Positions 1 to 64,000 of a stretch of 64,000 nucleotides of DNA are shown here, piece by piece. How positions within the stretch are numbered: the first letter of the stretch is position 1; every line of letters starts with the position of its first letter. Source of the DNA: an uncultured Candidatus Binatia bacterium (GTDB lineage: Bacteria; Desulfobacterota; Binatia; UBA9968; JAJDTQ01); contig CBDBFB010000003.1 of assembly GCA_965204505.1 (NCBI GenBank), positions 911,705-975,704 on the forward strand, given 5' to 3'. The notes under the pieces are model-generated. The model was not told the origin of the DNA. It did not search any database and saw only the letters and a program-made list of their open reading frames with translations. Position numbers and translations under genes: made by a program.

Positions 1-2
1 TC

Positions 3-347
3 ATCCGCACCGAGAGCGAGATGCTGAAGGCGATGGAGGAGGTCGCGGCGTACAAGGACCGGGCCGAGCGGGTGAAGGTCGAGGGCGGCCGGCGTTTCAA
101 CCCCGGCTGGCACCTGGCGCTGGACCTGCGCAACCTGTTGGCCGTGGCCGAGGCCGCTACCCTGTCGGCCCTCGAGTGCAAGGAAAGCCGCGGCGGCCAC
201 ACCCGGGACGACTACCCCGACCCCGACCCCAAGTACGGCAGCGTCAACGTCGTCACCCGCAAGCAGAACGGCGCCATCTCGGTTTCCCTCGAACCCCTGC
301 CCGAGATGCCCGAGGAGCTCAGGAAGATCGTCGAGGAGCAAGTTTGA
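3..347 (+). CDS. sdhA: Succinate dehydrogenase/fumarate reductase flavoprotein subunit, C-terminal part (5' end outside window)
   Basis: Motif ESRGGHTRDDYP typical of the SdhA/FrdA C-terminus; frame open from window start; TGA overlaps the ATG of the Fe-S subunit gene. Confidence 0.9.
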   Translation: MRTESEMLKAMEEVAAYKDRAERVKVEGGRRFNPGWHLALDLRNLLAVAEAATLSALECKESRGGHTRDDYPDPDPKYGSVNVVTRKQNGAISVSLEPLPEMPEELRKIVEEQV

Positions 348-1123
348 TGTCTGAAGCAGCGGTCGCAGGAAACGGTGGCGAAGCGAAAATGCGGGTCTGG
401 CGCGGCGACGCCGGCGGCGGAGAGTTCAGGGACTACACCGTGCCGCTCCAGGAGGGCATGGTGGTGCTAGACGTGATCCACAGCATCCAGGCCATGCACG
501 CCGGCGACCTCGCCGTGCGCTGGAACTGCAAGGCCGGCAAGTGCGGCTCGTGCAGCGCCGAGGTCAACGGCAAGCCGCGGCTCATGTGCATGACGCGCAT
601 GAACACGTTCGAGCCCGGCGAGACCATCACGGTGGCGCCCATCAAGACCTTCCCGCTGATCCGCGACCTCGTCACCGACGTGTCGTACAACTACGAGAAG
701 GCCAAGACTGTCCCGCCCTTCAAGCCCAAGCCCAAGGAGGCCGATGGCACCCGGCGCATGTACCAGGAGGACATCGACCGGGTGCAGGAGTTCCACAAGT
801 GCATCGAGTGCTTCCTGTGCCAGAACGTCTGCCACGTCATCCGGGACCACGACGACAACAAGCCGAGCTTCGCCGGGCCGCGTCTCTTCGTTCGGGTGGC
901 CAGTTTGGAGATGCACCCGCTGGACACCGACGACCGGCTGGAGTTCCTGCGCAAGGAGGCCGGGCTGGGCTTCTGCAACATCACCAAGTGCTGCACCGAG
1001 GTCTGCCCCGAGCACATCAAGATCACCGACAACTCCATCATCCCCTTGAAGGAACGCGTGGTGACGCGGTTCTACGACCCCATCGCACGGCTGCTGGGGG
1101 CGCTGGGCGGCAAAGGCTCCTGA
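347..1123 (+). CDS. sdhB: Succinate dehydrogenase/fumarate reductase iron-sulfur subunit
   Basis: Cys clusters CKAGKCGSC...C, CIECFLCQNVC, CNITKCCTEVC; ATG at 347 coupled to sdhA stop (TGATG). Confidence 0.93.
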   Translation: MSEAAVAGNGGEAKMRVWRGDAGGGEFRDYTVPLQEGMVVLDVIHSIQAMHAGDLAVRWNCKAGKCGSCSAEVNGKPRLMCMTRMNTFEPGETITVAPIKTFPLIRDLVTDVSYNYEKAKTVPPFKPKPKEADGTRRMYQEDIDRVQEFHKCIECFLCQNVCHVIRDHDDNKPSFAGPRLFVRVASLEMHPLDTDDRLEFLRKEAGLGFCNITKCCTEVCPEHIKITDNSIIPLKERVVTRFYDPIARLLGALGGKGS

Positions 1124-1215
1124 GGCTGCACGCATTCGCATGCAGGACACCGGTGTCCTCTCTCAAAAGCAGGTTTATGAAACTGCGCAAGAAACTTGTC
1201 GTTGGCAAGGCGTAA

Positions 1216-1329
1216 CGAACCCGTCATTCCGGCGAAAGCCGGAATCCAGGGGTGGCGAGGTCGAAGGGTTCGCCCTACCCGATCCAACCGCGCCTCTGGA
1301 TTCCGGCTTTCGCCGGAATGACGGGTTCG
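1216..1329. repeat. CGTC-tagged palindromic repeat dimer (MITE/REP-like), 34-bp inverted arms
   Basis: CGAACCCGTCATTCCGGCGAAAGCCGGAATCCAG at 1216-1249 and its exact reverse complement at 1296-1329; same family at 22930 and 60073, single units at 16739 and 52950. Confidence 0.92.
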
Positions 1330-1353
1330 GGCATCACAAAACGGTCGCACGGC

Positions 1354-2130
1354 ATGGAACTGTCGGAACGAGTAGCGCTGGTCACGGGCGGCGGCACCGG
1401 CATCGGCAAGGCCGTGGCGCGGGCCATGGCGCAGGAGGGCGCCAAGGTCGTCATCGCGGCACGCGACGGGGCCAGGCTGGAATCCGTGGCTCAAGAGCTT
1501 GAGGCGGAGGGCCATTCGGTCCTGCCGATTCCCGTCGACGTCAGGGACAAGACCGGCATCCACGATTGCGTAAGCACGATCCGCGACCGCTGGGGCCGGA
1601 TCCACATCCTGGTGAACAATGCCGGGACCTCGGGGATGACGCCCATGGATGACGCCGACGATGGTCTGTGGCACGCCATTGTCGACACGAACCTGACCGG
1701 CGTCTACCTGCTGACCAAGGAAGCGCTGGGAATCATGAGCGGGGACGGCGACGGCCGCATCATCAACATGTCCTCGGTGCTCGGCAAGTTCGGCGTTCCC
1801 GGCTATGCCGCTTACTGCGCCAGCAAGCACGGCCTCATCGGCTTCACCCGGGCGCTGGCGCTGGAGCTGGTGTCACGCGGCATCACCGTCAACGCCTTGT
1901 GTCCCGGCTGGGTGGACACGGAGATGTCCCGCGCCGGCATCGAGCAGATCGCCGCGCAACAGGGAACGGACCCCGAGTCGTTCAAGCAGCAGGCGCTCGC
2001 GGGCGTGCCGATCCGGCGGTTCCTGGAGCCGCAGGAGATCGCCCGGTTCGCGGTGTACCTGGCATCGGACAAGGCGTCCGGCATTACCGGACAGGCTCTC
2101 AACATCTGCGGCGGGCAGACCATGGTGTAA
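1354..2130 (+). CDS. Classical short-chain dehydrogenase/reductase (ketoacyl reductase / 3-hydroxybutyrate dehydrogenase-like)
   Basis: TGGGTGIG, NNAG, YCASKHG motifs; the ORF-track N-terminal extension from 1252 is translated repeat DNA. Confidence 0.9.
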   Translation: MELSERVALVTGGGTGIGKAVARAMAQEGAKVVIAARDGARLESVAQELEAEGHSVLPIPVDVRDKTGIHDCVSTIRDRWGRIHILVNNAGTSGMTPMDDADDGLWHAIVDTNLTGVYLLTKEALGIMSGDGDGRIINMSSVLGKFGVPGYAAYCASKHGLIGFTRALALELVSRGITVNALCPGWVDTEMSRAGIEQIAAQQGTDPESFKQQALAGVPIRRFLEPQEIARFAVYLASDKASGITGQALNICGGQTMV

Positions 2131-2133
2131 CCT

Positions 2134-2952
2134 ATGACGATCCCGGAACTAGAGGCCATAGCCAAGGAAATCAGGGTCGACGTGATCCGCATGCTGGTGG
2201 AAGCGGGCTCCGGCCACCCGGGCGGCTCGCTGTCCTGCACGGACATGGTGACGGCGCTGTACTTCCACCAGATGCGCCACCGCCCGGACCAGCCCGACTG
2301 GCCGGACCGGGACCGGTTCGTGCTCTCCAAGGGGCACTGCGTGCCCGCGGTGTACGCCGCCCTGGCCCGGGCCGGCTACCTCAAGCGGGAGGAGACGCTG
2401 AGCCTGCGCAAGCTCAACAGCCGCATGCAGGGACACCCGGACCGGCACCGCTTCCCCTACGTGGAGGCTTCCACCGGCTCCCTCGGACAGGGCCTGTCGG
2501 TGGCCGTGGGAATGGCGCTGGCCGGAAAGACCGGCGGCAAGGACTACCGCACCTACTGCGTCATCAGCGACGGCGAATGCCAGGCCGGACAGATCTGGGA
2601 AGCGGCCATGTCCGCGCCCCGCTTCAAGCTCGACAACCTCTGCGTGCTCATGGACTACAACCACATCCAGTTGAGCGGGGTGACCGACGAGATCATGAGC
2701 CTGGAGCCGCTGCTGGACAAGTGGCGCGCCTTCAACTGGAACACGCTGGAGATCGACGGCCACAGCTTCCCGGCTATCCTGGAGGCCCTGAAGGCAGCGG
2801 AGCAGCATCGCGACGGCCCCACCATGATCGTCTGCCAGACCGTCAAGGGCAAAGGGGTCAGCTTCATGGAGAACCGCTGGGAATGGCACGGCAAGGCCCC
2901 CAGCCGCGAGGAAGGCGACCGCGCCATCGAAGAACTGGTCAACGGCGGATAG
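2134..2952 (+). CDS. Transketolase, N-terminal (ThDP-binding) subunit
   Basis: SGHPGGSLS, DRFVLSKGH, STGSLGQG, SDGECQAG, WHGKAP motifs. Confidence 0.93.
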   Translation: MTIPELEAIAKEIRVDVIRMLVEAGSGHPGGSLSCTDMVTALYFHQMRHRPDQPDWPDRDRFVLSKGHCVPAVYAALARAGYLKREETLSLRKLNSRMQGHPDRHRFPYVEASTGSLGQGLSVAVGMALAGKTGGKDYRTYCVISDGECQAGQIWEAAMSAPRFKLDNLCVLMDYNHIQLSGVTDEIMSLEPLLDKWRAFNWNTLEIDGHSFPAILEALKAAEQHRDGPTMIVCQTVKGKGVSFMENRWEWHGKAPSREEGDRAIEELVNGG

Positions 2953-3011
2953 GGTCGCCGGGCTGGAGACTCCCTTCGTGGCGTTCGCCCAATGGACGGG
3001 CGCCATGCCGG

Positions 3012-3100
3012 CCGGGGCGACCGCCGGTCGCCCCTACGGGTATTCGCACCTACCGCCCCACAAGGGCGATCTCGGGTAGGGGCGACCGGCGGTCGCCCCG
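3012..3100. repeat. Inverted pair of GTAG-type REP palindromes
   Basis: CCGGGGCGACCGCCGGTCGCCCCTAC (3012-3037) and GTAGGGGCGACCGGCGGTCGCCCCG (3076-3100) between the two transketolase genes. Confidence 0.85.
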
Positions 3101-3125
3101 AGGCATCCACAGCAAGGAAGATCAA

Positions 3126-4048
3126 ATGAGCGCAACCGCAACACGCGTCACCTTCGGCGAGACCGTCACCCGGCTGGCCGACGACAATCCGGACATCGTC
3201 GTCCTCGACGCCGACCTCCGGAAGTCCACCATGACCGACGAGTTCTCGCGCAAGCATCCCGAGCGCTTCTTCGACGTCGGTATCGCCGAGGGCAACATGG
3301 TGGGGGTCGGCGCCGGCATGGCCCTGGCCGGCAAGATCCCCTTCATCTGCAGCTTCGCCTGCTTCGTGGTGGGCCGCTTCGAGCAGATCCGCATGGCCGT
3401 GGCCTACAACCGCGCCAACGTCAAGATCGTCGGCACCCACGCCGGCATCGCATCGGCGAGGACGGCTACAGCCAGATGGCCACCGAGGACGTGGGCCTCA
3501 TGCGCACCCTGCCCAACATGGCCGTGGTGCAACCGGCGGACGCCATCGAGACCCGCGGCGCCGTGGAGTACATCGCGCAGCACGACGGCCCCGTGTTCCT
3601 GCGGCTCACGCGCCAGAAGGTCGCCGACGTCAACGGCGAAGGCTACGAGTTCCGTTTCGGCAAGGCCGTGGTCCTGCGGGAAGGCGCGGACGTTTCGCTG
3701 GTGGGAACCGGCGCCGTGATGGAGAACGTCCTCAAGGCCGCCGACCTGTTGGCCGAACAAGGCATCAACGCCCAGGTCGTCAACATCCACACCATCAAGC
3801 CCATCGACACCGAGTTCATCGAGTCGGTGGCGTCAACCCACGGCAGGATCGTCACAGTGGAAGACCACGGCATCTCCGGCGGCCTCGGCAGCGCCGTAGC
3901 CGAAGCCGTAGCCGAGCTCGGACGCGGCCGAGTCCGGCGCGTGGGCGTCACCGAGTTCGCCGAATCCGGCGATACCGAGGGACTCTACGGGAAGTACGGA
4001 CTGTCCGCCGAGCACATCAGCACGGCGGCGGTGGAGTTGATGGACTAG
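3126..4048 (+). pseudogene. Transketolase C-terminal subunit with a single-base frameshift near 3450 (true pseudogene or sequencing error)
   Basis: ATG 3126 frame gives DADLRKST, FFDVGIAEGNM, GTHAGI; the conserved continuation IGEDGYSQMATED is in another frame; one base missing at 3450-3451. Confidence 0.85.
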
Positions 4049-4160
4049 CCCGAAGTTCCTGGAAAAACAGCCTTCAGAAACGAGTTAAGCGATTGATATC
4101 CAAGAGGAAATGCCTTTTTGGGCGCCCTCGTATGTTCCCATGTATATGGGATGATAGTCC

Positions 4161-4189
4161 TTGCCTTTGGTGGGCTTGTGTGCTATCGT
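4161..4189 (+). promoter_or_regulatory. Putative sigma70 promoter of the transposase (possibly leaderless mRNA)
   Basis: TTGCCT-N17-TATCGT with TG extension; ends 7 nt before ATG 4197, no Shine-Dalgarno. Confidence 0.5.
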
Positions 4190-4196
4190 CGTTGCC

Positions 4197-5924
4197 ATGT
4201 ACGTGGAGACCGTCCCCAACCGCAACTCCCCGCCCGCCATCCTCCTCCGCGAAGGCTGGCGCGAAGGCAAGCGCGTGCGCAAACGCACCCTGGCCAACCT
4301 CTCCGACTGGCCCCCGGCCAAGATAGAAACCCTGCGCCGGCTGCTCAAGAACCAACCCCTGGTCAGCCCCGAGGAGGCCTTCGACATCGTCCGCTCCAAG
4401 CCCCACGGTCATGTCGCCGCGGTGCTCGGTTCGGTGCGCAAGCTGGGCCTGGACCGTCTGCTTTCCACCGCTCCGTGCGCGGAGCGCGAGAGGGTGCTGG
4501 CGCTGATCTGTGCCCGTGTCCTTGCCCCGGTTTCGAAGTTGGCCACCGCCCGAGGACTTGCCGAGGCCACGGCCAGGGATTCGCTGGCGCAGACCCTGGA
4601 GTTGGGGGAGGTCAATGAGGACGATCTGTACGCGGCCATGGACTGGCTGTTGGAGCGGCAGGAGGCCATCGAGAAGCGCCTGGCCAAGAGGCATCTTGGG
4701 GACGGCGCCCTGGTGCTCTACGACCTCACCTCGGTCTATCTGGAGGGCCGCTGCTGCCCTCTGGCGCGGCACGGCCATTCCCGCGACGGCAAGCGCGGCA
4801 AGCTTCAGATCGAGTTCGGCCTGTTGTGCGACCGCGACGGCCGTCCGGTGGCGGTGGAGGTGTTCAAGGGCGACAGCGCCGATCCCATGACCTTGGGCGC
4901 GCAGGTGGACAAGCTGCGCCGGCGGTTCGGGCTCTCGAAGGTGGTGCTGGTGGGCGACCGGGGCATGCTCACCGAAGCGCGCATCCGTGAGGAAGTGGCG
5001 CCTGCGGGGCTGGACTGGATCAGCGCCCTGCGCTCCTCGGCCATTCGCCGGCTGGTGGAATCCGGGGCGGTGCAGATGTCGTTGTTCGACCAGAGCGGTC
5101 TTTTGGAGGTCCGCTCCGAGGACTATCCCGGTGAGCGTCTGATGGTGTGCCGCAATCCGTTGCTTCAGGCCGAGCGGGGGCGCAAGCGCACGGAGTTGCT
5201 CCAGGCCACCGAACGCCTGCTGGAGCCCATCGTGGCTGCCACCGGGCGGGAGAAGCGGCGGCTCACGGGCCGGGAGCGCATCGCGCTTCGGGTGGGCCGG
5301 GTGATCGACAGGTACAAGATGGCCAAGCACTTCCACCTCGACATCACCGACCACTCCTTCCGCTACACCCGAACCCCCGAATCCATCGCCCGAGAGGCCG
5401 CCCTCGACGGCCTCTACGTCGTGCGCACCAGCCTGCATGAAAACCAACTGGATGCCCAAAGGACAGTGCATGCCTACAAGAGCCTGAGCCGGGTGGAGCG
5501 CGCCTTCCGAAGCTTCAAGACCGTGGACCTCAAGGTCCGGCCGGTTCATCACCGCGCCCCGGACCGGGTGCGCGTCCATGTCCTGTTGTGCATGCTCGCC
5601 TACTACGTCGAATGGCACATGCGTCAGCGCCTCGCTCCCCTGCTGTTCGACGACCATGACCCCGCCGGCGCCCAACGATCCTCCATCGTGGCGCCAGCCA
5701 AAACATCCCCCTCAGCTCAGAACAAGGCTCGCAGCAAACGCACCGAAGACGGCTTGCCCGTCCACAGCTTCCGCTCCTTGCTCGACGATCTTGCCACCAT
5801 CGTCCAAAACCGTGTCGTCCCAAGGCTCCCCGGCGCCCAGCCCTTCGACCTGCTCACCCGCCCCACTCCTCTGCAACGTCAAGCCTTCAAACTCCTCGAC
5901 GTACAACTCCAACGTTCCCAGTAA
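4197..5924 (+). CDS. IS1634-family DDE transposase
   Basis: N-terminus MYVETVPNRNSPPAILLREGWREG; DDE triad candidates LYDLTS, VGDRGM, VERAFR; VRPVHH motif. Confidence 0.92.
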   Translation: MYVETVPNRNSPPAILLREGWREGKRVRKRTLANLSDWPPAKIETLRRLLKNQPLVSPEEAFDIVRSKPHGHVAAVLGSVRKLGLDRLLSTAPCAERERVLALICARVLAPVSKLATARGLAEATARDSLAQTLELGEVNEDDLYAAMDWLLERQEAIEKRLAKRHLGDGALVLYDLTSVYLEGRCCPLARHGHSRDGKRGKLQIEFGLLCDRDGRPVAVEVFKGDSADPMTLGAQVDKLRRRFGLSKVVLVGDRGMLTEARIREEVAPAGLDWISALRSSAIRRLVESGAVQMSLFDQSGLLEVRSEDYPGERLMVCRNPLLQAERGRKRTELLQATERLLEPIVAATGREKRRLTGRERIALRVGRVIDRYKMAKHFHLDITDHSFRYTRTPESIAREAALDGLYVVRTSLHENQLDAQRTVHAYKSLSRVERAFRSFKTVDLKVRPVHHRAPDRVRVHVLLCMLAYYVEWHMRQRLAPLLFDDHDPAGAQRSSIVAPAKTSPSAQNKARSKRTEDGLPVHSFRSLLDDLATIVQNRVVPRLPGAQPFDLLTRPTPLQRQAFKLLDVQLQRSQ

Positions 5925-5957
5925 CAGCACCTTGATCGCTTCGCTTTAGCCCTAATA

Positions 5958-6119
5958 TCAATGCCTTGGCTCGCCCTCCGGCTGGAACTTCGGACTAGCG
6001 GTTGTGCGAGGCGGCTCCGGCACTTCAACTTCATGCGACTCGAAACCGTCGCGGGCGCCCTCCAGGTATGCACGGGCATCGTCGAGCCCGGCCATGACTT
6101 TGTCGAATGCCGGGGACAT
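5958..6119 (-). pseudogene. Truncated XRE/HigA-like antitoxin remnant (53 codons, HTH absent)
   Basis: Manual translation: MSPAFDKVMAGLDDARAYLEGARDGFESHEVEVPEP then unrelated sequence running into the IS end; ATG directly follows the rplI stop; not in ORF track. Confidence 0.55.
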
Positions 6120-6677
6120 CTATTCGGACGCGGCTGAAGGCTCGCTGCGGTCTCCCTCGGCGGACCCTTCTTCACCTTCACTTGACGGCGCTTCACCATC
6201 CGCGGCCTGGGCCTGAACTTCTCCCTCCGGCTCATCCTCCGACACCACCTTCACCTTGATGCTCGGCATCACTTCCGGACGCAGGCGGATGGGGACCTCG
6301 TAGTCGCCGACGTTCTTGATGGGGGCGTCGAGGACGATCCTGCGGCGTTCGACGTCGTAGCCCTGCTCCTTGAGCGCCTTTTCGATGTCCATGGTGGTCA
6401 CCGAGCCGAAGAGCCTGCCCTCCTCGCCTACCTTGGCGGTGAACTCGAGGGACACCCCCGCGAGCTTGTCGCTGATGCCTTGGGCCTCCTTGGTGAGGCG
6501 CTCGCGGCGTTGGGCGATCATGCGCTGCTCGTGCTCCAGGGCCTTGAGGTTCTTGCTGTTGGCCAGCACCACGAGGCAGCGGGGCAGCAGGTAGTTGCGG
6601 GCGTAACCGTCCTTGACCTTCACCACGTCGCCCATGTGGCCCAGGTTTTCAATGTCTTCCCTCAGAACGACTTCCAT
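6120..6677 (-). CDS. rplI: 50S ribosomal protein L9 with acidic C-terminal tail
   Basis: MEVVLREDIENLG...VKVKDGYARNYLLP, GRLFGSVT. Confidence 0.97.
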   Translation of the reverse strand: MEVVLREDIENLGHMGDVVKVKDGYARNYLLPRCLVVLANSKNLKALEHEQRMIAQRRERLTKEAQGISDKLAGVSLEFTAKVGEEGRLFGSVTTMDIEKALKEQGYDVERRRIVLDAPIKNVGDYEVPIRLRPEVMPSIKVKVVSEDEPEGEVQAQAADGEAPSSEGEEGSAEGDRSEPSAASE

Positions 6678-6687
6678 CGGATCTCCT

Positions 6688-7632
6688 TCAGGTCAGGCCC
6701 GCGGTACGCCGCTTGAGGCGACGGAAGTCGCCCCACAGGTCGAAGAACCCCAGGCCGATGACCAGCACCGTGAGAACCTGCTCGAAGACGATGAGCAGGT
6801 ATCCCAGCACGCGAAAAAACATCGGCACCTTCTTGTGATGAAAATAGTACGCGACGATGGCAAGGCCGTGGAAGAAGTAGAACACGGTGCATACGAAAAC
6901 CACGTTCACCGCCAGCGCGCGCAGCAACCCCCCCAGGGGCAGAAAAAGCGCCAGGCTGGGAACCAGCAACAGCCACACCATGTGATCCGGCGACTTCCAT
7001 TCCTTCAGGTCTCCGGCCTTGAAGAAAAACGAGCGATACTGCGGGAACTGCCACGACAGCAGCCCCAGGTTCACCAGCACCGCGACCCCGATGGCGAAGA
7101 AGATCATCGCGGGCAGCATCTGGACGAACAGCGCCGCCATCTGCTCCGCCTGCTCTCGCAGGAACTCGATGGTTTCGCCGGACAGGCCCATGCGCTGGTA
7201 GACTTCCAGGGTCGCGAGAACCTGGGCGTGGGCGCCGGCATTCAGCGTCGTCCACAGGGTCGAGAGGGAGCCGGCGAACGCCGTCGCCGTCATCAGCATG
7301 ACCGCCACCGTGCAGATGGCGTTGCCGCTCACGATGGCGGCAATGGACCACCCTCGCCCGAAGGAAAAGAACAGCAGGAAGGTCACCAGCGCGAAGACCA
7401 GGTAGGCCGCCGCGGCTTCCAGGCCGGCCATGGCGAAGACGAACACCACCGCCGCCGCCGGCAGCACGAGCCCGGCCTGCTTCCCCGCCCTGACGCCCAC
7501 GTACAGGGCCGGGAAGATCACCAGCGGGAGCACGGCCAGACCGGCCACCGGCACCCTCAGCCCCGCGAAGAAGAGCAGCAGGGTGGCGGCCAGGCCCAGG
7601 CCGAACCACTTCAGCGTGTCAAGCCCTTTCAT
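6688..7632 (-). CDS. DUF2232/YybS-family membrane protein
   Basis: Multi-pass hydrophobic protein ending GLGFFDLWGDFRR; conserved position between rpsR and rplI. Confidence 0.85.
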   Translation of the reverse strand: MKGLDTLKWFGLGLAATLLLFFAGLRVPVAGLAVLPLVIFPALYVGVRAGKQAGLVLPAAAVVFVFAMAGLEAAAAYLVFALVTFLLFFSFGRGWSIAAIVSGNAICTVAVMLMTATAFAGSLSTLWTTLNAGAHAQVLATLEVYQRMGLSGETIEFLREQAEQMAALFVQMLPAMIFFAIGVAVLVNLGLLSWQFPQYRSFFFKAGDLKEWKSPDHMVWLLLVPSLALFLPLGGLLRALAVNVVFVCTVFYFFHGLAIVAYYFHHKKVPMFFRVLGYLLIVFEQVLTVLVIGLGFFDLWGDFRRLKRRTAGLT

Positions 7633-7724
7633 AAACAGACCCGTCGCGGCCCGCCCACGGCGGGAAGGTCCCGCAATTTGCCGCGCATTTGCATGTCACA
7701 GGCCGCCAGGCGGGGGACGCCGGA

Positions 7725-8003
7725 TCAGAGCTTTACGGTGGTATAGGGGAGTAACGCTACCAGACGGGCCCGCTTGATTGCCTTGGACAAGCGTCGTTGA
7801 CACCAGCAACAGGTCCCGGTGATGCGGCTCGGTGTGATCTTGCCGCGCTCCGTCATGAACCCGCTGAGGAGCTTGGTGTCCTTGTAGTCGAAACGAAGAT
7901 CCTGGTTGGCGCAGAAGCGGCACACCTTGCGGCGCGACATGCCGCGCCGGCGAGGTGGCGAATCATGATCTTCCGAGCCTCTTCTCCCGCGATATTCTGC
8001 CAT
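7725..8003 (-). CDS. rpsR: 30S ribosomal protein S18 (Cys-containing form)
   Basis: [33 protein letters not shown]. Confidence 0.97.
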
Positions 8004-8054
8004 CTTTACCTGGTGTCCCGCTCTTCCATCCGTCCGTTCCGCGCTCTGAAGCCG

Positions 8055-8531
8055 CTAGGCTTCAGAGCCTTCCTGGACTTCCTTGGGTTCTTCCGCCGGC
8101 TCGGCGGCCGGTGCCGGTGTCGATTCTGATTCCGGTGCCGAGGTCGATTCCGGCTCCGGCGCTGATTCCGGCTCCGCTGCCGCCGCCGGTTCCGGTTCCG
8201 GCGCGGGTTCGTCCGTCCGCGCCAGGGACAGCACGTCCTCGTCCAGAACCACGGTCATGCAGCGCATGACCTCGTCGCTCAGCCGCATCAGCCGCTCGAG
8301 CTCCTCGCTGGTTCCCGCCGAAGCCTGGTACTGGACCAGGTTGTAGAAGCCCCTGCCCTGCTTCTCGATGGGGTAGGCGAGATCGCGCATACCCCATTCC
8401 TCGAAATGCGTAACCGTTGCGCCTCGTCCTTCCAGAACTCCCCGGTACCTGTCACAGAGCTCCTTGTTCTTGCCGCTGTGAACCGGGTGGACGATGAAAA
8501 GCGTCTCGTAATGGGTTGTTTCTTCAGCCAT
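8055..8531 (-). CDS. rpsF: 30S ribosomal protein S6 with low-complexity Pro/Glu/Ala tail
   Basis: [24 protein letters not shown] motifs. Confidence 0.95.
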
Positions 8532-8581
8532 AATCGTCGGGTTTTCTTAACACAGGGGTGGTCCCTTTACAACCTGCGGGC

Positions 8582-10630
<2,049 letters not shown>

Positions 10631-10674
10631 AACGCCCCTCCTCTATTGAGAAGCCTGCCCGGCCAGCCCGGAAT

Positions 10675-11253
10675 CTACCGCGGGGCAGGCTCCTGTCGAT
10701 TGAAATCTTCCATGGCCCGCACCGGGCCCTTCAGTACGATTGCTTCCAGCGCCTCCTCGGCCCGGGACAGGACGTCCTCCAACGATTGCTGCTCCTCGCC
10801 CGAGAACCGGCTCAGCACGTATTCCACCGGGTCCATCCCCGCGGGCGGACGGCCGATGCCCATGCGGAGCCGGACGAAGTCACGGTCGGCCACATGCTGC
10901 AGGATCGACGCCAGGCCCCGGTGTCCGCCGGCGGAGCCGCCGCAGCGGATCCGCAAGCGCCCGAAGGGCAGGTCCAGGTCGTCGTAGGCTACCACCAGGT
11001 CCGCGCCCCGGACCCGGAAGCGACGCAACAGGGCCGCGGCCGCCACGCCGCTGTTGTTCATGTAGGTCTGGGGCTTTGCGAGCACCAGGGACTCCCGCTC
11101 CCACTCTCCCCGACCCACCAACGATTCGCACCGGTCGTCGCCGATGCGAACCCCCCTGGCTTCCGCGATGCGATCCAGCAGCAGAAACCCGAGATTGTGG
11201 CGCGTGCGCGCGTATCGCCGGCCCGGGTTGCCCAGGCCCACCACGAGCTTCAC
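10675..11253 (-). CDS. pth: Peptidyl-tRNA hydrolase
   Basis: VVGLGNPG, TRHNLG, KPQTYMNNSG, YDDLDLP, GGHRGL. Confidence 0.96.
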   Translation of the reverse strand: MKLVVGLGNPGRRYARTRHNLGFLLLDRIAEARGVRIGDDRCESLVGRGEWERESLVLAKPQTYMNNSGVAAAALLRRFRVRGADLVVAYDDLDLPFGRLRIRCGGSAGGHRGLASILQHVADRDFVRLRMGIGRPPAGMDPVEYVLSRFSGEEQQSLEDVLSRAEEALEAIVLKGPVRAMEDFNRQEPAPR

Positions 11254-11320
11254 GCGGCTACCCTGTTACGGAACCTCGACGGCGTGGAGGACTCCCGGAC
11301 ATCGGCGACGCGCGTGGAGA

Positions 11321-11977
11321 TCACTCGCTGGTCTGTCCCGCGGACTCCGCGGCCTGTTCCCCGGCCGCTTCCGCGGTCTCCTCCGCCCCCTCTTCGGCCC
11401 CCTCCTCCGCCAGGGTGGAGACCGTCGGCGCCAGCACCGACACCAGGGTCAGATCCGGAGTGTGGTTGACCACGTCGGGCGGCAGGGTGATGTCGCCGGC
11501 CTTGAGCGCGTGACCGATCTCCAGGGGAGAGACGTCCACTTCTATCTGCGCCGGGATGTCCATGGGCAGGCACTCGACCTCCAGCTCCCGCACGATGGGC
11601 TGCAACACCCCTCCGTGAACGACGCCCTCGGCCCGCCCCACGAAATGAAGGCCGACCATAACGGTGATCTTCCGCGTCACGTCCACCTCGTAGAAGTCGA
11701 TGTGGGCGACGGCGTGGGTCACCGGGTGATACTGCACGTTCTTGATGAGGACGAGCCTGCCGTCGAGACTGTCGGCGGCGGACTTGAACCGGAGCACATG
11801 AGAGCCCTCCAGGCTGCCGACACGGCTCCTGAGATCCCGGCCGTTCACCTGCATGGCGACGCCGTCGGTCCCGCGGCCGTAAACGACTCCCGGAAGGATA
11901 CCGTCGCGCCGCAGGCGTCCCGCGTCGCGCTTGTTGCCGACCTGCCTGGTCTCTACCGGAACTTCTACCGTTTCCAA
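11321..11977 (-). CDS. rplY: 50S ribosomal protein L25/general stress protein Ctc
   Basis: LRRDGILPGVVYG, QYHPV, HIDF, GVVHGG; located between prs and pth. Confidence 0.95.
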   Translation of the reverse strand: METVEVPVETRQVGNKRDAGRLRRDGILPGVVYGRGTDGVAMQVNGRDLRSRVGSLEGSHVLRFKSAADSLDGRLVLIKNVQYHPVTHAVAHIDFYEVDVTRKITVMVGLHFVGRAEGVVHGGVLQPIVRELEVECLPMDIPAQIEVDVSPLEIGHALKAGDITLPPDVVNHTPDLTLVSVLAPTVSTLAEEGAEEGAEETAEAAGEQAAESAGQTSE

Positions 11978-12025
11978 AACCTGAACCTCCTGCGGAACTG
12001 CCGCGAATACCGTGAACGCGGTCGA

Positions 12026-12976
12026 TCAGAAAAGCGAGCTGATGGACCTCTCCAGGTGGGTCCTGCGAATCGCCTCGCCGATGAGAGGCGCCACCGACAG
12101 GGGCTTCAACTTGTTGCATCTGGCCATCTTTTCGCTCAAGGGAACGGTGTCGGTGACCACCATCTCCTCCATCGGCGAGTCGTTGATCCTGTCCAGCGCC
12201 TTGCCCGAGAGGATGGCGTGAGTGCAGCAGCCGATGACCTTGTTGGCGCCGGCCCGGACCAACGCTTCGGCCGCCATGGCGATGGTCCCCGCGGTGTCCA
12301 CCATGTCGTCGATGAGGATGGCGGTCTTGCCGTCCACCTCGCCGATGATGTTCATCTCCTCCACCACGTTGGCGTCGGCGCGGCGCTTGTCGATGACCGC
12401 CATCGCCACGTTCAGCTTGGTGGCAAAGGCCCGCGCGCGCTGGGCGCCGCCCGCGTCCGGCGACACGACGGTCGATTTCTCTCCGCCGACGCGGCTCTCC
12501 AGGTAATGCAGCAGCACCGGCGACGCGTAGAGGTTGTCCACCGGGATGTTGAAGAAGCCCTGTATCTGGCCCGAATGAAGATCCATGGTGAGCATTCGCG
12601 CGGCGCCGGCGGTGGTAATGAGATCCGCCACCAGCTTGGCGCTGATGGGCACCCTGGGGGCCACCTTACGGTCCTGCCGGGCGTAGCCGTAGTAGGGGAT
12701 CACCGCGGTCACCCGCTTGGCCGAGGCGCGCCGGAACGCGTCCAGCATGATCAGCAGCTCCATCAGGTTGTCGTTGCCGGGCGCGCAGGTGGACTGGATC
12801 ACGAAAACGTCGCAGCCGCGCACGTTTTCCTTGATCTCCACCCGGATCTCGCCGTCGCTGAACGTCTCCACCAACGCTTCCCCCAGCGGGATCTCGAGAC
12901 CGTGGCAGATATCGCGCGCCAGCGGGGGATTGGAATTACCCGCGAAGATTCTCATTTCATCGTGCAACGATCCCAT
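12026..12976 (-). CDS. prs: Ribose-phosphate pyrophosphokinase
   Basis: FSDGEI, PYYGYARQDRK, VSPDAGG, IDDMVDTAGT; start at ATG 12976 or the next Met. Confidence 0.97.
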   Translation of the reverse strand: MGSLHDEMRIFAGNSNPPLARDICHGLEIPLGEALVETFSDGEIRVEIKENVRGCDVFVIQSTCAPGNDNLMELLIMLDAFRRASAKRVTAVIPYYGYARQDRKVAPRVPISAKLVADLITTAGAARMLTMDLHSGQIQGFFNIPVDNLYASPVLLHYLESRVGGEKSTVVSPDAGGAQRARAFATKLNVAMAVIDKRRADANVVEEMNIIGEVDGKTAILIDDMVDTAGTIAMAAEALVRAGANKVIGCCTHAILSGKALDRINDSPMEEMVVTDTVPLSEKMARCNKLKPLSVAPLIGEAIRRTHLERSISSLF

Positions 12977-13031
12977 GTCATCTACCTGTTGCCGTGAGAG
13001 AAAGCGCCAGTGCCGTCGTGCCATGTCGGCC

Positions 13032-13058
13032 ACGGGCGGGTTTGAAACGCGCCCCTGC
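13032..13058. repeat. Second REP-like family (GGGCGGGTTT.AA.C.GCCC)
   Basis: ACGGGCGGGTTTGAAACGCGCCCCTGC; related copies at 26591-26617 and 57535-57560. Confidence 0.65.
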
Positions 13059-13081
13059 ACCGGCCTGTCAAGGAGAGAGCT

Positions 13082-13156
13082 TGGCTGGGCGGGAAGGATT
13101 CGAACCTTCGAATACCGGATCCAAAATCCGGGGCCTTACCACTTGGCGACCGCCCA
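13082..13156 (-). tRNA. tRNA-Gln (anticodon TTG)
   Basis: Minus strand TGGGCGGTCGCCAAGTGGTAAGG...CCGGA-TTTTGGA-TCCGG...GGTTCGAATCC...GCCCAGCCA: cloverleaf with encoded CCA, canonical position upstream of prs. Confidence 0.96.
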
Positions 13157-13196
13157 TCCCGTCCCGTCGGCGTCCGCGTGTGCTGTCCGGGAACGG

Positions 13197-13481
13197 CTAG
13201 CCGTCATCCCGGTCCTGGCCCGCATCGCCCGTTGTAACTTCCCTGTATGCCGCGATAATCCTTTCTTCGATCATCCTGCGCGTTTCGCTGTTGAGCGGGT
13301 GCGCCACATCCTTGTAGGTGCCATCCCGGCGTTTCTTGCTGGGCATGGAAACGAACAGACCCGAGGTGCCGCGAATGACCTTGAGGTCCCGAACCACGAA
13401 GCAGTCGTCCAGGGTGATGGTCACATAAGCCTTGAGCTTATCCTCCTCGACGGGAAAGACCTTGACTTCCGTGACCTCCAC
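13197..13481 (-). CDS. spoVG: Septation regulator SpoVG-family nucleic-acid-binding protein
   Basis: MEVTEVKV, LKAYVTITLDDCFVVRDLKVI, GLFVSMPS, DVAHPLN. Confidence 0.95.
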   Translation of the reverse strand: MEVTEVKVFPVEEDKLKAYVTITLDDCFVVRDLKVIRGTSGLFVSMPSKKRRDGTYKDVAHPLNSETRRMIEERIIAAYREVTTGDAGQDRDDG

Positions 13482-13520
13482 AGGGACCTCCTTTCCGTCC
13501 GGAGACGGATGGCGCTGCCC

Positions 13521-14369
13521 TTATGTCAGCGAAAAAGCCAGATACGCGCGAACGTCTTTTTCGCCGTCGAAGCCCGCGAACGCTCTCTTGGCATCCGCCT
13601 CGTCAGCGAATACCCCGAAGACCGCGGAGCCGCTGCCGGACATCAGGCTGCCGAGCGCGCCCTCCCGGTCAAGGCGTTCCTTGAGGCGGGCAATGCGCGG
13701 ATAGCGGCCGATGGTTACCGTCTCAAGGTCGTTGACCATGACCGGAGCCACTTCGTGAGGAGTGTCCAATTTTCCGATCAAACTATTATTCCTGGACGAT
13801 TTTGTCAACTTGAACCGGAAGTTGCGGTAGGCCCAGGCGGTGGATACCGGCAGGTTCGGAAACAGCACCACCATCGCGAGCCGGGGCAGCGGTCCCGCCG
13901 GGCTCAGCTCCTCGCCGATCCCCCGCGCCCGCGCCGCCTCGCCGCGGATGAAGAACGGCACGTCGGCACCCACCGAAAGCGCCACCGCCATGAGATCTTC
14001 GGTGGACAGGCCCGCGCCGAGCAGTTCGTTCAACCCGCGCAGGACGGCGGCGGCATCGGTGCTGCCGCCGCCGAGGCCGGCACCGATCGGAATGCGTTTC
14101 CGGATGGTTATCGCGACGGGGTCGTCGCGGCCGGTACGTTCATGGAAGGCCCGCGCGGCCCGAAAGACGGTATTCTCCTCCCCCAGGGGAAGGTCGGGGG
14201 CGTCGGCGTGGACCGTCACGGACTTCGGAGGCCTGTCGACCCGGGTGATCTCGACCTCGTCGCCCAAGCTGATGGGCACCATCAGGGTATCGAGCAGATG
14301 ATAGCCGTCGTCACGCCGGCCCGTGATCCGGAGGTAGAGATTCACCTTGGCGGGCGCGAATAGCTTCAT
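13521..14369 (-). CDS. ispE: 4-diphosphocytidyl-2-C-methyl-D-erythritol kinase
   Basis: APAKVNLYL, KRIPIGAGLGGGSTDAA, GADVPFF, MSGSGS. Confidence 0.96.
   Translation of the reverse strand: MKLFAPAKVNLYLRITGRRDDGYHLLDTLMVPISLGDEVEITRVDRPPKSVTVHADAPDLPLGEENTVFRAARAFHERTGRDDPVAITIRKRIPIGAGLGGGSTDAAAVLRGLNELLGAGLSTEDLMAVALSVGADVPFFIRGEAARARGIGEELSPAGPLPRLAMVVLFPNLPVSTAWAYRNFRFKLTKSSRNNSLIGKLDTPHEVAPVMVNDLETVTIGRYPRIARLKERLDREGALGSLMSGSGSAVFGVFADEADAKRAFAGFDGEKDVRAYLAFSLT
13780..13808 (-). promoter_or_regulatory. Putative sigma70 promoter inside ispE driving spoVG-tRNA-Gln-prs
   Basis: Minus strand TTGACA-N17-TAGTTT within a local AT-rich patch of a GC-rich CDS. Confidence 0.65.
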
Positions 14370-14373
14370 GCCC

Positions 14374-15462
14374 TCAAGGCTTGATCAGCGCCTTGGTCGG
14401 AAACAACTCGGGCACCTCGCCTCCCACCGCGCGGATGCACTGCTCGGTCTCGTCGAGCGAGAAGACATGGCTCACCATCTGCTCCACCGGGAAGCCGGTG
14501 GTTTCCATGAGCCGGAGGGTGGCGTCGATGGCGTCGTTGTCGCCGGTGTAGGTCCCCTGCACGCAGATCTCGCCCCATACGAGACGGTCCATGGGCATGG
14601 GGGTGAGGGTCTTGTCGCCCGTCAGCCCGCCGAGCACGAGCTTGCCCTGGCGCCTGAGACACTCCACCGAGGTGACGATGGCGGCCGGGCTGCCGGAGAC
14701 GTCGACGGCGACGTCGCACATGGCGCCGCCGGTCTCCTCGCGGATCACCTCCGCGACATCCTCCTCTTCCACGTTGATGGTGCGGTGCGCCCCGAACTTC
14801 TCGGCCACCTCCAGCCGGCTCTTGTCGCGCCCGATGCCGGCCACGAAGATACGCGCGGCGCCCGCGTGGCTCGACGCGAAGGTGCAGGCCAGCCCCTGCT
14901 GGCCGGGACCCTGTATCAACACGTAGTCGCCCATCTTGACGCCGCCGTGACGCAACGCCCACTGGAAGCCGTTGGCCATCACCGCTCCGACCAGGGCCGC
15001 GGCTTCCGGCGGCAGGTCGTCGCTGATGCGGGTCAGCAGCGCGGAGGGTGTGATGTACAGATATTCGGCGAAACCGCCGAAGAGATGCGGCGGATCGGCG
15101 GACGACATCCGCGAGCCGTACGCGGCGCGCTGCTTGCAGAAGCGGTCGCCGCCGCGGCGGCAGTCCGCGCACCGGCCGCACCCGAGGGACCCCTTGATGA
15201 TCACTCGGTCGCCTTCCTTGACGCCATGGATCTGCGCCGCCCGGGCGCCGAGCTTGTCCACCCGGCCGAGGATCTCGTGGCCGAGGATCATGGGCAGGGG
15301 CAGGTTGAGCTTGCCGGTGTAGTACTTGTAGTCCGTGCCGCACACCCCGCCCATCTCGACCTTCAGGAGTCCGCCGTCCGCCGGAATGTCCGGCACCGGG
15401 TACTCCCGCACCTCGATCCTGCCGTACTCCACCAGCGTCGCCGCTCTACAGGTTTCGCTCAT
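14374..15462 (-). CDS. Zinc-binding alcohol dehydrogenase (MDR family), paralogue 2
   Basis: GVCGTD, LGHE, structural Zn motif CGRCADC..C, GPGQQG. Confidence 0.9.
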   Translation of the reverse strand: MSETCRAATLVEYGRIEVREYPVPDIPADGGLLKVEMGGVCGTDYKYYTGKLNLPLPMILGHEILGRVDKLGARAAQIHGVKEGDRVIIKGSLGCGRCADCRRGGDRFCKQRAAYGSRMSSADPPHLFGGFAEYLYITPSALLTRISDDLPPEAAALVGAVMANGFQWALRHGGVKMGDYVLIQGPGQQGLACTFASSHAGAARIFVAGIGRDKSRLEVAEKFGAHRTINVEEEDVAEVIREETGGAMCDVAVDVSGSPAAIVTSVECLRRQGKLVLGGLTGDKTLTPMPMDRLVWGEICVQGTYTGDNDAIDATLRLMETTGFPVEQMVSHVFSLDETEQCIRAVGGEVPELFPTKALIKP

Positions 15463-15505
15463 AAAGCCTCGCTGCTTCCCCGACTCCGGCCAACGAGACG
15501 ATCCC

Positions 15506-15533
15506 GTAGGGGCGACCGGCCGGTCGCCCCTAC
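15506..15533. repeat. GTAG-type REP, perfect 28-bp palindrome
   Basis: GTAGGGGCGACCGG|CCGGTCGCCCCTAC between the two ADH paralogues. Confidence 0.9.
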
Positions 15534-15586
15534 ATGCCTCGCCCGGCAGTCCAGGGTCTGCACCTTCCCTATCGCATTCCAGTCCA

Positions 15587-16675
15587 CTAGGGCTTGATCA
15601 GCGCCTTGGTCGGGAACATCTCCGGGATCTCGCCGGCCACGGCCTGGATGCACTTCTCGGTGTCCTCCAGCGGGAACACGTGGCTCACCATTTCCTCCAC
15701 CGGGAACTTGGTGGCCTCCATCAGGCGCAGGGTTGCATCCACCGCGTCGTTGTCGCCGGTGAAGCAGCCCTGGAGCTTGATCTCGCCCCACACGAGCTTG
15801 TCCATGTGGACCTCGGTGATGGTCTTGTCGCCGGTGAGGCCGGCCAGCACCATGGTCCCCTGGCGGCGCAGGCAATCGATGGAGGCGAGGATCGCCTTGG
15901 GGCTTCCCGACACGTCCACCACCACGTCGCACAAGGCGCCGTCGGTCTCTTCCCGGACGACATCCACCACGTTCTCTTCCTCGACGTTGATGATACGGTC
16001 GGCGCCCCACTTCTTCGCCAGCTCCATGCGGGGCAGGTCCCGGCCGATGCCGGACACGAAGATCTTGGCAGCACCCGCGTGCTTCGAGGCCCAGGTGCAC
16101 GCCAGCCCCTGCTGGCCGGGACCCTGGATCAGCACGTAGTCGCCCATCTTGACGCCGCCGCGCCTGAGCGCCCACTGGAAGCCGTTGGCCATGACCGAGC
16201 CGATGAGGGCCGCCGCCTCCGCCGACAGGTCCTCGCTGATCTTGGTCATCAGCACATCCGGGGCCAGGTAGAGGTAGTCGGCGAAGCCGCCGAACAGGTG
16301 CGGTGGGTTGGCGGAGGTGGTGCGGCCGCCGTAGTTGGTGCGGTTCCTGCAGAAGCGCTGCGCGTTGCGCCGGCAGTCGGCGCAGCGGCCGCAGCCGATG
16401 GCGCCCTTCATGATCACCCGGTCGCCTTCCTTGACGCCGTGGATCTTCTCCGCCTTGGAGCCGAGCTTGTGCACCCGTCCCAGGATCTCGTGGCCCAGGA
16501 TGATGGGAAGCGGCAGGTTGATGCGGCCGTGATAGTACTTGACGTCCGAGCCGCACACACCACCCGCCTCCACCTTGAGAAGCCCGCCGTCGTCGGGGAT
16601 GTCGGGAATAGGATATTCCCGGATCTCGATCTTGTCGGGGGCAAGCAGGGTCGCTGCTCTGCTGGTCTCTGCCAT
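15587..16675 (-). CDS. Zinc-binding alcohol dehydrogenase (MDR family), paralogue 1
   Basis: Same motifs and same length (362 aa) as 14374-15462; collinear throughout. Confidence 0.9.
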   Translation of the reverse strand: MAETSRAATLLAPDKIEIREYPIPDIPDDGGLLKVEAGGVCGSDVKYYHGRINLPLPIILGHEILGRVHKLGSKAEKIHGVKEGDRVIMKGAIGCGRCADCRRNAQRFCRNRTNYGGRTTSANPPHLFGGFADYLYLAPDVLMTKISEDLSAEAAALIGSVMANGFQWALRRGGVKMGDYVLIQGPGQQGLACTWASKHAGAAKIFVSGIGRDLPRMELAKKWGADRIINVEEENVVDVVREETDGALCDVVVDVSGSPKAILASIDCLRRQGTMVLAGLTGDKTITEVHMDKLVWGEIKLQGCFTGDNDAVDATLRLMEATKFPVEEMVSHVFPLEDTEKCIQAVAGEIPEMFPTKALIKP

Positions 16676-16738
16676 CGTGTACCTCCTTGATCAGCCCATT
16701 TTGTTCCTACCGTTTCACGCGACCGCCCCTCCTCGCCC

Positions 16739-16764
16739 GGATTCCCGATTTCGCGGGAATGACG
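16739..16764. repeat. Single divergent CGTC-type palindrome unit
   Basis: GGATTCCCGATTTCGCGGGAATGACG. Confidence 0.7.
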
Positions 16765-16786
16765 AAGAAAGGCGCTCAGTTGATAC

Positions 16787-18142
16787 TCAGTCGATATAGT
16801 CCTCCACCCGGATCCGCTCGCGAACCGCGTCGGGTACGGCCAGCCGCTTGGGGAAGTCTTTCCTCTTCTTGGTGGCGTCGATCACCATCTTGGCGGTCGT
16901 GCCTCCCTGGCCGCTCGACGGGTCCGTCTCCGAACCCTGGCAACGGGGAATGATGAACGTGTCGGTGTCCGCCTGCACGCGGTTGGCCACCGCCCACATG
17001 ACGTCGCGCTCGTTGTAGACGTTCACGTCGCCATCCACGACGATCACCAGCTTGAGGTAGAGGTCGGTGGCCATGGCCGCCATGACCGCGTTGCGGACCT
17101 CGCCGTCGGAGCGCTTGTCCAGGGAGATGTAGCAGTGGAAGCGGCAGTTGCCCGAGGGCGGCATGTGCACGGCCCGGGTGCCGGCGGCCACCGCCTTCAC
17201 CGCCCGGAAGATCGCCGCCTCCCGGGGAATGGAACCCATGAGCCGTTGCTCCGAGTGGCCGGTGAAGATGTCCTGGTAGAGGGGCTTTTCCCGAAGCGTC
17301 ACGCCGGTGATCTCCGATACGTGATTCCTGCGCACGCCCACGGCGTGGCCGGTGAACTCGCCGAAGGGCCCTTCCTCCTCGCGCACGTTGGGCAAAATCC
17401 TCCCCTCGAACACCATCTCCGCGTGGGCCGGGACCTCGAGGGGAACGGTCTCGCACCGCACCAGCGGCACCGGCCGCTCCATCATGCCGCCGATGACATC
17501 GTACTCGTCCACGTCGAAAGGCGCCAGCGAAAGCGCACCGATGGCGAAGGCCGGATGGACCCCCACGATGAAGGCGATGTCCAGCGGTTCGCCCCTCTCC
17601 TCGGCGTTGCGCGCGCAGCGCATGAGGTGCATGCCGGGGGCGAGGTGCATGCGCAGGCGGTTCCGCTCCACCATCATGGCGCGGTTGAAGCTCAAATTGC
17701 GCACCCCGCTCACGGGGTCCCGGGCGACGACGATGCCCGCGGTCACGTAAGGGGCGGTGCTGATATCGAAGTGGGTCAGCAGCGGGATCTCGCCCAGGTC
17801 CACGTCCGCCCCCGTGCGCACCACCGCCTTGACCGGACCGTCCTTCACCAGCTCCGGCGCGGCGGGGCTGCTCTCCCGCCGCCGGTACTCCTCCACCAGG
17901 TCGTTGGCGTCCACGCCCAGCGCCATGGCCAGGCGATGCCGGGTGGCGTGGAGGTTGGTGATGACGGGCATGGAGAAGCCCTGCACCTCGTGCACGAACA
18001 GGGTGGGATACCGGTCGGACGACTCCAGCTCCATGAGCAGGCCGGTGACATCGTGCTCGGGCCGCACCGGCTTGCGGATGTGCAGCAGTTCCCCGGGGCC
18101 CTCGCCTTCCAGCCGGTCCATGAACGTCCGCAGGTCCATCAT
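16787..18142 (-). CDS. UbiD-family (prFMN-dependent) decarboxylase
   Basis: RNLSFNR, VPAHAEMVFEG, EGPFGEFTGH, VIVVDGDVNV, KMVIDAT. Confidence 0.92.
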   Translation of the reverse strand: MMDLRTFMDRLEGEGPGELLHIRKPVRPEHDVTGLLMELESSDRYPTLFVHEVQGFSMPVITNLHATRHRLAMALGVDANDLVEEYRRRESSPAAPELVKDGPVKAVVRTGADVDLGEIPLLTHFDISTAPYVTAGIVVARDPVSGVRNLSFNRAMMVERNRLRMHLAPGMHLMRCARNAEERGEPLDIAFIVGVHPAFAIGALSLAPFDVDEYDVIGGMMERPVPLVRCETVPLEVPAHAEMVFEGRILPNVREEEGPFGEFTGHAVGVRRNHVSEITGVTLREKPLYQDIFTGHSEQRLMGSIPREAAIFRAVKAVAAGTRAVHMPPSGNCRFHCYISLDKRSDGEVRNAVMAAMATDLYLKLVIVVDGDVNVYNERDVMWAVANRVQADTDTFIIPRCQGSETDPSSGQGGTTAKMVIDATKKRKDFPKRLAVPDAVRERIRVEDYID

Positions 18143-18166
18143 ACGGTTTTCTCCGTGCGCTCGCGA

Positions 18167-19171
18167 TCAGCCGGTGCCGAACAGCCGCTGCGCGTTGCCG
18201 CCCACGATCTTGTCCTTGTCGGCCGGGTCCAGCCGGATCCTGTCGATGATCTCCAGCGGCCTGAGATCGCCGATGCCGAAGGGGCAGTCGCTGCCCAGCA
18301 ACACGTGGTCCGCTCCCACCTCCGCGATCAGGAACTCCAGCACGTCCGTCTCGAACACGATGGTGTCGTAGTAGAACCAGCGCAGCACGTCCCGGCCCAT
18401 GAGCGCGGTGGTCTTCTGGATGTCCGGCTGGATCTCCCGGCCGCGCGTCATGCGGCCGAACTGGTAGGGCAGGAACCCGCCGCCGTGGCAAAGGATGATC
18501 TTGAGGTCCGGGAAGCGGTCCAGCACGCCGCTGAAGTACATGCTGGCCACTCCCACGGTGGTGTCGGCCAGGAGGCCCACGATGTGGGTAAGGAAATACT
18601 TGCCCAGCCGCTCGATCCCCAGGGGGTTCAGCGGGTGGATGATCAGGGGCACTTGCATGCGCTCGGCGGCCTTCCAGAAGGGATCCAGCCCCGGGTCGTC
18701 GAGGTTGGCGCTGCCGATGCTGGGGCCGATCATGGCGCCCATGAGGCCGCACTCCTTGACAGCGTACTCCAGCTCCTCGGCGGCCCGCGCGCCGTCCTGC
18801 AACGGCACCGTGGCGGTGCCCCGGAAAAGCCCCTCCCTGTCGCCGTCCGCCAGGGCCTCGCGCATGGAGTCATTCAGCATACGGCTCCAGTTCACCGCCT
18901 GCTCCACCGGCAGCGTGTAGCCCACGATGTCCATCCACACGGACAGGATCTGCCGGTCCAGGCAGGTGTCCCGCACCGTGTCGATACGCCTGGACAGGTC
19001 CGTGGCCGGCGCCAGGATGGGCCGGGCCAGCGGCCTCTCCGGCCCTCCCAGCCGCAGACGCGGTCCTTGCGGGGTTTCCTCCCCTACCTCGACGCCGAAG
19101 GACGAGCCGTCCTTGCGGAGCCGTTCGATCACCGCCGGCGGTACGTAGTGAGCGTGACAGTCGATGTTCAT
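18167..19171 (-). CDS. Amidohydrolase_2 family protein (ACMSD-like decarboxylase/hydratase)
   Basis: IDCHAH, IIHP, ILCHGGG, YYDT, LLGSDCPF, GGNAQRLF. Confidence 0.88.
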   Translation of the reverse strand: MNIDCHAHYVPPAVIERLRKDGSSFGVEVGEETPQGPRLRLGGPERPLARPILAPATDLSRRIDTVRDTCLDRQILSVWMDIVGYTLPVEQAVNWSRMLNDSMREALADGDREGLFRGTATVPLQDGARAAEELEYAVKECGLMGAMIGPSIGSANLDDPGLDPFWKAAERMQVPLIIHPLNPLGIERLGKYFLTHIVGLLADTTVGVASMYFSGVLDRFPDLKIILCHGGGFLPYQFGRMTRGREIQPDIQKTTALMGRDVLRWFYYDTIVFETDVLEFLIAEVGADHVLLGSDCPFGIGDLRPLEIIDRIRLDPADKDKIVGGNAQRLFGTG

Positions 19172-19214
19172 GTTGTTGCCTCGGTGATGCGTAACAGGGT
19201 CAGGACGCTCGGGC

Positions 19215-19826
19215 TCAATTCTTCAAAAATCTGACCGGCATGGGCATGCTGAGGATGTTCAGGCCCTCGGTCTTCTCCACGTGGCGGATGAAACGGTACT
19301 TGTTCTCCACCTCGTCCATGGGATACGGCGGCACCTCGCTGCGGGACGTCTCGACCTTGAGCCCGATGAAGGCGGCATCCCCGCCTTCGAGCGCTTCGGA
19401 GAAGACCGTGCGCAGCTCCTCCGGGCTCGCAGCCCACGACGCCCGGCGAATTCCCGCCGCCCGCGCCATGTCGACAAGGTCCGTGCCGGCGCCGGTGGCG
19501 GTGTCGATCTCGCCCGAGGCCTCGTAGACCTCGTTGTCGAGGACCACGTGGGTCAGGTTGGGCGGGTTCTTGCGGGCGATGGTGGGCAGGCTGCAGAGGT
19601 TCATCAGCAGCGAGCCGTCCCCGTCGATGGCGACGACCTGCCGGTGGGGCAGCCCCAGGGCAACTCCCAGGGCGATGGACGAAACCAGCCCCATGGTGCG
19701 GACCCGGAAGTTGCCGTCCCCCGGCCGGCACGCGTACCACTCGACGGTGTTGCCGCCGGCGCCGGTCACCACCAGGGCATCCCCGGCCAGGTCGGCCATG
19801 ACCTTGAAACACTCGATGCGCTTCAT
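19215..19826 (-). CDS. ThDP-dependent decarboxylase beta subunit (sulfopyruvate/phosphonopyruvate decarboxylase ComE-like)
   Basis: MGLVSSIALG, DGDGSLLMN...DNEVY ThDP-binding motif. Confidence 0.85.
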   Translation of the reverse strand: MKRIECFKVMADLAGDALVVTGAGGNTVEWYACRPGDGNFRVRTMGLVSSIALGVALGLPHRQVVAIDGDGSLLMNLCSLPTIARKNPPNLTHVVLDNEVYEASGEIDTATGAGTDLVDMARAAGIRRASWAASPEELRTVFSEALEGGDAAFIGLKVETSRSEVPPYPMDEVENKYRFIRHVEKTEGLNILSMPMPVRFLKN

Positions 19827-19847
19827 CGATCCGTCCGCGCCGTCGCG

Positions 19848-20363
19848 TTATTCCCCGGGACGTCGCCGCCCCAGCACGTCCTTGGTCAGCAGCACGGCCA
19901 CCGGCCGCTTGTAATCCTGGGTCAGCACCTGCGTCCGCTTGATAAGTGTCCTGGCCTCCTCCGGGTCCCGCAGGGTGAAATGGCGGATGCCGAGAGCGTC
20001 GAGAACCGGCTGGGTCATGGCGCCGTTGGTGCTGAAGGAACGGTCGCCCACGTCCCCGGCGAAGTAAACGAGGAGCAGTAGCGGCAGGTTGTATTGCAGC
20101 AGCGTGGAGACGATGCCGTTGACGCTGTTGAACAGCCCGCCGTTCTGCATGATCATCGCGCACTTCTTGCCGACGAGATAACCGCCCGTGCAGATGCCGA
20201 TGCCTTCCTCTTCCCGGCACAGCGGCACGTGGGTGATGTCCGGATCGGCCGCCACCCGCTCCAGCAGCGCGTGCAGGTTGATGTCGGGCAGGGTCGCCAC
20301 CATGTCGACCCCGGCCTCCTTGAGCCCTTCGACGATCATTTCCGGCCCGGGATGGCCGGTCAC
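19848..20363 (-). CDS. ThDP-dependent decarboxylase alpha subunit (ComD-like)
   Basis: LPD, CREEEGIGICTG, MQNGGLFN; GTG at 20363 preceded by GGAG. Confidence 0.85.
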   Translation of the reverse strand: MTGHPGPEMIVEGLKEAGVDMVATLPDINLHALLERVAADPDITHVPLCREEEGIGICTGGYLVGKKCAMIMQNGGLFNSVNGIVSTLLQYNLPLLLLVYFAGDVGDRSFSTNGAMTQPVLDALGIRHFTLRDPEEARTLIKRTQVLTQDYKRPVAVLLTKDVLGRRRPGE

Positions 20364-20593
20364 GTGACGCTTCTCCGTTCCATTTCGAAGTCTGAATATC
20401 ACTTTTTGCACCAGTGGCGTCAACCGTTCCGATGCACACCGGCCGGTCTCCGGACACCCTTCCCGGGCCGAGTTGCGGGGACCCCGGCTATTGGCTACGT
20501 TTTTAATCAGGGGCGCGTGTTGGCGGGTCCCTCAAGCCCGCGACCCTCGGACCAGGTCGACCGGTTAACCGAGGTGGTCGCCAAGGAGCTGTA

Positions 20594-21498
20594 ATGCCGT
20601 CAAGCAGTCTCGTCCCCACGGACCACGAGGTTTACCTGGACCACGTGGGGCTGTTCGTCCCCGACTTCGACGCCTCGCCGCGCAGGCTCCAGGAGCTGGG
20701 CTTCTCGCTGACCCCGTTCGTGGCCCACATGGCCAGCACCGAACCGGGCGTCGCCCCCACGCCCAGCGGCACCGGCAACCAGTGCGCGATCTTCGGCCAG
20801 GGCTATCTGGAGATGCTCGGCCCCACGGTGGACACGCCGCTGTCGCGCCAGCTCCGGGCGCAGCTCGACCGCTACCCGGGATGGCACCTGATCGCGTTCG
20901 CGGCCAACCACCCCGAGGAGAACCACGAGCGCATCGGCCGGGACGGCTTCAGGCCGCTGCCGCTGGTGCGCCTGGCGCGGCCGGTGCCCACGGACGCCGG
21001 CGAGGAGACCTGCCGCTTCTCGGTCATCCGGGTGCCGCCGGAGGTCATGCCCGAGGGGCGCATCCAGATCGTCACGCACCACACGCCGGAGCTGGTGTGG
21101 CAGCCCCGCTACCAGCACCAGCCCAACGGCGTCGCCGCCCTCACCGGAGTGCTGGTGTGCGTGGACGACCCGCGGGAGACCGCCGAGCGCTTCTGCCGCT
21201 TCGTCGGAGTGGAGCCGGTGGAGAAGGCCGGCACCTGGGAAATGGGGCTCCATGAAGGGCGGGTGGTCTTCATCGGCGGCCAGCGCTTCGGCGAGCGTTA
21301 CCCGGACCGGGAGCTGCCTTGCACCCCCTACATCGCCGAGGTGTCCATGCGCACCGGCGACCTGGCCGCCACCCGCCGTTACCTTGACGGGGCCGGCATC
21401 CGTTACGAGACCCCGGGCAGCGACGCCGTGCGAGTGCCCGGCGCCGAGGCCCTGGGGGCCGCCTTTCTGTTCCATGAGTCACCGGAAGGAGGCATCCG

Positions 21499-21502
<4 letters not shown>
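20594..21502 (+). CDS. VOC/glyoxalase-like domain protein
   Basis: [32 protein letters not shown]-like QPNGV; AAGGAG RBS. Confidence 0.75.
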
Positions 21503-22866
<1,364 letters not shown>

Positions 22867-22929
22867 CTAGTCCCTGCCAAGGTGGCGACACCCAAATCAT
22901 CACTACCATGAAAACAGGCGCGCTGCCCG

Positions 22930-23036
22930 CACCCGTCATTCCGGCGAAAGCCGGAATCCAGGGGCGGGGTCGTGGCGGCACTCCGGACCGTTGCCCCTCC
23001 CCTCCTGGATTCCGGCTTTCGCCGGAATGACGGGTG
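22930..23036. repeat. CGTC-tagged palindromic repeat dimer
   Basis: CACCCGTCATTCCGGCGAAAGCCGGAATCCAGG (22930-22962) and reverse complement (23004-23036). Confidence 0.92.
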
Positions 23037-23077
23037 TGGTGTCGAATGACGGGTGAGGGCATGGGTGTACGGGTGCA

Positions 23078-23419
23078 ATGACGAAGATGCGCAAACTTGG
23101 ATGGATTCTGGCGGCTTGCCTTGCGCTGCTGTTGAGCGCCTGCGGTGAGAAGGCTGAAGAGGTGACGGGGCCGGACCCGGCCCGAGGGAGACGGCTTTAC
23201 CTCGCGACCTGTATCGTGTGTCACAACACAGATCCGAGCAAGCCGGGCTCCCAGGGTCCGCCCGTCAAGGGATCGTCATTGGAATTGCTGGAGGCCAAGG
23301 TCCTGCACAAGCGTTATCCGCCCGACTACAAGCCCCAGCGGACGACCAAGGCCATGCCCAACTACCCGCAACTGAGGAAAAGAATTCCCGATATCGCTGC
23401 CTATCTGGCGCAGCCGTAG
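23078..23419 (+). CDS. Monoheme cytochrome c, probable lipoprotein
   Basis: Lipobox LLSAC, CIVCH heme motif, distal Met in AMP, DIAAYL. Confidence 0.85.
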   Translation: MTKMRKLGWILAACLALLLSACGEKAEEVTGPDPARGRRLYLATCIVCHNTDPSKPGSQGPPVKGSSLELLEAKVLHKRYPPDYKPQRTTKAMPNYPQLRKRIPDIAAYLAQP

Positions 23420-23423
23420 CCTC

Positions 23424-24113
23424 CTACGCCATCGCCAGAAGAATCCAGAAGATCGCGGTAAGGACCAGGCCGCTCCAGATCACGCCCGGAATGGACGTCA
23501 GGAGCTTCTTGGTGCCTCCCCCGGCATTGCCCACCAACGCGTTCAACTCGACGACCGCGATGATCACGAGAGTGACGATCCAGTAAACCGCCACGCCGCC
23601 GCCGTACTCGCCGTGCGGATAGTGGCTCGCCGCCCCCATGAGGAACAGCATGGGGATGGAGAACAGGGTGTTGGTACGGGAGGCGAAACCGGCCCACTGG
23701 CCCTTGCTCGCCGCGTCCGGAAGCGCCTCTCCCCCTTCCGCCACCTTGTTGGCGGAGGCGATGACCACCTGCTGATTGGGCCAGATGACCAGCCACACGT
23801 TGAGGAACATGATCGTGCCCATGGTGCCGCCGATGGTGATGGCCATGCCGTAGCCGATCACGAAGAAGTCGGCGCCGAACTGCCCCAGCTTGATGAGCCA
23901 CATGAGAATGCCCGCCAGGAAGGTGAACATGGCACCCCAACGGAACCACCAGAGGGCGCGCGGCACGAGCTTCTGGATCGCTCCGCTGCGGGTCGAGGCC
24001 TCGGTCTCGGCGAAGAAGGGCGTCTGCACGAAGTTGAAATAGTAGAGCAAGCCGATCCAGGTGACACCGGCCAACAAATGTACCCAACGCAGTAAAAATT
24101 CAACGAGCTCCAT
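23424..24113 (-). CDS. Urate hydroxylase PuuD-like membrane domain protein, no fused cytochrome c
   Basis: LLRWVHLLAGVTWIGLLYYFNFVQ, ALWWFRWGA, GTIMFLNVWLVIWPNQ, ASRTNTLFSIPMLFLM; AGGAGG RBS. Confidence 0.8.
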   Translation of the reverse strand: MELVEFLLRWVHLLAGVTWIGLLYYFNFVQTPFFAETEASTRSGAIQKLVPRALWWFRWGAMFTFLAGILMWLIKLGQFGADFFVIGYGMAITIGGTMGTIMFLNVWLVIWPNQQVVIASANKVAEGGEALPDAASKGQWAGFASRTNTLFSIPMLFLMGAASHYPHGEYGGGVAVYWIVTLVIIAVVELNALVGNAGGGTKKLLTSIPGVIWSGLVLTAIFWILLAMA

Positions 24114-24169
24114 CAAGCACCTCCTGTAAGCTGTTTCCCGTAGTGTTTCCCGCAGAGTGGAATTTTCGC

Positions 24170-24199
24170 ATTATAGGCCGTAACGGGCCGCGCGGTCAA
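24170..24199 (-). promoter_or_regulatory. sigma70-type promoter of the PuuD-like gene
   Basis: Minus strand TTGACC-N18-TATAAT. Confidence 0.7.
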
Positions 24200-24223
24200 T
24201 GAAAACTCCCGTGACCGTGCCGT

Positions 24224-26446
24224 TCACTCCTCCGCGATGCACACCTCCGCGATGAGCGCGCTGAACTTCTCGTACAGCTCCCGGAGCCTGGCCTTGTAGT
24301 AATCCGCGTTCTCGTCGGGGCGGGCCGGGTCCCATTCCGAGACGTGCCGGCAGTTCTCGTTCACCATCACGTTGGCTCCGTCGCCCCCGACGTAGTAGGA
24401 GATCTGGTCTCCGGACAGATGGCGCCGCTCCGACCGCAGGGCCACCTCGTAGGCGCCGCGGGGATGCTGCTTCCCGCCCTTCACCCGCATCTGGTAGTCC
24501 TCCAGCGACTCCCGCAGGGTCTCGGTCCGCTTCAGCCGGGACAGTTCCAGGCGATGGCCGGCGATGTCCTCGCGATAGCGCTCGTAGAGCGCCGGGATCT
24601 CGTCCTTGCGGCCGTCGAACAGGAGACCGAGCGCCTCCTGAAGCCACTCGCGCCGATAGCGCTCGAGTCCGCGCGAACTCAGGTCGGCGCCGGCCACGGT
24701 GATGTCGCCCTGCTCATCCAGCAGCGCGTAATCGTCGGGCCCGTGGCAATACACCGCCCGGTACCGCGCCAGCGGCAGCTCGACCTTCCAGGGCAGCGAC
24801 AACGACGCCTCGGCCAAAGCCTCCTCCGCGCCGGGCTGGGCGTCCCGGGGAACGAAGTAGACGCCGCCGGCATCCACCGCGACGACCCGATGGCCCAGCT
24901 CGTCGAGCCGCGCCGCCAGCCGGCGGACAAGCTCTCCGACGGCTTCCGTCACCTGGTCGGCTACACGGGCATCGTTGAAGTGGCCTCCGGCGAAGGCCAG
25001 GTAGTCCTGGAACCCCTCCAGCAGCACCTTGCAGCCCGACCGGACCGTGGCGACGAAACGTCCGTCGTCCCCCGCGGGAGCCGCGTCATGAGTCTGCCCG
25101 TCAGGGTCGCACAGGTTCCGGAACCCGCGCAGCAGTTCCGGGAAGAGTCCCAGCTCGTCGGCGCCCGGGCGGCCGGCACCCGTCAGCATGACGGCCGGGT
25201 AAAGCGCCGTGACATCGCAGCGCACCACCGGCCGCGACACGCCCCGGACCTTGACCTCCGCGTATTTCCGCGCCGCCGGCTCCGCCGGTGCGGGCTCGGG
25301 AATGGAATGGCCCCGCGCAAGGTACTCCCGGAGCATGAGGCCGTCGATCTTCGCCGGGTCGTCGACCAGGGCGGTGTCCTGGTAACGGCACGGAAAGATC
25401 CGTGCCTGGACGTAGTGGGCCGGCGAGAGCGCCTCGGATATGGCACGGGTCTCGCGCACGTCGTCGAGGGCGTAGCGGAAAAGGGTGTCCGGGTCGTTGT
25501 CGAAGTACCAGCTCGCCTCGGCGCCCGGGATGTAGGTCCTTTGCGGGGCGGCCACGCCGAAGTGGCGCGCCACGTCCTTGAGGCCGTTGCGCTTGAGCTC
25601 CGGGTTGGCGCGGCTATAGCGCTGCGCGAGGAACCACGTGTCGATGACGTGGCGCCCGTGGATCTCGTAGTTCCGATAGGGGATGACACGCTCTCCGATG
25701 TGAAACCGCGCCTGGCGGTGCCGGATCGCGCTGCCGTCCCTGCCCATGGCCAGCTCGACCCGATGCCGCCGGGCGCGCGCGTCAAGATACGGAAGATCGA
25801 AGCGAAAGATGTTGTGACCCTCGATCACGTCCGGATCGCGGGAACGGATCTCCCGAACCATCTCCGCCAGCATCTCCGCCTCTGAGTATTCCCTGCCGGA
25901 TATGAGCCGCTCCCAGCCGCTGCTGTCCGACATGGCGATGGCGGTGATGCGGTCGCCCTCGCGGAGCGGATTGGGAAACTCGAACCCGGACGTGCGGTAG
26001 ACCTCCAGGTCGATCTGCATGCGCAGAAGGCGCTGGAAGCCCATGCCGAGGAAATGCGTCGTCCCCGACCACAGGAAGTACTGCTGCACGACGTCGCGCA
26101 CGTACAGGTATGGAACACCCGGAGCGCCCAGGCTCCTGCCGCTCCGGCGCTGGAGCCAGGAGGCCGCCGACTCGAGGCTCCGAACGTCGGAGAAGCGGGC
26201 CAACCGGCGGAACCGACCGGTTCCGGAGAGCGGCTCCATCCGGCACTGGCCCCGCCATCCCGCGAGCCTGTCCTCGGAGGTCAGCCACAGAAACGGCTCG
26301 AACGGCACGGTCTTGGAGGTCAACGACGACGGCGTCCTGGAGAAGAGCCGGACATGGTGAGCCCCTTCCAGCTCCACGCCCACCACCTCCGCCGTCGTGT
26401 CGCGGCCGTACAGCACCGGTTCGTATTGGCGGGTGGAGTCGCCCAT
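24224..26446 (-). CDS. Family-B DNA polymerase homologue with intact 3'-5' exonuclease motifs and degenerate polymerase motifs
   Basis: ExoI IDLEVY, ExoII GHNIFRFDLPYL, ExoIII YALDDVRET; motif A CDVTALYPAV, motif B KVLLEGFQDY, motif C VDAGG; start ATG 26446 (the ORF-track extension is the antisense of the PAC2 gene). Confidence 0.85.
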   Translation of the reverse strand: MGDSTRQYEPVLYGRDTTAEVVGVELEGAHHVRLFSRTPSSLTSKTVPFEPFLWLTSEDRLAGWRGQCRMEPLSGTGRFRRLARFSDVRSLESAASWLQRRSGRSLGAPGVPYLYVRDVVQQYFLWSGTTHFLGMGFQRLLRMQIDLEVYRTSGFEFPNPLREGDRITAIAMSDSSGWERLISGREYSEAEMLAEMVREIRSRDPDVIEGHNIFRFDLPYLDARARRHRVELAMGRDGSAIRHRQARFHIGERVIPYRNYEIHGRHVIDTWFLAQRYSRANPELKRNGLKDVARHFGVAAPQRTYIPGAEASWYFDNDPDTLFRYALDDVRETRAISEALSPAHYVQARIFPCRYQDTALVDDPAKIDGLMLREYLARGHSIPEPAPAEPAARKYAEVKVRGVSRPVVRCDVTALYPAVMLTGAGRPGADELGLFPELLRGFRNLCDPDGQTHDAAPAGDDGRFVATVRSGCKVLLEGFQDYLAFAGGHFNDARVADQVTEAVGELVRRLAARLDELGHRVVAVDAGGVYFVPRDAQPGAEEALAEASLSLPWKVELPLARYRAVYCHGPDDYALLDEQGDITVAGADLSSRGLERYRREWLQEALGLLFDGRKDEIPALYERYREDIAGHRLELSRLKRTETLRESLEDYQMRVKGGKQHPRGAYEVALRSERRHLSGDQISYYVGGDGANVMVNENCRHVSEWDPARPDENADYYKARLRELYEKFSALIAEVCIAEE

Positions 26447-26590
26447 GATGGATCGGGTCGTGGCGCCCCGTGCCCGTGAGGGGGCAAGATGACGAAGGGT
26501 GGACCCAACGGACTTTCTAACAGATCCCGTCCGCGACGGTAACGCGGAGGGGCTGCTTGCACCCACCGCGCACATCCCCTGTGCCCGGAC

Positions 26591-26617
26591 ACGGGCGGGT
26601 TTCGAACCCGGCCCTGC
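26591..26617. repeat. Second-family REP-like palindrome
   Basis: ACGGGCGGGTTTCGAACCCGGCCCTGC. Confidence 0.6.
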
Positions 26618-26653
26618 TGGTGCTGTCATCGACAGATGTGCTAGAGAAGAATC

Positions 26654-27439
26654 ATGGTCACTGACGCCGTCTCCCATATCCGCCGTCCCCGTCTGCGGCA
26701 ACCCTTCCTGATCCTGTCCTTCTCGGGTTGGAGCGACGCGGGGTCTTCGGCCACCTCGGCGGTCCGCTACCTGATCGAGCAGCTCCTGGCCTCGGAGCTG
26801 GCCAAGATCGACCCGGAAGAGTACTACGACTTCTCGGTACAGCGGCCTCACGTGCGGCTGGCGGACGGACGGCGGGAGATCGAGTGGCCCTCCTACGACT
26901 TCCATTACTACAAGACCGGAAGCGATCTGGAACAGGATTTCATTTTCGCCTCCGGGGCCGAGCCGCACCTCCACTGGAAATCTTTCGCCAGCACGGTTCT
27001 GGATCTGGCACGCCAGTGGAAGGTCGCCCGCATCATCACCCTGGGAGCCCTTCTCGACGAGGTGCTCTACACCAAGCCGGTGCCGTTGAACGGATTCTCG
27101 TCGGACCCGGAGTTGATGAAGCAGTTGGACTTCACCCCGTCGCGGTACCAGGGACCCACCGGCATCGTCGGGATCCTGAGCGATACCTTCCGCAAGGAGG
27201 GCGTGCCGCACGTGAGCCTGTGGGCGGCGCTGCCGCACTACCTGGCGCCTTCCCCGAACCCGCGCGGGACCCTGGCGCTGGTCTTGCGCCTGACCCAGTG
27301 GCTCGGGATCCGTATCGACACGAGCCCGCTGGAACGCGCCGCGGGCGAGTTCCAGAACAAGGTGAACGACGTCGTCAACAGCGACCCGAACCTGACGGCT
27401 CTTGTCCGGGAGCTGCAGAAGCACGAGTTCGAGCAATAG
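26654..27439 (+). CDS. PAC2 (proteasome assembly chaperone-like) family protein
   Basis: FSGWSDAGSSAT, IDPEEYYDFSVQRP, GAEPHLHW, YQGPTGIVG, LWAALPHY. Confidence 0.85.
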   Translation: MVTDAVSHIRRPRLRQPFLILSFSGWSDAGSSATSAVRYLIEQLLASELAKIDPEEYYDFSVQRPHVRLADGRREIEWPSYDFHYYKTGSDLEQDFIFASGAEPHLHWKSFASTVLDLARQWKVARIITLGALLDEVLYTKPVPLNGFSSDPELMKQLDFTPSRYQGPTGIVGILSDTFRKEGVPHVSLWAALPHYLAPSPNPRGTLALVLRLTQWLGIRIDTSPLERAAGEFQNKVNDVVNSDPNLTALVRELQKHEFEQ

Positions 27440-27453
27440 CGGAGGGAAGATCC

Positions 27454-27897
27454 ATGCGGAAATCACCTTGGTTGTTTGTCCTTTTGGCGGGAACATTCCT
27501 TATCGCGGGAATAAGTGTCGTCGCGGCCGCGCAGTTCGACAAGGTCATCGAGGAACGCCAGAAGCTGATGAAGAGCATCAGCGCTGCTGGCAAGGCCATG
27601 CGGTCGGCCACGGACGCGGCGGGGGTGGCCGCCGGCGCCGACGAACTGGCCGGATTGCTGGCCAAGATCAACGCCGACGCCTTCCCCAAGGGAAGCTCGG
27701 ACGGCTCGCGCGCCAAGCCGGAGATCTGGGAGCAGTGGGACAAGTTCGCGGCAGCGGCCAAGGACGCCGCGACCCTGGCGCAGTCCATCGCGGCCAAGGC
27801 ACGGGCGGGCGAGAACACCGCCGAGCTCGTCAAGGGCTTCGGCAGGAGCGCCTGCGGAAGCTGTCACCGGCCGTTCCGGAAGCCTAAAGAGAGATAG
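27454..27897 (+). CDS. Cytochrome c'/c556 (class II)
   Basis: Signal peptide, RQKLMK, SRAKPEIW, C-terminal CGSCH; GGAGGG RBS. Confidence 0.9.
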   Translation: MRKSPWLFVLLAGTFLIAGISVVAAAQFDKVIEERQKLMKSISAAGKAMRSATDAAGVAAGADELAGLLAKINADAFPKGSSDGSRAKPEIWEQWDKFAAAAKDAATLAQSIAAKARAGENTAELVKGFGRSACGSCHRPFRKPKER

Positions 27898-27913
27898 CCA
27901 ACCCCGCGTCCGC

Positions 27914-28189
27914 ATGATCACGCAGCACGTCGGGGAAGCGGCCCTCCCGGACCTCGAGGCGTGGGCCAACGCCATCATCCGCTCCGAGGACGACACCGTG
28001 AAGGCGGTGGAGTCCTATCATGACGCGGACTCCAACACCTACGTCATCCGCCTCACCCGGGGCGCCCGGGTGCTGCTCTTCCGGCTTTCCGAAGCGCAGG
28101 TGCACACCCCCGAACGCGAGCCCGAGTGCGAGAAGACCCTCCGCAACCGGGTGAAGGAGGTGCGCCGCCTGCTGGGACGGGCCGGATGA
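27914..28189 (+). CDS. Hypothetical protein (91 aa)
   Basis: Fills the gap between cytochrome c' and convergent hemB; host-like GC-rich third codon positions; no recognised motif. Confidence 0.6.
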   Translation: MITQHVGEAALPDLEAWANAIIRSEDDTVKAVESYHDADSNTYVIRLTRGARVLLFRLSEAQVHTPEREPECEKTLRNRVKEVRRLLGRAG

Positions 28190-28210
28190 ACCGGCCCGGT
28201 TGCGCGTCCT

Positions 28211-29179
28211 CTACAGCCCCGCCGCCATCTCTTTCGCGAAGTAGGTGAGGATCAGGTCGGCGCCGGCCCGCTTGATGGACAGCAGGACCTCCGGCACCAC
28301 CGTGCTCTCGTCGATCCAGCCGTTCTGGGCGGCGGCCTTGATCATGGCGTACTCGCCGCTCACGTTGTACGCGGCGGTGGGATGACGGAAGCGCCGCTTG
28401 ACGCGGGAGATGACGTCCAGGTACGAGAGCGCCGGCTTCACCATGACGATGTCGGCGCCTTCCGCGATGTCCGCCTCCACCTCCCGCAGCGCCTCGTCGC
28501 TGTTTCCCGGGTCCATCTGATACGAGCGCCGGTCGCCGAACTGCGGAGTGGATTCCGCGGCCTCGCGGAAAGGACCGTAGAAGCCCGACGCGTACTTGGC
28601 CGCATAGGCCATGATGACCACGTTCTCGAAGCCCTCTGCGTCGAGCGCCGCGCGGATGGCTCCGACCCGGCCGTCCATCATGTCGGACGGGGCCACCACG
28701 TCGGCCCCGGCCTCGGCGTGGGAAAGAGCCTCCTTGGCGAGCAGATCGAGGGATGCGTCGTTGTCCACCTCGCCGTCCTCGACGACGCCGCAGTGGCCGT
28801 GGTCGGTGTACTCGCACAGGCAGACATCGGTGATCACCAACAGGTCCGGTGTCTTGTCCTTGATGGCCCGTATCGCTTCCTGCACCACGCCGTGCTCGTG
28901 GTAGGCCTCGGAGCCCATGGCGTCCTTGGTCTCCGGGATGCCGAAAAGGATCACGCCCGGGATGCCGAGATGCCAGACGTTCTCGGCCTCCCGGGCCGCG
29001 CGGTCCGCCGAGAGCTGCGATACGCCCGGCATGGAGGTGACCGGCTGCTCCCGGTCACGCCCCGGACAGACGAACAACGGGTAGATGAAGTCCCGCGGAC
29101 TCAGCGCGGTCTCGCGCACGAGATCGCGCAACAGTCCGGTTCGTCGAAGCCGCCGCGGCCGGGTAACGGGAAATGCCAT
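28211..29179 (-). CDS. hemB: Porphobilinogen synthase (Zn-type)
   Basis: [43 protein letters not shown]. Confidence 0.97.
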
Positions 29180-29216
29180 GCTTGCCTCCTGGGAGCCGAC
29201 GCCCCGGTGGATTCCC

Positions 29217-29244
29217 GTAGGGACGACCGGCCGGTCGCCCCTAC
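29217..29244. repeat. GTAG-type REP palindrome
   Basis: GTAGGGACGACCGGCCGGTCGCCCCTAC, one mismatch from the 15506 copy. Confidence 0.88.
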
Positions 29245-29260
29245 CCTCACTGCGATTCGA

Positions 29261-30085
29261 TCAGCCGGCCGAACCGGGGTCCGTCGCCGAGCAGTCTACC
29301 AGAGCCTCTATCAAGCCCGCCACGGTGTATTCGCTGGCCGTGACGTCCACTTCCAAGCCACGTTCACGAGCGGCGTCGCTGGTGACGGGGCCGATGCATG
29401 CCACCCGGACCCCCTCTCCCAGGGGCCGGGCGGCGACTGTATCGAGCAGATCCACGAAGGCGTTTACCGTGCTGGGACTCGTGAACGTGACCCAGTCCAC
29501 CTGCCGCAGGATCTCCGCCAGCCGCCGGGCGCCGTGCCGCACGGGCTCGTTGCGGTAGGCCTCCACCACGGTCACCAAGGCGCCCCACCGCCGCAGGGTC
29601 TCCGGGAGCACGTCCCGGGCTCCGGCGACCCGCGCGAGGAGGAAGCGCTTTCCCCTCACCCGGTCCGGCTCCAGCGCCGCCAGGATGCCTTCCGCGCGAT
29701 ACTCCTCGGGAACCAGGCTGACGGCGAGGCCGCGGTCTTCGAGCAGTCGAGCAGTCCGCGGTCCGATGGCGGCGATATCGAGCCGTCCAAGGTCTTCTAG
29801 GCGCCCCAGGGCCGCGCAACGCGACAGGAAGTGCCCGACGCCGTTGACGCTGGTGAACACCAGCCAATCCTGCTCCGCCAGGCCGCGGATGGCCTCGTCC
29901 AGCGTCTCGTTGTTGTCCAACGGCAGGATCTCCACCGTCGGAAACACCACCGGCCGCGCGCCGAGAGCTTCCAGGCTGCGCACGAAGGCGGCGGCCTGCT
30001 CGCGCGGCCGGGTGATCAGGATCCGCTGTCCCGCCAGCGGCGCGCCGACGGATTTCACCGGCGCCGGCATCGGCGAGTCACTCAC
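29261..30085 (-). CDS. hemD: Uroporphyrinogen-III synthase (stand-alone)
   Basis: ILITRPREQA, LVFTSVNGV, AAIGPRT, FTSPSTV, CIGPVT; GTGA overlap with hemC stop. Confidence 0.9.
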   Translation of the reverse strand: MSDSPMPAPVKSVGAPLAGQRILITRPREQAAAFVRSLEALGARPVVFPTVEILPLDNNETLDEAIRGLAEQDWLVFTSVNGVGHFLSRCAALGRLEDLGRLDIAAIGPRTARLLEDRGLAVSLVPEEYRAEGILAALEPDRVRGKRFLLARVAGARDVLPETLRRWGALVTVVEAYRNEPVRHGARRLAEILRQVDWVTFTSPSTVNAFVDLLDTVAARPLGEGVRVACIGPVTSDAARERGLEVDVTASEYTVAGLIEALVDCSATDPGSAG

Positions 30086-30993
30086 GACCGGACCTCCCCC
30101 AGCACCGCGCCGGCCCCCTCGTCCAGCAGCCTTTCGGCAAGCTCGACCCCGAGGGAGGCAGCAGCCGCGCACGCCCCCGAGATCTCGCCCCTGAAGAGCC
30201 TCTCGCCGGTGGCCTCCGCTACCATCCCCGCCAGCGTGACACCGGCCGGTCCCGCCACCGCCCGCGCTCCTACCGGCACCTGGCAACCCCCTTCAAGGCG
30301 CCGCAGAAACGCCCGCTCGGCCTCCACCTCCAGCGCCGACGGCTCATGGTTGAGAAACCGCAGCCGCTCCACCTCGTGGCGCCGGGTCTCGAGCCCCAGC
30401 GCCCCTTGCGCAACGGCGCTCAACCATGTCTCCGGGGGCAGTGCCTGCGTGGCCTCCCGCTCCCGGCCCAGCCGCTTCATCCCCGCCAGGGCCAGCAGCA
30501 ACGCGTCCACCTCGCCGCGCTCGAGCTTGGCGAGCCGCGTATCCACGTTGCCCCGTATGGGCACCACCGCCAGGTCCGGGCGCTGGTTCAGCACCTGCGC
30601 GCGCCGGCGGATGCTCCCGGTGCCCACCCTGGCGCCGGCCGGCAACGCGGCGAGGCTGTCGGCGACGTGGCTCACCATGACGTCCCTGGGATCTTCGCGT
30701 TGCGGCACCGCGGCGATGGCCAGTCCCTCGGGCAACTCCGTCGGCAGGTCTTTCATGGAATGAACGGCCACGTCGATCGCCCCCTCCAGCAGCGCCTCCT
30801 CGATCTCCTTGATGAACACTCCCTTGGCGCCGATCTGCTCGATGGGAAGGTGCCGGAAGCGGTCGCCGCTGGTGCGGATGGTCACGATCTCCACCGTGGC
30901 CCGCGGGTCATGCTCACGGATGACACCCCGCACCCATTCCGCCTGGGCCAGCGCCAGCGGACTGCGCCTGGTGCCGATGCGGAGCTTGTTCAT
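30082..30993 (-). CDS. hemC: Hydroxymethylbilane synthase
   Basis: IGTRRSPLALAQ, KGVFIKEIE, VHSMKDLP, RGNVDTRL, LEGGCQVP. Confidence 0.96.
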   Translation of the reverse strand: MNKLRIGTRRSPLALAQAEWVRGVIREHDPRATVEIVTIRTSGDRFRHLPIEQIGAKGVFIKEIEEALLEGAIDVAVHSMKDLPTELPEGLAIAAVPQREDPRDVMVSHVADSLAALPAGARVGTGSIRRRAQVLNQRPDLAVVPIRGNVDTRLAKLERGEVDALLLALAGMKRLGREREATQALPPETWLSAVAQGALGLETRRHEVERLRFLNHEPSALEVEAERAFLRRLEGGCQVPVGARAVAGPAGVTLAGMVAEATGERLFRGEISGACAAAASLGVELAERLLDEGAGAVLGEVRS

Positions 30994-31016
30994 GTCACCA
31001 CCGTCAGTGTCCTGTC

Positions 31017-32321
31017 TCACGAATCGTCCCGGTCCGGCCCCGGCTCCTTGTCCAGGTCGAACAGCACCCTGACGGTATCGTGGTAGGCCGCATCCTCCTC
31101 GGGCCGCTCCTTGAGCCGCGTGAGCGGTCCGTGGAGAATCTTGCTGATCATGGCCGAGGTAAGGTCCTCGATGGCCTTGCGCTCCCGCTCGGAAACGTCC
31201 TTGAGGTTGGAGTCCAGCGACTTCCTGAGCTCTCGCTCCCGGATCTCCTCGAACTTCCGCCTCAGCGCGATGATGGTGGGAACCTGATCGAGGGAAGTGA
31301 ACCACTGATAGAAGGTCTCCACTTCCCGGTCGACGATGAGCTCTCCCTTGTCCGCCTCGCTTTCCCGCCCGCGCAGGTTCTCCTTTGCCACGTCGGTGAG
31401 ATCGTCGATGTGGTAGAGGTACACGTTGTCCAGGTCATTGATGTGGGGGTCGAAGTTCCTGGGCACGCCGAGGTCGATGAGGAACATGTTCTCCTGCTTT
31501 CTCTCGCGCAGCACCTCGGCCGCGGTCTCGCGCGTGATGAGCGTTTCGTCGGACTCCACCGACCCGATGACGACGTCGGCCAGCTTGAGGTAGCGCGTGT
31601 AGTCCTCGAAACGGATGGGGCTCGCCTCGAAGCGGTCCGCTAGTTCCACCGCCTTCTCGAAGGTCCGGTTGGTGATCATCAGGCCGTGCACGCCGGTCTC
31701 CACCAGGTGCCGCACCAGCGACTCGCCCATGGCGCCGGAACCGATGACCATCACGGTCTTTTCCTCCAGCGTGTCGAAGATGCGCCGGGCCAGATCCACC
31801 GCCACCGAGCCCACCGATACCGGCCGGTTGGCGATGCCGGTCCCCTGCCGCACGCGCTTCGCCACCGAGAATGAACGATGGAAGAGACGGTGCAGGATGC
31901 TGCCGACGGTGCCGGCCTCCTGCGCGATGGAATAGTACTCCTTCAGTTGCCCGAGGATCTGGGGCTCCCCCACCACCATGGAGTCCAGGCTCGACGCCAC
32001 CCGGAAGACATGCCGCACCGCGCTCTTGCGGGCGTGATGGTAGAGCTGGTCTTCGGCGGGGTCGATGCGGACCCCGGGCTGGTTCCTGAGGAAGTCCCCG
32101 ATCTCGGCGAAACCGGCGCCGCCGTCCCGGGCCACGGCCACCACCTCCACCCGGTTGCAGGTGGACAGGATCACGCCCTCGTCCACCGAAGGCAGGGCCA
32201 CGAGGTCGTGGAGCGAGCCGTTGAGGCGTGTGGCGGGGAACGCGAGCTGCTCGCGGACTTCCACGGGAGCGGTCCGGTGGTTCAGGCCGACCACCACTAT
32301 CTGTCGTCCCGCCTCACTCAA
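31017..32321 (-). CDS. hemA: Glutamyl-tRNA reductase
   Basis: GLNHRTAPVEVRE, LSTCNRVE, SLDSMVVGEPQILGQ, IDLGVPRN. Confidence 0.97.
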   Translation of the reverse strand: MSEAGRQIVVVGLNHRTAPVEVREQLAFPATRLNGSLHDLVALPSVDEGVILSTCNRVEVVAVARDGGAGFAEIGDFLRNQPGVRIDPAEDQLYHHARKSAVRHVFRVASSLDSMVVGEPQILGQLKEYYSIAQEAGTVGSILHRLFHRSFSVAKRVRQGTGIANRPVSVGSVAVDLARRIFDTLEEKTVMVIGSGAMGESLVRHLVETGVHGLMITNRTFEKAVELADRFEASPIRFEDYTRYLKLADVVIGSVESDETLITRETAAEVLRERKQENMFLIDLGVPRNFDPHINDLDNVYLYHIDDLTDVAKENLRGRESEADKGELIVDREVETFYQWFTSLDQVPTIIALRRKFEEIRERELRKSLDSNLKDVSERERKAIEDLTSAMISKILHGPLTRLKERPEEDAAYHDTVRVLFDLDKEPGPDRDDS

Positions 32322-33135
32322 AGCGGCCTCCGTGGCGGCTCAGGAACAACGCGTCCCCCCAGAGAAAGTAGCCCAGGACGATCAGGAAACCCGCGATGGT
32401 CCACACCGCCGCCTTCCTGCCGCGCCAGCCGGCGGTCAGGCGGCCGTGGAGGAGGATGCCGTAAAGGAGCCACGTCAGGCCGGAGGTGATCTGCCGCGGG
32501 TCCCACGACCAGTAGGTGCCCCACTGCGCATGCGCCCACACGCTGCCGGTGAGGATGCCCAGGGTCATGAACGGAAAGCCCCACACCAGGAAGATCTTGT
32601 TGAGGCGGTCCAGCGTCTCCAGGGCGGGCACGGCGCGGCTCAGGCCGGTCATGCGCTTGTTCTTGAGCTGGCGCCGGAGCAGCAGGTAAACGACGCTCAC
32701 GGCGAACGCCAGGGCGAAGACCGCGTTGCCCAGCAACGCCAGGGTCACGTGCAGCGGCAGCCAGTAGGTCAGCAGAGCCGGCGGCGTCTCCAGCCCGGGA
32801 TCCCCCAGGGCGATGGAGCGCAGCGACATCAGGAAGGCCAGCGGCGCGACAAAGCCGCCCAGGATGGGAAGCCGGTACCGGAGCTGCACCGTCAGGTACA
32901 CGCCCACCATCAGCCACCCGTAGAAGGACAGCGTGGCATGGGTCTGGGCCAGCGCGGGGAAGCCGGCCTCATGGAAGAGGAGCGTAAACTTGGCCGCGTG
33001 GCCTATGAAACCGGCCAGCAGCAGGCCCTGCCCCGCGCGGGAGAAGGATTCCCGCGGGGAGAACAGGTACAGGATGAAGGCGCCCGTCGCCAGAAGGTAG
33101 AATGCCGCCGTGGCCTGGAGAAGGCTCTGGTACAT
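32314..33135 (-). CDS. ccsA: Cytochrome c biogenesis protein CcsA-like
   Basis: WLPLHV, Trp-rich WAHAQWGTYWSWDPR motif, C-terminal His. Confidence 0.88.
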   Translation of the reverse strand: MYQSLLQATAAFYLLATGAFILYLFSPRESFSRAGQGLLLAGFIGHAAKFTLLFHEAGFPALAQTHATLSFYGWLMVGVYLTVQLRYRLPILGGFVAPLAFLMSLRSIALGDPGLETPPALLTYWLPLHVTLALLGNAVFALAFAVSVVYLLLRRQLKNKRMTGLSRAVPALETLDRLNKIFLVWGFPFMTLGILTGSVWAHAQWGTYWSWDPRQITSGLTWLLYGILLHGRLTAGWRGRKAAVWTIAGFLIVLGYFLWGDALFLSRHGGRFE

Positions 33136-33179
33136 ATGCTGCGGCCATTATATCGCATCGGCCGCATATGCCCTAGTCA

Positions 33180-33245
33180 CCCCTTCTCTCCCGCAGGGAG
33201 AGCGAACGACCCCCTCTCCCTCTGGGAGAGGGTTGGGGTGAGGGC
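33180..33245. repeat. BoxC-like purine/pyrimidine-skewed palindromic repeat
   Basis: CTCTCCCGCAGGGAGAG followed by CCCTCTCCCTCTGGGAGAGGGTTGGGGTGAGGG. Confidence 0.7.
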
Positions 33246-33247
33246 AG

Positions 33248-34882
33248 CTAGGATCGCGTCCCGGGTATGCGGAGACGCTGGCCGGCGCGGATCCGGTGCC
33301 TGTTGCGGATCGCGTTGGCGCGCTGAATGGCGGCCGGCGACACGCCGTAGCGGTCGGCGATGGCGGAAAGCGTCTCGCCCCGCCGCACGAGGTGGTAGAG
33401 CCGCCGCTTCTTCACCACCCTTTTCTTCGCCCGACTCGCGAACGACTTGTCCGGGATCTCGAGCCGCTGGCCTACCTGCAGGCTCCGGACGCTGGCGAGG
33501 CCGTTCACGGATTGAATGACGCGCACCGATGTACCGTAGATCTGGGCGATGTCCCAAAGCGTGTCGCCCCGACTGACCACGTGGTACGAGTCGTTCCCCT
33601 GACGCGGACGCTCCACCACCCTGGCCGGCTGCCGCCTGACCGGCGGCGGCGCGCCCGCCTTGACTGACGACTTGCCGGGGATCTCGAGTCGCTGGCCTAC
33701 GAGCAATCGATGGGCGCTCCTCAAGCCGTTGACGGACTGTATGGCGTGCGTCGAGGTGCCGTAGATCTTGGCAAGCTCGGAGAGCGTATCGCCGCGGCTG
33801 ACCACGTGGTAGGGGAACGTCGGCATCGGACCCATGTTGGACAATGCGGTGCGGAACCGATGGCCCTCCTTCTTGGGCGCCTTGAGCCGATATCCCTTGG
33901 GCAACCACGACGCTCGGCGGCTCAGGGCGGGATTCCACTTGAGGAGCTGGGCACGGGAGACGCGACTGTGACGAAGCAGCGCGGACACCGCAACCCGCCG
34001 GTGGAGGCTGATCTCGTCGAAGTGCACCAGTTGATCGAAGCGGACGTGGGGCAGGTGCCGCTCGACCTCGCGCATGATGTGCACCGCCGCCAGAAACTCC
34101 GCGTAGAAGTTCTTGGACGCGAACTTGAAAGTACGCCCGCGATAACGCCGGATGATGGTGACGATGTCCCGGGTGCCCACTCTGCGCACCGCCCGCTTCA
34201 TGCCGGCGCGCCCGTGGTTGTATGCCGTAACCGCCAACGGCCAGGTCTTGAGCTCCCGGTAGTTCTCCTGCAGCAGACGGGCGGCCGCCCGGGTTGCCTC
34301 CAGGGGATCCCTGCGCTCGTCCACGAGCCGCGTCACGCGCATGTATCGACGTCCGGTTCGGGGCATGAACTGCCACATGCCCACGGCGCCCCGGAACGAG
34401 CGCGCGTCATTTCTGAAAGAGGATTCCACCAGCGGCAGGTAGACAAGCTCCAAGGGGAGTTGGCGGGCGGCAAAGATCTTGCGCATGTGTTCCATGTAAC
34501 GCCCGGATCGCCGCACCCCGGCCGTGAAACGCTCGCTGATCCCCCGCTGTACCTTGATCCGGTGCGACGGGATGCCACGCCGCACGAGTTGCGCGCGCAC
34601 GGAACGGACCACCCGCCGTGTACGCGCCCGCGAGCCCTCCTTGACCTTCACCACCCGGTGTATCTTCGACATGTCCTTGGGGTCGAAGAACACCAGCTCG
34701 TCGGAGTCGTAGTCGAGAAAGATCGCCTTCCAGAATTCGACGGCGGGCTCGAGCCCCTTGGGTATGGCGAACGGGTCCTTTGCCGCCGAAACGGCGCCGC
34801 GCGCCAGCGCTGACGGGGCGTACGGCAGACCGGTGAAAAGGAGAAAAAGAAGACTGGCGAGGACGACGAAGCAGCGTGTCAC
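33248..34882 (-). CDS. MltD-like lytic murein transglycosylase with multiple LysM domains
   Basis: LPLVESSF, AVGMWQFM, AVTAYNHG SLT motifs; three clear LysM repeats (VSRGDTL x2, VRRGETL); GTG 34882 with AAGGAG RBS. Confidence 0.9.
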   Translation of the reverse strand: MTRCFVVLASLLFLLFTGLPYAPSALARGAVSAAKDPFAIPKGLEPAVEFWKAIFLDYDSDELVFFDPKDMSKIHRVVKVKEGSRARTRRVVRSVRAQLVRRGIPSHRIKVQRGISERFTAGVRRSGRYMEHMRKIFAARQLPLELVYLPLVESSFRNDARSFRGAVGMWQFMPRTGRRYMRVTRLVDERRDPLEATRAAARLLQENYRELKTWPLAVTAYNHGRAGMKRAVRRVGTRDIVTIIRRYRGRTFKFASKNFYAEFLAAVHIMREVERHLPHVRFDQLVHFDEISLHRRVAVSALLRHSRVSRAQLLKWNPALSRRASWLPKGYRLKAPKKEGHRFRTALSNMGPMPTFPYHVVSRGDTLSELAKIYGTSTHAIQSVNGLRSAHRLLVGQRLEIPGKSSVKAGAPPPVRRQPARVVERPRQGNDSYHVVSRGDTLWDIAQIYGTSVRVIQSVNGLASVRSLQVGQRLEIPDKSFASRAKKRVVKKRRLYHLVRRGETLSAIADRYGVSPAAIQRANAIRNRHRIRAGQRLRIPGTRS

Positions 34883-34909
34883 GCAGAACTCCTTTAAAAG
34901 CATCGGCTT

Positions 34910-34938
34910 AGGGTACCCGCAGTAAACCTTTTTGTCAA
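34910..34938 (-). promoter_or_regulatory. Putative sigma70 promoter of the transglycosylase gene
   Basis: Minus strand TTGACA-N17-TACCCT. Confidence 0.6.
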
Positions 34939-34977
34939 CTTTGCCGTGCACCTTGCGGAAAAGGGGCTTCACAAGGC

Positions 34978-36072
34978 TTATTCGCCATAGAAGCTGCGCG
35001 CGTTTTCCTCCAGAATACGGGCCTTCGCGGACTCCGAAAGGTCGCCCCGCTCCCGCAGCAGGCTTACCGTGCCCTCGGTCCGGTCTCCGTGGGGGTAGTC
35101 CGAGGAATAGAGCAGTTTGTCCTCGCCGATTTCCTCGACGACCCTGCCCAGTCCGGGCTCGTTTCCCTCGCACCCGAAGAAGATCCGGCCCGAGTCCAGC
35201 AACTCCCGCGGCCGTTGCGAGATCACCTCGGCGGCGCGATAGGAAGGGCTCTCGTAGTGCTCATCCATTCGCTCCACGTACGACGCCACCCAGTTGCAAC
35301 CCCCTTCCAGAAAGGCGAAGCGGAGGCGCGGATAGCGTTCCATCAGTCCCGTGCACAGCACGCTGGTCAATCCGGCCATGATCGGGAACAGGCCCGCGAG
35401 CACGCGGGTGGGAAAGAAATGGGCGAACAGGTCGCTCACGCCCGGAAACTCGTAGCTGAAGTGGACGGCGACGGGCAATGCCGCGGCGTCGGCCGCGGCG
35501 AAGAAGACCTCGTGCTCGGGATCGGCCAGCGCCCGCGGGCCTACCGTGCCGTTCACCATCACGGCGGACAACCCGAGCTCCCGCATGCGCGCGACTTCCC
35601 GGGCCGCTCCGGCCGGGTCGGCCAGACACACGAGCCCGACACCCTTCAGCCGTTCCGGGGCCTCCCCGCACACCTCCGCCAGCCACGTGTTGTACGCGCG
35701 GCACACCGCGTTGCCCAACACGCCGTCGGTCCAGGAATTGATGTGCAGGAGATAGCTCGGATAGAGGTACTGGACGTCGATGTGTTCCTTGTCCAGGTCG
35801 GTGAGCCGTTCCGCTACGTGGGAGAGCACCTGGCTGCCCACGGACGCGCGGCGGCTCATCCCGACCTTTCCACCCGGAGGGGCGGCCGTGCCGGGGTTTC
35901 GTGCCCCGGGTTGTCCGGGACGGCGATAGCGGGTCGAGCCGTCGGCGACCCAGAAGCTGTGGCCCTCGTCGTCGGTGAGGAGCCGCGGCCGGTACGCGCG
36001 AAACCCGGGGTCCATGTATTTCTCGAATACGGCCTCGGTCTCGAACAGGTGGCCGTCTGCGTCAATCACCAT
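34978..36072 (-). CDS. Amidohydrolase_2 family protein
   Basis: IDADGH, RAYNTWL, VAVH, FLEGGC, YSSDYPH, EENAR. Confidence 0.87.
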   Translation of the reverse strand: MVIDADGHLFETEAVFEKYMDPGFRAYRPRLLTDDEGHSFWVADGSTRYRRPGQPGARNPGTAAPPGGKVGMSRRASVGSQVLSHVAERLTDLDKEHIDVQYLYPSYLLHINSWTDGVLGNAVCRAYNTWLAEVCGEAPERLKGVGLVCLADPAGAAREVARMRELGLSAVMVNGTVGPRALADPEHEVFFAAADAAALPVAVHFSYEFPGVSDLFAHFFPTRVLAGLFPIMAGLTSVLCTGLMERYPRLRFAFLEGGCNWVASYVERMDEHYESPSYRAAEVISQRPRELLDSGRIFFGCEGNEPGLGRVVEEIGEDKLLYSSDYPHGDRTEGTVSLLRERGDLSESAKARILEENARSFYGE

Positions 36073-36152
36073 GATTGGCAATGGATTCGGGCGGGAAACG
36101 CGACGCGGAGCGGGGAGTCGTCCAACGCCCCGCCCCACTCCAAAGATTCGCG

Positions 36153-36788
36153 CTATTCGAACTCGAAGGGTATCTGTGTCGGCCCGTAGCCCTGCCAGTA
36201 CTTGCAGGTCTCCGGGTCGTAGCGGCCCTGCAGGAAGCTGCCCGGCTTTTCCGCGCGTACGATGATGGCGACGGTGCGATCCTCGCCGCTCTGCTCGGCA
36301 TGGATCTGCCACGGGCGCACGAGATCGATCTTGCCCGGTCCCACTTCGGCGTTCTCGGTCTTCCGGACTTCCGCGTAGTCCGGCTTGGAACCGTCGTCCA
36401 GCCGCTCGTAGCGCTCGATGGTCTCGCGACCGTCCAGAACCCCGTACAGCGTCCAGTTGTGCGCGTGGTCGTGGATGCTGGTGCGGGTTCCCGGCGCCTT
36501 GACGAGCCCGTTGATGACGAATCCGTGGTCCGGATCCTCGTAGAGGAGGAGGTTCTGGGCCCGCTGGGCGCCAGCGGGCGGGGTCAGCCCGCCCTGATCG
36601 CAATCGGGCCACTGCTCGGACTGCGCCTTGACGCTGGGATCCGCCAGCAGCTCGCTGAGAAGGGACCCCATCTTCTCCCACCGTCTGTCGACGTCAGGTT
36701 CGTCCGTATGGAGCTGCCGGATGTCCGCGATGAACCGCTTGGCGGCCGAGGTTTCCGTTTCCTGCGTCGGCATGGGACGTGCGCTCAT
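36153..36788 (-). CDS. Cysteine/thiol dioxygenase-like cupin
   Basis: TSIHDHAHNWTLYGVLDG and IHAE 3-His pattern; GGAGGAG RBS. Confidence 0.72.
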   Translation of the reverse strand: MSARPMPTQETETSAAKRFIADIRQLHTDEPDVDRRWEKMGSLLSELLADPSVKAQSEQWPDCDQGGLTPPAGAQRAQNLLLYEDPDHGFVINGLVKAPGTRTSIHDHAHNWTLYGVLDGRETIERYERLDDGSKPDYAEVRKTENAEVGPGKIDLVRPWQIHAEQSGEDRTVAIIVRAEKPGSFLQGRYDPETCKYWQGYGPTQIPFEFE

Positions 36789-36832
36789 GGGTATCTCCTC
36801 CCTTTGGCTGTGACCGGTGGCCCAATCGGTCG

Positions 36833-36862
36833 AAAGTATCCGAGGACCGGACGCGGTGTCAA
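36833..36862 (-). promoter_or_regulatory. Putative sigma70 promoter of the cupin gene
   Basis: Minus strand TTGACA-N18-TACTTT; the -35 overlaps the upstream gene's stop codon. Confidence 0.5.
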
Positions 36863-37785
36863 CCGGATACGACGCCCTTGACGAGTTGCACCCGGCTGGT
36901 GTCGCGTAGCTCGTCGAACCGCTCCTTCTCCACCTCGAAGTAGTGGGGTTGCGCGGAGCTCTTGAGGATATAGTGGTCGCCCTCTTTCGGGGATACGACC
37001 GTATGCGTGACGGCGGATCCCGTCTTCGTCTCGATGACGTACTCGAGGATGGGCCGTCCGGCGTCGAAACGCGCCTTGCCCTCCTTCGAAAGCACCTCGC
37101 TGAAACCGACCCCGGCCACGCGCTCCACGAGCTCCTTCACCGGCCCGGCGTCGGTTTCCTCGTTCTCCCGCAGCCCTTCGACCTGAAACCCGCCGTCCCC
37201 GGCCTTCAACGCGTAGACCCCCAGATCGATGCGGGCGATGTCCTCCACCGCCGTCTTCAGGACCTCCGTGTCGTACCACGAGCCCGCGTCCGGTGGAGCG
37301 TCGAAGGCGTTGAACTCGATGGCATGGGTGTGCTCGTCGCCGTCGAGACGCGCGTGCACCTTGCGGAATCCCGGCGACGAGCCGAGGAAGACGTCGCCCA
37401 GGACTTCCGTCCCCTTGAGGAACCGCACCCGCCGCTCGAAGTCCTCCTCGGTCACCCGCAACTGTCTGGCCGCCACCAGGGTCCTTCCCACCGGCCAGGA
37501 CCGCCTGGCCTTGAGCAGCTTTTCGGTGAACTCATCGAACTTCGCCGACGCCACCGGAAAGTCGCCCTTCCCGGAAAGAACCCAGCCGGCGTCCTTGCGC
37601 GCCAGACGCAACGGCGCGTCCCCTTTTCGCTCGATGGTCACGGCGTCGGCGCTCTCCAGGTCCAGGGCCAGCAACGGCGCATCCGCCTCGACAGCTCCCG
37701 GTTCATCTCCCTGGAAGTTGACCCAGGCCACCAGACCCGCCTGCAGCACCAACAACAGCAACAAGAACTTGGCCGATCGGCTCAC
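36859..37785 (-). CDS. DUF4340 domain periplasmic protein
   Basis: N-terminal membrane anchor, FLGSSPGFRKVHAR; typical last gene of Gld-like ABC operons; start uncertain. Confidence 0.75.
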   Translation of the reverse strand: MSRSAKFLLLLLVLQAGLVAWVNFQGDEPGAVEADAPLLALDLESADAVTIERKGDAPLRLARKDAGWVLSGKGDFPVASAKFDEFTEKLLKARRSWPVGRTLVAARQLRVTEEDFERRVRFLKGTEVLGDVFLGSSPGFRKVHARLDGDEHTHAIEFNAFDAPPDAGSWYDTEVLKTAVEDIARIDLGVYALKAGDGGFQVEGLRENEETDAGPVKELVERVAGVGFSEVLSKEGKARFDAGRPILEYVIETKTGSAVTHTVVSPKEGDHYILKSSAQPHYFEVEKERFDELRDTSRVQLVKGVVSG

Positions 37786-37857
37786 GCGTAAAACCTTTCC
37801 CCTCCGGAAGCCCTTCCCGCTTCCGGCCGCCCGCTCCAAGTGAGAGAGCCCAAGTCG

Positions 37858-40761
37858 TCAGGCCGCCAGCATCGTGTGGTAGCGGTCCCGCAGGCGACGC
37901 AGATGATAACGATGGGCGCCGTAGATCAGCGCCAGGCCCACCAGGACGATGCCGTAGTTCAGGTACTCCCAGAAAGCCTTCTGCTCGCGGGTCATGGGCA
38001 CCAGCGTCCGGGCGAAGTGGGCGCGGCTCCGAATGGACAGCAGCGCGCGGTCCTCCAGGGCCCAGTCCACCACGTTCTCCAGGAACTGCAGCGAGTTGAC
38101 GAACCGGTCGTTGTTGGCGGCGCGGGAGAGCTGAAGCGTCTGGTCGGTGAACGCTTCGTTGGAGCCGACGAGAATGATCCGGGCGGACTCCGGCGACTTC
38201 TCGATCATGCCGGCCACCACCGGCTCCTCATCCTCTCCCGTCTTCTCCGCCGCCTCGCCGTCCTGCGGCGGCGCCGGTTTCTCTTCGCTGCCGTCCTTGG
38301 CCAGCAACGGCGAGTCCTTGCCCGCGTAGTAGGAACGGAAGGTCCCCTCCACCACCGCCCCCAGCACGTGCCCCTTGGCCGGGCCCTCTTTCTCGAAGCC
38401 CAGCTTGGGGTGGACCTTGAAGTCGGGATGAACCTTGAGGGAGCTCGATAACCACGACGCCTCGGAACTCGTGAGCAGCGGCGTGGCGCGGGTGCCTCCG
38501 GCTTCGTCGTCCGGAAGCGTCAGCGGTGAAGCCCAGCTCAGGGTCAACTGGGGCAGCCTGGCGGTCATGGGATTGGCCTGATTGAGGCCCTCGCCCCTGA
38601 TGTCGACGAAGTAGGGATAGGGCACGAGCTGCAGCTCGCGCACGGTGAAGGCGCCGGCCTTCCGGTTCACGAACACCGGGAAAGGCTCGTTCCGGGGATC
38701 GAGCACCAGCGTCTTCCGCACCCTGAACCCGTAGTGCTCCAGCAACGGCTCCAGACCGGACGTATACCGGGCGGCGGCCAGGCCCGCGGGGGTGCGCGAC
38801 ACGGTATAGGGCGACGTCAGCAAGGCCACCGAGCCGCCCTTCATGAGGAATTGATCCACGGCGAAGCGCTGCTTCGGCGTCAGCTCCTTGGGAGCCGCCA
38901 GCAACAGCAGATCCACGTTTTCCGGCACCAGCCCGGACTTGAGGTCCACCTCCGCGATGCGATAGTTCCCCCTCAGCCTCTGCAGTACGAACCGGAACAG
39001 CCGGGGCGGCGGCTGGAAACGCGCTCCCTGCTGCCGCGGCTCCGGCGGCGGGGTGTGGAAACCGACGGTCTTGATGAACCCCGGGGCGAACCGGCGCAGC
39101 GCCGACTCCACGCTCCGCCTGGCGGCCTCCTGGTTCAGCTTTCCGGGCAGGGGCACCTGCACTGTGCTGCCGTTGTTCTTCATGACCATGTAGAAATAGA
39201 ACCGTTTCGGATCGAAGGGGCCCGCCGCCATGGGGCGGAAGCCGTACTGGTCGGCGAGCTGCTTGGCCACCGCGGCGCCCTTGGCCTCGGGATCGATGAT
39301 CTCGTACCTGAACTTTCCCTCCGACTCCTCGCGGAGCTCCCCCAGCGAGGTCACCAACTGACGTCTGAAGGGCGCGATGGACTTCGGCAGCTTTTCTTCC
39401 GGCGAGATGTAACCGCGGAACTCCACGGGTTGATCGATGCCGGCGAACAGCGCGCCGATGTCCTGGAACCCGTACAGCACCTTCTTGATGCCCCGGGCGA
39501 GGTCGTACTCGAGGTTCCGCAGGCGGATGTCGGTTCCCGTTCGGCCGCGCTTGATCTCGATCAGGTCCGTGAACCGCAGCACCTCGTGCTTGTCGCCGTA
39601 CTGGAGCAGCAAGTCGAAGTACGAGTTCACCAGCGAGGTCTGGTAGCGGTCTTCCGTCCGGAACGGGATCGGCCGGATGCCGTAACGCTGGTTGGCTTCC
39701 TCCTCGAGATCGGGCTCCTCCCGGGGATCCACGAACTCGGCGCGCACCCGGCCGCCGCTGATGGACTCGATCTCACGAATGGTGTCGCGGATCCGGGGCA
39801 CCAGCGGCGCCAGCACCGGGTGGGTGCGGGCGCTGAAGTAACCTCGGATGAGCAACGGCTCCCGCAACTGGGCGACGAGGTCCCGGGTCGCCTGGGAAAT
39901 GGTGTAGTCCCTTCCCTCGGTAAGGTCCGCGCGCACGTCGAGTCCGCGGTGGAGCCAGAAGTTGGCCAGGACGAAGTTGAACACCACCAGCGCGGTCACG
40001 GCCCGCCACGCGCGGTGGCGCTGCTTCTGCCCCTCCCGGGACCAGCGCAGCCGTTCGAGGGAGTAGACGTTCAAGGCCAGAAAGACGCCGACGACGCTGA
40101 CGTAGTAGTAGATGTCCCGGAGGTCCAGGACGCCCCGGGTAATGGACTCGAAGCGGACGCCGGTGGCCGCCAGCCCCAGGTATTCGGCCCACTGGACGCC
40201 CACCAGGAAGCCGAACGTCAGGGACCCCAGCAGGTAGAACACGAAGCCGATGACGGTGGTGAGGATGAGGCTCGCGATCTGGCTCTCGTTCCGCGCGCTG
40301 ATGTAGAGGCCGATGGAGCAGTAGGCCGCCGCCAGCAGCAGCGACGCCGTGTAGGCCCCCACGACCGGGCCCCAGTCGAGGCCGCCCATGAAAGAGACGG
40401 TCACCGGGACTCCCAGCGTCAGCAGCAGCGCCACCGCCACCAGGCCCAGACACGCCAGGAACTTGCCGAGCACGAGATGGAGCGTCCTGACCGGCATGGT
40501 GAAGAGGAACTCGAGGGTTTCCATGCGCCGTTCTTCGCTCCACATCCTCATGGTCAGGGCCGCGCTCAAAAAGATGAGCAGGATCGGCATCCACTCGAAC
40601 AACGGCCTCACGTCGACGATGTTGCGCGCGAAGAACTGCTCGACCCAGAAGAAGATGAACAGGCAGACGGCCGAGAACGTCCCCAGGAAGATGAACGCCA
40701 CCGGCGACGAGAAGTAGGTGGAGAACTCCTTCTTCGTGATGCTCCAGATGCTACCCGTCAT
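37858..40761 (-). CDS. Fused ABC-2 permease / GldG-family auxiliary component
   Basis: KEFSTYFSSPVAF, TMRMWSEERR, RGVLDLRDIYYY then DLTEGRDYTIS, DQFLMKGG, LENVVDW. Confidence 0.88.
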   Translation of the reverse strand: MTGSIWSITKKEFSTYFSSPVAFIFLGTFSAVCLFIFFWVEQFFARNIVDVRPLFEWMPILLIFLSAALTMRMWSEERRMETLEFLFTMPVRTLHLVLGKFLACLGLVAVALLLTLGVPVTVSFMGGLDWGPVVGAYTASLLLAAAYCSIGLYISARNESQIASLILTTVIGFVFYLLGSLTFGFLVGVQWAEYLGLAATGVRFESITRGVLDLRDIYYYVSVVGVFLALNVYSLERLRWSREGQKQRHRAWRAVTALVVFNFVLANFWLHRGLDVRADLTEGRDYTISQATRDLVAQLREPLLIRGYFSARTHPVLAPLVPRIRDTIREIESISGGRVRAEFVDPREEPDLEEEANQRYGIRPIPFRTEDRYQTSLVNSYFDLLLQYGDKHEVLRFTDLIEIKRGRTGTDIRLRNLEYDLARGIKKVLYGFQDIGALFAGIDQPVEFRGYISPEEKLPKSIAPFRRQLVTSLGELREESEGKFRYEIIDPEAKGAAVAKQLADQYGFRPMAAGPFDPKRFYFYMVMKNNGSTVQVPLPGKLNQEAARRSVESALRRFAPGFIKTVGFHTPPPEPRQQGARFQPPPRLFRFVLQRLRGNYRIAEVDLKSGLVPENVDLLLLAAPKELTPKQRFAVDQFLMKGGSVALLTSPYTVSRTPAGLAAARYTSGLEPLLEHYGFRVRKTLVLDPRNEPFPVFVNRKAGAFTVRELQLVPYPYFVDIRGEGLNQANPMTARLPQLTLSWASPLTLPDDEAGGTRATPLLTSSEASWLSSSLKVHPDFKVHPKLGFEKEGPAKGHVLGAVVEGTFRSYYAGKDSPLLAKDGSEEKPAPPQDGEAAEKTGEDEEPVVAGMIEKSPESARIILVGSNEAFTDQTLQLSRAANNDRFVNSLQFLENVVDWALEDRALLSIRSRAHFARTLVPMTREQKAFWEYLNYGIVLVGLALIYGAHRYHLRRLRDRYHTMLAA

Positions 40762-41683
40762 GGCCGCCCCCCTCCCCCACCTCGCGAAACACGCTCTCGA
40801 GGGTGCGCGCCTCCTCGCTCATGCGATAGAGATCCCAGCCGCGCTCCACGGCCTCCCTGGCGACGCTGGGCGCCACCTCGTCCATGGGAGCGTCGAGCTC
40901 AAGGCCGTAGCTCTCCCCGCGCGGCCCCTCGGCCGGGACGATCCCTGCCACCCCCGGGATCTCCCGGAGCCGTTCAGGCGCGTCGTCCGACGGATTGCCA
41001 AGACCCACCACCAGCCGGTGGGACTGCTGCAGCTCGCTCAGCCGGGCATCCACCGCGATGCGTCCCTGCACCATGATGATCACCCGTTCGCACACCGCCT
41101 CCACCTCCTGCAGGATGTGCGTGGACACGATGATGGTGGCGTTCTCGCTCAGCCCTCTCACCAGCGACCGCATCTGGAAGATCTGCGTGGGGTCGAGACC
41201 GTTGGTGGGTTCGTCGAGGATCAGGATCTCCGGCTCGTGCACGATGGCCTGGGCCACTCCCAGCCGCTGCTTGTAGCCCTTCGAGAGCGTCCCGACCGGG
41301 TCCAGCGCCCGGTCCAGCAGCCACGTCCGCTCCAGCGCCCGCCTGAGGACGGCCGGGCGGCCGGCGCGCGGGACTCCCCGCAGGTCGGCCACGTACTCGA
41401 GGTAGCGCACCACCGACATGTCCGGATAGAGCGGCGCGTTCTCGGACAGGTAGCCCAGCTTGCGCTGGATGCTCAGGCGCGCTTCCGATAGCGGCATGCC
41501 GTCGATGACCACCGATCCCTCGGTGGGCTCGATGTAGCCGGTGAGCATCCGCATGATGGTGGTCTTGCCGGCACCGTTGTGCCCCAGAAGACCGACCACC
41601 TCCCCCTTCCCGATGGAAAAGGAGACGTCGTCCACCGCCACCAGATCACCATACTTTCGGGTGAGACCCTCGACCTCGATCAA
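40751..41683 (-). CDS. ABC transporter ATP-binding protein (GldA-like)
   Basis: GHNGAGKTT, LSKGYKQR, ILDEPTNGLDP, STH. Confidence 0.93.
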   Translation of the reverse strand: MIEVEGLTRKYGDLVAVDDVSFSIGKGEVVGLLGHNGAGKTTIMRMLTGYIEPTEGSVVIDGMPLSEARLSIQRKLGYLSENAPLYPDMSVVRYLEYVADLRGVPRAGRPAVLRRALERTWLLDRALDPVGTLSKGYKQRLGVAQAIVHEPEILILDEPTNGLDPTQIFQMRSLVRGLSENATIIVSTHILQEVEAVCERVIIMVQGRIAVDARLSELQQSHRLVVGLGNPSDDAPERLREIPGVAGIVPAEGPRGESYGLELDAPMDEVAPSVAREAVERGWDLYRMSEEARTLESVFREVGEGGGHDG

Positions 41684-41772
41684 GCTGCATCCTCCCGGCG
41701 GGTACTTTTCGCGGGTTTCGGAGCGAGATTGAAATTTTTAGCAGATCAGGTGGCGGGGTGCGAGTCGGGGAC

Positions 41773-42060
41773 TCAGTACGTGCTGGTCCGGCGGCTTTTC
41801 ATCTTGACACCCTCGAATTCCCTTGTTTTGTCCTCCGGTTCGGTGATCAACAACACTATTTCTTTGCCAACCGTATCGTCCAGCACAGCCGCCACGGGCT
41901 TAATCCCGGGCAACGAAATCAAGGCCGACGGAAGTTCCCGCAACCCAAGTCGCACCTTTCCATGTTTCCACTTGTTGTCCAGCATCATTTGCTCTGAAAA
42001 TTTCGTCGAACTGGGAGGAACCGGCCTCGCCACATCTCGGGCCCGGTAGTCATTTGACAA
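41773..42060 (-). CDS. Hypothetical protein (doubtful, 95 aa)
   Basis: Open frame overlapping the stop of the upstream HEPN-like gene in a lower-GC islet; no motif. Confidence 0.3.
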   Translation of the reverse strand: MSNDYRARDVARPVPPSSTKFSEQMMLDNKWKHGKVRLGLRELPSALISLPGIKPVAAVLDDTVGKEIVLLITEPEDKTREFEGVKMKSRRTSTY

Positions 42061-42669
42061 GGCCCTTTTCTTTCGCCAACTCGGCCGCCAGTTGTTCGGA
42101 GCGGTCGAGAAAGTCCAGCATAGCGTCGAGGTTCGTCAAATAGTGCCGCCACTTGCCGTGTCCATCGAACTGTTCCCAAGCATATCGCTTGCTCCACAGC
42201 CCGACATCCTCATCAAGATAGGCGCAAAAGTCGCTCAAGGTATCCAGCCTTCGATTGGGAGGCCCCTTTGGACGTTCAGGTCTTTGAGTGCTGATAAACG
42301 CGAGGAGAGTCACGTTCCTTTCGGCCATGGCCTGCCGGTACAGTACCTCGAGCCGATTCAACAGTTCATGAGGCAGCTGCTCAAGCAATTTCCTCAAGTA
42401 ATGGCCTTGGGCTCCACGTTTCCTCGGCTCGATGTGATGCAACGCCAAAAGGCATTTCAATCTCAGTTCAAGTGCAACACCAAGGTTGAAATGGCTGACC
42501 GTCTTGAGCGACTCCCAAACGTCGTGCTTGCGCCACCCGGTAGCGCCGCCGATAGGAGAGGGATCGCCCTCTTTGGCCCCCAACTCCTGTATCCGAGTTC
42601 GATCAGCCAAGCGGACTCCGTGAACGCCTTGGTGTCCGCCAAAATTCTGATGTACTGGTCACTATTCAT
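42050..42669 (-). pseudogene. HEPN-like hypothetical protein with a probable 1-bp frameshift near 42598
   Basis: ATG 42669 gives MNSDQYIRILADTKAFTESAWLIE, then another frame gives RIQELG...NLGVALELRLKCLL...GHYLRKLLEQL; ELxLK plus GHxLxxL is a HEPN-type pattern. Confidence 0.55.
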
Positions 42670-43102
42670 TTCTATGAAGATAGAACGGGGCAGTCGGTAA
42701 CGGACGGACGCTGGATAGCCAATCAACTCTTCCTATCGTTGGCTGGATGTTCTGCGCAGGTGACGAAGCCGAGTCGTCCGGCGCCTCCTTCCTTATAGAC
42801 TGAAGAAGGCTTATCAACTGGTTCCTGGCGAATGCGGGGGTGGCTTCGTGGTCCAGCCAACGAACCGCGACTTCCTCGGCTTGGGCAAACTGCTTGGCCT
42901 TGTAGTGCAGCGAGGCCGCGCTTACCGCAGAGATGCCGAGCGTCCGCGTTTTGGACGCATCCAGGTCGGCAAGGGCACTTACCTCAGCATCGGCGGCACG
43001 GGCATACAAGTCGAGAGCGTCTTGCTTCCGACCTTCGCGCAACGCCACCTGTGCGTCTGAAGCCAGACGCTCACTCACCTCGTGGTGTTCGATCCAGGAC
43101 AT
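42662..43102 (-). CDS. Hypothetical all-alpha (TPR-like) protein
   Basis: MSWIEHHEVSERLA...RTLGISAVSAASLHYKA; stop overlaps the start of the next gene by 8 nt. Confidence 0.65.
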   Translation of the reverse strand: MSWIEHHEVSERLASDAQVALREGRKQDALDLYARAADAEVSALADLDASKTRTLGISAVSAASLHYKAKQFAQAEEVAVRWLDHEATPAFARNQLISLLQSIRKEAPDDSASSPAQNIQPTIGRVDWLSSVRPLPTAPFYLHRNE

Positions 43103-43188
43103 TGTGCCCTTCGTCACGGAGTTCAAAGTTTGGCCAACAGGATCAACCGTGCCCTGGTGTCGGTGGTCATGCTATCCGTCTTCGATGC

Positions 43189-43506
43189 TCAGATCGGGAC
43201 TTCCGTCAGTTCCCCGGGCCGTATTTCTTCAATGGCCGTTCGGATTTCTTCCGTCCGATGTTGTACTCTGGGCCACGCCGTGGAAAGCAGCACTACAATC
43301 GCCAGCCTGTTGCCAGTGAGATTCTGCTGATATCGCATGTTCTGGTCTGTGGTCACGATCACCTCGTACCCTTCCTCCTCGGCTTTGCGGATCAATTCTC
43401 CGTTTTCCAGCAACTCCCACCCCCTCTCGGCCGATCTGTCGACCGAATGTTCCCGGAGATGGTTTCGAAGAGGCGCCGGCGTGCCATGGTCGAACAGGAT
43501 CTTCAT
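43189..43506 (-). CDS. DUF5615/VapC45-like PIN-domain toxin
   Basis: MKILFDHGTP, GWELLENGELI, IVTTDQNMRYQQNL; ATGA overlap with DUF433 gene. Confidence 0.85.
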   Translation of the reverse strand: MKILFDHGTPAPLRNHLREHSVDRSAERGWELLENGELIRKAEEEGYEVIVTTDQNMRYQQNLTGNRLAIVVLLSTAWPRVQHRTEEIRTAIEEIRPGELTEVPI

Positions 43507-43730
43507 ACCTGGGCTATTGTCTTGAGCTGTTCCGCTTCGTGGTTGAGGACAGCCGCCACTTGCCATTCCTTCACCTCGGGAAACCACTCGAGGAACTGTT
43601 TGACCGTGGCGCCGCTCTCCAGGTTCTCGAAGAGAGCGTATACCGGTACTCTTGTTCCGGTGAACGCCCAGCCTCCGCTGATTTTGCGGGGGTTGCGTTC
43701 GACCGCCGGACAGGTCTTCCAATCGGTCAT
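43503..43730 (-). CDS. DUF433-family antitoxin
   Basis: PRKISGGWAFTGTRVPVYALFENLESGATVKQFLEWFP; GAGGAGG RBS. Confidence 0.88.
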   Translation of the reverse strand: MTDWKTCPAVERNPRKISGGWAFTGTRVPVYALFENLESGATVKQFLEWFPEVKEWQVAAVLNHEAEQLKTIAQV

Positions 43731-43982
43731 GAAGTCACCTCCTCTTGTGTCGCCGGGATTTTCGTTCGCGGGTTGCGGTCGCTGAACGGCCCCAAAGGGC
43801 CGCATAGCTGACGTGACTTGGTCAGGCGTCAGCATTGGGGTGGATTGTGGCGTGGCCCCGTTTGCGGACTTCACTCAAGACAGTCTGACACAAAGCCCTT
43901 GAGGTGGACAACAAGGGAACTCAAGGATCTGGAACTTTCGATCACATATGGATGAATCTTCCCTTCAGGAACCTCTTGCATA

Positions 43983-43998
43983 CCAGACTAAAGTCTGG
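43983..43998. promoter_or_regulatory. Candidate LexA operator CCAGACT-AA-AGTCTGG
   Basis: Perfect 7-bp arms, 12 nt upstream of lexA ATG 44011 and next to a -35-like TTGCAT (43976-43981). Confidence 0.65.
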
Positions 43999-44010
43999 CA
44001 TGACATCCTC

Positions 44011-44613
44011 ATGGTACCTTTCACTCCACCGGGAGAAACCCGGGAAAAGGTTTACCGGTTCGTGCGCAGGCGGATCCTGGAGGAGCTTCCTCCGACGGTG
44101 CGGGAGGTCCAGGAGGCGTTCCGGTTCAAGGCGGTGCAGACGGCCCGGGAGCATCTCGAACGCCTGGTAGCCGAGGGGCGGCTGGTCAAGACATCCGGGA
44201 AATCAAGGGGTTATCGCCTGCCCCGGGAACCCGGGACGCTGTTCGTCCCCCTTTTGGGGAGGGTGCAGGCGGGTGGGCTGCGGGCGGCCATCGAGGAATG
44301 CGAGGGTTATCTCCCGGTGCAGTCGCGGGGCTCGGAGGATCTGTTCGGGCTCCGGGTCCAAGGTGAAAGCATGTCCGGGGCGGGCATCCTTCCGGGCGAC
44401 ATCGTTGTCGTGCGGCAACAGGCGGAAGCCGCCTCGGGGGACATCGTCGTGGCCCTGGTGGGCGACGAGGCCACCATCAAGAGGCTCCGGCTGCGCCGGA
44501 ACGGAATCGAACTTCATCCGGAGAACCCGGCCTTCGCGCCGATCGTTCCGAGGGCCGATGAGTTCGCCATTCTCGGCAGAGTGGTGGAGGTGAGGCGTTA
44601 TCTGGAAGGGTGA
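44011..44613 (+). CDS. lexA: SOS repressor LexA
   Basis: PPTVREV...EHLERL winged HTH, LGRVQAG cleavage site, GESM catalytic Ser, ATIKR catalytic Lys. Confidence 0.93.
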   Translation: MVPFTPPGETREKVYRFVRRRILEELPPTVREVQEAFRFKAVQTAREHLERLVAEGRLVKTSGKSRGYRLPREPGTLFVPLLGRVQAGGLRAAIEECEGYLPVQSRGSEDLFGLRVQGESMSGAGILPGDIVVVRQQAEAASGDIVVALVGDEATIKRLRLRRNGIELHPENPAFAPIVPRADEFAILGRVVEVRRYLEG

Positions 44614-44700
44614 ATGCGCAGGACGGTTCGGGCACGGAATCCGGGACGACGCCTTTCCGGCGCCCGGGCCTTTGCCTTTTGCGGGACACGGAGAACTTTC

Positions 44701-45372
44701 ATGGACGTTTTCGCCGAAAAGAGCCACGAGCGGATGCCGGTTCCGGCCCACGCGTGGATGCCGGCTTCGAGTGCTGCCCCTGTCGCGCCGCGGCGCCGGC
44801 CTGTTCGCGAAGCCCCAAGGGCCTGGAACATGTCCCTGCTGGCGGGTCGTCTCACCGAGGTCTCGGACTCGGGCGCTACCCCTGCCCTCACGGCCGCCGC
44901 CGCCCTGATCCTCCAGGCCCAGCAACGCGGCGAGCCCGCGGCGTGGGTCGGCTTCGGCAACTCGATCTTCTTCCCGCCGGATCTGGTCGAGTGGGGCATC
45001 GATCTCGACGCCTTGCCGGTGGTCCGCGTCCCCGACGCCCTCGCCGCGTCGCGGGCCGCCGACCAACTGCTGCGCTCCGGCGCGTTCGGGCTGGTGGTGC
45101 TGGACCTGAAAGCGCAGACACAAATGCACGTGGCGGTCCAGAGCCGCCTCGCGGCGCTGGCCCGGAAGCACCATGCGGCGCTCATCTGCCTCACCCGCAA
45201 GAAACGGGGAGCGCCGTCGCTGGGGCCGCTGGTGTCGCTGCACGGCGAGGGCCGCATCACGAGGGCCGCTTTCAGCCGCTTCGACTGGGAGATCCGCGTC
45301 GTCAAGGACAAATGCGGCGCACCGGGATGGAGCCACACGGAGTCGTGCCGTGGAACGGATGGCCTGTGTTGA
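44701..45372 (+). CDS. imuA: ImuA / RecA-like mutagenesis accessory protein
   Basis: GRLTEVS, WGIDLDALPVVR, ADQLLRSGAFGLVVLDL; Walker A degenerate; located between lexA and imuB. Confidence 0.82.
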   Translation: MDVFAEKSHERMPVPAHAWMPASSAAPVAPRRRPVREAPRAWNMSLLAGRLTEVSDSGATPALTAAAALILQAQQRGEPAAWVGFGNSIFFPPDLVEWGIDLDALPVVRVPDALAASRAADQLLRSGAFGLVVLDLKAQTQMHVAVQSRLAALARKHHAALICLTRKKRGAPSLGPLVSLHGEGRITRAAFSRFDWEIRVVKDKCGAPGWSHTESCRGTDGLC

Positions 45373-46912
45373 CGTTGCGGCCTTTCCCCTGCAACTGCTG
45401 CTGCGGGACCATCCGGACTGGAAGGACCATCCCGCCGCGGTGGTGGACCGGGACAAGGCCCAAGGGGCCATTCTCTGGGTGAATTCCCCGGCGCATGCCA
45501 CGGGCATCCTTCCGGGCATGCGCTACGGCGCGGGGCTGGCGCTTTCGCGCCATCTCCGGGCGGACGTCATTTCCCGCTCGGCCATCGACAAGGCCGTGGC
45601 CGGCCTGGTGCCGCGGCTGCGGCGCTTTGCCGCCGAGGTGGAGCCCTCACGGGACGAGCCCGGAGTGTTCTGGCTCGGAGCCTCGGGCCTCTCCCTGCTC
45701 CATCCCCGCCTGGAGGAATGGGCCGGGCTCATCCACCGCGACCTCGCCGGCGCCGGCCTCCGCAACGCCGTGGCCGTGGGGTTCTCCCGTTTCGGCAGCT
45801 ATGCCGCGGCCAAGACCTGCGACCGGATCACGGTCTTCCGGACGCCTGAGGAAGAGCACCACCATGTCCGCGGCGTTCGCCTGGACCGGCTCGATTTCGC
45901 GCCCAAGGTCCGAGACCTGCTGGCCCGGCTCGGCATCCACACCCTGGGCGGCTTCCTGGACCTGCCGGCATCCCAGGTGCGCTCGCGTCTCGGACCGGAG
46001 GCCCACCGGCTTCACCGGCTGGCCGCGGGAGACCTGTGGAGCCCGCTCCATCCCGAGTTGACGGCCGAGCCCACCGCATCGAGGGTGTTCCTCGACTACC
46101 CGGAGAGCGACCACCGGCGGCTGACGGTCCTCATGGAGGACTTGCTGGAGCCGCTGCTCGCCGCGCTGGAGCAGCGCCACGAGGTGATGACCATTCTCCT
46201 CCTCCACCTCCGCCTGGACGACAGGTCGGAGAGGGCCGAGACCCTGCGGCCGGCCCGGCCCACCCTGGACCGGACGCAGATCCTGGATCTGCTGCGGCTT
46301 CGCCTGGAGGCCACGGCGCTGACGGCCGGGGTGACGGGAATCGTCATGGAGGTCCGAGGAACCTCGCCCGACGCCCGGCAGGGAGAACTTTTCCACAACG
46401 CCTCCGCCCGCGACCGCGACGCGGCCAACCGCGCCCTGGCGCGGCTGCGGGCCCGGTTCGGCGACGGCGCGGTCCTGCGGGCGCGACCGCGGTCCGGGCA
46501 CCTTCCGGAAGCGCGCTTTGCCTGGGAGCCCATGGAAACCGTGCCGCCGCCGAGGCCGCGCCGGGTCCGGCTGCGCCCGCTGGTACGGCGTTTCTTCCCG
46601 AAGCCCGTACCGCTCAGGGACCCTGCACCGCCTGCGGCCGACGCCGAGCCTGTGGTTGCCGAGGCCCGAGCCGGCGATGATCGAACCGCGAACGTCCGCG
46701 CTCGCAACGATCGAATGGAACACGCCCGAACCGGCGACGGCTTCCTCTCCCGGGAGAGCGCCGGCCCCTACATCATCTCCGGGGGATGGTGGGGCTGCGG
46801 TGCCGGGGTGCACCGCGAGTACCACTTCGTCCGCGCCGGCGAGGGCCCCTGGCTGTGGGTCTACTACGATTCCAGGCGGCACGGCTGGTTCCTGCACGGG
46901 AAGGTGGAGTAA
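45359..46912 (+). CDS. imuB: ImuB, inactive Y-family polymerase homologue
   Basis: [32 protein letters not shown]-terminal [10 protein letters not shown]...REYH...WFLHG. Confidence 0.88.
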
Positions 46913-46917
46913 GGACC

Positions 46918-50097
<3,180 letters not shown>

Positions 50098-50115
50098 GCA
50101 AGCACCCGTCGCACG

Positions 50116-50604
50116 CTAATTCTTGGGAAAGTCGAACAGCACTTCGTTGCCCCGGGCATAGCCCACAGTGGGCCAAGTGTCGGTATCGAACCCGAGATGG
50201 AGCACCCCGCATGTTGGCAGGTTGGGGATCGGACGCGGCCCCAAGTGATTGGCGAGCTCGGTCAACCCGGGGTTGTGGCCGAACAGCATCAGCGTAACCA
50301 CCGAGTCATCCGAGTTGCGAATCACATCGAGCAACTCGACGACGCCGGCGCCATAGAGGCGTTCTTGCACCACAATGTCCTTGCGTGGGTAGCCAAGCTT
50401 CCTGGCAATGATCCGCGCAGTTTCCAGCGCCCTCACCGCAGGACTCGACACGATCAGATCGGGCCTGTTCCTGTGCCGCGCAAGTCGGGCACCCATTTCC
50501 GGGGCATCCCGTTCGCCCCGCTTGTTGAGAGGCCTTTCACGGTCGTCGAGACTGGAATCCTTCCAGCTCGACTTGGCGTGCCGTATGAGGATCAAGTCCT
50601 TCAC
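50116..50604 (-). CDS. sixA: Phosphohistidine phosphatase SixA-like
   Basis: LIRHAKSSW, DRERPLNKRG, SSPAVRALETA, GHNPG. Confidence 0.9.
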   Translation of the reverse strand: MKDLILIRHAKSSWKDSSLDDRERPLNKRGERDAPEMGARLARHRNRPDLIVSSPAVRALETARIIARKLGYPRKDIVVQERLYGAGVVELLDVIRNSDDSVVTLMLFGHNPGLTELANHLGPRPIPNLPTCGVLHLGFDTDTWPTVGYARGNEVLFDFPKN

Positions 50605-50664
50605 GAGGATCCGGCTTCTGTTTCCCGTCTCGCTTGAGTTGGCTTCGGGTAATCGTGGAATGAC

Positions 50665-51090
50665 TCAACCACTATTCGGCTCCACTTCGAGTTCCTCCTC
50701 GCTTATTCCATTCTCGATCAAGTAACGTCTCATACGGTTGAGGAACGCTTCTGCCCGTTGGTACTCCTGAATTGTTTCTTCGCGGGAGAATCGAACATGC
50801 ACGCTGTAGTCCGCCATCAGTCTATCATCCAGGCTCCCTCCGAGTTCCCTGGCCCACTCCGGTTCGACCTGACCCGTTCGCACGAGATGCAATCCAAACA
50901 TCCGCCTTACTGCGGCATGACTCGACGGTCCCATGTCGTGAACAAACAAGGCGGCTTTGGCTGCATGGAAAATTGCATAATAGGACCGCGATACCGAGTC
51001 TTCCCGATAATCGGATCGCATCAAAGTCTCCGCCGCACCCAGAGACCGCACAGCGAGCCGCCACTCTCCGAACAACATCGGCCTGTTCAC
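50665..51090 (-). CDS. HEPN domain protein (MNT-HEPN module)
   Basis: SRSYYAIFHAAKAAL, SSHAAV, RLMADY; GTGA overlap with the MNT gene. Confidence 0.87.
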   Translation of the reverse strand: MNRPMLFGEWRLAVRSLGAAETLMRSDYREDSVSRSYYAIFHAAKAALFVHDMGPSSHAAVRRMFGLHLVRTGQVEPEWARELGGSLDDRLMADYSVHVRFSREETIQEYQRAEAFLNRMRRYLIENGISEEELEVEPNSG

Positions 51091-51422
51091 AGCACCGATA
51101 CCCCGTGGCGCTCTACGGCATCTCTATAAGGAGACTGCAGGGCTTTCAGTCGATCCCACTCTTGTTCGGTGTACGCCATGATCGAAGGAACCGCCCACGA
51201 AGTCACGGCCAAGTCGTAACCAATGTCCCGCAGTGGCCGTTTAAGGTCGATGGCGTCGTCCCGGACGACGACGAGTATGTCGAGATCACTGTCTTCTCGG
51301 GCGTCGCCACGGGCTTTGGAGCCGTAGACAAGCATCCGTAACACCATTCCCGGGTGTTTTTGGACGAGCGCCTCGCGGTACTGGTCCAGCCACTTCTGTT
51401 CGTCTGGGTGGAGTTTGAGCAC
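51087..51422 (-). CDS. Minimal nucleotidyltransferase (MNT)
   Basis: YGSKARGDAREDSDLDILVV (GS-x10-DxD). Confidence 0.9.
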   Translation of the reverse strand: MLKLHPDEQKWLDQYREALVQKHPGMVLRMLVYGSKARGDAREDSDLDILVVVRDDAIDLKRPLRDIGYDLAVTSWAVPSIMAYTEQEWDRLKALQSPYRDAVERHGVSVL

Positions 51423-51488
51423 GGAGTCAGACCTTTGATGTCGGAGGTAGCAGATTGGGATAAAGCCGACCTCCGGTCAAGTCCACGG

Positions 51489-52352
51489 TCAGGCCACCGA
51501 ACGGCGGCCCGATTCCGGCAGAGCCGGCTGGCTGAACGGGCGATCGTGGCGCAGGCTCGGGACGCGCTTGCGAACACCGGCGACGCTCTCAATGTCCACG
51601 GTGGCGACGATGGTGCCGGGTTCGTCGCCGCCCTCGGCGAGGACCTCGCCCCAAGGCGACACGATGAGCGAGTGGCCGTAGACGGCGCCACCGCCGGGCA
51701 CCGGGCCGACGGAACAAGGGGCCACCACCACGGCGCCGTTCTCGATGGCGCGGGCGCGGTTCAGCACGTGCCAGTGGGCTTGGCCGGTCTTCTTGGTGAA
51801 TGCGGCAGGCACCGCCAGGATCTCGGCGCCTGCCTGAGCCAGCGTGCGGTAGAGGTGGGGAAAGCGCAGGTCGTAGCACGTGGTCATGCCGAGGCGTCCC
51901 CAGGGAGTATCCGCCACCACCGCCTGCTCGCCGGGACTGACCACCGCGGACTCGCGGTAGCGCTCGGTCTCGGACAGGTCCACGTCGAACAGGTGGATCT
52001 TGTCATAGCGGTCGCGGACCTCGCCCTTGTCGTCCACCAGGAAACCGCGGTTGATGAGCCGGTCTCCGGGACCGTCCACCGCCACCGACCCGATGAGCAT
52101 CCATGTGCCGGCATCGCGGGTGAAGGCGCGAAGCGCCTCCAGCACGGGGTGGCTCGCCTCGGGCGCGGCCGGGGGTTTGAGCACGCCGTTCTCGGTGGCG
52201 AGGCCGCCGCAGAACTCAGGCAGGCACACCAGCTCGGCGCCCGCCGCGACCGCTTCGCCGGCCAGGCGGCATGCGGCGTCGATGGCCTCGTCGAAGGTCG
52301 CCAGGGCCGGTGTCTGGACGCAGCCGATGCGCACTTCGCGTGTGGTGGTCAT
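51489..52352 (-). CDS. Carbon-nitrogen hydrolase (Nit1/deaminated glutathione amidase-like)
   Basis: [19 protein letters not shown] catalytic triad; RARAIEN. Confidence 0.9.
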
Positions 52353-52406
52353 AGGTTCGTCTCCCTGTGCTGTGACTCTGTCCAAGTCTAGCGCTTTGGC
52401 AGGAAA

Positions 52407-52910
52407 TTACGAAGCACGCGTGAGCCGGTCGATGAGTTCGCGGTGCTGCGGGTAGCGCCGGATCAACTCGTCCCTCCCGGGCATCTCGAAATCGGCGAAG
52501 TCGAAGCCGGGGACGCAGGTACAGCCTACCAGGGCGTACCCCTGGGTGCCGTCCACGGAGGCGCCGAACAGAGACCCTCCGGGAACCAGCGCCTGAAGGC
52601 ACTCGCCCGCCTCGGGATCGGAACCCATGCTGATGGGCGAGTAACGGCCGGCGGCATCAATGACGTGCACGGTGAGAGTCGAGCCCGCAAAAAAATGCCA
52701 CAGCTCGTCCTGCTTGATGCGGTGGAGCGCGGAGAACTCTTCGTCCTGCAGCAGGAAGTAGATGGAGGTACCGAGGTTGCGGGGACCGTCGTAACCTTTC
52801 AGCGCCTCGCCCGATACTGCGGCGGCGGATCGATAGACCTCCTTGAAGTGTCCGCCTTCGGGATGCGGTTTCAGATCGAGGTGGTTTATCCAGTAGGCGG
52901 CGTCACGCAC
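52407..52910 (-). CDS. DUF985 cupin protein
   Basis: LKPHPEGGHFKE, TSIYFLL, SALHR, DELWHF, VGCTCVPGFDFADFE; GTG 52910 with GAGG RBS. Confidence 0.88.
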   Translation of the reverse strand: MRDAAYWINHLDLKPHPEGGHFKEVYRSAAAVSGEALKGYDGPRNLGTSIYFLLQDEEFSALHRIKQDELWHFFAGSTLTVHVIDAAGRYSPISMGSDPEAGECLQALVPGGSLFGASVDGTQGYALVGCTCVPGFDFADFEMPGRDELIRRYPQHRELIDRLTRAS

Positions 52911-52949
52911 GGAGTACCTCTCGGGGATGTCTCCCCAGCCTGCTCCGGT

Positions 52950-52978
52950 CTGGATTCCGGCTTTCGCCGGAATGACGG
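52950..52978. repeat. Single CGTC-type palindrome unit
   Basis: CTGGATTCCGGCTTTCGCCGGAATGACGG. Confidence 0.85.
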
Positions 52979-52992
52979 TTCCGCGCAGGCCA

Positions 52993-54162
52993 CTACGATC
53001 GTACAGCTCCCGCATCGCGCAATGGCCGGCGCCACAGCGCGAGGTCCCCGCCGCCGTCGTGACGGTATCGCTCGACAGCTTCCGGGTCGAGGGTAACGCC
53101 GAGTCCGGGGCCGTCGGGCGGGCGCATGAAGCCGTTCCCGGGCTCCAGGGGTTCCCGGAGAAGGCTGCTGCGGAGGGGGTTCTCGTTGTAGTCGAACTCC
53201 ATCACCGCGCTGTTCTCCAGTGCGGCGGCCAGATGCAGGCTGGCGGCCAGGGCGACGCCGTCGCCGTAGGTGTGGAGCGAAATCGGAAGACCCTGTTCGG
53301 CGGCCAGTGCGGCGATGGTGCGCACCTCGCTGATGCCGCCGGCGCGGGCGACGTCAGGTTGCAGGATGTCCACCGCGTCCCGCGCCATGAACGATTCGAA
53401 CCCGAATCGGGTATGCAGGTTCTCGCCGACGGCCACCGGGACGCCGGTACGGGCCTTGAGCTGCGCGTGGCCGGCCACGTCCTCCATGAAGAGCGGCTCC
53501 TCCAGCCAGCCGATGCCGAGCTTCTCGAATTCCGCCGCGGCGGCCACCGCCACGTCCAGGCCGTAGCCCATGTTGGCATCGGTCATGAGCGGGAAGTCGG
53601 GTCCCAGGGCGGAACGCACGGCGCCCACGATCTCGATGTCCTGGGCGAGGTCGAAACCCACCTTGATCTTGATGCCGTGAAAACCCCGTTCCGCCAGCTT
53701 CTCGGCCTTCTCCACTGCGGCTGCTGTTTCCTCGGGATACAGGGCGGTGGCGTAAACCTCCACCGGGTCCCGGCGCTTGCCGCCCAGCAGCTCGTACACC
53801 GGTACGCCCTTCACCTTGCCGGCGATGTCCCACAGGGCGATGTCCACGCCGCTGAGGGCCACCACTCCGACGCCCCTGGAGCCGAAGGCGCGGACCCCGG
53901 CGCGGAAATAGGCCGTGTCCCAGACCTCCTCGATGGCCAGGGGGTCCATGCCCACGAGCAGCGGCTTGAGCACGTGGGTGACGATGGCCTCGATCACGAG
54001 TCCGTTGCCGGAGCACGAGCCTACACCGGTGATTCCCTCATCGGTGTGGATCTCCACCAGGAGCCCGTAACGATGGGTGCGCACACCCGTACGGCTTTCC
54101 ACTTGGCCTTCAACGTCGAGCGGTGCACGCAGGCGCAACGTCTTGATGTCGGTGATCTTCAT
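52993..54162 (-). CDS. Mandelate racemase/muconate lactonizing enzyme family protein
   Basis: SGVDIALWDIAGK, KIKVG, TDAN, WLEEP, GEN, QPD, His base in SLHTY. Confidence 0.9.
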   Translation of the reverse strand: MKITDIKTLRLRAPLDVEGQVESRTGVRTHRYGLLVEIHTDEGITGVGSCSGNGLVIEAIVTHVLKPLLVGMDPLAIEEVWDTAYFRAGVRAFGSRGVGVVALSGVDIALWDIAGKVKGVPVYELLGGKRRDPVEVYATALYPEETAAAVEKAEKLAERGFHGIKIKVGFDLAQDIEIVGAVRSALGPDFPLMTDANMGYGLDVAVAAAAEFEKLGIGWLEEPLFMEDVAGHAQLKARTGVPVAVGENLHTRFGFESFMARDAVDILQPDVARAGGISEVRTIAALAAEQGLPISLHTYGDGVALAASLHLAAALENSAVMEFDYNENPLRSSLLREPLEPGNGFMRPPDGPGLGVTLDPEAVERYRHDGGGDLALWRRPLRDAGAVRS

Positions 54163-54184
54163 TCGAATCCCAAGCCCTTCACGA

Positions 54185-54301
54185 TGGCGCCCTTCGACTT
54201 CGCTTCGCTCAGGGCGAACGGCATGTTGCATCGGGGGCCATGAACCCAAAGTTTCAGAGTTCAACCGTTCGCCCTGAGCGAAGCGAAGTCGAAGGGCGCC
54301 A
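54185..54301. repeat. 37-bp perfect inverted repeat with 43-nt spacer (MITE-like)
   Basis: TGGCGCCCTTCGACTTCGCTTCGCTCAGGGCGAACGG (54185-54221) and reverse complement (54265-54301). Confidence 0.9.
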
Positions 54302-54410
54302 ACCAGCTTGACACCCCGGTGCAGGGTCTCATAAACGTACTGCAGAGACATCACACGAGGTCCGGTTGATGCAACCCATCCGTCCGGACCTCCTCCTCGA
54401 AGGAGCCTAC

Positions 54411-55499
54411 TTGAGCAGACCCACCGTAATCGACGCCGACGGGCACGTGCAAGAGAAGTATATTCGCTGGGAGGACTACCTGGAAGAGCCCTACCGCTCC
54501 CAGGCGCCGCGGGTGGTGAAGGACAACCGGGGAGTAGACTTCCTGATGGTAGAGGGGAAGCTCTGGCCCAAACCGTCCGGGCCCGGCGTGGGCAACGTGG
54601 GGGCGGGCTACAGCCGCCGCCCCCAGCCCACCACCGGCATGGAAGACCCGGTGCAACGGCTCAAGGACATGGACCTGGAGGGCATCGACACGGCAGTGCT
54701 GTTCGGCACCAACGTGTTCCTGAGCCTCGCCTACTACGAGGACGCCGACAACGCCTGCGCCCTGGCCCGGGCCTACAACAACTGGCTCGCGGAATATTGC
54801 AGCGAAGACCGGGACCGCCTCAAGGGGGTGGCGCTGGTGCCGATCCAGGAGCCGCAGGAGGCGGTCAAGGAGCTCACGCGGTGCGTCAACGAGCTCGGCT
54901 TCGTGGCCGCGGGCACGCCGGCGCACTCCACCGCGGGCGGGAACCTGGACAATCCCGAGTTGCGGCCGTTCTTCGCCGCCGCCCAGGAGTTGGACGTGCC
55001 GGTATGCATCCACGTGGGCGCGGGGCGGCCGGCGGCGGGTACCGAACGCTCCACCAACGCGTTCTTCAACCACGTCATGACTCACCCCTTCGAGCAGATG
55101 ATCGGCTGCCTGTGCATCGTCGCCGGAGGCATCCTGGAGGAATATCCGAGGCTCCGGGTGGCTTTCCTGGAGGCCGGCGCAGGCTGGGTACCCTACTGGA
55201 TCGAGCGCATGGACGAGCACTACGAGTACATGCAGCCGGCGGTGCCGTGGCTCAGGAAGACGCCCGGCGAACACATGCGCGGCGAGCAGGTGTACTATTC
55301 GTTCGAGCCGGACGAGCGGACGCTGCCGTTCGTGCTCGACTTCGTGGGGCACGACCGGCTGGTGTTCGCGTCCGACTACAACCACGGCGACTGCAAGTTT
55401 CCGCACACGGTGAGCTCCATGCTGGAGCGCCAGGACCTCCCGGAGGGCGCCTTGAGCCGGATCATGTGCGAGAACGCGCGGCGCCTCTATCGCCTGTAG
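54411..55499 (+). CDS. Amidohydrolase_2 family protein
   Basis: VIDADGHV, RAYNNWL, CIHVG, FLEAGAGW, FASDYNH, ENARRLY; TTG start after AAGGAG. Confidence 0.88.
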   Translation: MSRPTVIDADGHVQEKYIRWEDYLEEPYRSQAPRVVKDNRGVDFLMVEGKLWPKPSGPGVGNVGAGYSRRPQPTTGMEDPVQRLKDMDLEGIDTAVLFGTNVFLSLAYYEDADNACALARAYNNWLAEYCSEDRDRLKGVALVPIQEPQEAVKELTRCVNELGFVAAGTPAHSTAGGNLDNPELRPFFAAAQELDVPVCIHVGAGRPAAGTERSTNAFFNHVMTHPFEQMIGCLCIVAGGILEEYPRLRVAFLEAGAGWVPYWIERMDEHYEYMQPAVPWLRKTPGEHMRGEQVYYSFEPDERTLPFVLDFVGHDRLVFASDYNHGDCKFPHTVSSMLERQDLPEGALSRIMCENARRLYRL

Positions 55500-55584
55500 C
55501 CGGGTGGCCAAGCGAAACGGGAACGCACCCGTAGGCTCGTTCGAAAAGGGCAACCGGCACGACACCCAGGAATTCGGAGAAACC

Positions 55585-56610
55585 ATGCGAGGCAACAAGG
55601 TCTGTATCCCGGCGCCGCACAAGCTCTCGGTGGGGCGGGACGTGCTGGAGGAGGCGGGCTGCGAGCTGGTGCTGGGGAAGGACCAGGACGAACACCCCAA
55701 GCACCGCTACACCGAAGACGAGCTGGTGCAGTTGATCGGCGACAGCGACGCCGTCTGGGCGGCGCAGCGGGACTTCATCAGCGGCGCGGTGCTGGCCCGG
55801 TGCCCGAAGCTGCGGGGGGTCATCAAGGCCGCCATCGGCTACGAGACCATCGACGTGGAGGCGGCCACCGAACTGGGCATCCTGGTGTGCAACAGCCCGG
55901 CGCGGGAGAACTTCACCGGGGTGGCCGAGGCCACCGTCGGGCTCATGTCCATGCTGTTCAAGCGGCTGGTGCACAACCAGCAGCTCCTGCGCGAGGGCGG
56001 CTGGAAGCGCAACGAGCACCGCGGCAACCTGATGGTGGGCCGCACCATCGGCATCGTCGGCGTCGGACGGGTGGGCAAGGAGGTGGCCAAGCGCCTGGGC
56101 CCCTGGGAGATGCGGCTCATCGGCTGCGATCCCTACATCACCCAGGAGTCGGTGCAGCACCTGGAGGTGGAGTTGGTGTCGCTGGACACGGTGCTCCGGG
56201 AATCAGACCTCGTGACCCTGCACACGCCCCTTACCGCGGAGACGCGCGGGCTCGTCACCCTGACCGAGCTGAAAAAGATGAAGCCAACCGCCTACCTGGT
56301 GAACACGTGCCGCGGCGGCGTGGTCAAGCAGGAGGACCTGGTGCAGGCGTTGAACGAGGGCGTCATCGCCGGCGCGGCCGTGGACGTGTTCGAGGAAGAG
56401 CCATTGCCCATGTCGGACCCGATCCGGCAGGTGGACCCCGAGCGGCTGATCATGACGCCGCACATCATCGGCACCAACCCGCAGTCGCAGGTCTCCGGAG
56501 AGCGCATGGCAGCGCAGAGCATTCTCACGGTGCTGGCGGGCGAGGCGCCGGAGACCGTGGTGAACCCCGAGTGCGTAGACGCCTGGCGCGAACGGTTCGG
56601 CGCCCGTTAA
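55585..56610 (+). CDS. D-2-hydroxyacid (phosphoglycerate dehydrogenase-like) dehydrogenase
   Basis: GIVGVGRVG, LHTPLT, NTCRGG, DVFEEEP, TPHI. Confidence 0.9.
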   Translation: MRGNKVCIPAPHKLSVGRDVLEEAGCELVLGKDQDEHPKHRYTEDELVQLIGDSDAVWAAQRDFISGAVLARCPKLRGVIKAAIGYETIDVEAATELGILVCNSPARENFTGVAEATVGLMSMLFKRLVHNQQLLREGGWKRNEHRGNLMVGRTIGIVGVGRVGKEVAKRLGPWEMRLIGCDPYITQESVQHLEVELVSLDTVLRESDLVTLHTPLTAETRGLVTLTELKKMKPTAYLVNTCRGGVVKQEDLVQALNEGVIAGAAVDVFEEEPLPMSDPIRQVDPERLIMTPHIIGTNPQSQVSGERMAAQSILTVLAGEAPETVVNPECVDAWRERFGAR

Positions 56611-56674
56611 CGGCCAACCGGAACCTTGGGCGCGTCGCTCCGGAGGGCAACCGTCGCTCCGGGGGGAACTAACG

Positions 56675-56699
56675 GTAGGGACGACCGGCGGTCGCCCCT
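56675..56699. repeat. GTAG-type REP palindrome
   Basis: GTAGGGACGACCGGCGGTCGCCCCT. Confidence 0.82.
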
Positions 56700-56719
56700 G
56701 AACGGATTGGAGGAAACCC

Positions 56720-57538
56720 GTGTCCGACAGGGAAACCATCATCGAGGAGATAGACGAGGAAACAGGCGTCGCCTGGATCACCCTCAACCGGCCGGAGCGG
56801 AAGAACGCGCTGAGCCGCAAGCTGCTGGCGGAGCTGGCGGACAGCCTCAAGACCCTGTCGGTGAACGACAACATCCGCTGCATCGTCACCACCGGGTCGG
56901 GCAACGCCTACAGCTCGGGGCTGGACCTGTACGACCTGCGGGCGTCATGGCAGGGGAAGCGGCGGCTCTACGAGGGCGGCTCGGCACGGGAGATCGTGAC
57001 GCTGCTGCGCCAGGCCCCGCAGGTCACCGTGGCCGCGGTCAACGGCTGGGCCCTGGGCGGCGGGCTGGTGCTGGTGAACGGCCATGACCTGGCCATCGCC
57101 GCGGACACCGCGCAGTTCGGCATGCCCGAGATCATCCGCGGGAGCTACGGCGCCACCGCCACGCCCACCCTCTTCCGCAGCGGCATCCCCTTCAAAAAGG
57201 CCTTCTACATCCAGCTCACCGGGGAAAACCTGGACGGGGCCGAGGCCGAGCGCCTGGGGCTGGTATCCAAGACCGTGCCCGAGGAGGAGCTGATCCCGTT
57301 CGTGCGAGAGTTCGCCGCCACCATCGCCACCCGTCACCCGTCGACCCTGGAGCACGCCAAGATCGCCGCCTACACCGCCATGGACCTGGACAACAGCCGC
57401 GGGCTACTGGTGGACGAGATCATCTCCCACCGCATGCGCGTGTACACGAACCCGCTGAACGACGTCGAGGGTTACCTCCAGTCGCAGAAGGGCGGCGGCA
57501 ACGTGGGCTACGAAAAGCCCGACGCGAAGAAATCGTAG
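56720..57538 (+). CDS. Enoyl-CoA hydratase/isomerase (crotonase) family protein
   Basis: ITLNRPERKNAL, SSGLDL, VNGWALGGG, FGMPE; GGAGG RBS. Confidence 0.9.
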   Translation: MSDRETIIEEIDEETGVAWITLNRPERKNALSRKLLAELADSLKTLSVNDNIRCIVTTGSGNAYSSGLDLYDLRASWQGKRRLYEGGSAREIVTLLRQAPQVTVAAVNGWALGGGLVLVNGHDLAIAADTAQFGMPEIIRGSYGATATPTLFRSGIPFKKAFYIQLTGENLDGAEAERLGLVSKTVPEEELIPFVREFAATIATRHPSTLEHAKIAAYTAMDLDNSRGLLVDEIISHRMRVYTNPLNDVEGYLQSQKGGGNVGYEKPDAKKS

Positions 57539-57560
57539 GGGCGGGGTTCAAACCCGCCCG
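57535..57560. repeat. Second-family REP whose GTAG tag overlaps the crotonase stop codon
   Basis: GTAGGGGCGGGGTTCAAACCCGCCCG; TAG 57536-57538 is the stop. Confidence 0.7.
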
Positions 57561-57608
57561 CGTCCGCCTCGCGCCGTGGCCGAGCAGGCCACCGGCGCAG
57601 GAGTCTGC

Positions 57609-60050
57609 ATGTCGAACAACGAGCCCGACAAACCCGGCAGCGCCCCCCGGCTTCTGGAGGGCTATCGCGCCCTGGACCTCACCGACCGCAAGGGCCAGAT
57701 CTGCGGCCGCTTCCTGGCCGACCTGGGAGTGGATGTCGTCAAGATCGAGCCGCCCGGCGGCGATCCGCTGAGGCGCCAGCCTCCTTTTGCCGGCGAGACC
57801 AGCCTGCCGTTCGCCCATCTCAACGCCAACAAGCGCACGCTGGAGCTCGACCTCCAGTCGCCGGAAGGCCGGGACCGGCTGCGGGCGTTGGCGGCCGAGA
57901 CCGACATCCTCATTGAGAGCGGCGCGCCCGGAGAGCTGGCCGCCCTGGAGCTGGACTACGACCGCCTGAGTGAAATCAACCCTCGCCTGATCATGGCCTC
58001 CATCACCGGCTTCGGCCAGTGGGGCCCCCACAGCGGCTTCGCCTACAACGACCTGGTGGTGTTCGCCATGTGCGGCCTGATGTCCATCTCCGGCGATCCG
58101 GACAGGCCTCCGTGCGCGCCGCCCGAAACCCAGGCCTACTACTTCGGCAGCCTGGTGGCCGCCCTCGGCATCGTCGCCGCGCTCCACCGCCGCGAGCGCA
58201 CCGGAGCCGGCGACTGGATCGACGTATCCATGCAGGAGGCCCTGGCCACCCAGGAGCACATGGTCCGGCTCTACGCCAACGAGCAGGAGATCCACCACCG
58301 CGCCGGCAGCCAGCACCAGCACGTGGCGCCGGCCAGGATCTTTCCCTGCCGGGACGGCTACGTGTACATGTATGTCAGCCGGCAGCACTGGAAGAAGTTC
58401 CTGGAGATCTGGCCCGACCATCCGAAGGAATTCGAGGCGCCGGAGTACATGAACAACCTCTTCCGGCGCTCCCACGCCGACGTCATCAACCCCGCGGTGA
58501 CCGAGTTCACGCGGCGCTACACGTCGGAGGAGCTGACCCGCCACCTGCAATCCAACCACATCCCGTGCCTGCCGGTGAACCGGCCGCTGGGCTATCTGCG
58601 GGACCCGCACGTCGAAGGCCGCCACTTCGTCCAGGAGGTGGCCTATGGAGACGGGTCATCGCTGGTCCAGCCGGGCCTTCCCTGCCTGCTCAGCGGATCG
58701 CGCCCTCGGGTCACGTCCCCGCGACCCGTTGCCGGCGATGGGCAGGATGCCTGGTCGGAGCCGAGGAGGGCCGGCGCGGCCGGCGCCAATGGAGCCCCGC
58801 CGGCGGCGGCCGCTCCCGGGGATTCGGATGCCGGCGGCCAGGGCCTTCCGCTTGAGGGCATGCGCGTGCTGAGCTTCGACCACGTGCTCGCGGGCCCCTT
58901 CGGCATGATGATGCTGGCGGACCTGGGGGCCGAGGTCCTCAAGGTGGAATCCAGCAAGGGCGGCCTCGACCCCTTCCGCTTCTTCGGCACCGGGGACGAT
59001 CCCAACGCGTCGCCCCGGTTCCTGGAGTTCAACCGCAACAAGCGCTCCATCGCGGTGAACCTCAAGCACCCCGAGGGTCCGGGCCTGATCCGCGAACTGG
59101 CGCAGCACTGCGATCTCGTGCTCGACAATTTCGCGGTGCGGGTGATGCCCGGCCTGGGACTCGATTACGACCACCTGGTGGAGCACAAGCCGGATGTCGT
59201 CACCATCCGCATGCCCGGGCTCGGCACCACCGGCCCCAGAAAGGACTCCCTTACCCTGGGCACCATCATCACCGCCTTCACCGGCTTCACCTCCCTGTGG
59301 AACGAGTCGGCTGAGGTGGACCCGCCGGTAGGGTCCGGGACGGTGCTGCCGGACTACGTGTCCGGGGTCATGGCGGCGATCCTGTCGGTGTCGGCAACCC
59401 TCTACCGCCGGCGCACCGGGCGCGGTTTCGCCATGGACCTGGCCCAGGCGGAAGCGGCCGCGTTCCTCATCGGCGCCGGCATGATGCAGGCGGCCAACAC
59501 CGACACCGAGCCGGTTCCCGTGGGCAACCGTTCTCCCTACCACGCGCCCTACGGGATCTACGCCTGCAAGGGCGACGACCGCTGGTGCGTCATTGCCGCC
59601 GAGGACGACGCGCAGTGGCGCAGCCTCGCCGCGGCCATCGGGCGGCCGGAGCTGGTCAACGACATGCGCTTCACGACCACGGCGGACCGCCTCCGGAACC
59701 GGGATGCGCTGGACGCCATCATCGAGGAATGGACGCGGACGCGCGACCCCCACCAAGTCATGAACCGATTACAGACGGACGGGATTCCCTGCGGCGCGGT
59801 TCAGAACGGCGCCGACCTCGTGACCAACGATCCGCACCTCCAGGCTCGCGGCTTCCTCGGCACTCACGACAACCCGCGCTTCGGGCGCCTCACCCTACCC
59901 TGCCTCCCGATCCGCTTCGCCCGCACCCCCGTGGAACAGGATTGGGTGTTCCCCGAGCTGGGCCGGGATACCGACCGGACCCTGCGTGACGTGCTCGGCT
60001 ACGACGAAGAACGCATCCGGCGGCTGCGTGACGACGGGGCGCTGGAGTGA
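57609..60050 (+). CDS. Family III (CaiB/BaiF) CoA-transferase with two tandem domains
   Basis: Two repeats of LADLG.DV.K.E...N.NKR separated by an Ala/Pro/Gly linker. Confidence 0.9.
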   Translation: MSNNEPDKPGSAPRLLEGYRALDLTDRKGQICGRFLADLGVDVVKIEPPGGDPLRRQPPFAGETSLPFAHLNANKRTLELDLQSPEGRDRLRALAAETDILIESGAPGELAALELDYDRLSEINPRLIMASITGFGQWGPHSGFAYNDLVVFAMCGLMSISGDPDRPPCAPPETQAYYFGSLVAALGIVAALHRRERTGAGDWIDVSMQEALATQEHMVRLYANEQEIHHRAGSQHQHVAPARIFPCRDGYVYMYVSRQHWKKFLEIWPDHPKEFEAPEYMNNLFRRSHADVINPAVTEFTRRYTSEELTRHLQSNHIPCLPVNRPLGYLRDPHVEGRHFVQEVAYGDGSSLVQPGLPCLLSGSRPRVTSPRPVAGDGQDAWSEPRRAGAAGANGAPPAAAAPGDSDAGGQGLPLEGMRVLSFDHVLAGPFGMMMLADLGAEVLKVESSKGGLDPFRFFGTGDDPNASPRFLEFNRNKRSIAVNLKHPEGPGLIRELAQHCDLVLDNFAVRVMPGLGLDYDHLVEHKPDVVTIRMPGLGTTGPRKDSLTLGTIITAFTGFTSLWNESAEVDPPVGSGTVLPDYVSGVMAAILSVSATLYRRRTGRGFAMDLAQAEAAAFLIGAGMMQAANTDTEPVPVGNRSPYHAPYGIYACKGDDRWCVIAAEDDAQWRSLAAAIGRPELVNDMRFTTTADRLRNRDALDAIIEEWTRTRDPHQVMNRLQTDGIPCGAVQNGADLVTNDPHLQARGFLGTHDNPRFGRLTLPCLPIRFARTPVEQDWVFPELGRDTDRTLRDVLGYDEERIRRLRDDGALE

Positions 60051-60072
60051 CGTAACCGGCGCCACTTGGGAA

Positions 60073-60176
60073 CCGTCATTCCGGCGGAAGCCGGAATCCA
60101 GGGGGGCGGGGTCGGGGCAGCACTGCGGACCCCTCGCCCCTCCACCTCTGGATTCCGGCTTCCGCCGGAATGACGG
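60073..60176. repeat. CGTC-tagged palindromic repeat dimer between convergent genes
   Basis: CCGTCATTCCGGCGGAAGCCGGAATCCAG (60073-60101) and reverse complement (60148-60176). Confidence 0.92.
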
Positions 60177-60202
60177 GGGGGCGGGGCGCCGGCGTGGCGC
60201 TC

Positions 60203-61924
60203 TTACACCTGCAGGCTGTAGCGCCTGGTGAGGCGGTGGAACAGCACGGCCAGGACCACGGTGCCAGCGGTGACGCCGAGGCTGAAGGCGGCCAGGGTGC
60301 TGACGTTGCCGTTCTCCCACAGTTCCCAGATGATCACGGCGATGACCTGCGAGCCCGGGCTGTAGAGCAGCAAGGCCACGGACAGCTCCCGGATGGTGAT
60401 GAGGAAGATGTAGATCCAGCCGGCGAAGAGCGCGGGCAGCATCAGCGGCACGACGATCTTCCAGGCCACCTGGCCCCAGGTGGCGCCGCTAGTGGTGGCG
60501 CTCTCCTCCAGTTCCCGGTGGATACCCAGGAGACCCGCGTGGCTGAAGCGGATGGCGTAGGGAAGGTACCGCGGCACGAACGCCAGCACCATGATCCAGA
60601 TGGTGCCGTACACCGGCAGCGGCACGGTCAGGTACATCTTGAGGATCGCCACGCCCATGACGATGCCGGGAAACACCAGCGGCAGCATGGCGAGCTGATC
60701 CAGCCCCCAGCGCAAGCGGATGTTGGTGCGTGCCACCAGCCATACGGTCACGAAGGCCAGGAAGATGGACCCGGTGGCCGAGGTGAGGCTGATGGTGAGG
60801 CTGTTGATCACCGACCGCAGGATGGTGTCGTTGCTGAAGGCGGTGACGTAGTTCTCCAGGGTCAGGTTCCCCAAGGCCTCGATGGAGGGCGCCTGGAGAT
60901 AGGGCACCAGGGACGACCACGCCATGGCGACGATGGGCAGCAACTGGAGGCACGGCAGTACGAGCAGCACCGCTCCGCCCGCCCAGCGCCACCGGCCCAA
61001 ATCCTTGCGCCGCGGGTTGAAGCCCTTGCCGGTGACCGTGGTGAAACGGTGGGCGTGTTGCGTGACCCGGTAGTAGGGCACCATGGCCAGCGCCACCAAC
61101 GCGATGAGCAGCACGGAGTAGGCGCTGGCGTTGCCGTACTCCGGCAGGTAGCCGTCGGTGAGCTGCAGGTAGATCTCGGTGGTGAACACCTCGACGCCGG
61201 CAGGGATGCCGATGAGGGCGGGGATCTCGAAGGCCTCCAGGGTGCGGATGAAGGTGAGGATCAACACCGACAGCACGCTGGGCGTGGCCATGGGCAGGGT
61301 CACCCGCTTGAACACCTGCCAGTCGGTACTCCCGGCCACTACCGCGGCCTCCTCCAGCGCCGGATCCATGGAGCGGAACGGCGTGGCCATGAGCAGGAAG
61401 ACGATGGGCAGCCAGAGGAAGCCCTCGGTGAGGATCATCCCCTCCATGGAGAAGACATCGAAGAAGGGGCCCATGCCGGTCACGGAGCTGACCCCGACGT
61501 TGAGGAACCCCGCCTTGGGTCCCAGCAGCAGGATCCAGCCGATGACCTTGACGATGCCCGGTATCGCGAACGACATGAACGCCGACACGTAGGCCACCGC
61601 GCGGAAAGGAGCGTTGGTGCGCTCCGCCAGCCACGCCATCAGCGTGCCCAGGAGCAGCGACCACAGTGCACTGCCGGACGAGAAGACGAAGGAGTTCCAG
61701 GAGAGGAGGGCGAAGTCCGAGAAGGACTCGAAGATCTCGAGGAAGTGAACGACGGTGAACGCGCCGACGTCGGCGCCGCGTTCCACCGTCAGGCTGAAGT
61801 AGCCGATGAAGAACAGCGGCGGCACCACCAGGTAGAGCAGCACCGCCGCCAGCGGCACGAACAGCCACAGCGGATATCCCCGGCTCCGGTTCCTCAGGCC
61901 CGTAAGGATGGCTATGAGTTGCAA
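60203..61924 (-). CDS. FbpB-type (iron/thiamine class) ABC permease with duplicated membrane domains
   Basis: Two EAA loops (LEEAAVVAGS, LEESATTSGA); start uncertain (TTG 61924). Confidence 0.88.
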   Translation of the reverse strand: MQLIAILTGLRNRSRGYPLWLFVPLAAVLLYLVVPPLFFIGYFSLTVERGADVGAFTVVHFLEIFESFSDFALLSWNSFVFSSGSALWSLLLGTLMAWLAERTNAPFRAVAYVSAFMSFAIPGIVKVIGWILLLGPKAGFLNVGVSSVTGMGPFFDVFSMEGMILTEGFLWLPIVFLLMATPFRSMDPALEEAAVVAGSTDWQVFKRVTLPMATPSVLSVLILTFIRTLEAFEIPALIGIPAGVEVFTTEIYLQLTDGYLPEYGNASAYSVLLIALVALAMVPYYRVTQHAHRFTTVTGKGFNPRRKDLGRWRWAGGAVLLVLPCLQLLPIVAMAWSSLVPYLQAPSIEALGNLTLENYVTAFSNDTILRSVINSLTISLTSATGSIFLAFVTVWLVARTNIRLRWGLDQLAMLPLVFPGIVMGVAILKMYLTVPLPVYGTIWIMVLAFVPRYLPYAIRFSHAGLLGIHRELEESATTSGATWGQVAWKIVVPLMLPALFAGWIYIFLITIRELSVALLLYSPGSQVIAVIIWELWENGNVSTLAAFSLGVTAGTVVLAVLFHRLTRRYSLQV

Positions 61925-61938
61925 GACGGCTCTCGATG

Positions 61939-61976
61939 GACGGGCCGGGAAGCGCCTCGCGCTTGCCCGGCCCGTC
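61939..61976. other. Strong intercistronic stem-loop between binding-protein and permease genes
   Basis: GACGGGCCGGG-AAGCGC-CTC-GCGCTT-G-CCCGGCCCGTC; no U-tract. Confidence 0.6.
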
Positions 61977-62047
61977 ATGCGTGAGGGGTCACGGCGCTCG
62001 GTGAGGTTCCGTGAACCCGTCAGATCAGGAGCGGTGCTCCGAGGCCG

Positions 62048-63094
62048 CTACTTCCGGCCGATGGTGGTGAGCGTCTTGTTCCACCTCTTTTCGGTCTTGA
62101 GGTACTGCTCGCGGGTCATGCCGGCTTCCGGATACCACCGCTTGAAGCCCGGGTCCTTCCAGGCGCTGCCGTTGTGGTGCTCCTGAAGGATCTTCTGTCC
62201 CTCGGGGCCCAGCACGAAGTCGGCCATCAGAAGGGCCGCGTGCGGGTGCGGCGCGTTCCTGGAGATGGCGAAACCTCCGGCATTGGCCACCACGGCTTCC
62301 AGCGGCAGCCACTCGATGGGCGCACCCTTGGCGATGGCGGTGACGGCGTGGTTCCTGAAGGTGCTGAACGAGACTCCCACCTCGCCGGACACCACCATGT
62401 CCAGCAGCGCGCGACCGGAAACCGCGTGCAGGCTGATCCCCTGGCCCTTGAGCGATTCGGCGAACTCCTTGCCCTTGATGTGGATCAGGGCGCCGATGGC
62501 CCGTTTGCCGCTGGAGGTCGTGGCCAGGCCGATCTTCCCCTTGAGGGCGGGATTCGCAAGATCGCCGAACCCCCTGGGGACGGCGTCGGCCGGAATCGCC
62601 TTCTTGTTGTAGGTTAGGGACATGTAGGATTCCCGGTCCGTGGCCCAGAAAACCAGCCCCTTGCCGGCGGAGTGCCTGGCCACGTCCGGATACGTGCTCA
62701 GCCGCGGCGAGGTGTAGGGCGCCAGCAGCTTGGCGTCGCGCACGATCATCAGGGTCGGCGGCGTGGTCTCGAGCACGTCGAAGATGTGCCGGCCCGATTC
62801 CGCCTCGCCGAAGACGCGCGGCAGCAGCCGCTTGCTGCTGCCCCGGAAGGCTTCCACCTGGATGCCGTACTTGTCACCGAAGGCCTTGGCCAGGGCCTTG
62901 TAGTTGGTACCGGCCATGGACGTGTACCACACCAGCTTGCCTTCCTTCTTGGCCTCGGCCAGGAGCTTCTGCTCGCGGTCCTTCCCCTGGTACTTGGCGG
63001 CCAGCTCCGTCACGCTGGCGGCATTGAGCGCCGGCGCCCACGCCAGCACCGCGGCGACGATCAGACCCGACAGAGCACGTAAACCGTATCTCAT
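62048..63094 (-). CDS. ABC extracellular solute-binding protein (AfuA/FbpA-like)
   Basis: Signal peptide, AKKEGKLVWYTS, APHPHAALLMADFVLGPEGQ; GAGGAGG RBS. Confidence 0.88.
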   Translation of the reverse strand: MRYGLRALSGLIVAAVLAWAPALNAASVTELAAKYQGKDREQKLLAEAKKEGKLVWYTSMAGTNYKALAKAFGDKYGIQVEAFRGSSKRLLPRVFGEAESGRHIFDVLETTPPTLMIVRDAKLLAPYTSPRLSTYPDVARHSAGKGLVFWATDRESYMSLTYNKKAIPADAVPRGFGDLANPALKGKIGLATTSSGKRAIGALIHIKGKEFAESLKGQGISLHAVSGRALLDMVVSGEVGVSFSTFRNHAVTAIAKGAPIEWLPLEAVVANAGGFAISRNAPHPHAALLMADFVLGPEGQKILQEHHNGSAWKDPGFKRWYPEAGMTREQYLKTEKRWNKTLTTIGRK

Positions 63095-63143
63095 GGTATT
63101 CCCTCCTCTTGAAGACGAGCTCCGATCACAGTGTGGCGAGCGG

Positions 63144-63300
63144 CCGGGGCGACCGCCGGTCGCCCCTACGGGATTACACCGCGACATTCCGGCCACTGTA
63201 CGGGCGACCGCCGGCTGGCGCCACGGGATCACACCGCGACGTTGCGGCGGTTGTAGGGGCAACCGGCGGTCGCCCTTGCAGGATTACGGCACAACGTAGG
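63144..63300. repeat. BIME-like array of three GTAG-type REPs with related linkers
   Basis: REPs at 63144-63169, 63198-63224 (degenerate) and 63253-63279; linker GGGAT(T/C)ACACCGCGAC repeated at about 55-nt period. Confidence 0.8.
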
Positions 63301-63311
63301 CTCCTATCGCG

Positions 63312-64000
63312 TTACGGTTCGTAGGACAAGTTGGAACGCACCAGGTTGCTGATGCGCCCGTGCATGGGATTCTTGAGCTCCTCGCCGATGTGGGCCATGG
63401 CGCCGAGGGTGCGGCCGATGAGGGCGAAGGCCTTGGCCATCTGCCACTGGAGCCCCATGTCCGAGGCGATGGCGGCGATGGCGCCGGTGACGTTGATGGG
63501 GAGGCCCCGGTTGTGGCGCGCCTCCGCGGCCTTCTTGATCTCTTCCAGCAGATCGCAGTAGCGCCCGCGCACGCCGGTCTCGGCGGCGATCTCGTACAGC
63601 CGGTCGGCGCGGGGGTCGCCTTCGGAGTGGGTGGCGTGGCCGATGCCGGCGATACGCTGCTTGCGGATGGCGTGGTCTTCCACCACCCCCTGGGCGGTGG
63701 TCGCCAGATCGGCGCCGTCGCTTCCCAACGGCAGCGCGTCCTGCAGCATCTTCGCGCAGTACTCGGACGAGCCCAGGTGGACGCTGCCGGCCCCCAACAG
63801 CGCGGCGGCTACCGCCCCCTGAATGGCCTCGGGCGCCGTCGACACGGTAAAGCGGGCGGCGATGATGTTGCCCACCATGCCGTGCTCCACCAGCACGTTG
63901 AGCAGCGCGTCGGTCATGCGCCCCTCGTCCTCGCTGGGAATGCGCCCCACCAGCATCAGGAACGTCATCTGTCCGAAGCTGAGCTTGCCGAGGATGTCCT
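63312..64000 (-). CDS. Citryl-CoA lyase / citrate synthase-family protein (5' end outside window)
   Basis: LVEHG, PEAIQGAVAA, IAGIGH, GDPRA, LPINVTGAIAA, MAHIGEE. Confidence 0.85.
   Translation of the reverse strand, partial: DILGKLSFGQMTFLMLVGRIPSEDEGRMTDALLNVLVEHGMVGNIIAARFTVSTAPEAIQGAVAAALLGAGSVHLGSSEYCAKMLQDALPLGSDGADLATTAQGVVEDHAIRKQRIAGIGHATHSEGDPRADRLYEIAAETGVRGRYCDLLEEIKKAAEARHNRGLPINVTGAIAAIASDMGLQWQMAKAFALIGRTLGAMAHIGEELKNPMHGRISNLVRSNLSYEP

What the first reader, a model, noticed from the sequence alone, without database searches (positions are those of the whole stretch)
24224..26446. Family-B polymerase with dead polymerase site but intact proofreading exonuclease
Seen: an uninterrupted 740-codon ORF keeps ExoI DLE (about 26003-26011), ExoII HNIFRFD and ExoIII YALDD, while the polymerase signatures are eroded. 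The (Y/F)xGG linker reads AARKY; motif A SLYPS reads ALYPA (first Asp kept); motif B KxxxNSxYG reads KVLLEGFQD (25001-25030); motif C DTD reads DAG (24863-24874, catalytic Asp replaced by Gly); KKxY reads PDDY; the thumb KG reads AG. Established: these residues are needed for dNTP and primer binding in PolB, and inactivated PolB paralogues are known mainly from archaea. Inference: a bacterial PolII-like protein repurposed as a stand-alone 3'-5' exonuclease or scaffold, conceivably supplying editing for other polymerases. Targeted motif loss without stops argues against simple decay.
Basis: partly seen in the sequence, partly recalled or inferred. Interest (0 to 1): 0.85.

Follow-up and report, generated by a model that had tools for sequence, protein, structure and literature searches.

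The report
Polymerase-dead, exonuclease-intact bacterial PolB orthologue
In one genus of uncultured Binatia bacteria, the cell's only family-B DNA polymerase gene has lost every polymerase signature but kept a perfectly conserved proofreading nuclease and stayed intact in every genome searched, so it most likely now works as a DNA-trimming enzyme.

Summary
Window 24224-26446 (-) encodes a 740-aa PolB homologue. ExoI/II/III are intact. Motifs A, B, C, KKxY, YxGG and the thumb KxG are degenerate.

It is not a paralogue and not Pol II-like. It is the positional orthologue, beside the same PAC2 gene, of an active G3 (PolEpsilonN-like) bacterial PolB found in sister families.

All 28 genomes of the window's genus carry the dead form and none matches PF00136. 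Sister families carry the active form or have lost it, and some copies there carry stops.

NG86 dN/dS is 0.16 in the exonuclease domain, like neighbouring housekeeping genes. It is 0.40 in palm and fingers, against about 0.10 in active relatives. This shows selective retention, not decay.

The most likely function is a stand-alone DEDDy 3'-5' DNA exonuclease on a PolB scaffold.

Three tests of "editing for other polymerases" gave no specific support. DnaQ is missing order-wide regardless of PolB state. The DnaE1 PHP proofreader looks intact. No LexA operator lies nearby.

Pol-dead, exo-intact forms recur in other branches of this family. I rate it a new variant of a known kind.

The parts
24224..26446 (-). 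Whole CDS of the polymerase-dead PolB homologue (740 aa plus stop), here called PolBx.
   Evidence: Translation. Conserved start. Full-length similarity to solved PolBs. AF2 model with pLDDT 94.7 and pTM 0.92.
26048..26446 (-). N-terminal domain, residues 1-133.
   Evidence: Domain limits were transferred from the alignment to Thermococcus PolB. dN/dS is 0.29. 28% of sites are invariant in the dead clade, against 17% in active relatives.
25442..26047 (-). DEDDy 3'-5' exonuclease domain, residues 134-335.
   Evidence: PF03104 E 1.1e-11. dN/dS is 0.16. 52% of sites are invariant, against 51% in active relatives.
26003..26011 (-). ExoI, D146-L-E148.
   Evidence: Invariant in 27 of 27 dead-clade loci and in 30 of 30 dead-clade proteins.
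25796..25813 (-). ExoII, N212-IFRF-D217.
   Evidence: N212, F216 and D217 are invariant in 27 of 27 loci.
25460..25474 (-). ExoIII, Y325-ALD-D329.
   Evidence: Y325 and D329 are invariant in 27 of 27 loci.
24749..25312 (-). Degenerate palm and fingers, residues 379-566.
   Evidence: dN/dS is 0.40, against 0.10-0.11 in active relatives. Invariant sites are 7%, 12% and 11% in palm1, fingers and palm2, against 43%, 50% and 51%. The fold is still predicted.
25190..25222 (-). Former motif A, RCDVTALYPAV. D411 is kept here and is Glu in 6 of 27 orthologues.
25004..25030 (-). Former motif B, KVLLEGFQD. The Asn and the Tyr-Gly of K-x3-NS-x-YG are lost, and the Lys is lost in some orthologues.
24866..24874 (-). 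Former motif C, D525-A-G527. The second, metal-binding Asp of DTD is replaced.
   Evidence: 26 of 27 dead-clade loci lack the second Asp. L037 reads DSD but has lost motifs A and B.
24728..24742 (-). Former KKxY motif, GPDDY.
24227..24748 (-). Thumb domain, residues 567-740. Its C-terminal half is strongly conserved.
   Evidence: dN/dS is 0.24. Mean column conservation is 0.91-0.93 for residues 631-720.
26654..27439 (+). Divergently transcribed PAC2-family gene. It is context only, the marker of positional orthology.
   Evidence: PF09754 E 2.9e-53. It lies next to the PolB gene in the window, in 25 of 26 other dead-clade loci, and in 11 of 14 active-form loci.

Best explanation
PolBx is a family-B polymerase of the bacterial G3 (PolEpsilonN-like) group. 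It was converted in place, in an ancestor of this Binatia genus, into an enzyme that can no longer polymerise but still binds DNA and still cuts it.

Proposed mechanism:
- The N-terminal domain, the conserved thumb and the surviving palm scaffold hold a primer-template or a 3' end.
- The residues that seat the primer end and the dNTP in the polymerase site are lost or turned acidic. These are KKxY, KxG, YxGG, the Lys/Asn/Tyr of motif B, and the second Asp of motif C.
- The 3' end therefore partitions by default into the intact DEDDy site (D146, E148, D217, Y325, D329) and is removed 3' to 5'.

The cell would use it as a stand-alone 3'-end editing or clean-up exonuclease, removing mismatched or damaged 3' termini left by other polymerases or by repair.

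What is shown: motif loss, motif retention, positional orthology, domain-specific purifying selection, and genus-wide retention. What is inferred: exonuclease activity, the DNA substrate, and the cellular role.
For: (1) Motifs. ExoI/II/III are invariant in 27 of 27 orthologous loci. Motifs A, B, C, KKxY, YxGG and KxG are all altered in 27 of 27 and vary among them. In 14 of 14 active relatives the polymerase motifs are invariant.

(2) HMM test. PF00136 is matched in 0 of 28 genomes of the genus, and in 15 of 15 sister-family genomes that have a homologue.

(3) Locus and copy number. It sits at the same locus beside PAC2 as the active form. It is the only PolB-like gene in the genome.

(4) Selection (NG86 dN/dS).
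- Exonuclease domain 0.16, thumb 0.24, N-terminal domain 0.29, palm and fingers 0.40, over 325 of 351 pairs with dS 0.03-1.0.
- Active relatives are about 0.10 in every domain (4 of 91 pairs at dS below 1; 35 of 91 at dS below 2.5).
- Neighbouring genes in the same genomes are 0.09-0.18, and HemD is 0.33.

(5) Intact frames. 27 of 27 whole genes are uninterrupted. The 28th genome's copy is cut only by two contig ends. 3.3% of single-base changes would create a stop, so a neutral divergence of 0.1 per site predicts 7.4 stops per lineage.

(6) Contrast with the sister family. The active gene was found in only 46 of 90 genomes there, and some copies are broken. G097 has several in-frame stops and G098 holds only a 70-aa remnant.

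(7) Structure. AF2 predicts a full PolB fold (pLDDT 94.7, pTM 0.92). Among Foldseek hits the highest TM-scores (0.77-0.78) are to Pyrococcus abyssi PolB bound to DNA in editing mode. This is a weak hint only.

(8) Recurrence. Of 236 family members, 38 are exo-intact and pol-dead. Eight of these lie outside this clade, and all 8 fall below the PF00136 cut-off while keeping PF03104. P0142 and P0149 form a separate dead clade.

(9) Precedent. In E. coli the exonuclease of Pol II corrects replicase errors (review PMC11253446, passages read). A subset of PolX keeps its PHP exonuclease but not its polymerase site (PMC12926913, passages read).
Against: - No activity has been measured.
- All domains, the exonuclease included, evolve faster than in active relatives (0.16 against 0.08). 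The clade's stem branch is long, at 0.37.
- Acidic residues persist at two former polymerase-site positions: D or E at 411 in 27 of 27, and D or E at 525 in 27 of 27. Some metal binding in the palm is therefore not excluded.
- No beta-clamp-binding QxxLF-type tail was found. Such tails are seen in 22 of 236 more distant relatives.
- Nothing links it specifically to another polymerase. DnaQ-like genes were not found in 51 of 61 related genomes whatever their PolB state. The genome's DnaE1 keeps all nine PHP metal ligands. The LexA operator found at lexA is absent near this gene.
- dS is low and probably compressed by the GC3 of about 80-94%, so absolute dN/dS values are rough. Pairs are also not independent.
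- With the dead clade alone as alignment, the AF2 model is poor (pLDDT 57.2).
Confidence: 0.6

Rival explanations
1. Non-catalytic scaffold. The protein is kept only as a DNA-binding or protein-binding module. This would resemble the inactivated C-terminal half of Pol epsilon. The exonuclease residues would be conserved for structure or binding, not for cutting.
For: The thumb C-terminal half and the N-terminal domain are as conserved as the exonuclease domain. Inactivated PolB modules with structural roles are established (PMC7544198 introduction, passages read). The whole fold is predicted to persist.
Against: All five DEDDy catalytic residues are invariant in 27 of 27 loci, in 30 of 30 clade proteins, and also in the sister dead clade P0086/P0123. 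In known scaffold derivatives, such as the Pol epsilon C-terminal half and PolB2/G2, the exonuclease motifs are degraded too. The exonuclease domain has the lowest dN/dS of the protein.
Confidence: 0.15
2. Slow decay. The gene lost its function and is on its way to loss, but has not yet acquired stops.
For: dN/dS is raised two- to four-fold in every domain relative to active relatives, and the stem branch is long. The active form is clearly dispensable in the sister family.
Against: The gene is present in 28 of 28 genomes and intact in 27 of 27 whole copies, across lineages with housekeeping proteins 80-98% identical and dS up to about 0.65-1. Several stops per lineage would be expected under neutrality. 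Exonuclease-domain dN/dS equals that of neighbouring housekeeping genes. Real decay in family f3 looks different, with stops, remnants and absence.
Confidence: 0.07
3. Cryptic catalysis in the palm. The protein still performs a nucleotidyl-transfer reaction with a non-canonical site. This could be an unusual polymerase, a terminal transferase or a primase-like activity.
For: An acidic residue is kept at motif A position 411 and at the first position of motif C in 27 of 27 loci, and the steric-gate Tyr416 is mostly kept. PolB groups with only one motif-C Asp can be active: piPolB lacks the first Asp (PMC7544198 section 15, passage read). Palm dN/dS of 0.40 is still below 1.
Against: Here it is the second, metal-binding Asp that is lost; that this residue is the metal ligand is recalled knowledge of RB69 and KOD PolB. 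Six separate motifs are degraded at once and differ between orthologues. This is not expected for a site under catalytic constraint. Only 7-12% of palm and finger sites are invariant.
Confidence: 0.05

Closest known systems
Active G3 (PolEpsilonN-like) bacterial PolB of sister Binatia families (group defined in Kazlauskas et al. 2020, PMC7544198; called experimentally uncharacterised in PMC12926913)
   Same: About 50% identical over the full length. Same length. Same locus beside PAC2. Identical ExoI/II/III. Same predicted fold.
   Different: The active forms have invariant motifs A, B, C (with the G3-type E-x-DTD), KxKNY, GG(Y/F)T and IKGSG, and they match PF00136. PolBx has none of these. 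The 2026 survey states that G3 has both active sites conserved and a clamp-binding motif. PolBx contradicts the first statement. I could not find the second.
E. coli DNA polymerase II (PolB group G1)
   Same: A bacterial accessory PolB with a DEDDy proofreader. Its exonuclease corrects errors of the replicase. This is the functional model for an editing role.
   Different: A different PolB clade. ExoII is GHN, not GWN. NCBIfam Pol II equivalog models score 29-50 bits against cut-offs of 570-1435. Pol II polymerises, is SOS-regulated and binds the clamp. No LexA operator was found near PolBx.
Archaeal PolB2 and its bacterial offshoot G2 (the 'inactivated' PolB of Rogozin et al. 2008, PMC2527604, search listing only; PMC7544198 section 15)
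   Same: A PolB derivative with substituted active-site motifs that is conserved as a family.
   Different: The polarity is opposite. In B2/G2, ExoI is not conserved, ExoIII is missing, and the polymerase probably works in translesion synthesis. In PolBx the exonuclease is intact and the polymerase is dead. No RadA-like partner genes appear among the 10 neighbours scanned.
C-terminal inactivated PolB module of eukaryotic Pol epsilon
   Same: A PolB fold kept after loss of polymerase catalysis.
   Different: There the module as a whole is described as inactivated and serves as a scaffold for the CMG helicase. Here the exonuclease site is fully conserved.
PolX1 with a dead polymerase site but conserved PHP exonuclease, and 'PolX-like' proteins (PMC12926913 section 17, passages read)
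   Same: The same evolutionary logic: selection keeps the 3'-5' exonuclease of a repair polymerase after the polymerase site is given up.
   Different: An unrelated polymerase family (X) and an unrelated nuclease fold (PHP rather than DEDDy).
Exonuclease-only PolB relics of DPANN archaea noted earlier in this scan (e1-2777478, e1-3084650; AI notes, unchecked by me)
   Same: Pol-dead, exo-intact PolB conserved as a family.
   Different: Archaeal, derived from a PolB3-like ancestor, and reported to be paired with a Cas4-like nuclease. No such neighbour is present here.

Membership tests
Family B DNA polymerase superfamily (homology and fold) | Significant full-length sequence similarity to solved PolBs, covering the N-terminal, exonuclease, palm and thumb regions. 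| tested here: met
   phmmer against the PDB: 7rsu_A E 7e-19, with stretches 188-426 and 472-718; 5h12_A aligns 188-672 in one stretch.
Family B DNA polymerase superfamily (homology and fold) | PolB three-dimensional architecture. | tested here: met
   AF2 pLDDT 94.7 and pTM 0.92. Foldseek E 1e-34 and TM up to 0.78 to archaeal PolBs. Caveat: the alignment used for the model contained active relatives. The dead-clade-only control was poor overall (pLDDT 57.2), although residues 370-630 still scored 61-91 except for the 45-54 in blocks 451-470.
Catalytically competent PolB polymerase | Motif A (DxxSLYPS), motif B (Kx3NSxYG), motif C (DTD) and KKxY. | tested here: not met
   All are degenerate. 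PF00136 is not matched in the protein or anywhere in the genome.
DEDDy 3'-5' exonuclease (PolB proofreading domain, PF03104) | ExoI D-x-E, ExoII N-x3-F-D and ExoIII Y-x3-D. | tested here: met
   D146, E148, N212, F216, D217, Y325 and D329 are present and invariant in 27 of 27 loci. PF03104 scores 45.1 bits against a cut-off of 23.
Bacterial PolB group G3 / EpsilonN-like (Kazlauskas 2020) | A conserved Glu in motif C (E-x-DTD). | tested here: inconclusive
   The nearest active relatives have E(I/V)DTD in 14 of 14. PolBx itself reads A-V-D-A-G, and its orthologues have T or A at the Glu position. The feature is described in PMC7544198 section 17.
Bacterial PolB group G3 / EpsilonN-like (Kazlauskas 2020) | Phylogenetic placement with reference G3 sequences. 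| not tested
   No named G3 reference sequence was at hand, and supplements are closed. Assignment rests on the motif-C Glu of relatives and on the absence of the PolII-like GWN.
Bacterial PolB group G3 (as characterised in PMC12926913) | Conserved polymerase and exonuclease active sites plus a beta-clamp-binding motif. | tested here: not met
   The polymerase site is lost. No Q-x-x-[LIVM]-F tail is present. The only hit is the internal Q347-ARIF, shared as a structural element by 50 of 236 sequences. Where the authors place the motif is in supplements I could not see.
E. coli-type Pol II (group G1; NCBIfam NF004420/21/22) | Score above the equivalog cut-off, and the ExoII 'GWN' signature. | tested here: not met
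   Scores are 49.9, 41.2 and 29.2 bits against cut-offs of 570, 1103 and 1435. ExoII reads GHN. GWN is given as the clade signature in PMC7544198 section 16.
PolB2 / G2 'inactivated' PolB | ExoI not conserved and ExoIII missing. | tested here: not met
   ExoI and ExoIII are intact. The feature comes from PMC7544198 section 15.

The most novel reading that the evidence does not exclude
G3 PolBs have repeatedly given up polymerisation to become dedicated stand-alone 3'-5' exonucleases. These would be a distinct, undescribed class of bacterial DNA-end editing enzyme that proofreads or cleans 3' termini for polymerases lacking their own editor. In this sponge-associated Binatia genus the exonuclease-only form has become more indispensable than the ancestral polymerase: it is kept in 28 of 28 genomes, whereas the active form is kept in about half of the sister-family genomes.
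Probability: 0.3. Interest if true: 0.75.

Novelty: new variant of a known kind. Interest (0 to 1): 0.6.

Why it matters
Bacterial G3 PolBs are the second largest bacterial PolB group, and the 2026 survey says they have not been studied experimentally. That survey describes both of their active sites as conserved.

This report finds a natural, genus-wide separation-of-function allele: polymerase off, exonuclease on. It is held by selection for a long time, and there are independent parallels elsewhere in the family.

Three consequences follow:
- It suggests that the exonuclease, not the polymerase, may be the selectively important activity of at least some G3 PolBs.
- It offers a ready-made protein for testing extrinsic proofreading or 3'-end processing.
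- It warns that automatic annotation of these genes as "DNA polymerase II" (names) overstates what they can do.

Tried and rejected
- **Longer frame to 27496.** Rejected. The upstream 350 codons are antisense to the PAC2 gene, and the Met at 26446 is the conserved start.
- **Replacement for a missing DnaQ.** PF00929 is not found in the own genome. It is also not found in 51 of 61 relatives, including genomes with no PolB at all, such as genus g6 with 0 of 8 for both. There is no specific link.
- **Replacement for a dead PHP proofreader.** The own DnaE1 aligns to the M. tuberculosis and T. aquaticus alpha subunits with all nine PHP ligands present. The residue list H14, H16, D23, H48, E73, H107, C158, D226, H228 is recalled, not taken from a call.
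- **SOS control.** A palindrome, ACCAGAC-N4-GTCTGGT, is conserved upstream of lexA in 15 of 15 loci. Its only perfect copy in the genome is at lexA itself (36 sites at one mismatch or fewer, none near PolBx). No convincing copy lies in the PolB loci.
- **Pol I lacking a 3'-5' exonuclease only in this genus.** PF01612 hits are mostly to ORFs of about 400 aa, not to Pol I-sized frames. They show no pattern separating the genus from its sisters.
- **Clamp-binding tail.** Not found. I did not run a complex prediction because I do not claim binding.
- **Expression.** A sponge metatranscriptome run (X22) has contigs 90-96% identical lying on parts of the gene and on the downstream gene. These are contigs only, from a relative, and DNA carry-over is not excluded. 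This is not evidence of transcription.
- **AF2 with the dead clade alone.** Mean pLDDT was 57.2, and the invariant exonuclease domain scored below 50. It cannot be used as an independent structural test.
- **PADLOC hit 'HEase'.** This model matches the PolB exonuclease region (residues 188-384) only. It is not evidence of a defence role.
- **Technical failures.** Biopython cal_dn_ds timed out and was replaced by my own NG86 code. The careful tree search did not finish, so the quick IQ-TREE tree with SH-aLRT support was used. One search failed because a search term was too short.
- **Host of the sister dead clade (P0086/P0123).** Not found among the 123 genomes of the order; the best identity was 55%.
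Full report
**What is there.**
The minus strand of window 24224-26446 encodes a 740-residue protein without a stop. The open frame continues upstream to 27496. That part is the antisense of a PAC2-family gene at 26654-27439 (+). The Met at 26446 aligns with the start of all orthologues examined.

The window has 66% G+C. Record titles of near-identical loci name MAGs of Candidatus Binatia, also filed as Deltaproteobacteria, Thermodesulfobacteriota or Syntrophobacterales. The surroundings are ordinary chromosomal genes: hemA, hemD and hemB-type genes, PAC2, a disulfide oxidoreductase, and a Urate_ox_N-like membrane protein.

- Pfam sees only the PolB exonuclease domain (PF03104, E 1.1e-11) and no polymerase domain.
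- NCBIfam Pol II models score far below their cut-offs.
- phmmer against solved structures aligns the protein over nearly its full length with Thermococcus and Pyrococcus PolBs (best E 7e-19). It places AVDAGG on YSDTDG, KVLLEGFQDY on KILASSYYGY, DVTALYPA on DFRSLYPS, and PDDY on KKKY.
- Alignment with relatives about 50% identical that carry canonical motifs gives the same columns.
- ExoI (D146, E148), ExoII (N212, F216, D217) and ExoIII (Y325, D329) are intact.

**Which family.**
The nearest active relatives read GHN in ExoII and E-(I/V)-DTD in motif C. Kazlauskas et al. 2020 give GWN in ExoII as the signature of the PolII-like clade. They give a conserved Glu in motif C as the synapomorphy of PolEpsilonN, B10 and the bacterial group G3 (PMC7544198, sections 16 and 17 read).

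I therefore place the lineage in G3, not with E. coli Pol II. This rests on motifs only. I had no named G3 reference sequence, and the supplements are closed.

A 2026 survey calls G3 experimentally uncharacterised. It states that G3 has both active sites conserved and has a clamp-binding motif (PMC12926913, passages read).

**It is the orthologue, not a paralogue.**
- The window's genome is 5.9 Mb in 4 contigs, 97.9% complete and 3.6% contaminated. It has no PF00136 match at all.
- It has one single place similar to an active relative, which is this gene.
- I searched the own genome plus 60 related genomes. All 27 other genomes of the same genus have a homologue 66-95% identical, and none matches PF00136.
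- In two sister families, 5 of 5 and 10 of 28 genomes have a homologue about 50% identical. Every one of those 15 matches PF00136.
- The gene lies divergently next to PAC2 in the window. The same holds in 25 of 26 other dead-form loci; in L015, PAC2 is 3.9 kb away. It also holds in 11 of 14 active-form loci; of the other 3, L053 ends at a contig end.
- In a quick IQ-TREE tree of 42 rows, the dead clade is monophyletic (SH-aLRT 100, stem length 0.37). Its sister is a second pol-dead pair from metagenomes (P0086, P0123; support 99). Both are nested among active Binatia-type PolBs. The careful search did not finish.
- The hosts of P0086 and P0123 are not among the 123 genomes of the order.

**Selection.**
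I extracted the gene from the window and from 26 other genomes of the genus. All 27 are single uninterrupted frames. The 28th genome has the gene in two pieces that end 60 and 122 bases from two contig ends, which is an assembly break.

Exonuclease motifs are invariant in 27 of 27. All six polymerase-related motifs are altered in 27 of 27 and differ among orthologues. One locus, L037, reads DSD in motif C but has lost motifs A and B. The 14 active loci have invariant polymerase motifs, and one of them (L052) has His for the ExoI Asp.

NG86 dN/dS by domain:

| Domain | Dead clade | Active relatives |
|---|---|---|
| Whole gene | 0.26 | 0.10 |
| Exonuclease | 0.16 | 0.08-0.09 |
| Thumb | 0.24 | about 0.10 |
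| N-terminal | 0.29 | 0.12-0.15 |
| Palm and fingers | 0.40 | 0.10-0.11 |

The dead-clade values use 325 of 351 pairs with dS between 0.03 and 1. The active values use 4 of 91 pairs with dS below 1, and 35 of 91 with dS below 2.5.

Neighbouring genes in the same genomes give 0.09-0.18, and HemD gives 0.33.

Fraction of invariant sites, dead clade against active clade:

| Region | Dead | Active |
|---|---|---|
| Exonuclease | 0.52 | 0.51 |
| Thumb | 0.36 | 0.41 |
| Palm 1 | 0.07 | 0.43 |
| Fingers | 0.12 | 0.50 |
| Palm 2 | 0.11 | 0.51 |

In this CDS, 3.3% of single-base changes create a stop. Neutral divergence of 0.1 per site would therefore give about 7 stops per lineage.

Caveats: pairs are not independent, and dS is probably compressed by strong GC3 bias. 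I trust the contrasts more than the absolute values.

**What real decay looks like nearby.**
Across the 123 genomes of the order, the sister family f3 has a homologue in only 46 of 90 genomes. Some copies there are broken. G097 has pieces with one to five in-frame stops. G098 holds a 70-residue remnant. Several others are split. One genome in these tallies (G106) is marked unpublished. It contributes one match to the counts 46 of 90 and 79 of 123, and nothing else in this report rests on it.

The dead form is thus kept more faithfully than the active form.

**Structure.**
With a 100-sequence alignment, AF2 gives a complete PolB fold (pLDDT 94.7, pTM 0.92). Foldseek finds archaeal PolBs (E about 1e-34). 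The highest TM-scores, 0.77-0.78, go to P. abyssi PolB bound to DNA in editing mode. Replicative or apo states score 0.60-0.74. I treat this as a hint only.

A control with the 28 dead-clade sequences alone gave a poor model (pLDDT 57.2). The variable palm and fingers region still scored 61-91 apart from blocks 451-470, with the same secondary-structure elements. The nearly invariant exonuclease domain fell below 50.

**Tests of the 'editor for other polymerases' idea.**
- No DnaQ-like gene (PF00929) is found in the genome. The same is true of 51 of 61 relatives, including genomes without any PolB.
- The replicative DnaE1 keeps all nine PHP metal ligands when aligned to the M. tuberculosis and T. 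aquaticus enzymes (the residue list is recalled). The replicase probably proofreads for itself.
- A lexA gene with a DnaE2-type polymerase downstream lies 17 kb away in the window. Its upstream palindrome, ACCAGAC-N4-GTCTGGT, is conserved in 15 of 15 loci. It has no counterpart near PolBx or near the active PolBs.
- PF01612 gave no distinguishing pattern.
- No clamp-binding tail was found.

The role as editor stays an inference. It leans on two precedents. One is E. coli Pol II, whose exonuclease corrects replicase errors (PMC11253446, passages read). The other is PolX proteins that keep a PHP exonuclease after losing the polymerase site (PMC12926913).

**Recurrence.**
I classified 236 family members of 600-900 residues by key residues. 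These were the 120 listed and the 150 representatives, minus those outside the length range.

| Class | Count |
|---|---|
| Both sites intact | 150 |
| Exo intact, pol dead | 38 |
| Exo dead, pol intact | 33 |
| Both dead | 15 |

Of the 38, 30 belong to this clade. The remaining 8 all score below the PF00136 cut-off while keeping PF03104; P0238 is borderline at 22.9 bits. Two active controls score 88 and 109 bits. P0142 and P0149 form a separate dead pair inside a distant active clade. Alignment error may inflate the 'dead' calls for distant sequences.

**Literature.**
I ran four full-text searches: family B polymerase, bacterial, inactivated, exonuclease; Binatia with DNA polymerase; PolB, bacteria, inactivated polymerase, exonuclease domain; and Pol II extrinsic proofreading. 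In the listings and passages I read, I found no description of a pol-dead, exo-intact bacterial PolB. The two surveys I read in part do not mention one. Their supplementary tables, which I could not open, might list such sequences.

Earlier notes of this scan report analogous exonuclease-only PolBs in DPANN archaea. I did not check those notes.

**Verdict.**
The finding is real. The gene is a selectively retained, polymerase-dead and exonuclease-intact orthologue of a G3 PolB. It most likely acts as a stand-alone 3'-5' DNA exonuclease. Its cellular client is unknown.

Noticed in passing
window 43948-50097 (+); operator at 43983-43998: A lexA gene (PF01726 hit) is followed by two ORFs I did not examine (44614-45372 and 45173-46912) and a second DnaE-type polymerase (PF07733 hit, ORF 46786-50097). 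By recalled gene order this may be a lexA-imuA-imuB-dnaE2 cassette. A palindrome, ACCAGAC-N4-GTCTGGT, just upstream of the conserved lexA start is kept in 15 of 15 loci. Its only perfect copy in the 5.9-Mb genome is this one.
   Followed up: partly
window about 22925-23038: An intergenic element of about 110 bp gives 229 blastn matches across the genome, in both orientations. It shows depth in the thousands in metagenome contig runs. It looks like a REP- or MITE-like palindromic repeat family.
   Followed up: partly
whole genome G000 and 60 relatives: No DnaQ-like exonuclease (PF00929) was found in the own genome or in 51 of 61 genomes of the order. The own DnaE1 keeps all nine PHP ligands. 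The order probably relies on PHP proofreading.
   Followed up: partly
window 26623-26635, just upstream of the PAC2 start at 26654: An inverted repeat, CTGTC-ATC-GACAG, sits in a conserved block. In orthologues both arms change together, for example CTGCCG-A-CGGCAG in L029. This may be a hairpin or an operator of the PAC2 gene.
   Followed up: no
G097:C43:186854-189066; G098:C11:436953-437162: In the sister family the active-type PolB is decaying in some genomes. There are pieces with one to five in-frame stops, and a 70-residue remnant.
   Followed up: no
L052 (G045:C227): One otherwise canonical active-type PolB has His in place of the ExoI Asp (MQLHIETY). This may be an exonuclease-defective polymerase or a sequencing error.
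   Followed up: no
proteins P0142, P0149, P0150, P0173, P0264 (metagenomic representatives): These are further pol-dead, exo-intact members in distant branches of the same PolB family. There are also 33 exo-dead, pol-intact members and 15 doubly dead members among the 236 examined.
   Followed up: partly
window 23424-24116 (-): A Urate_ox_N-like membrane protein gene lies about 100 bases downstream of PolBx on the same strand. It is there in the window and in all 26 other dead-form loci, and in none of the 14 active-form loci. A metatranscriptome contig of a relative spans it and the 3' end of PolBx.
   Followed up: no
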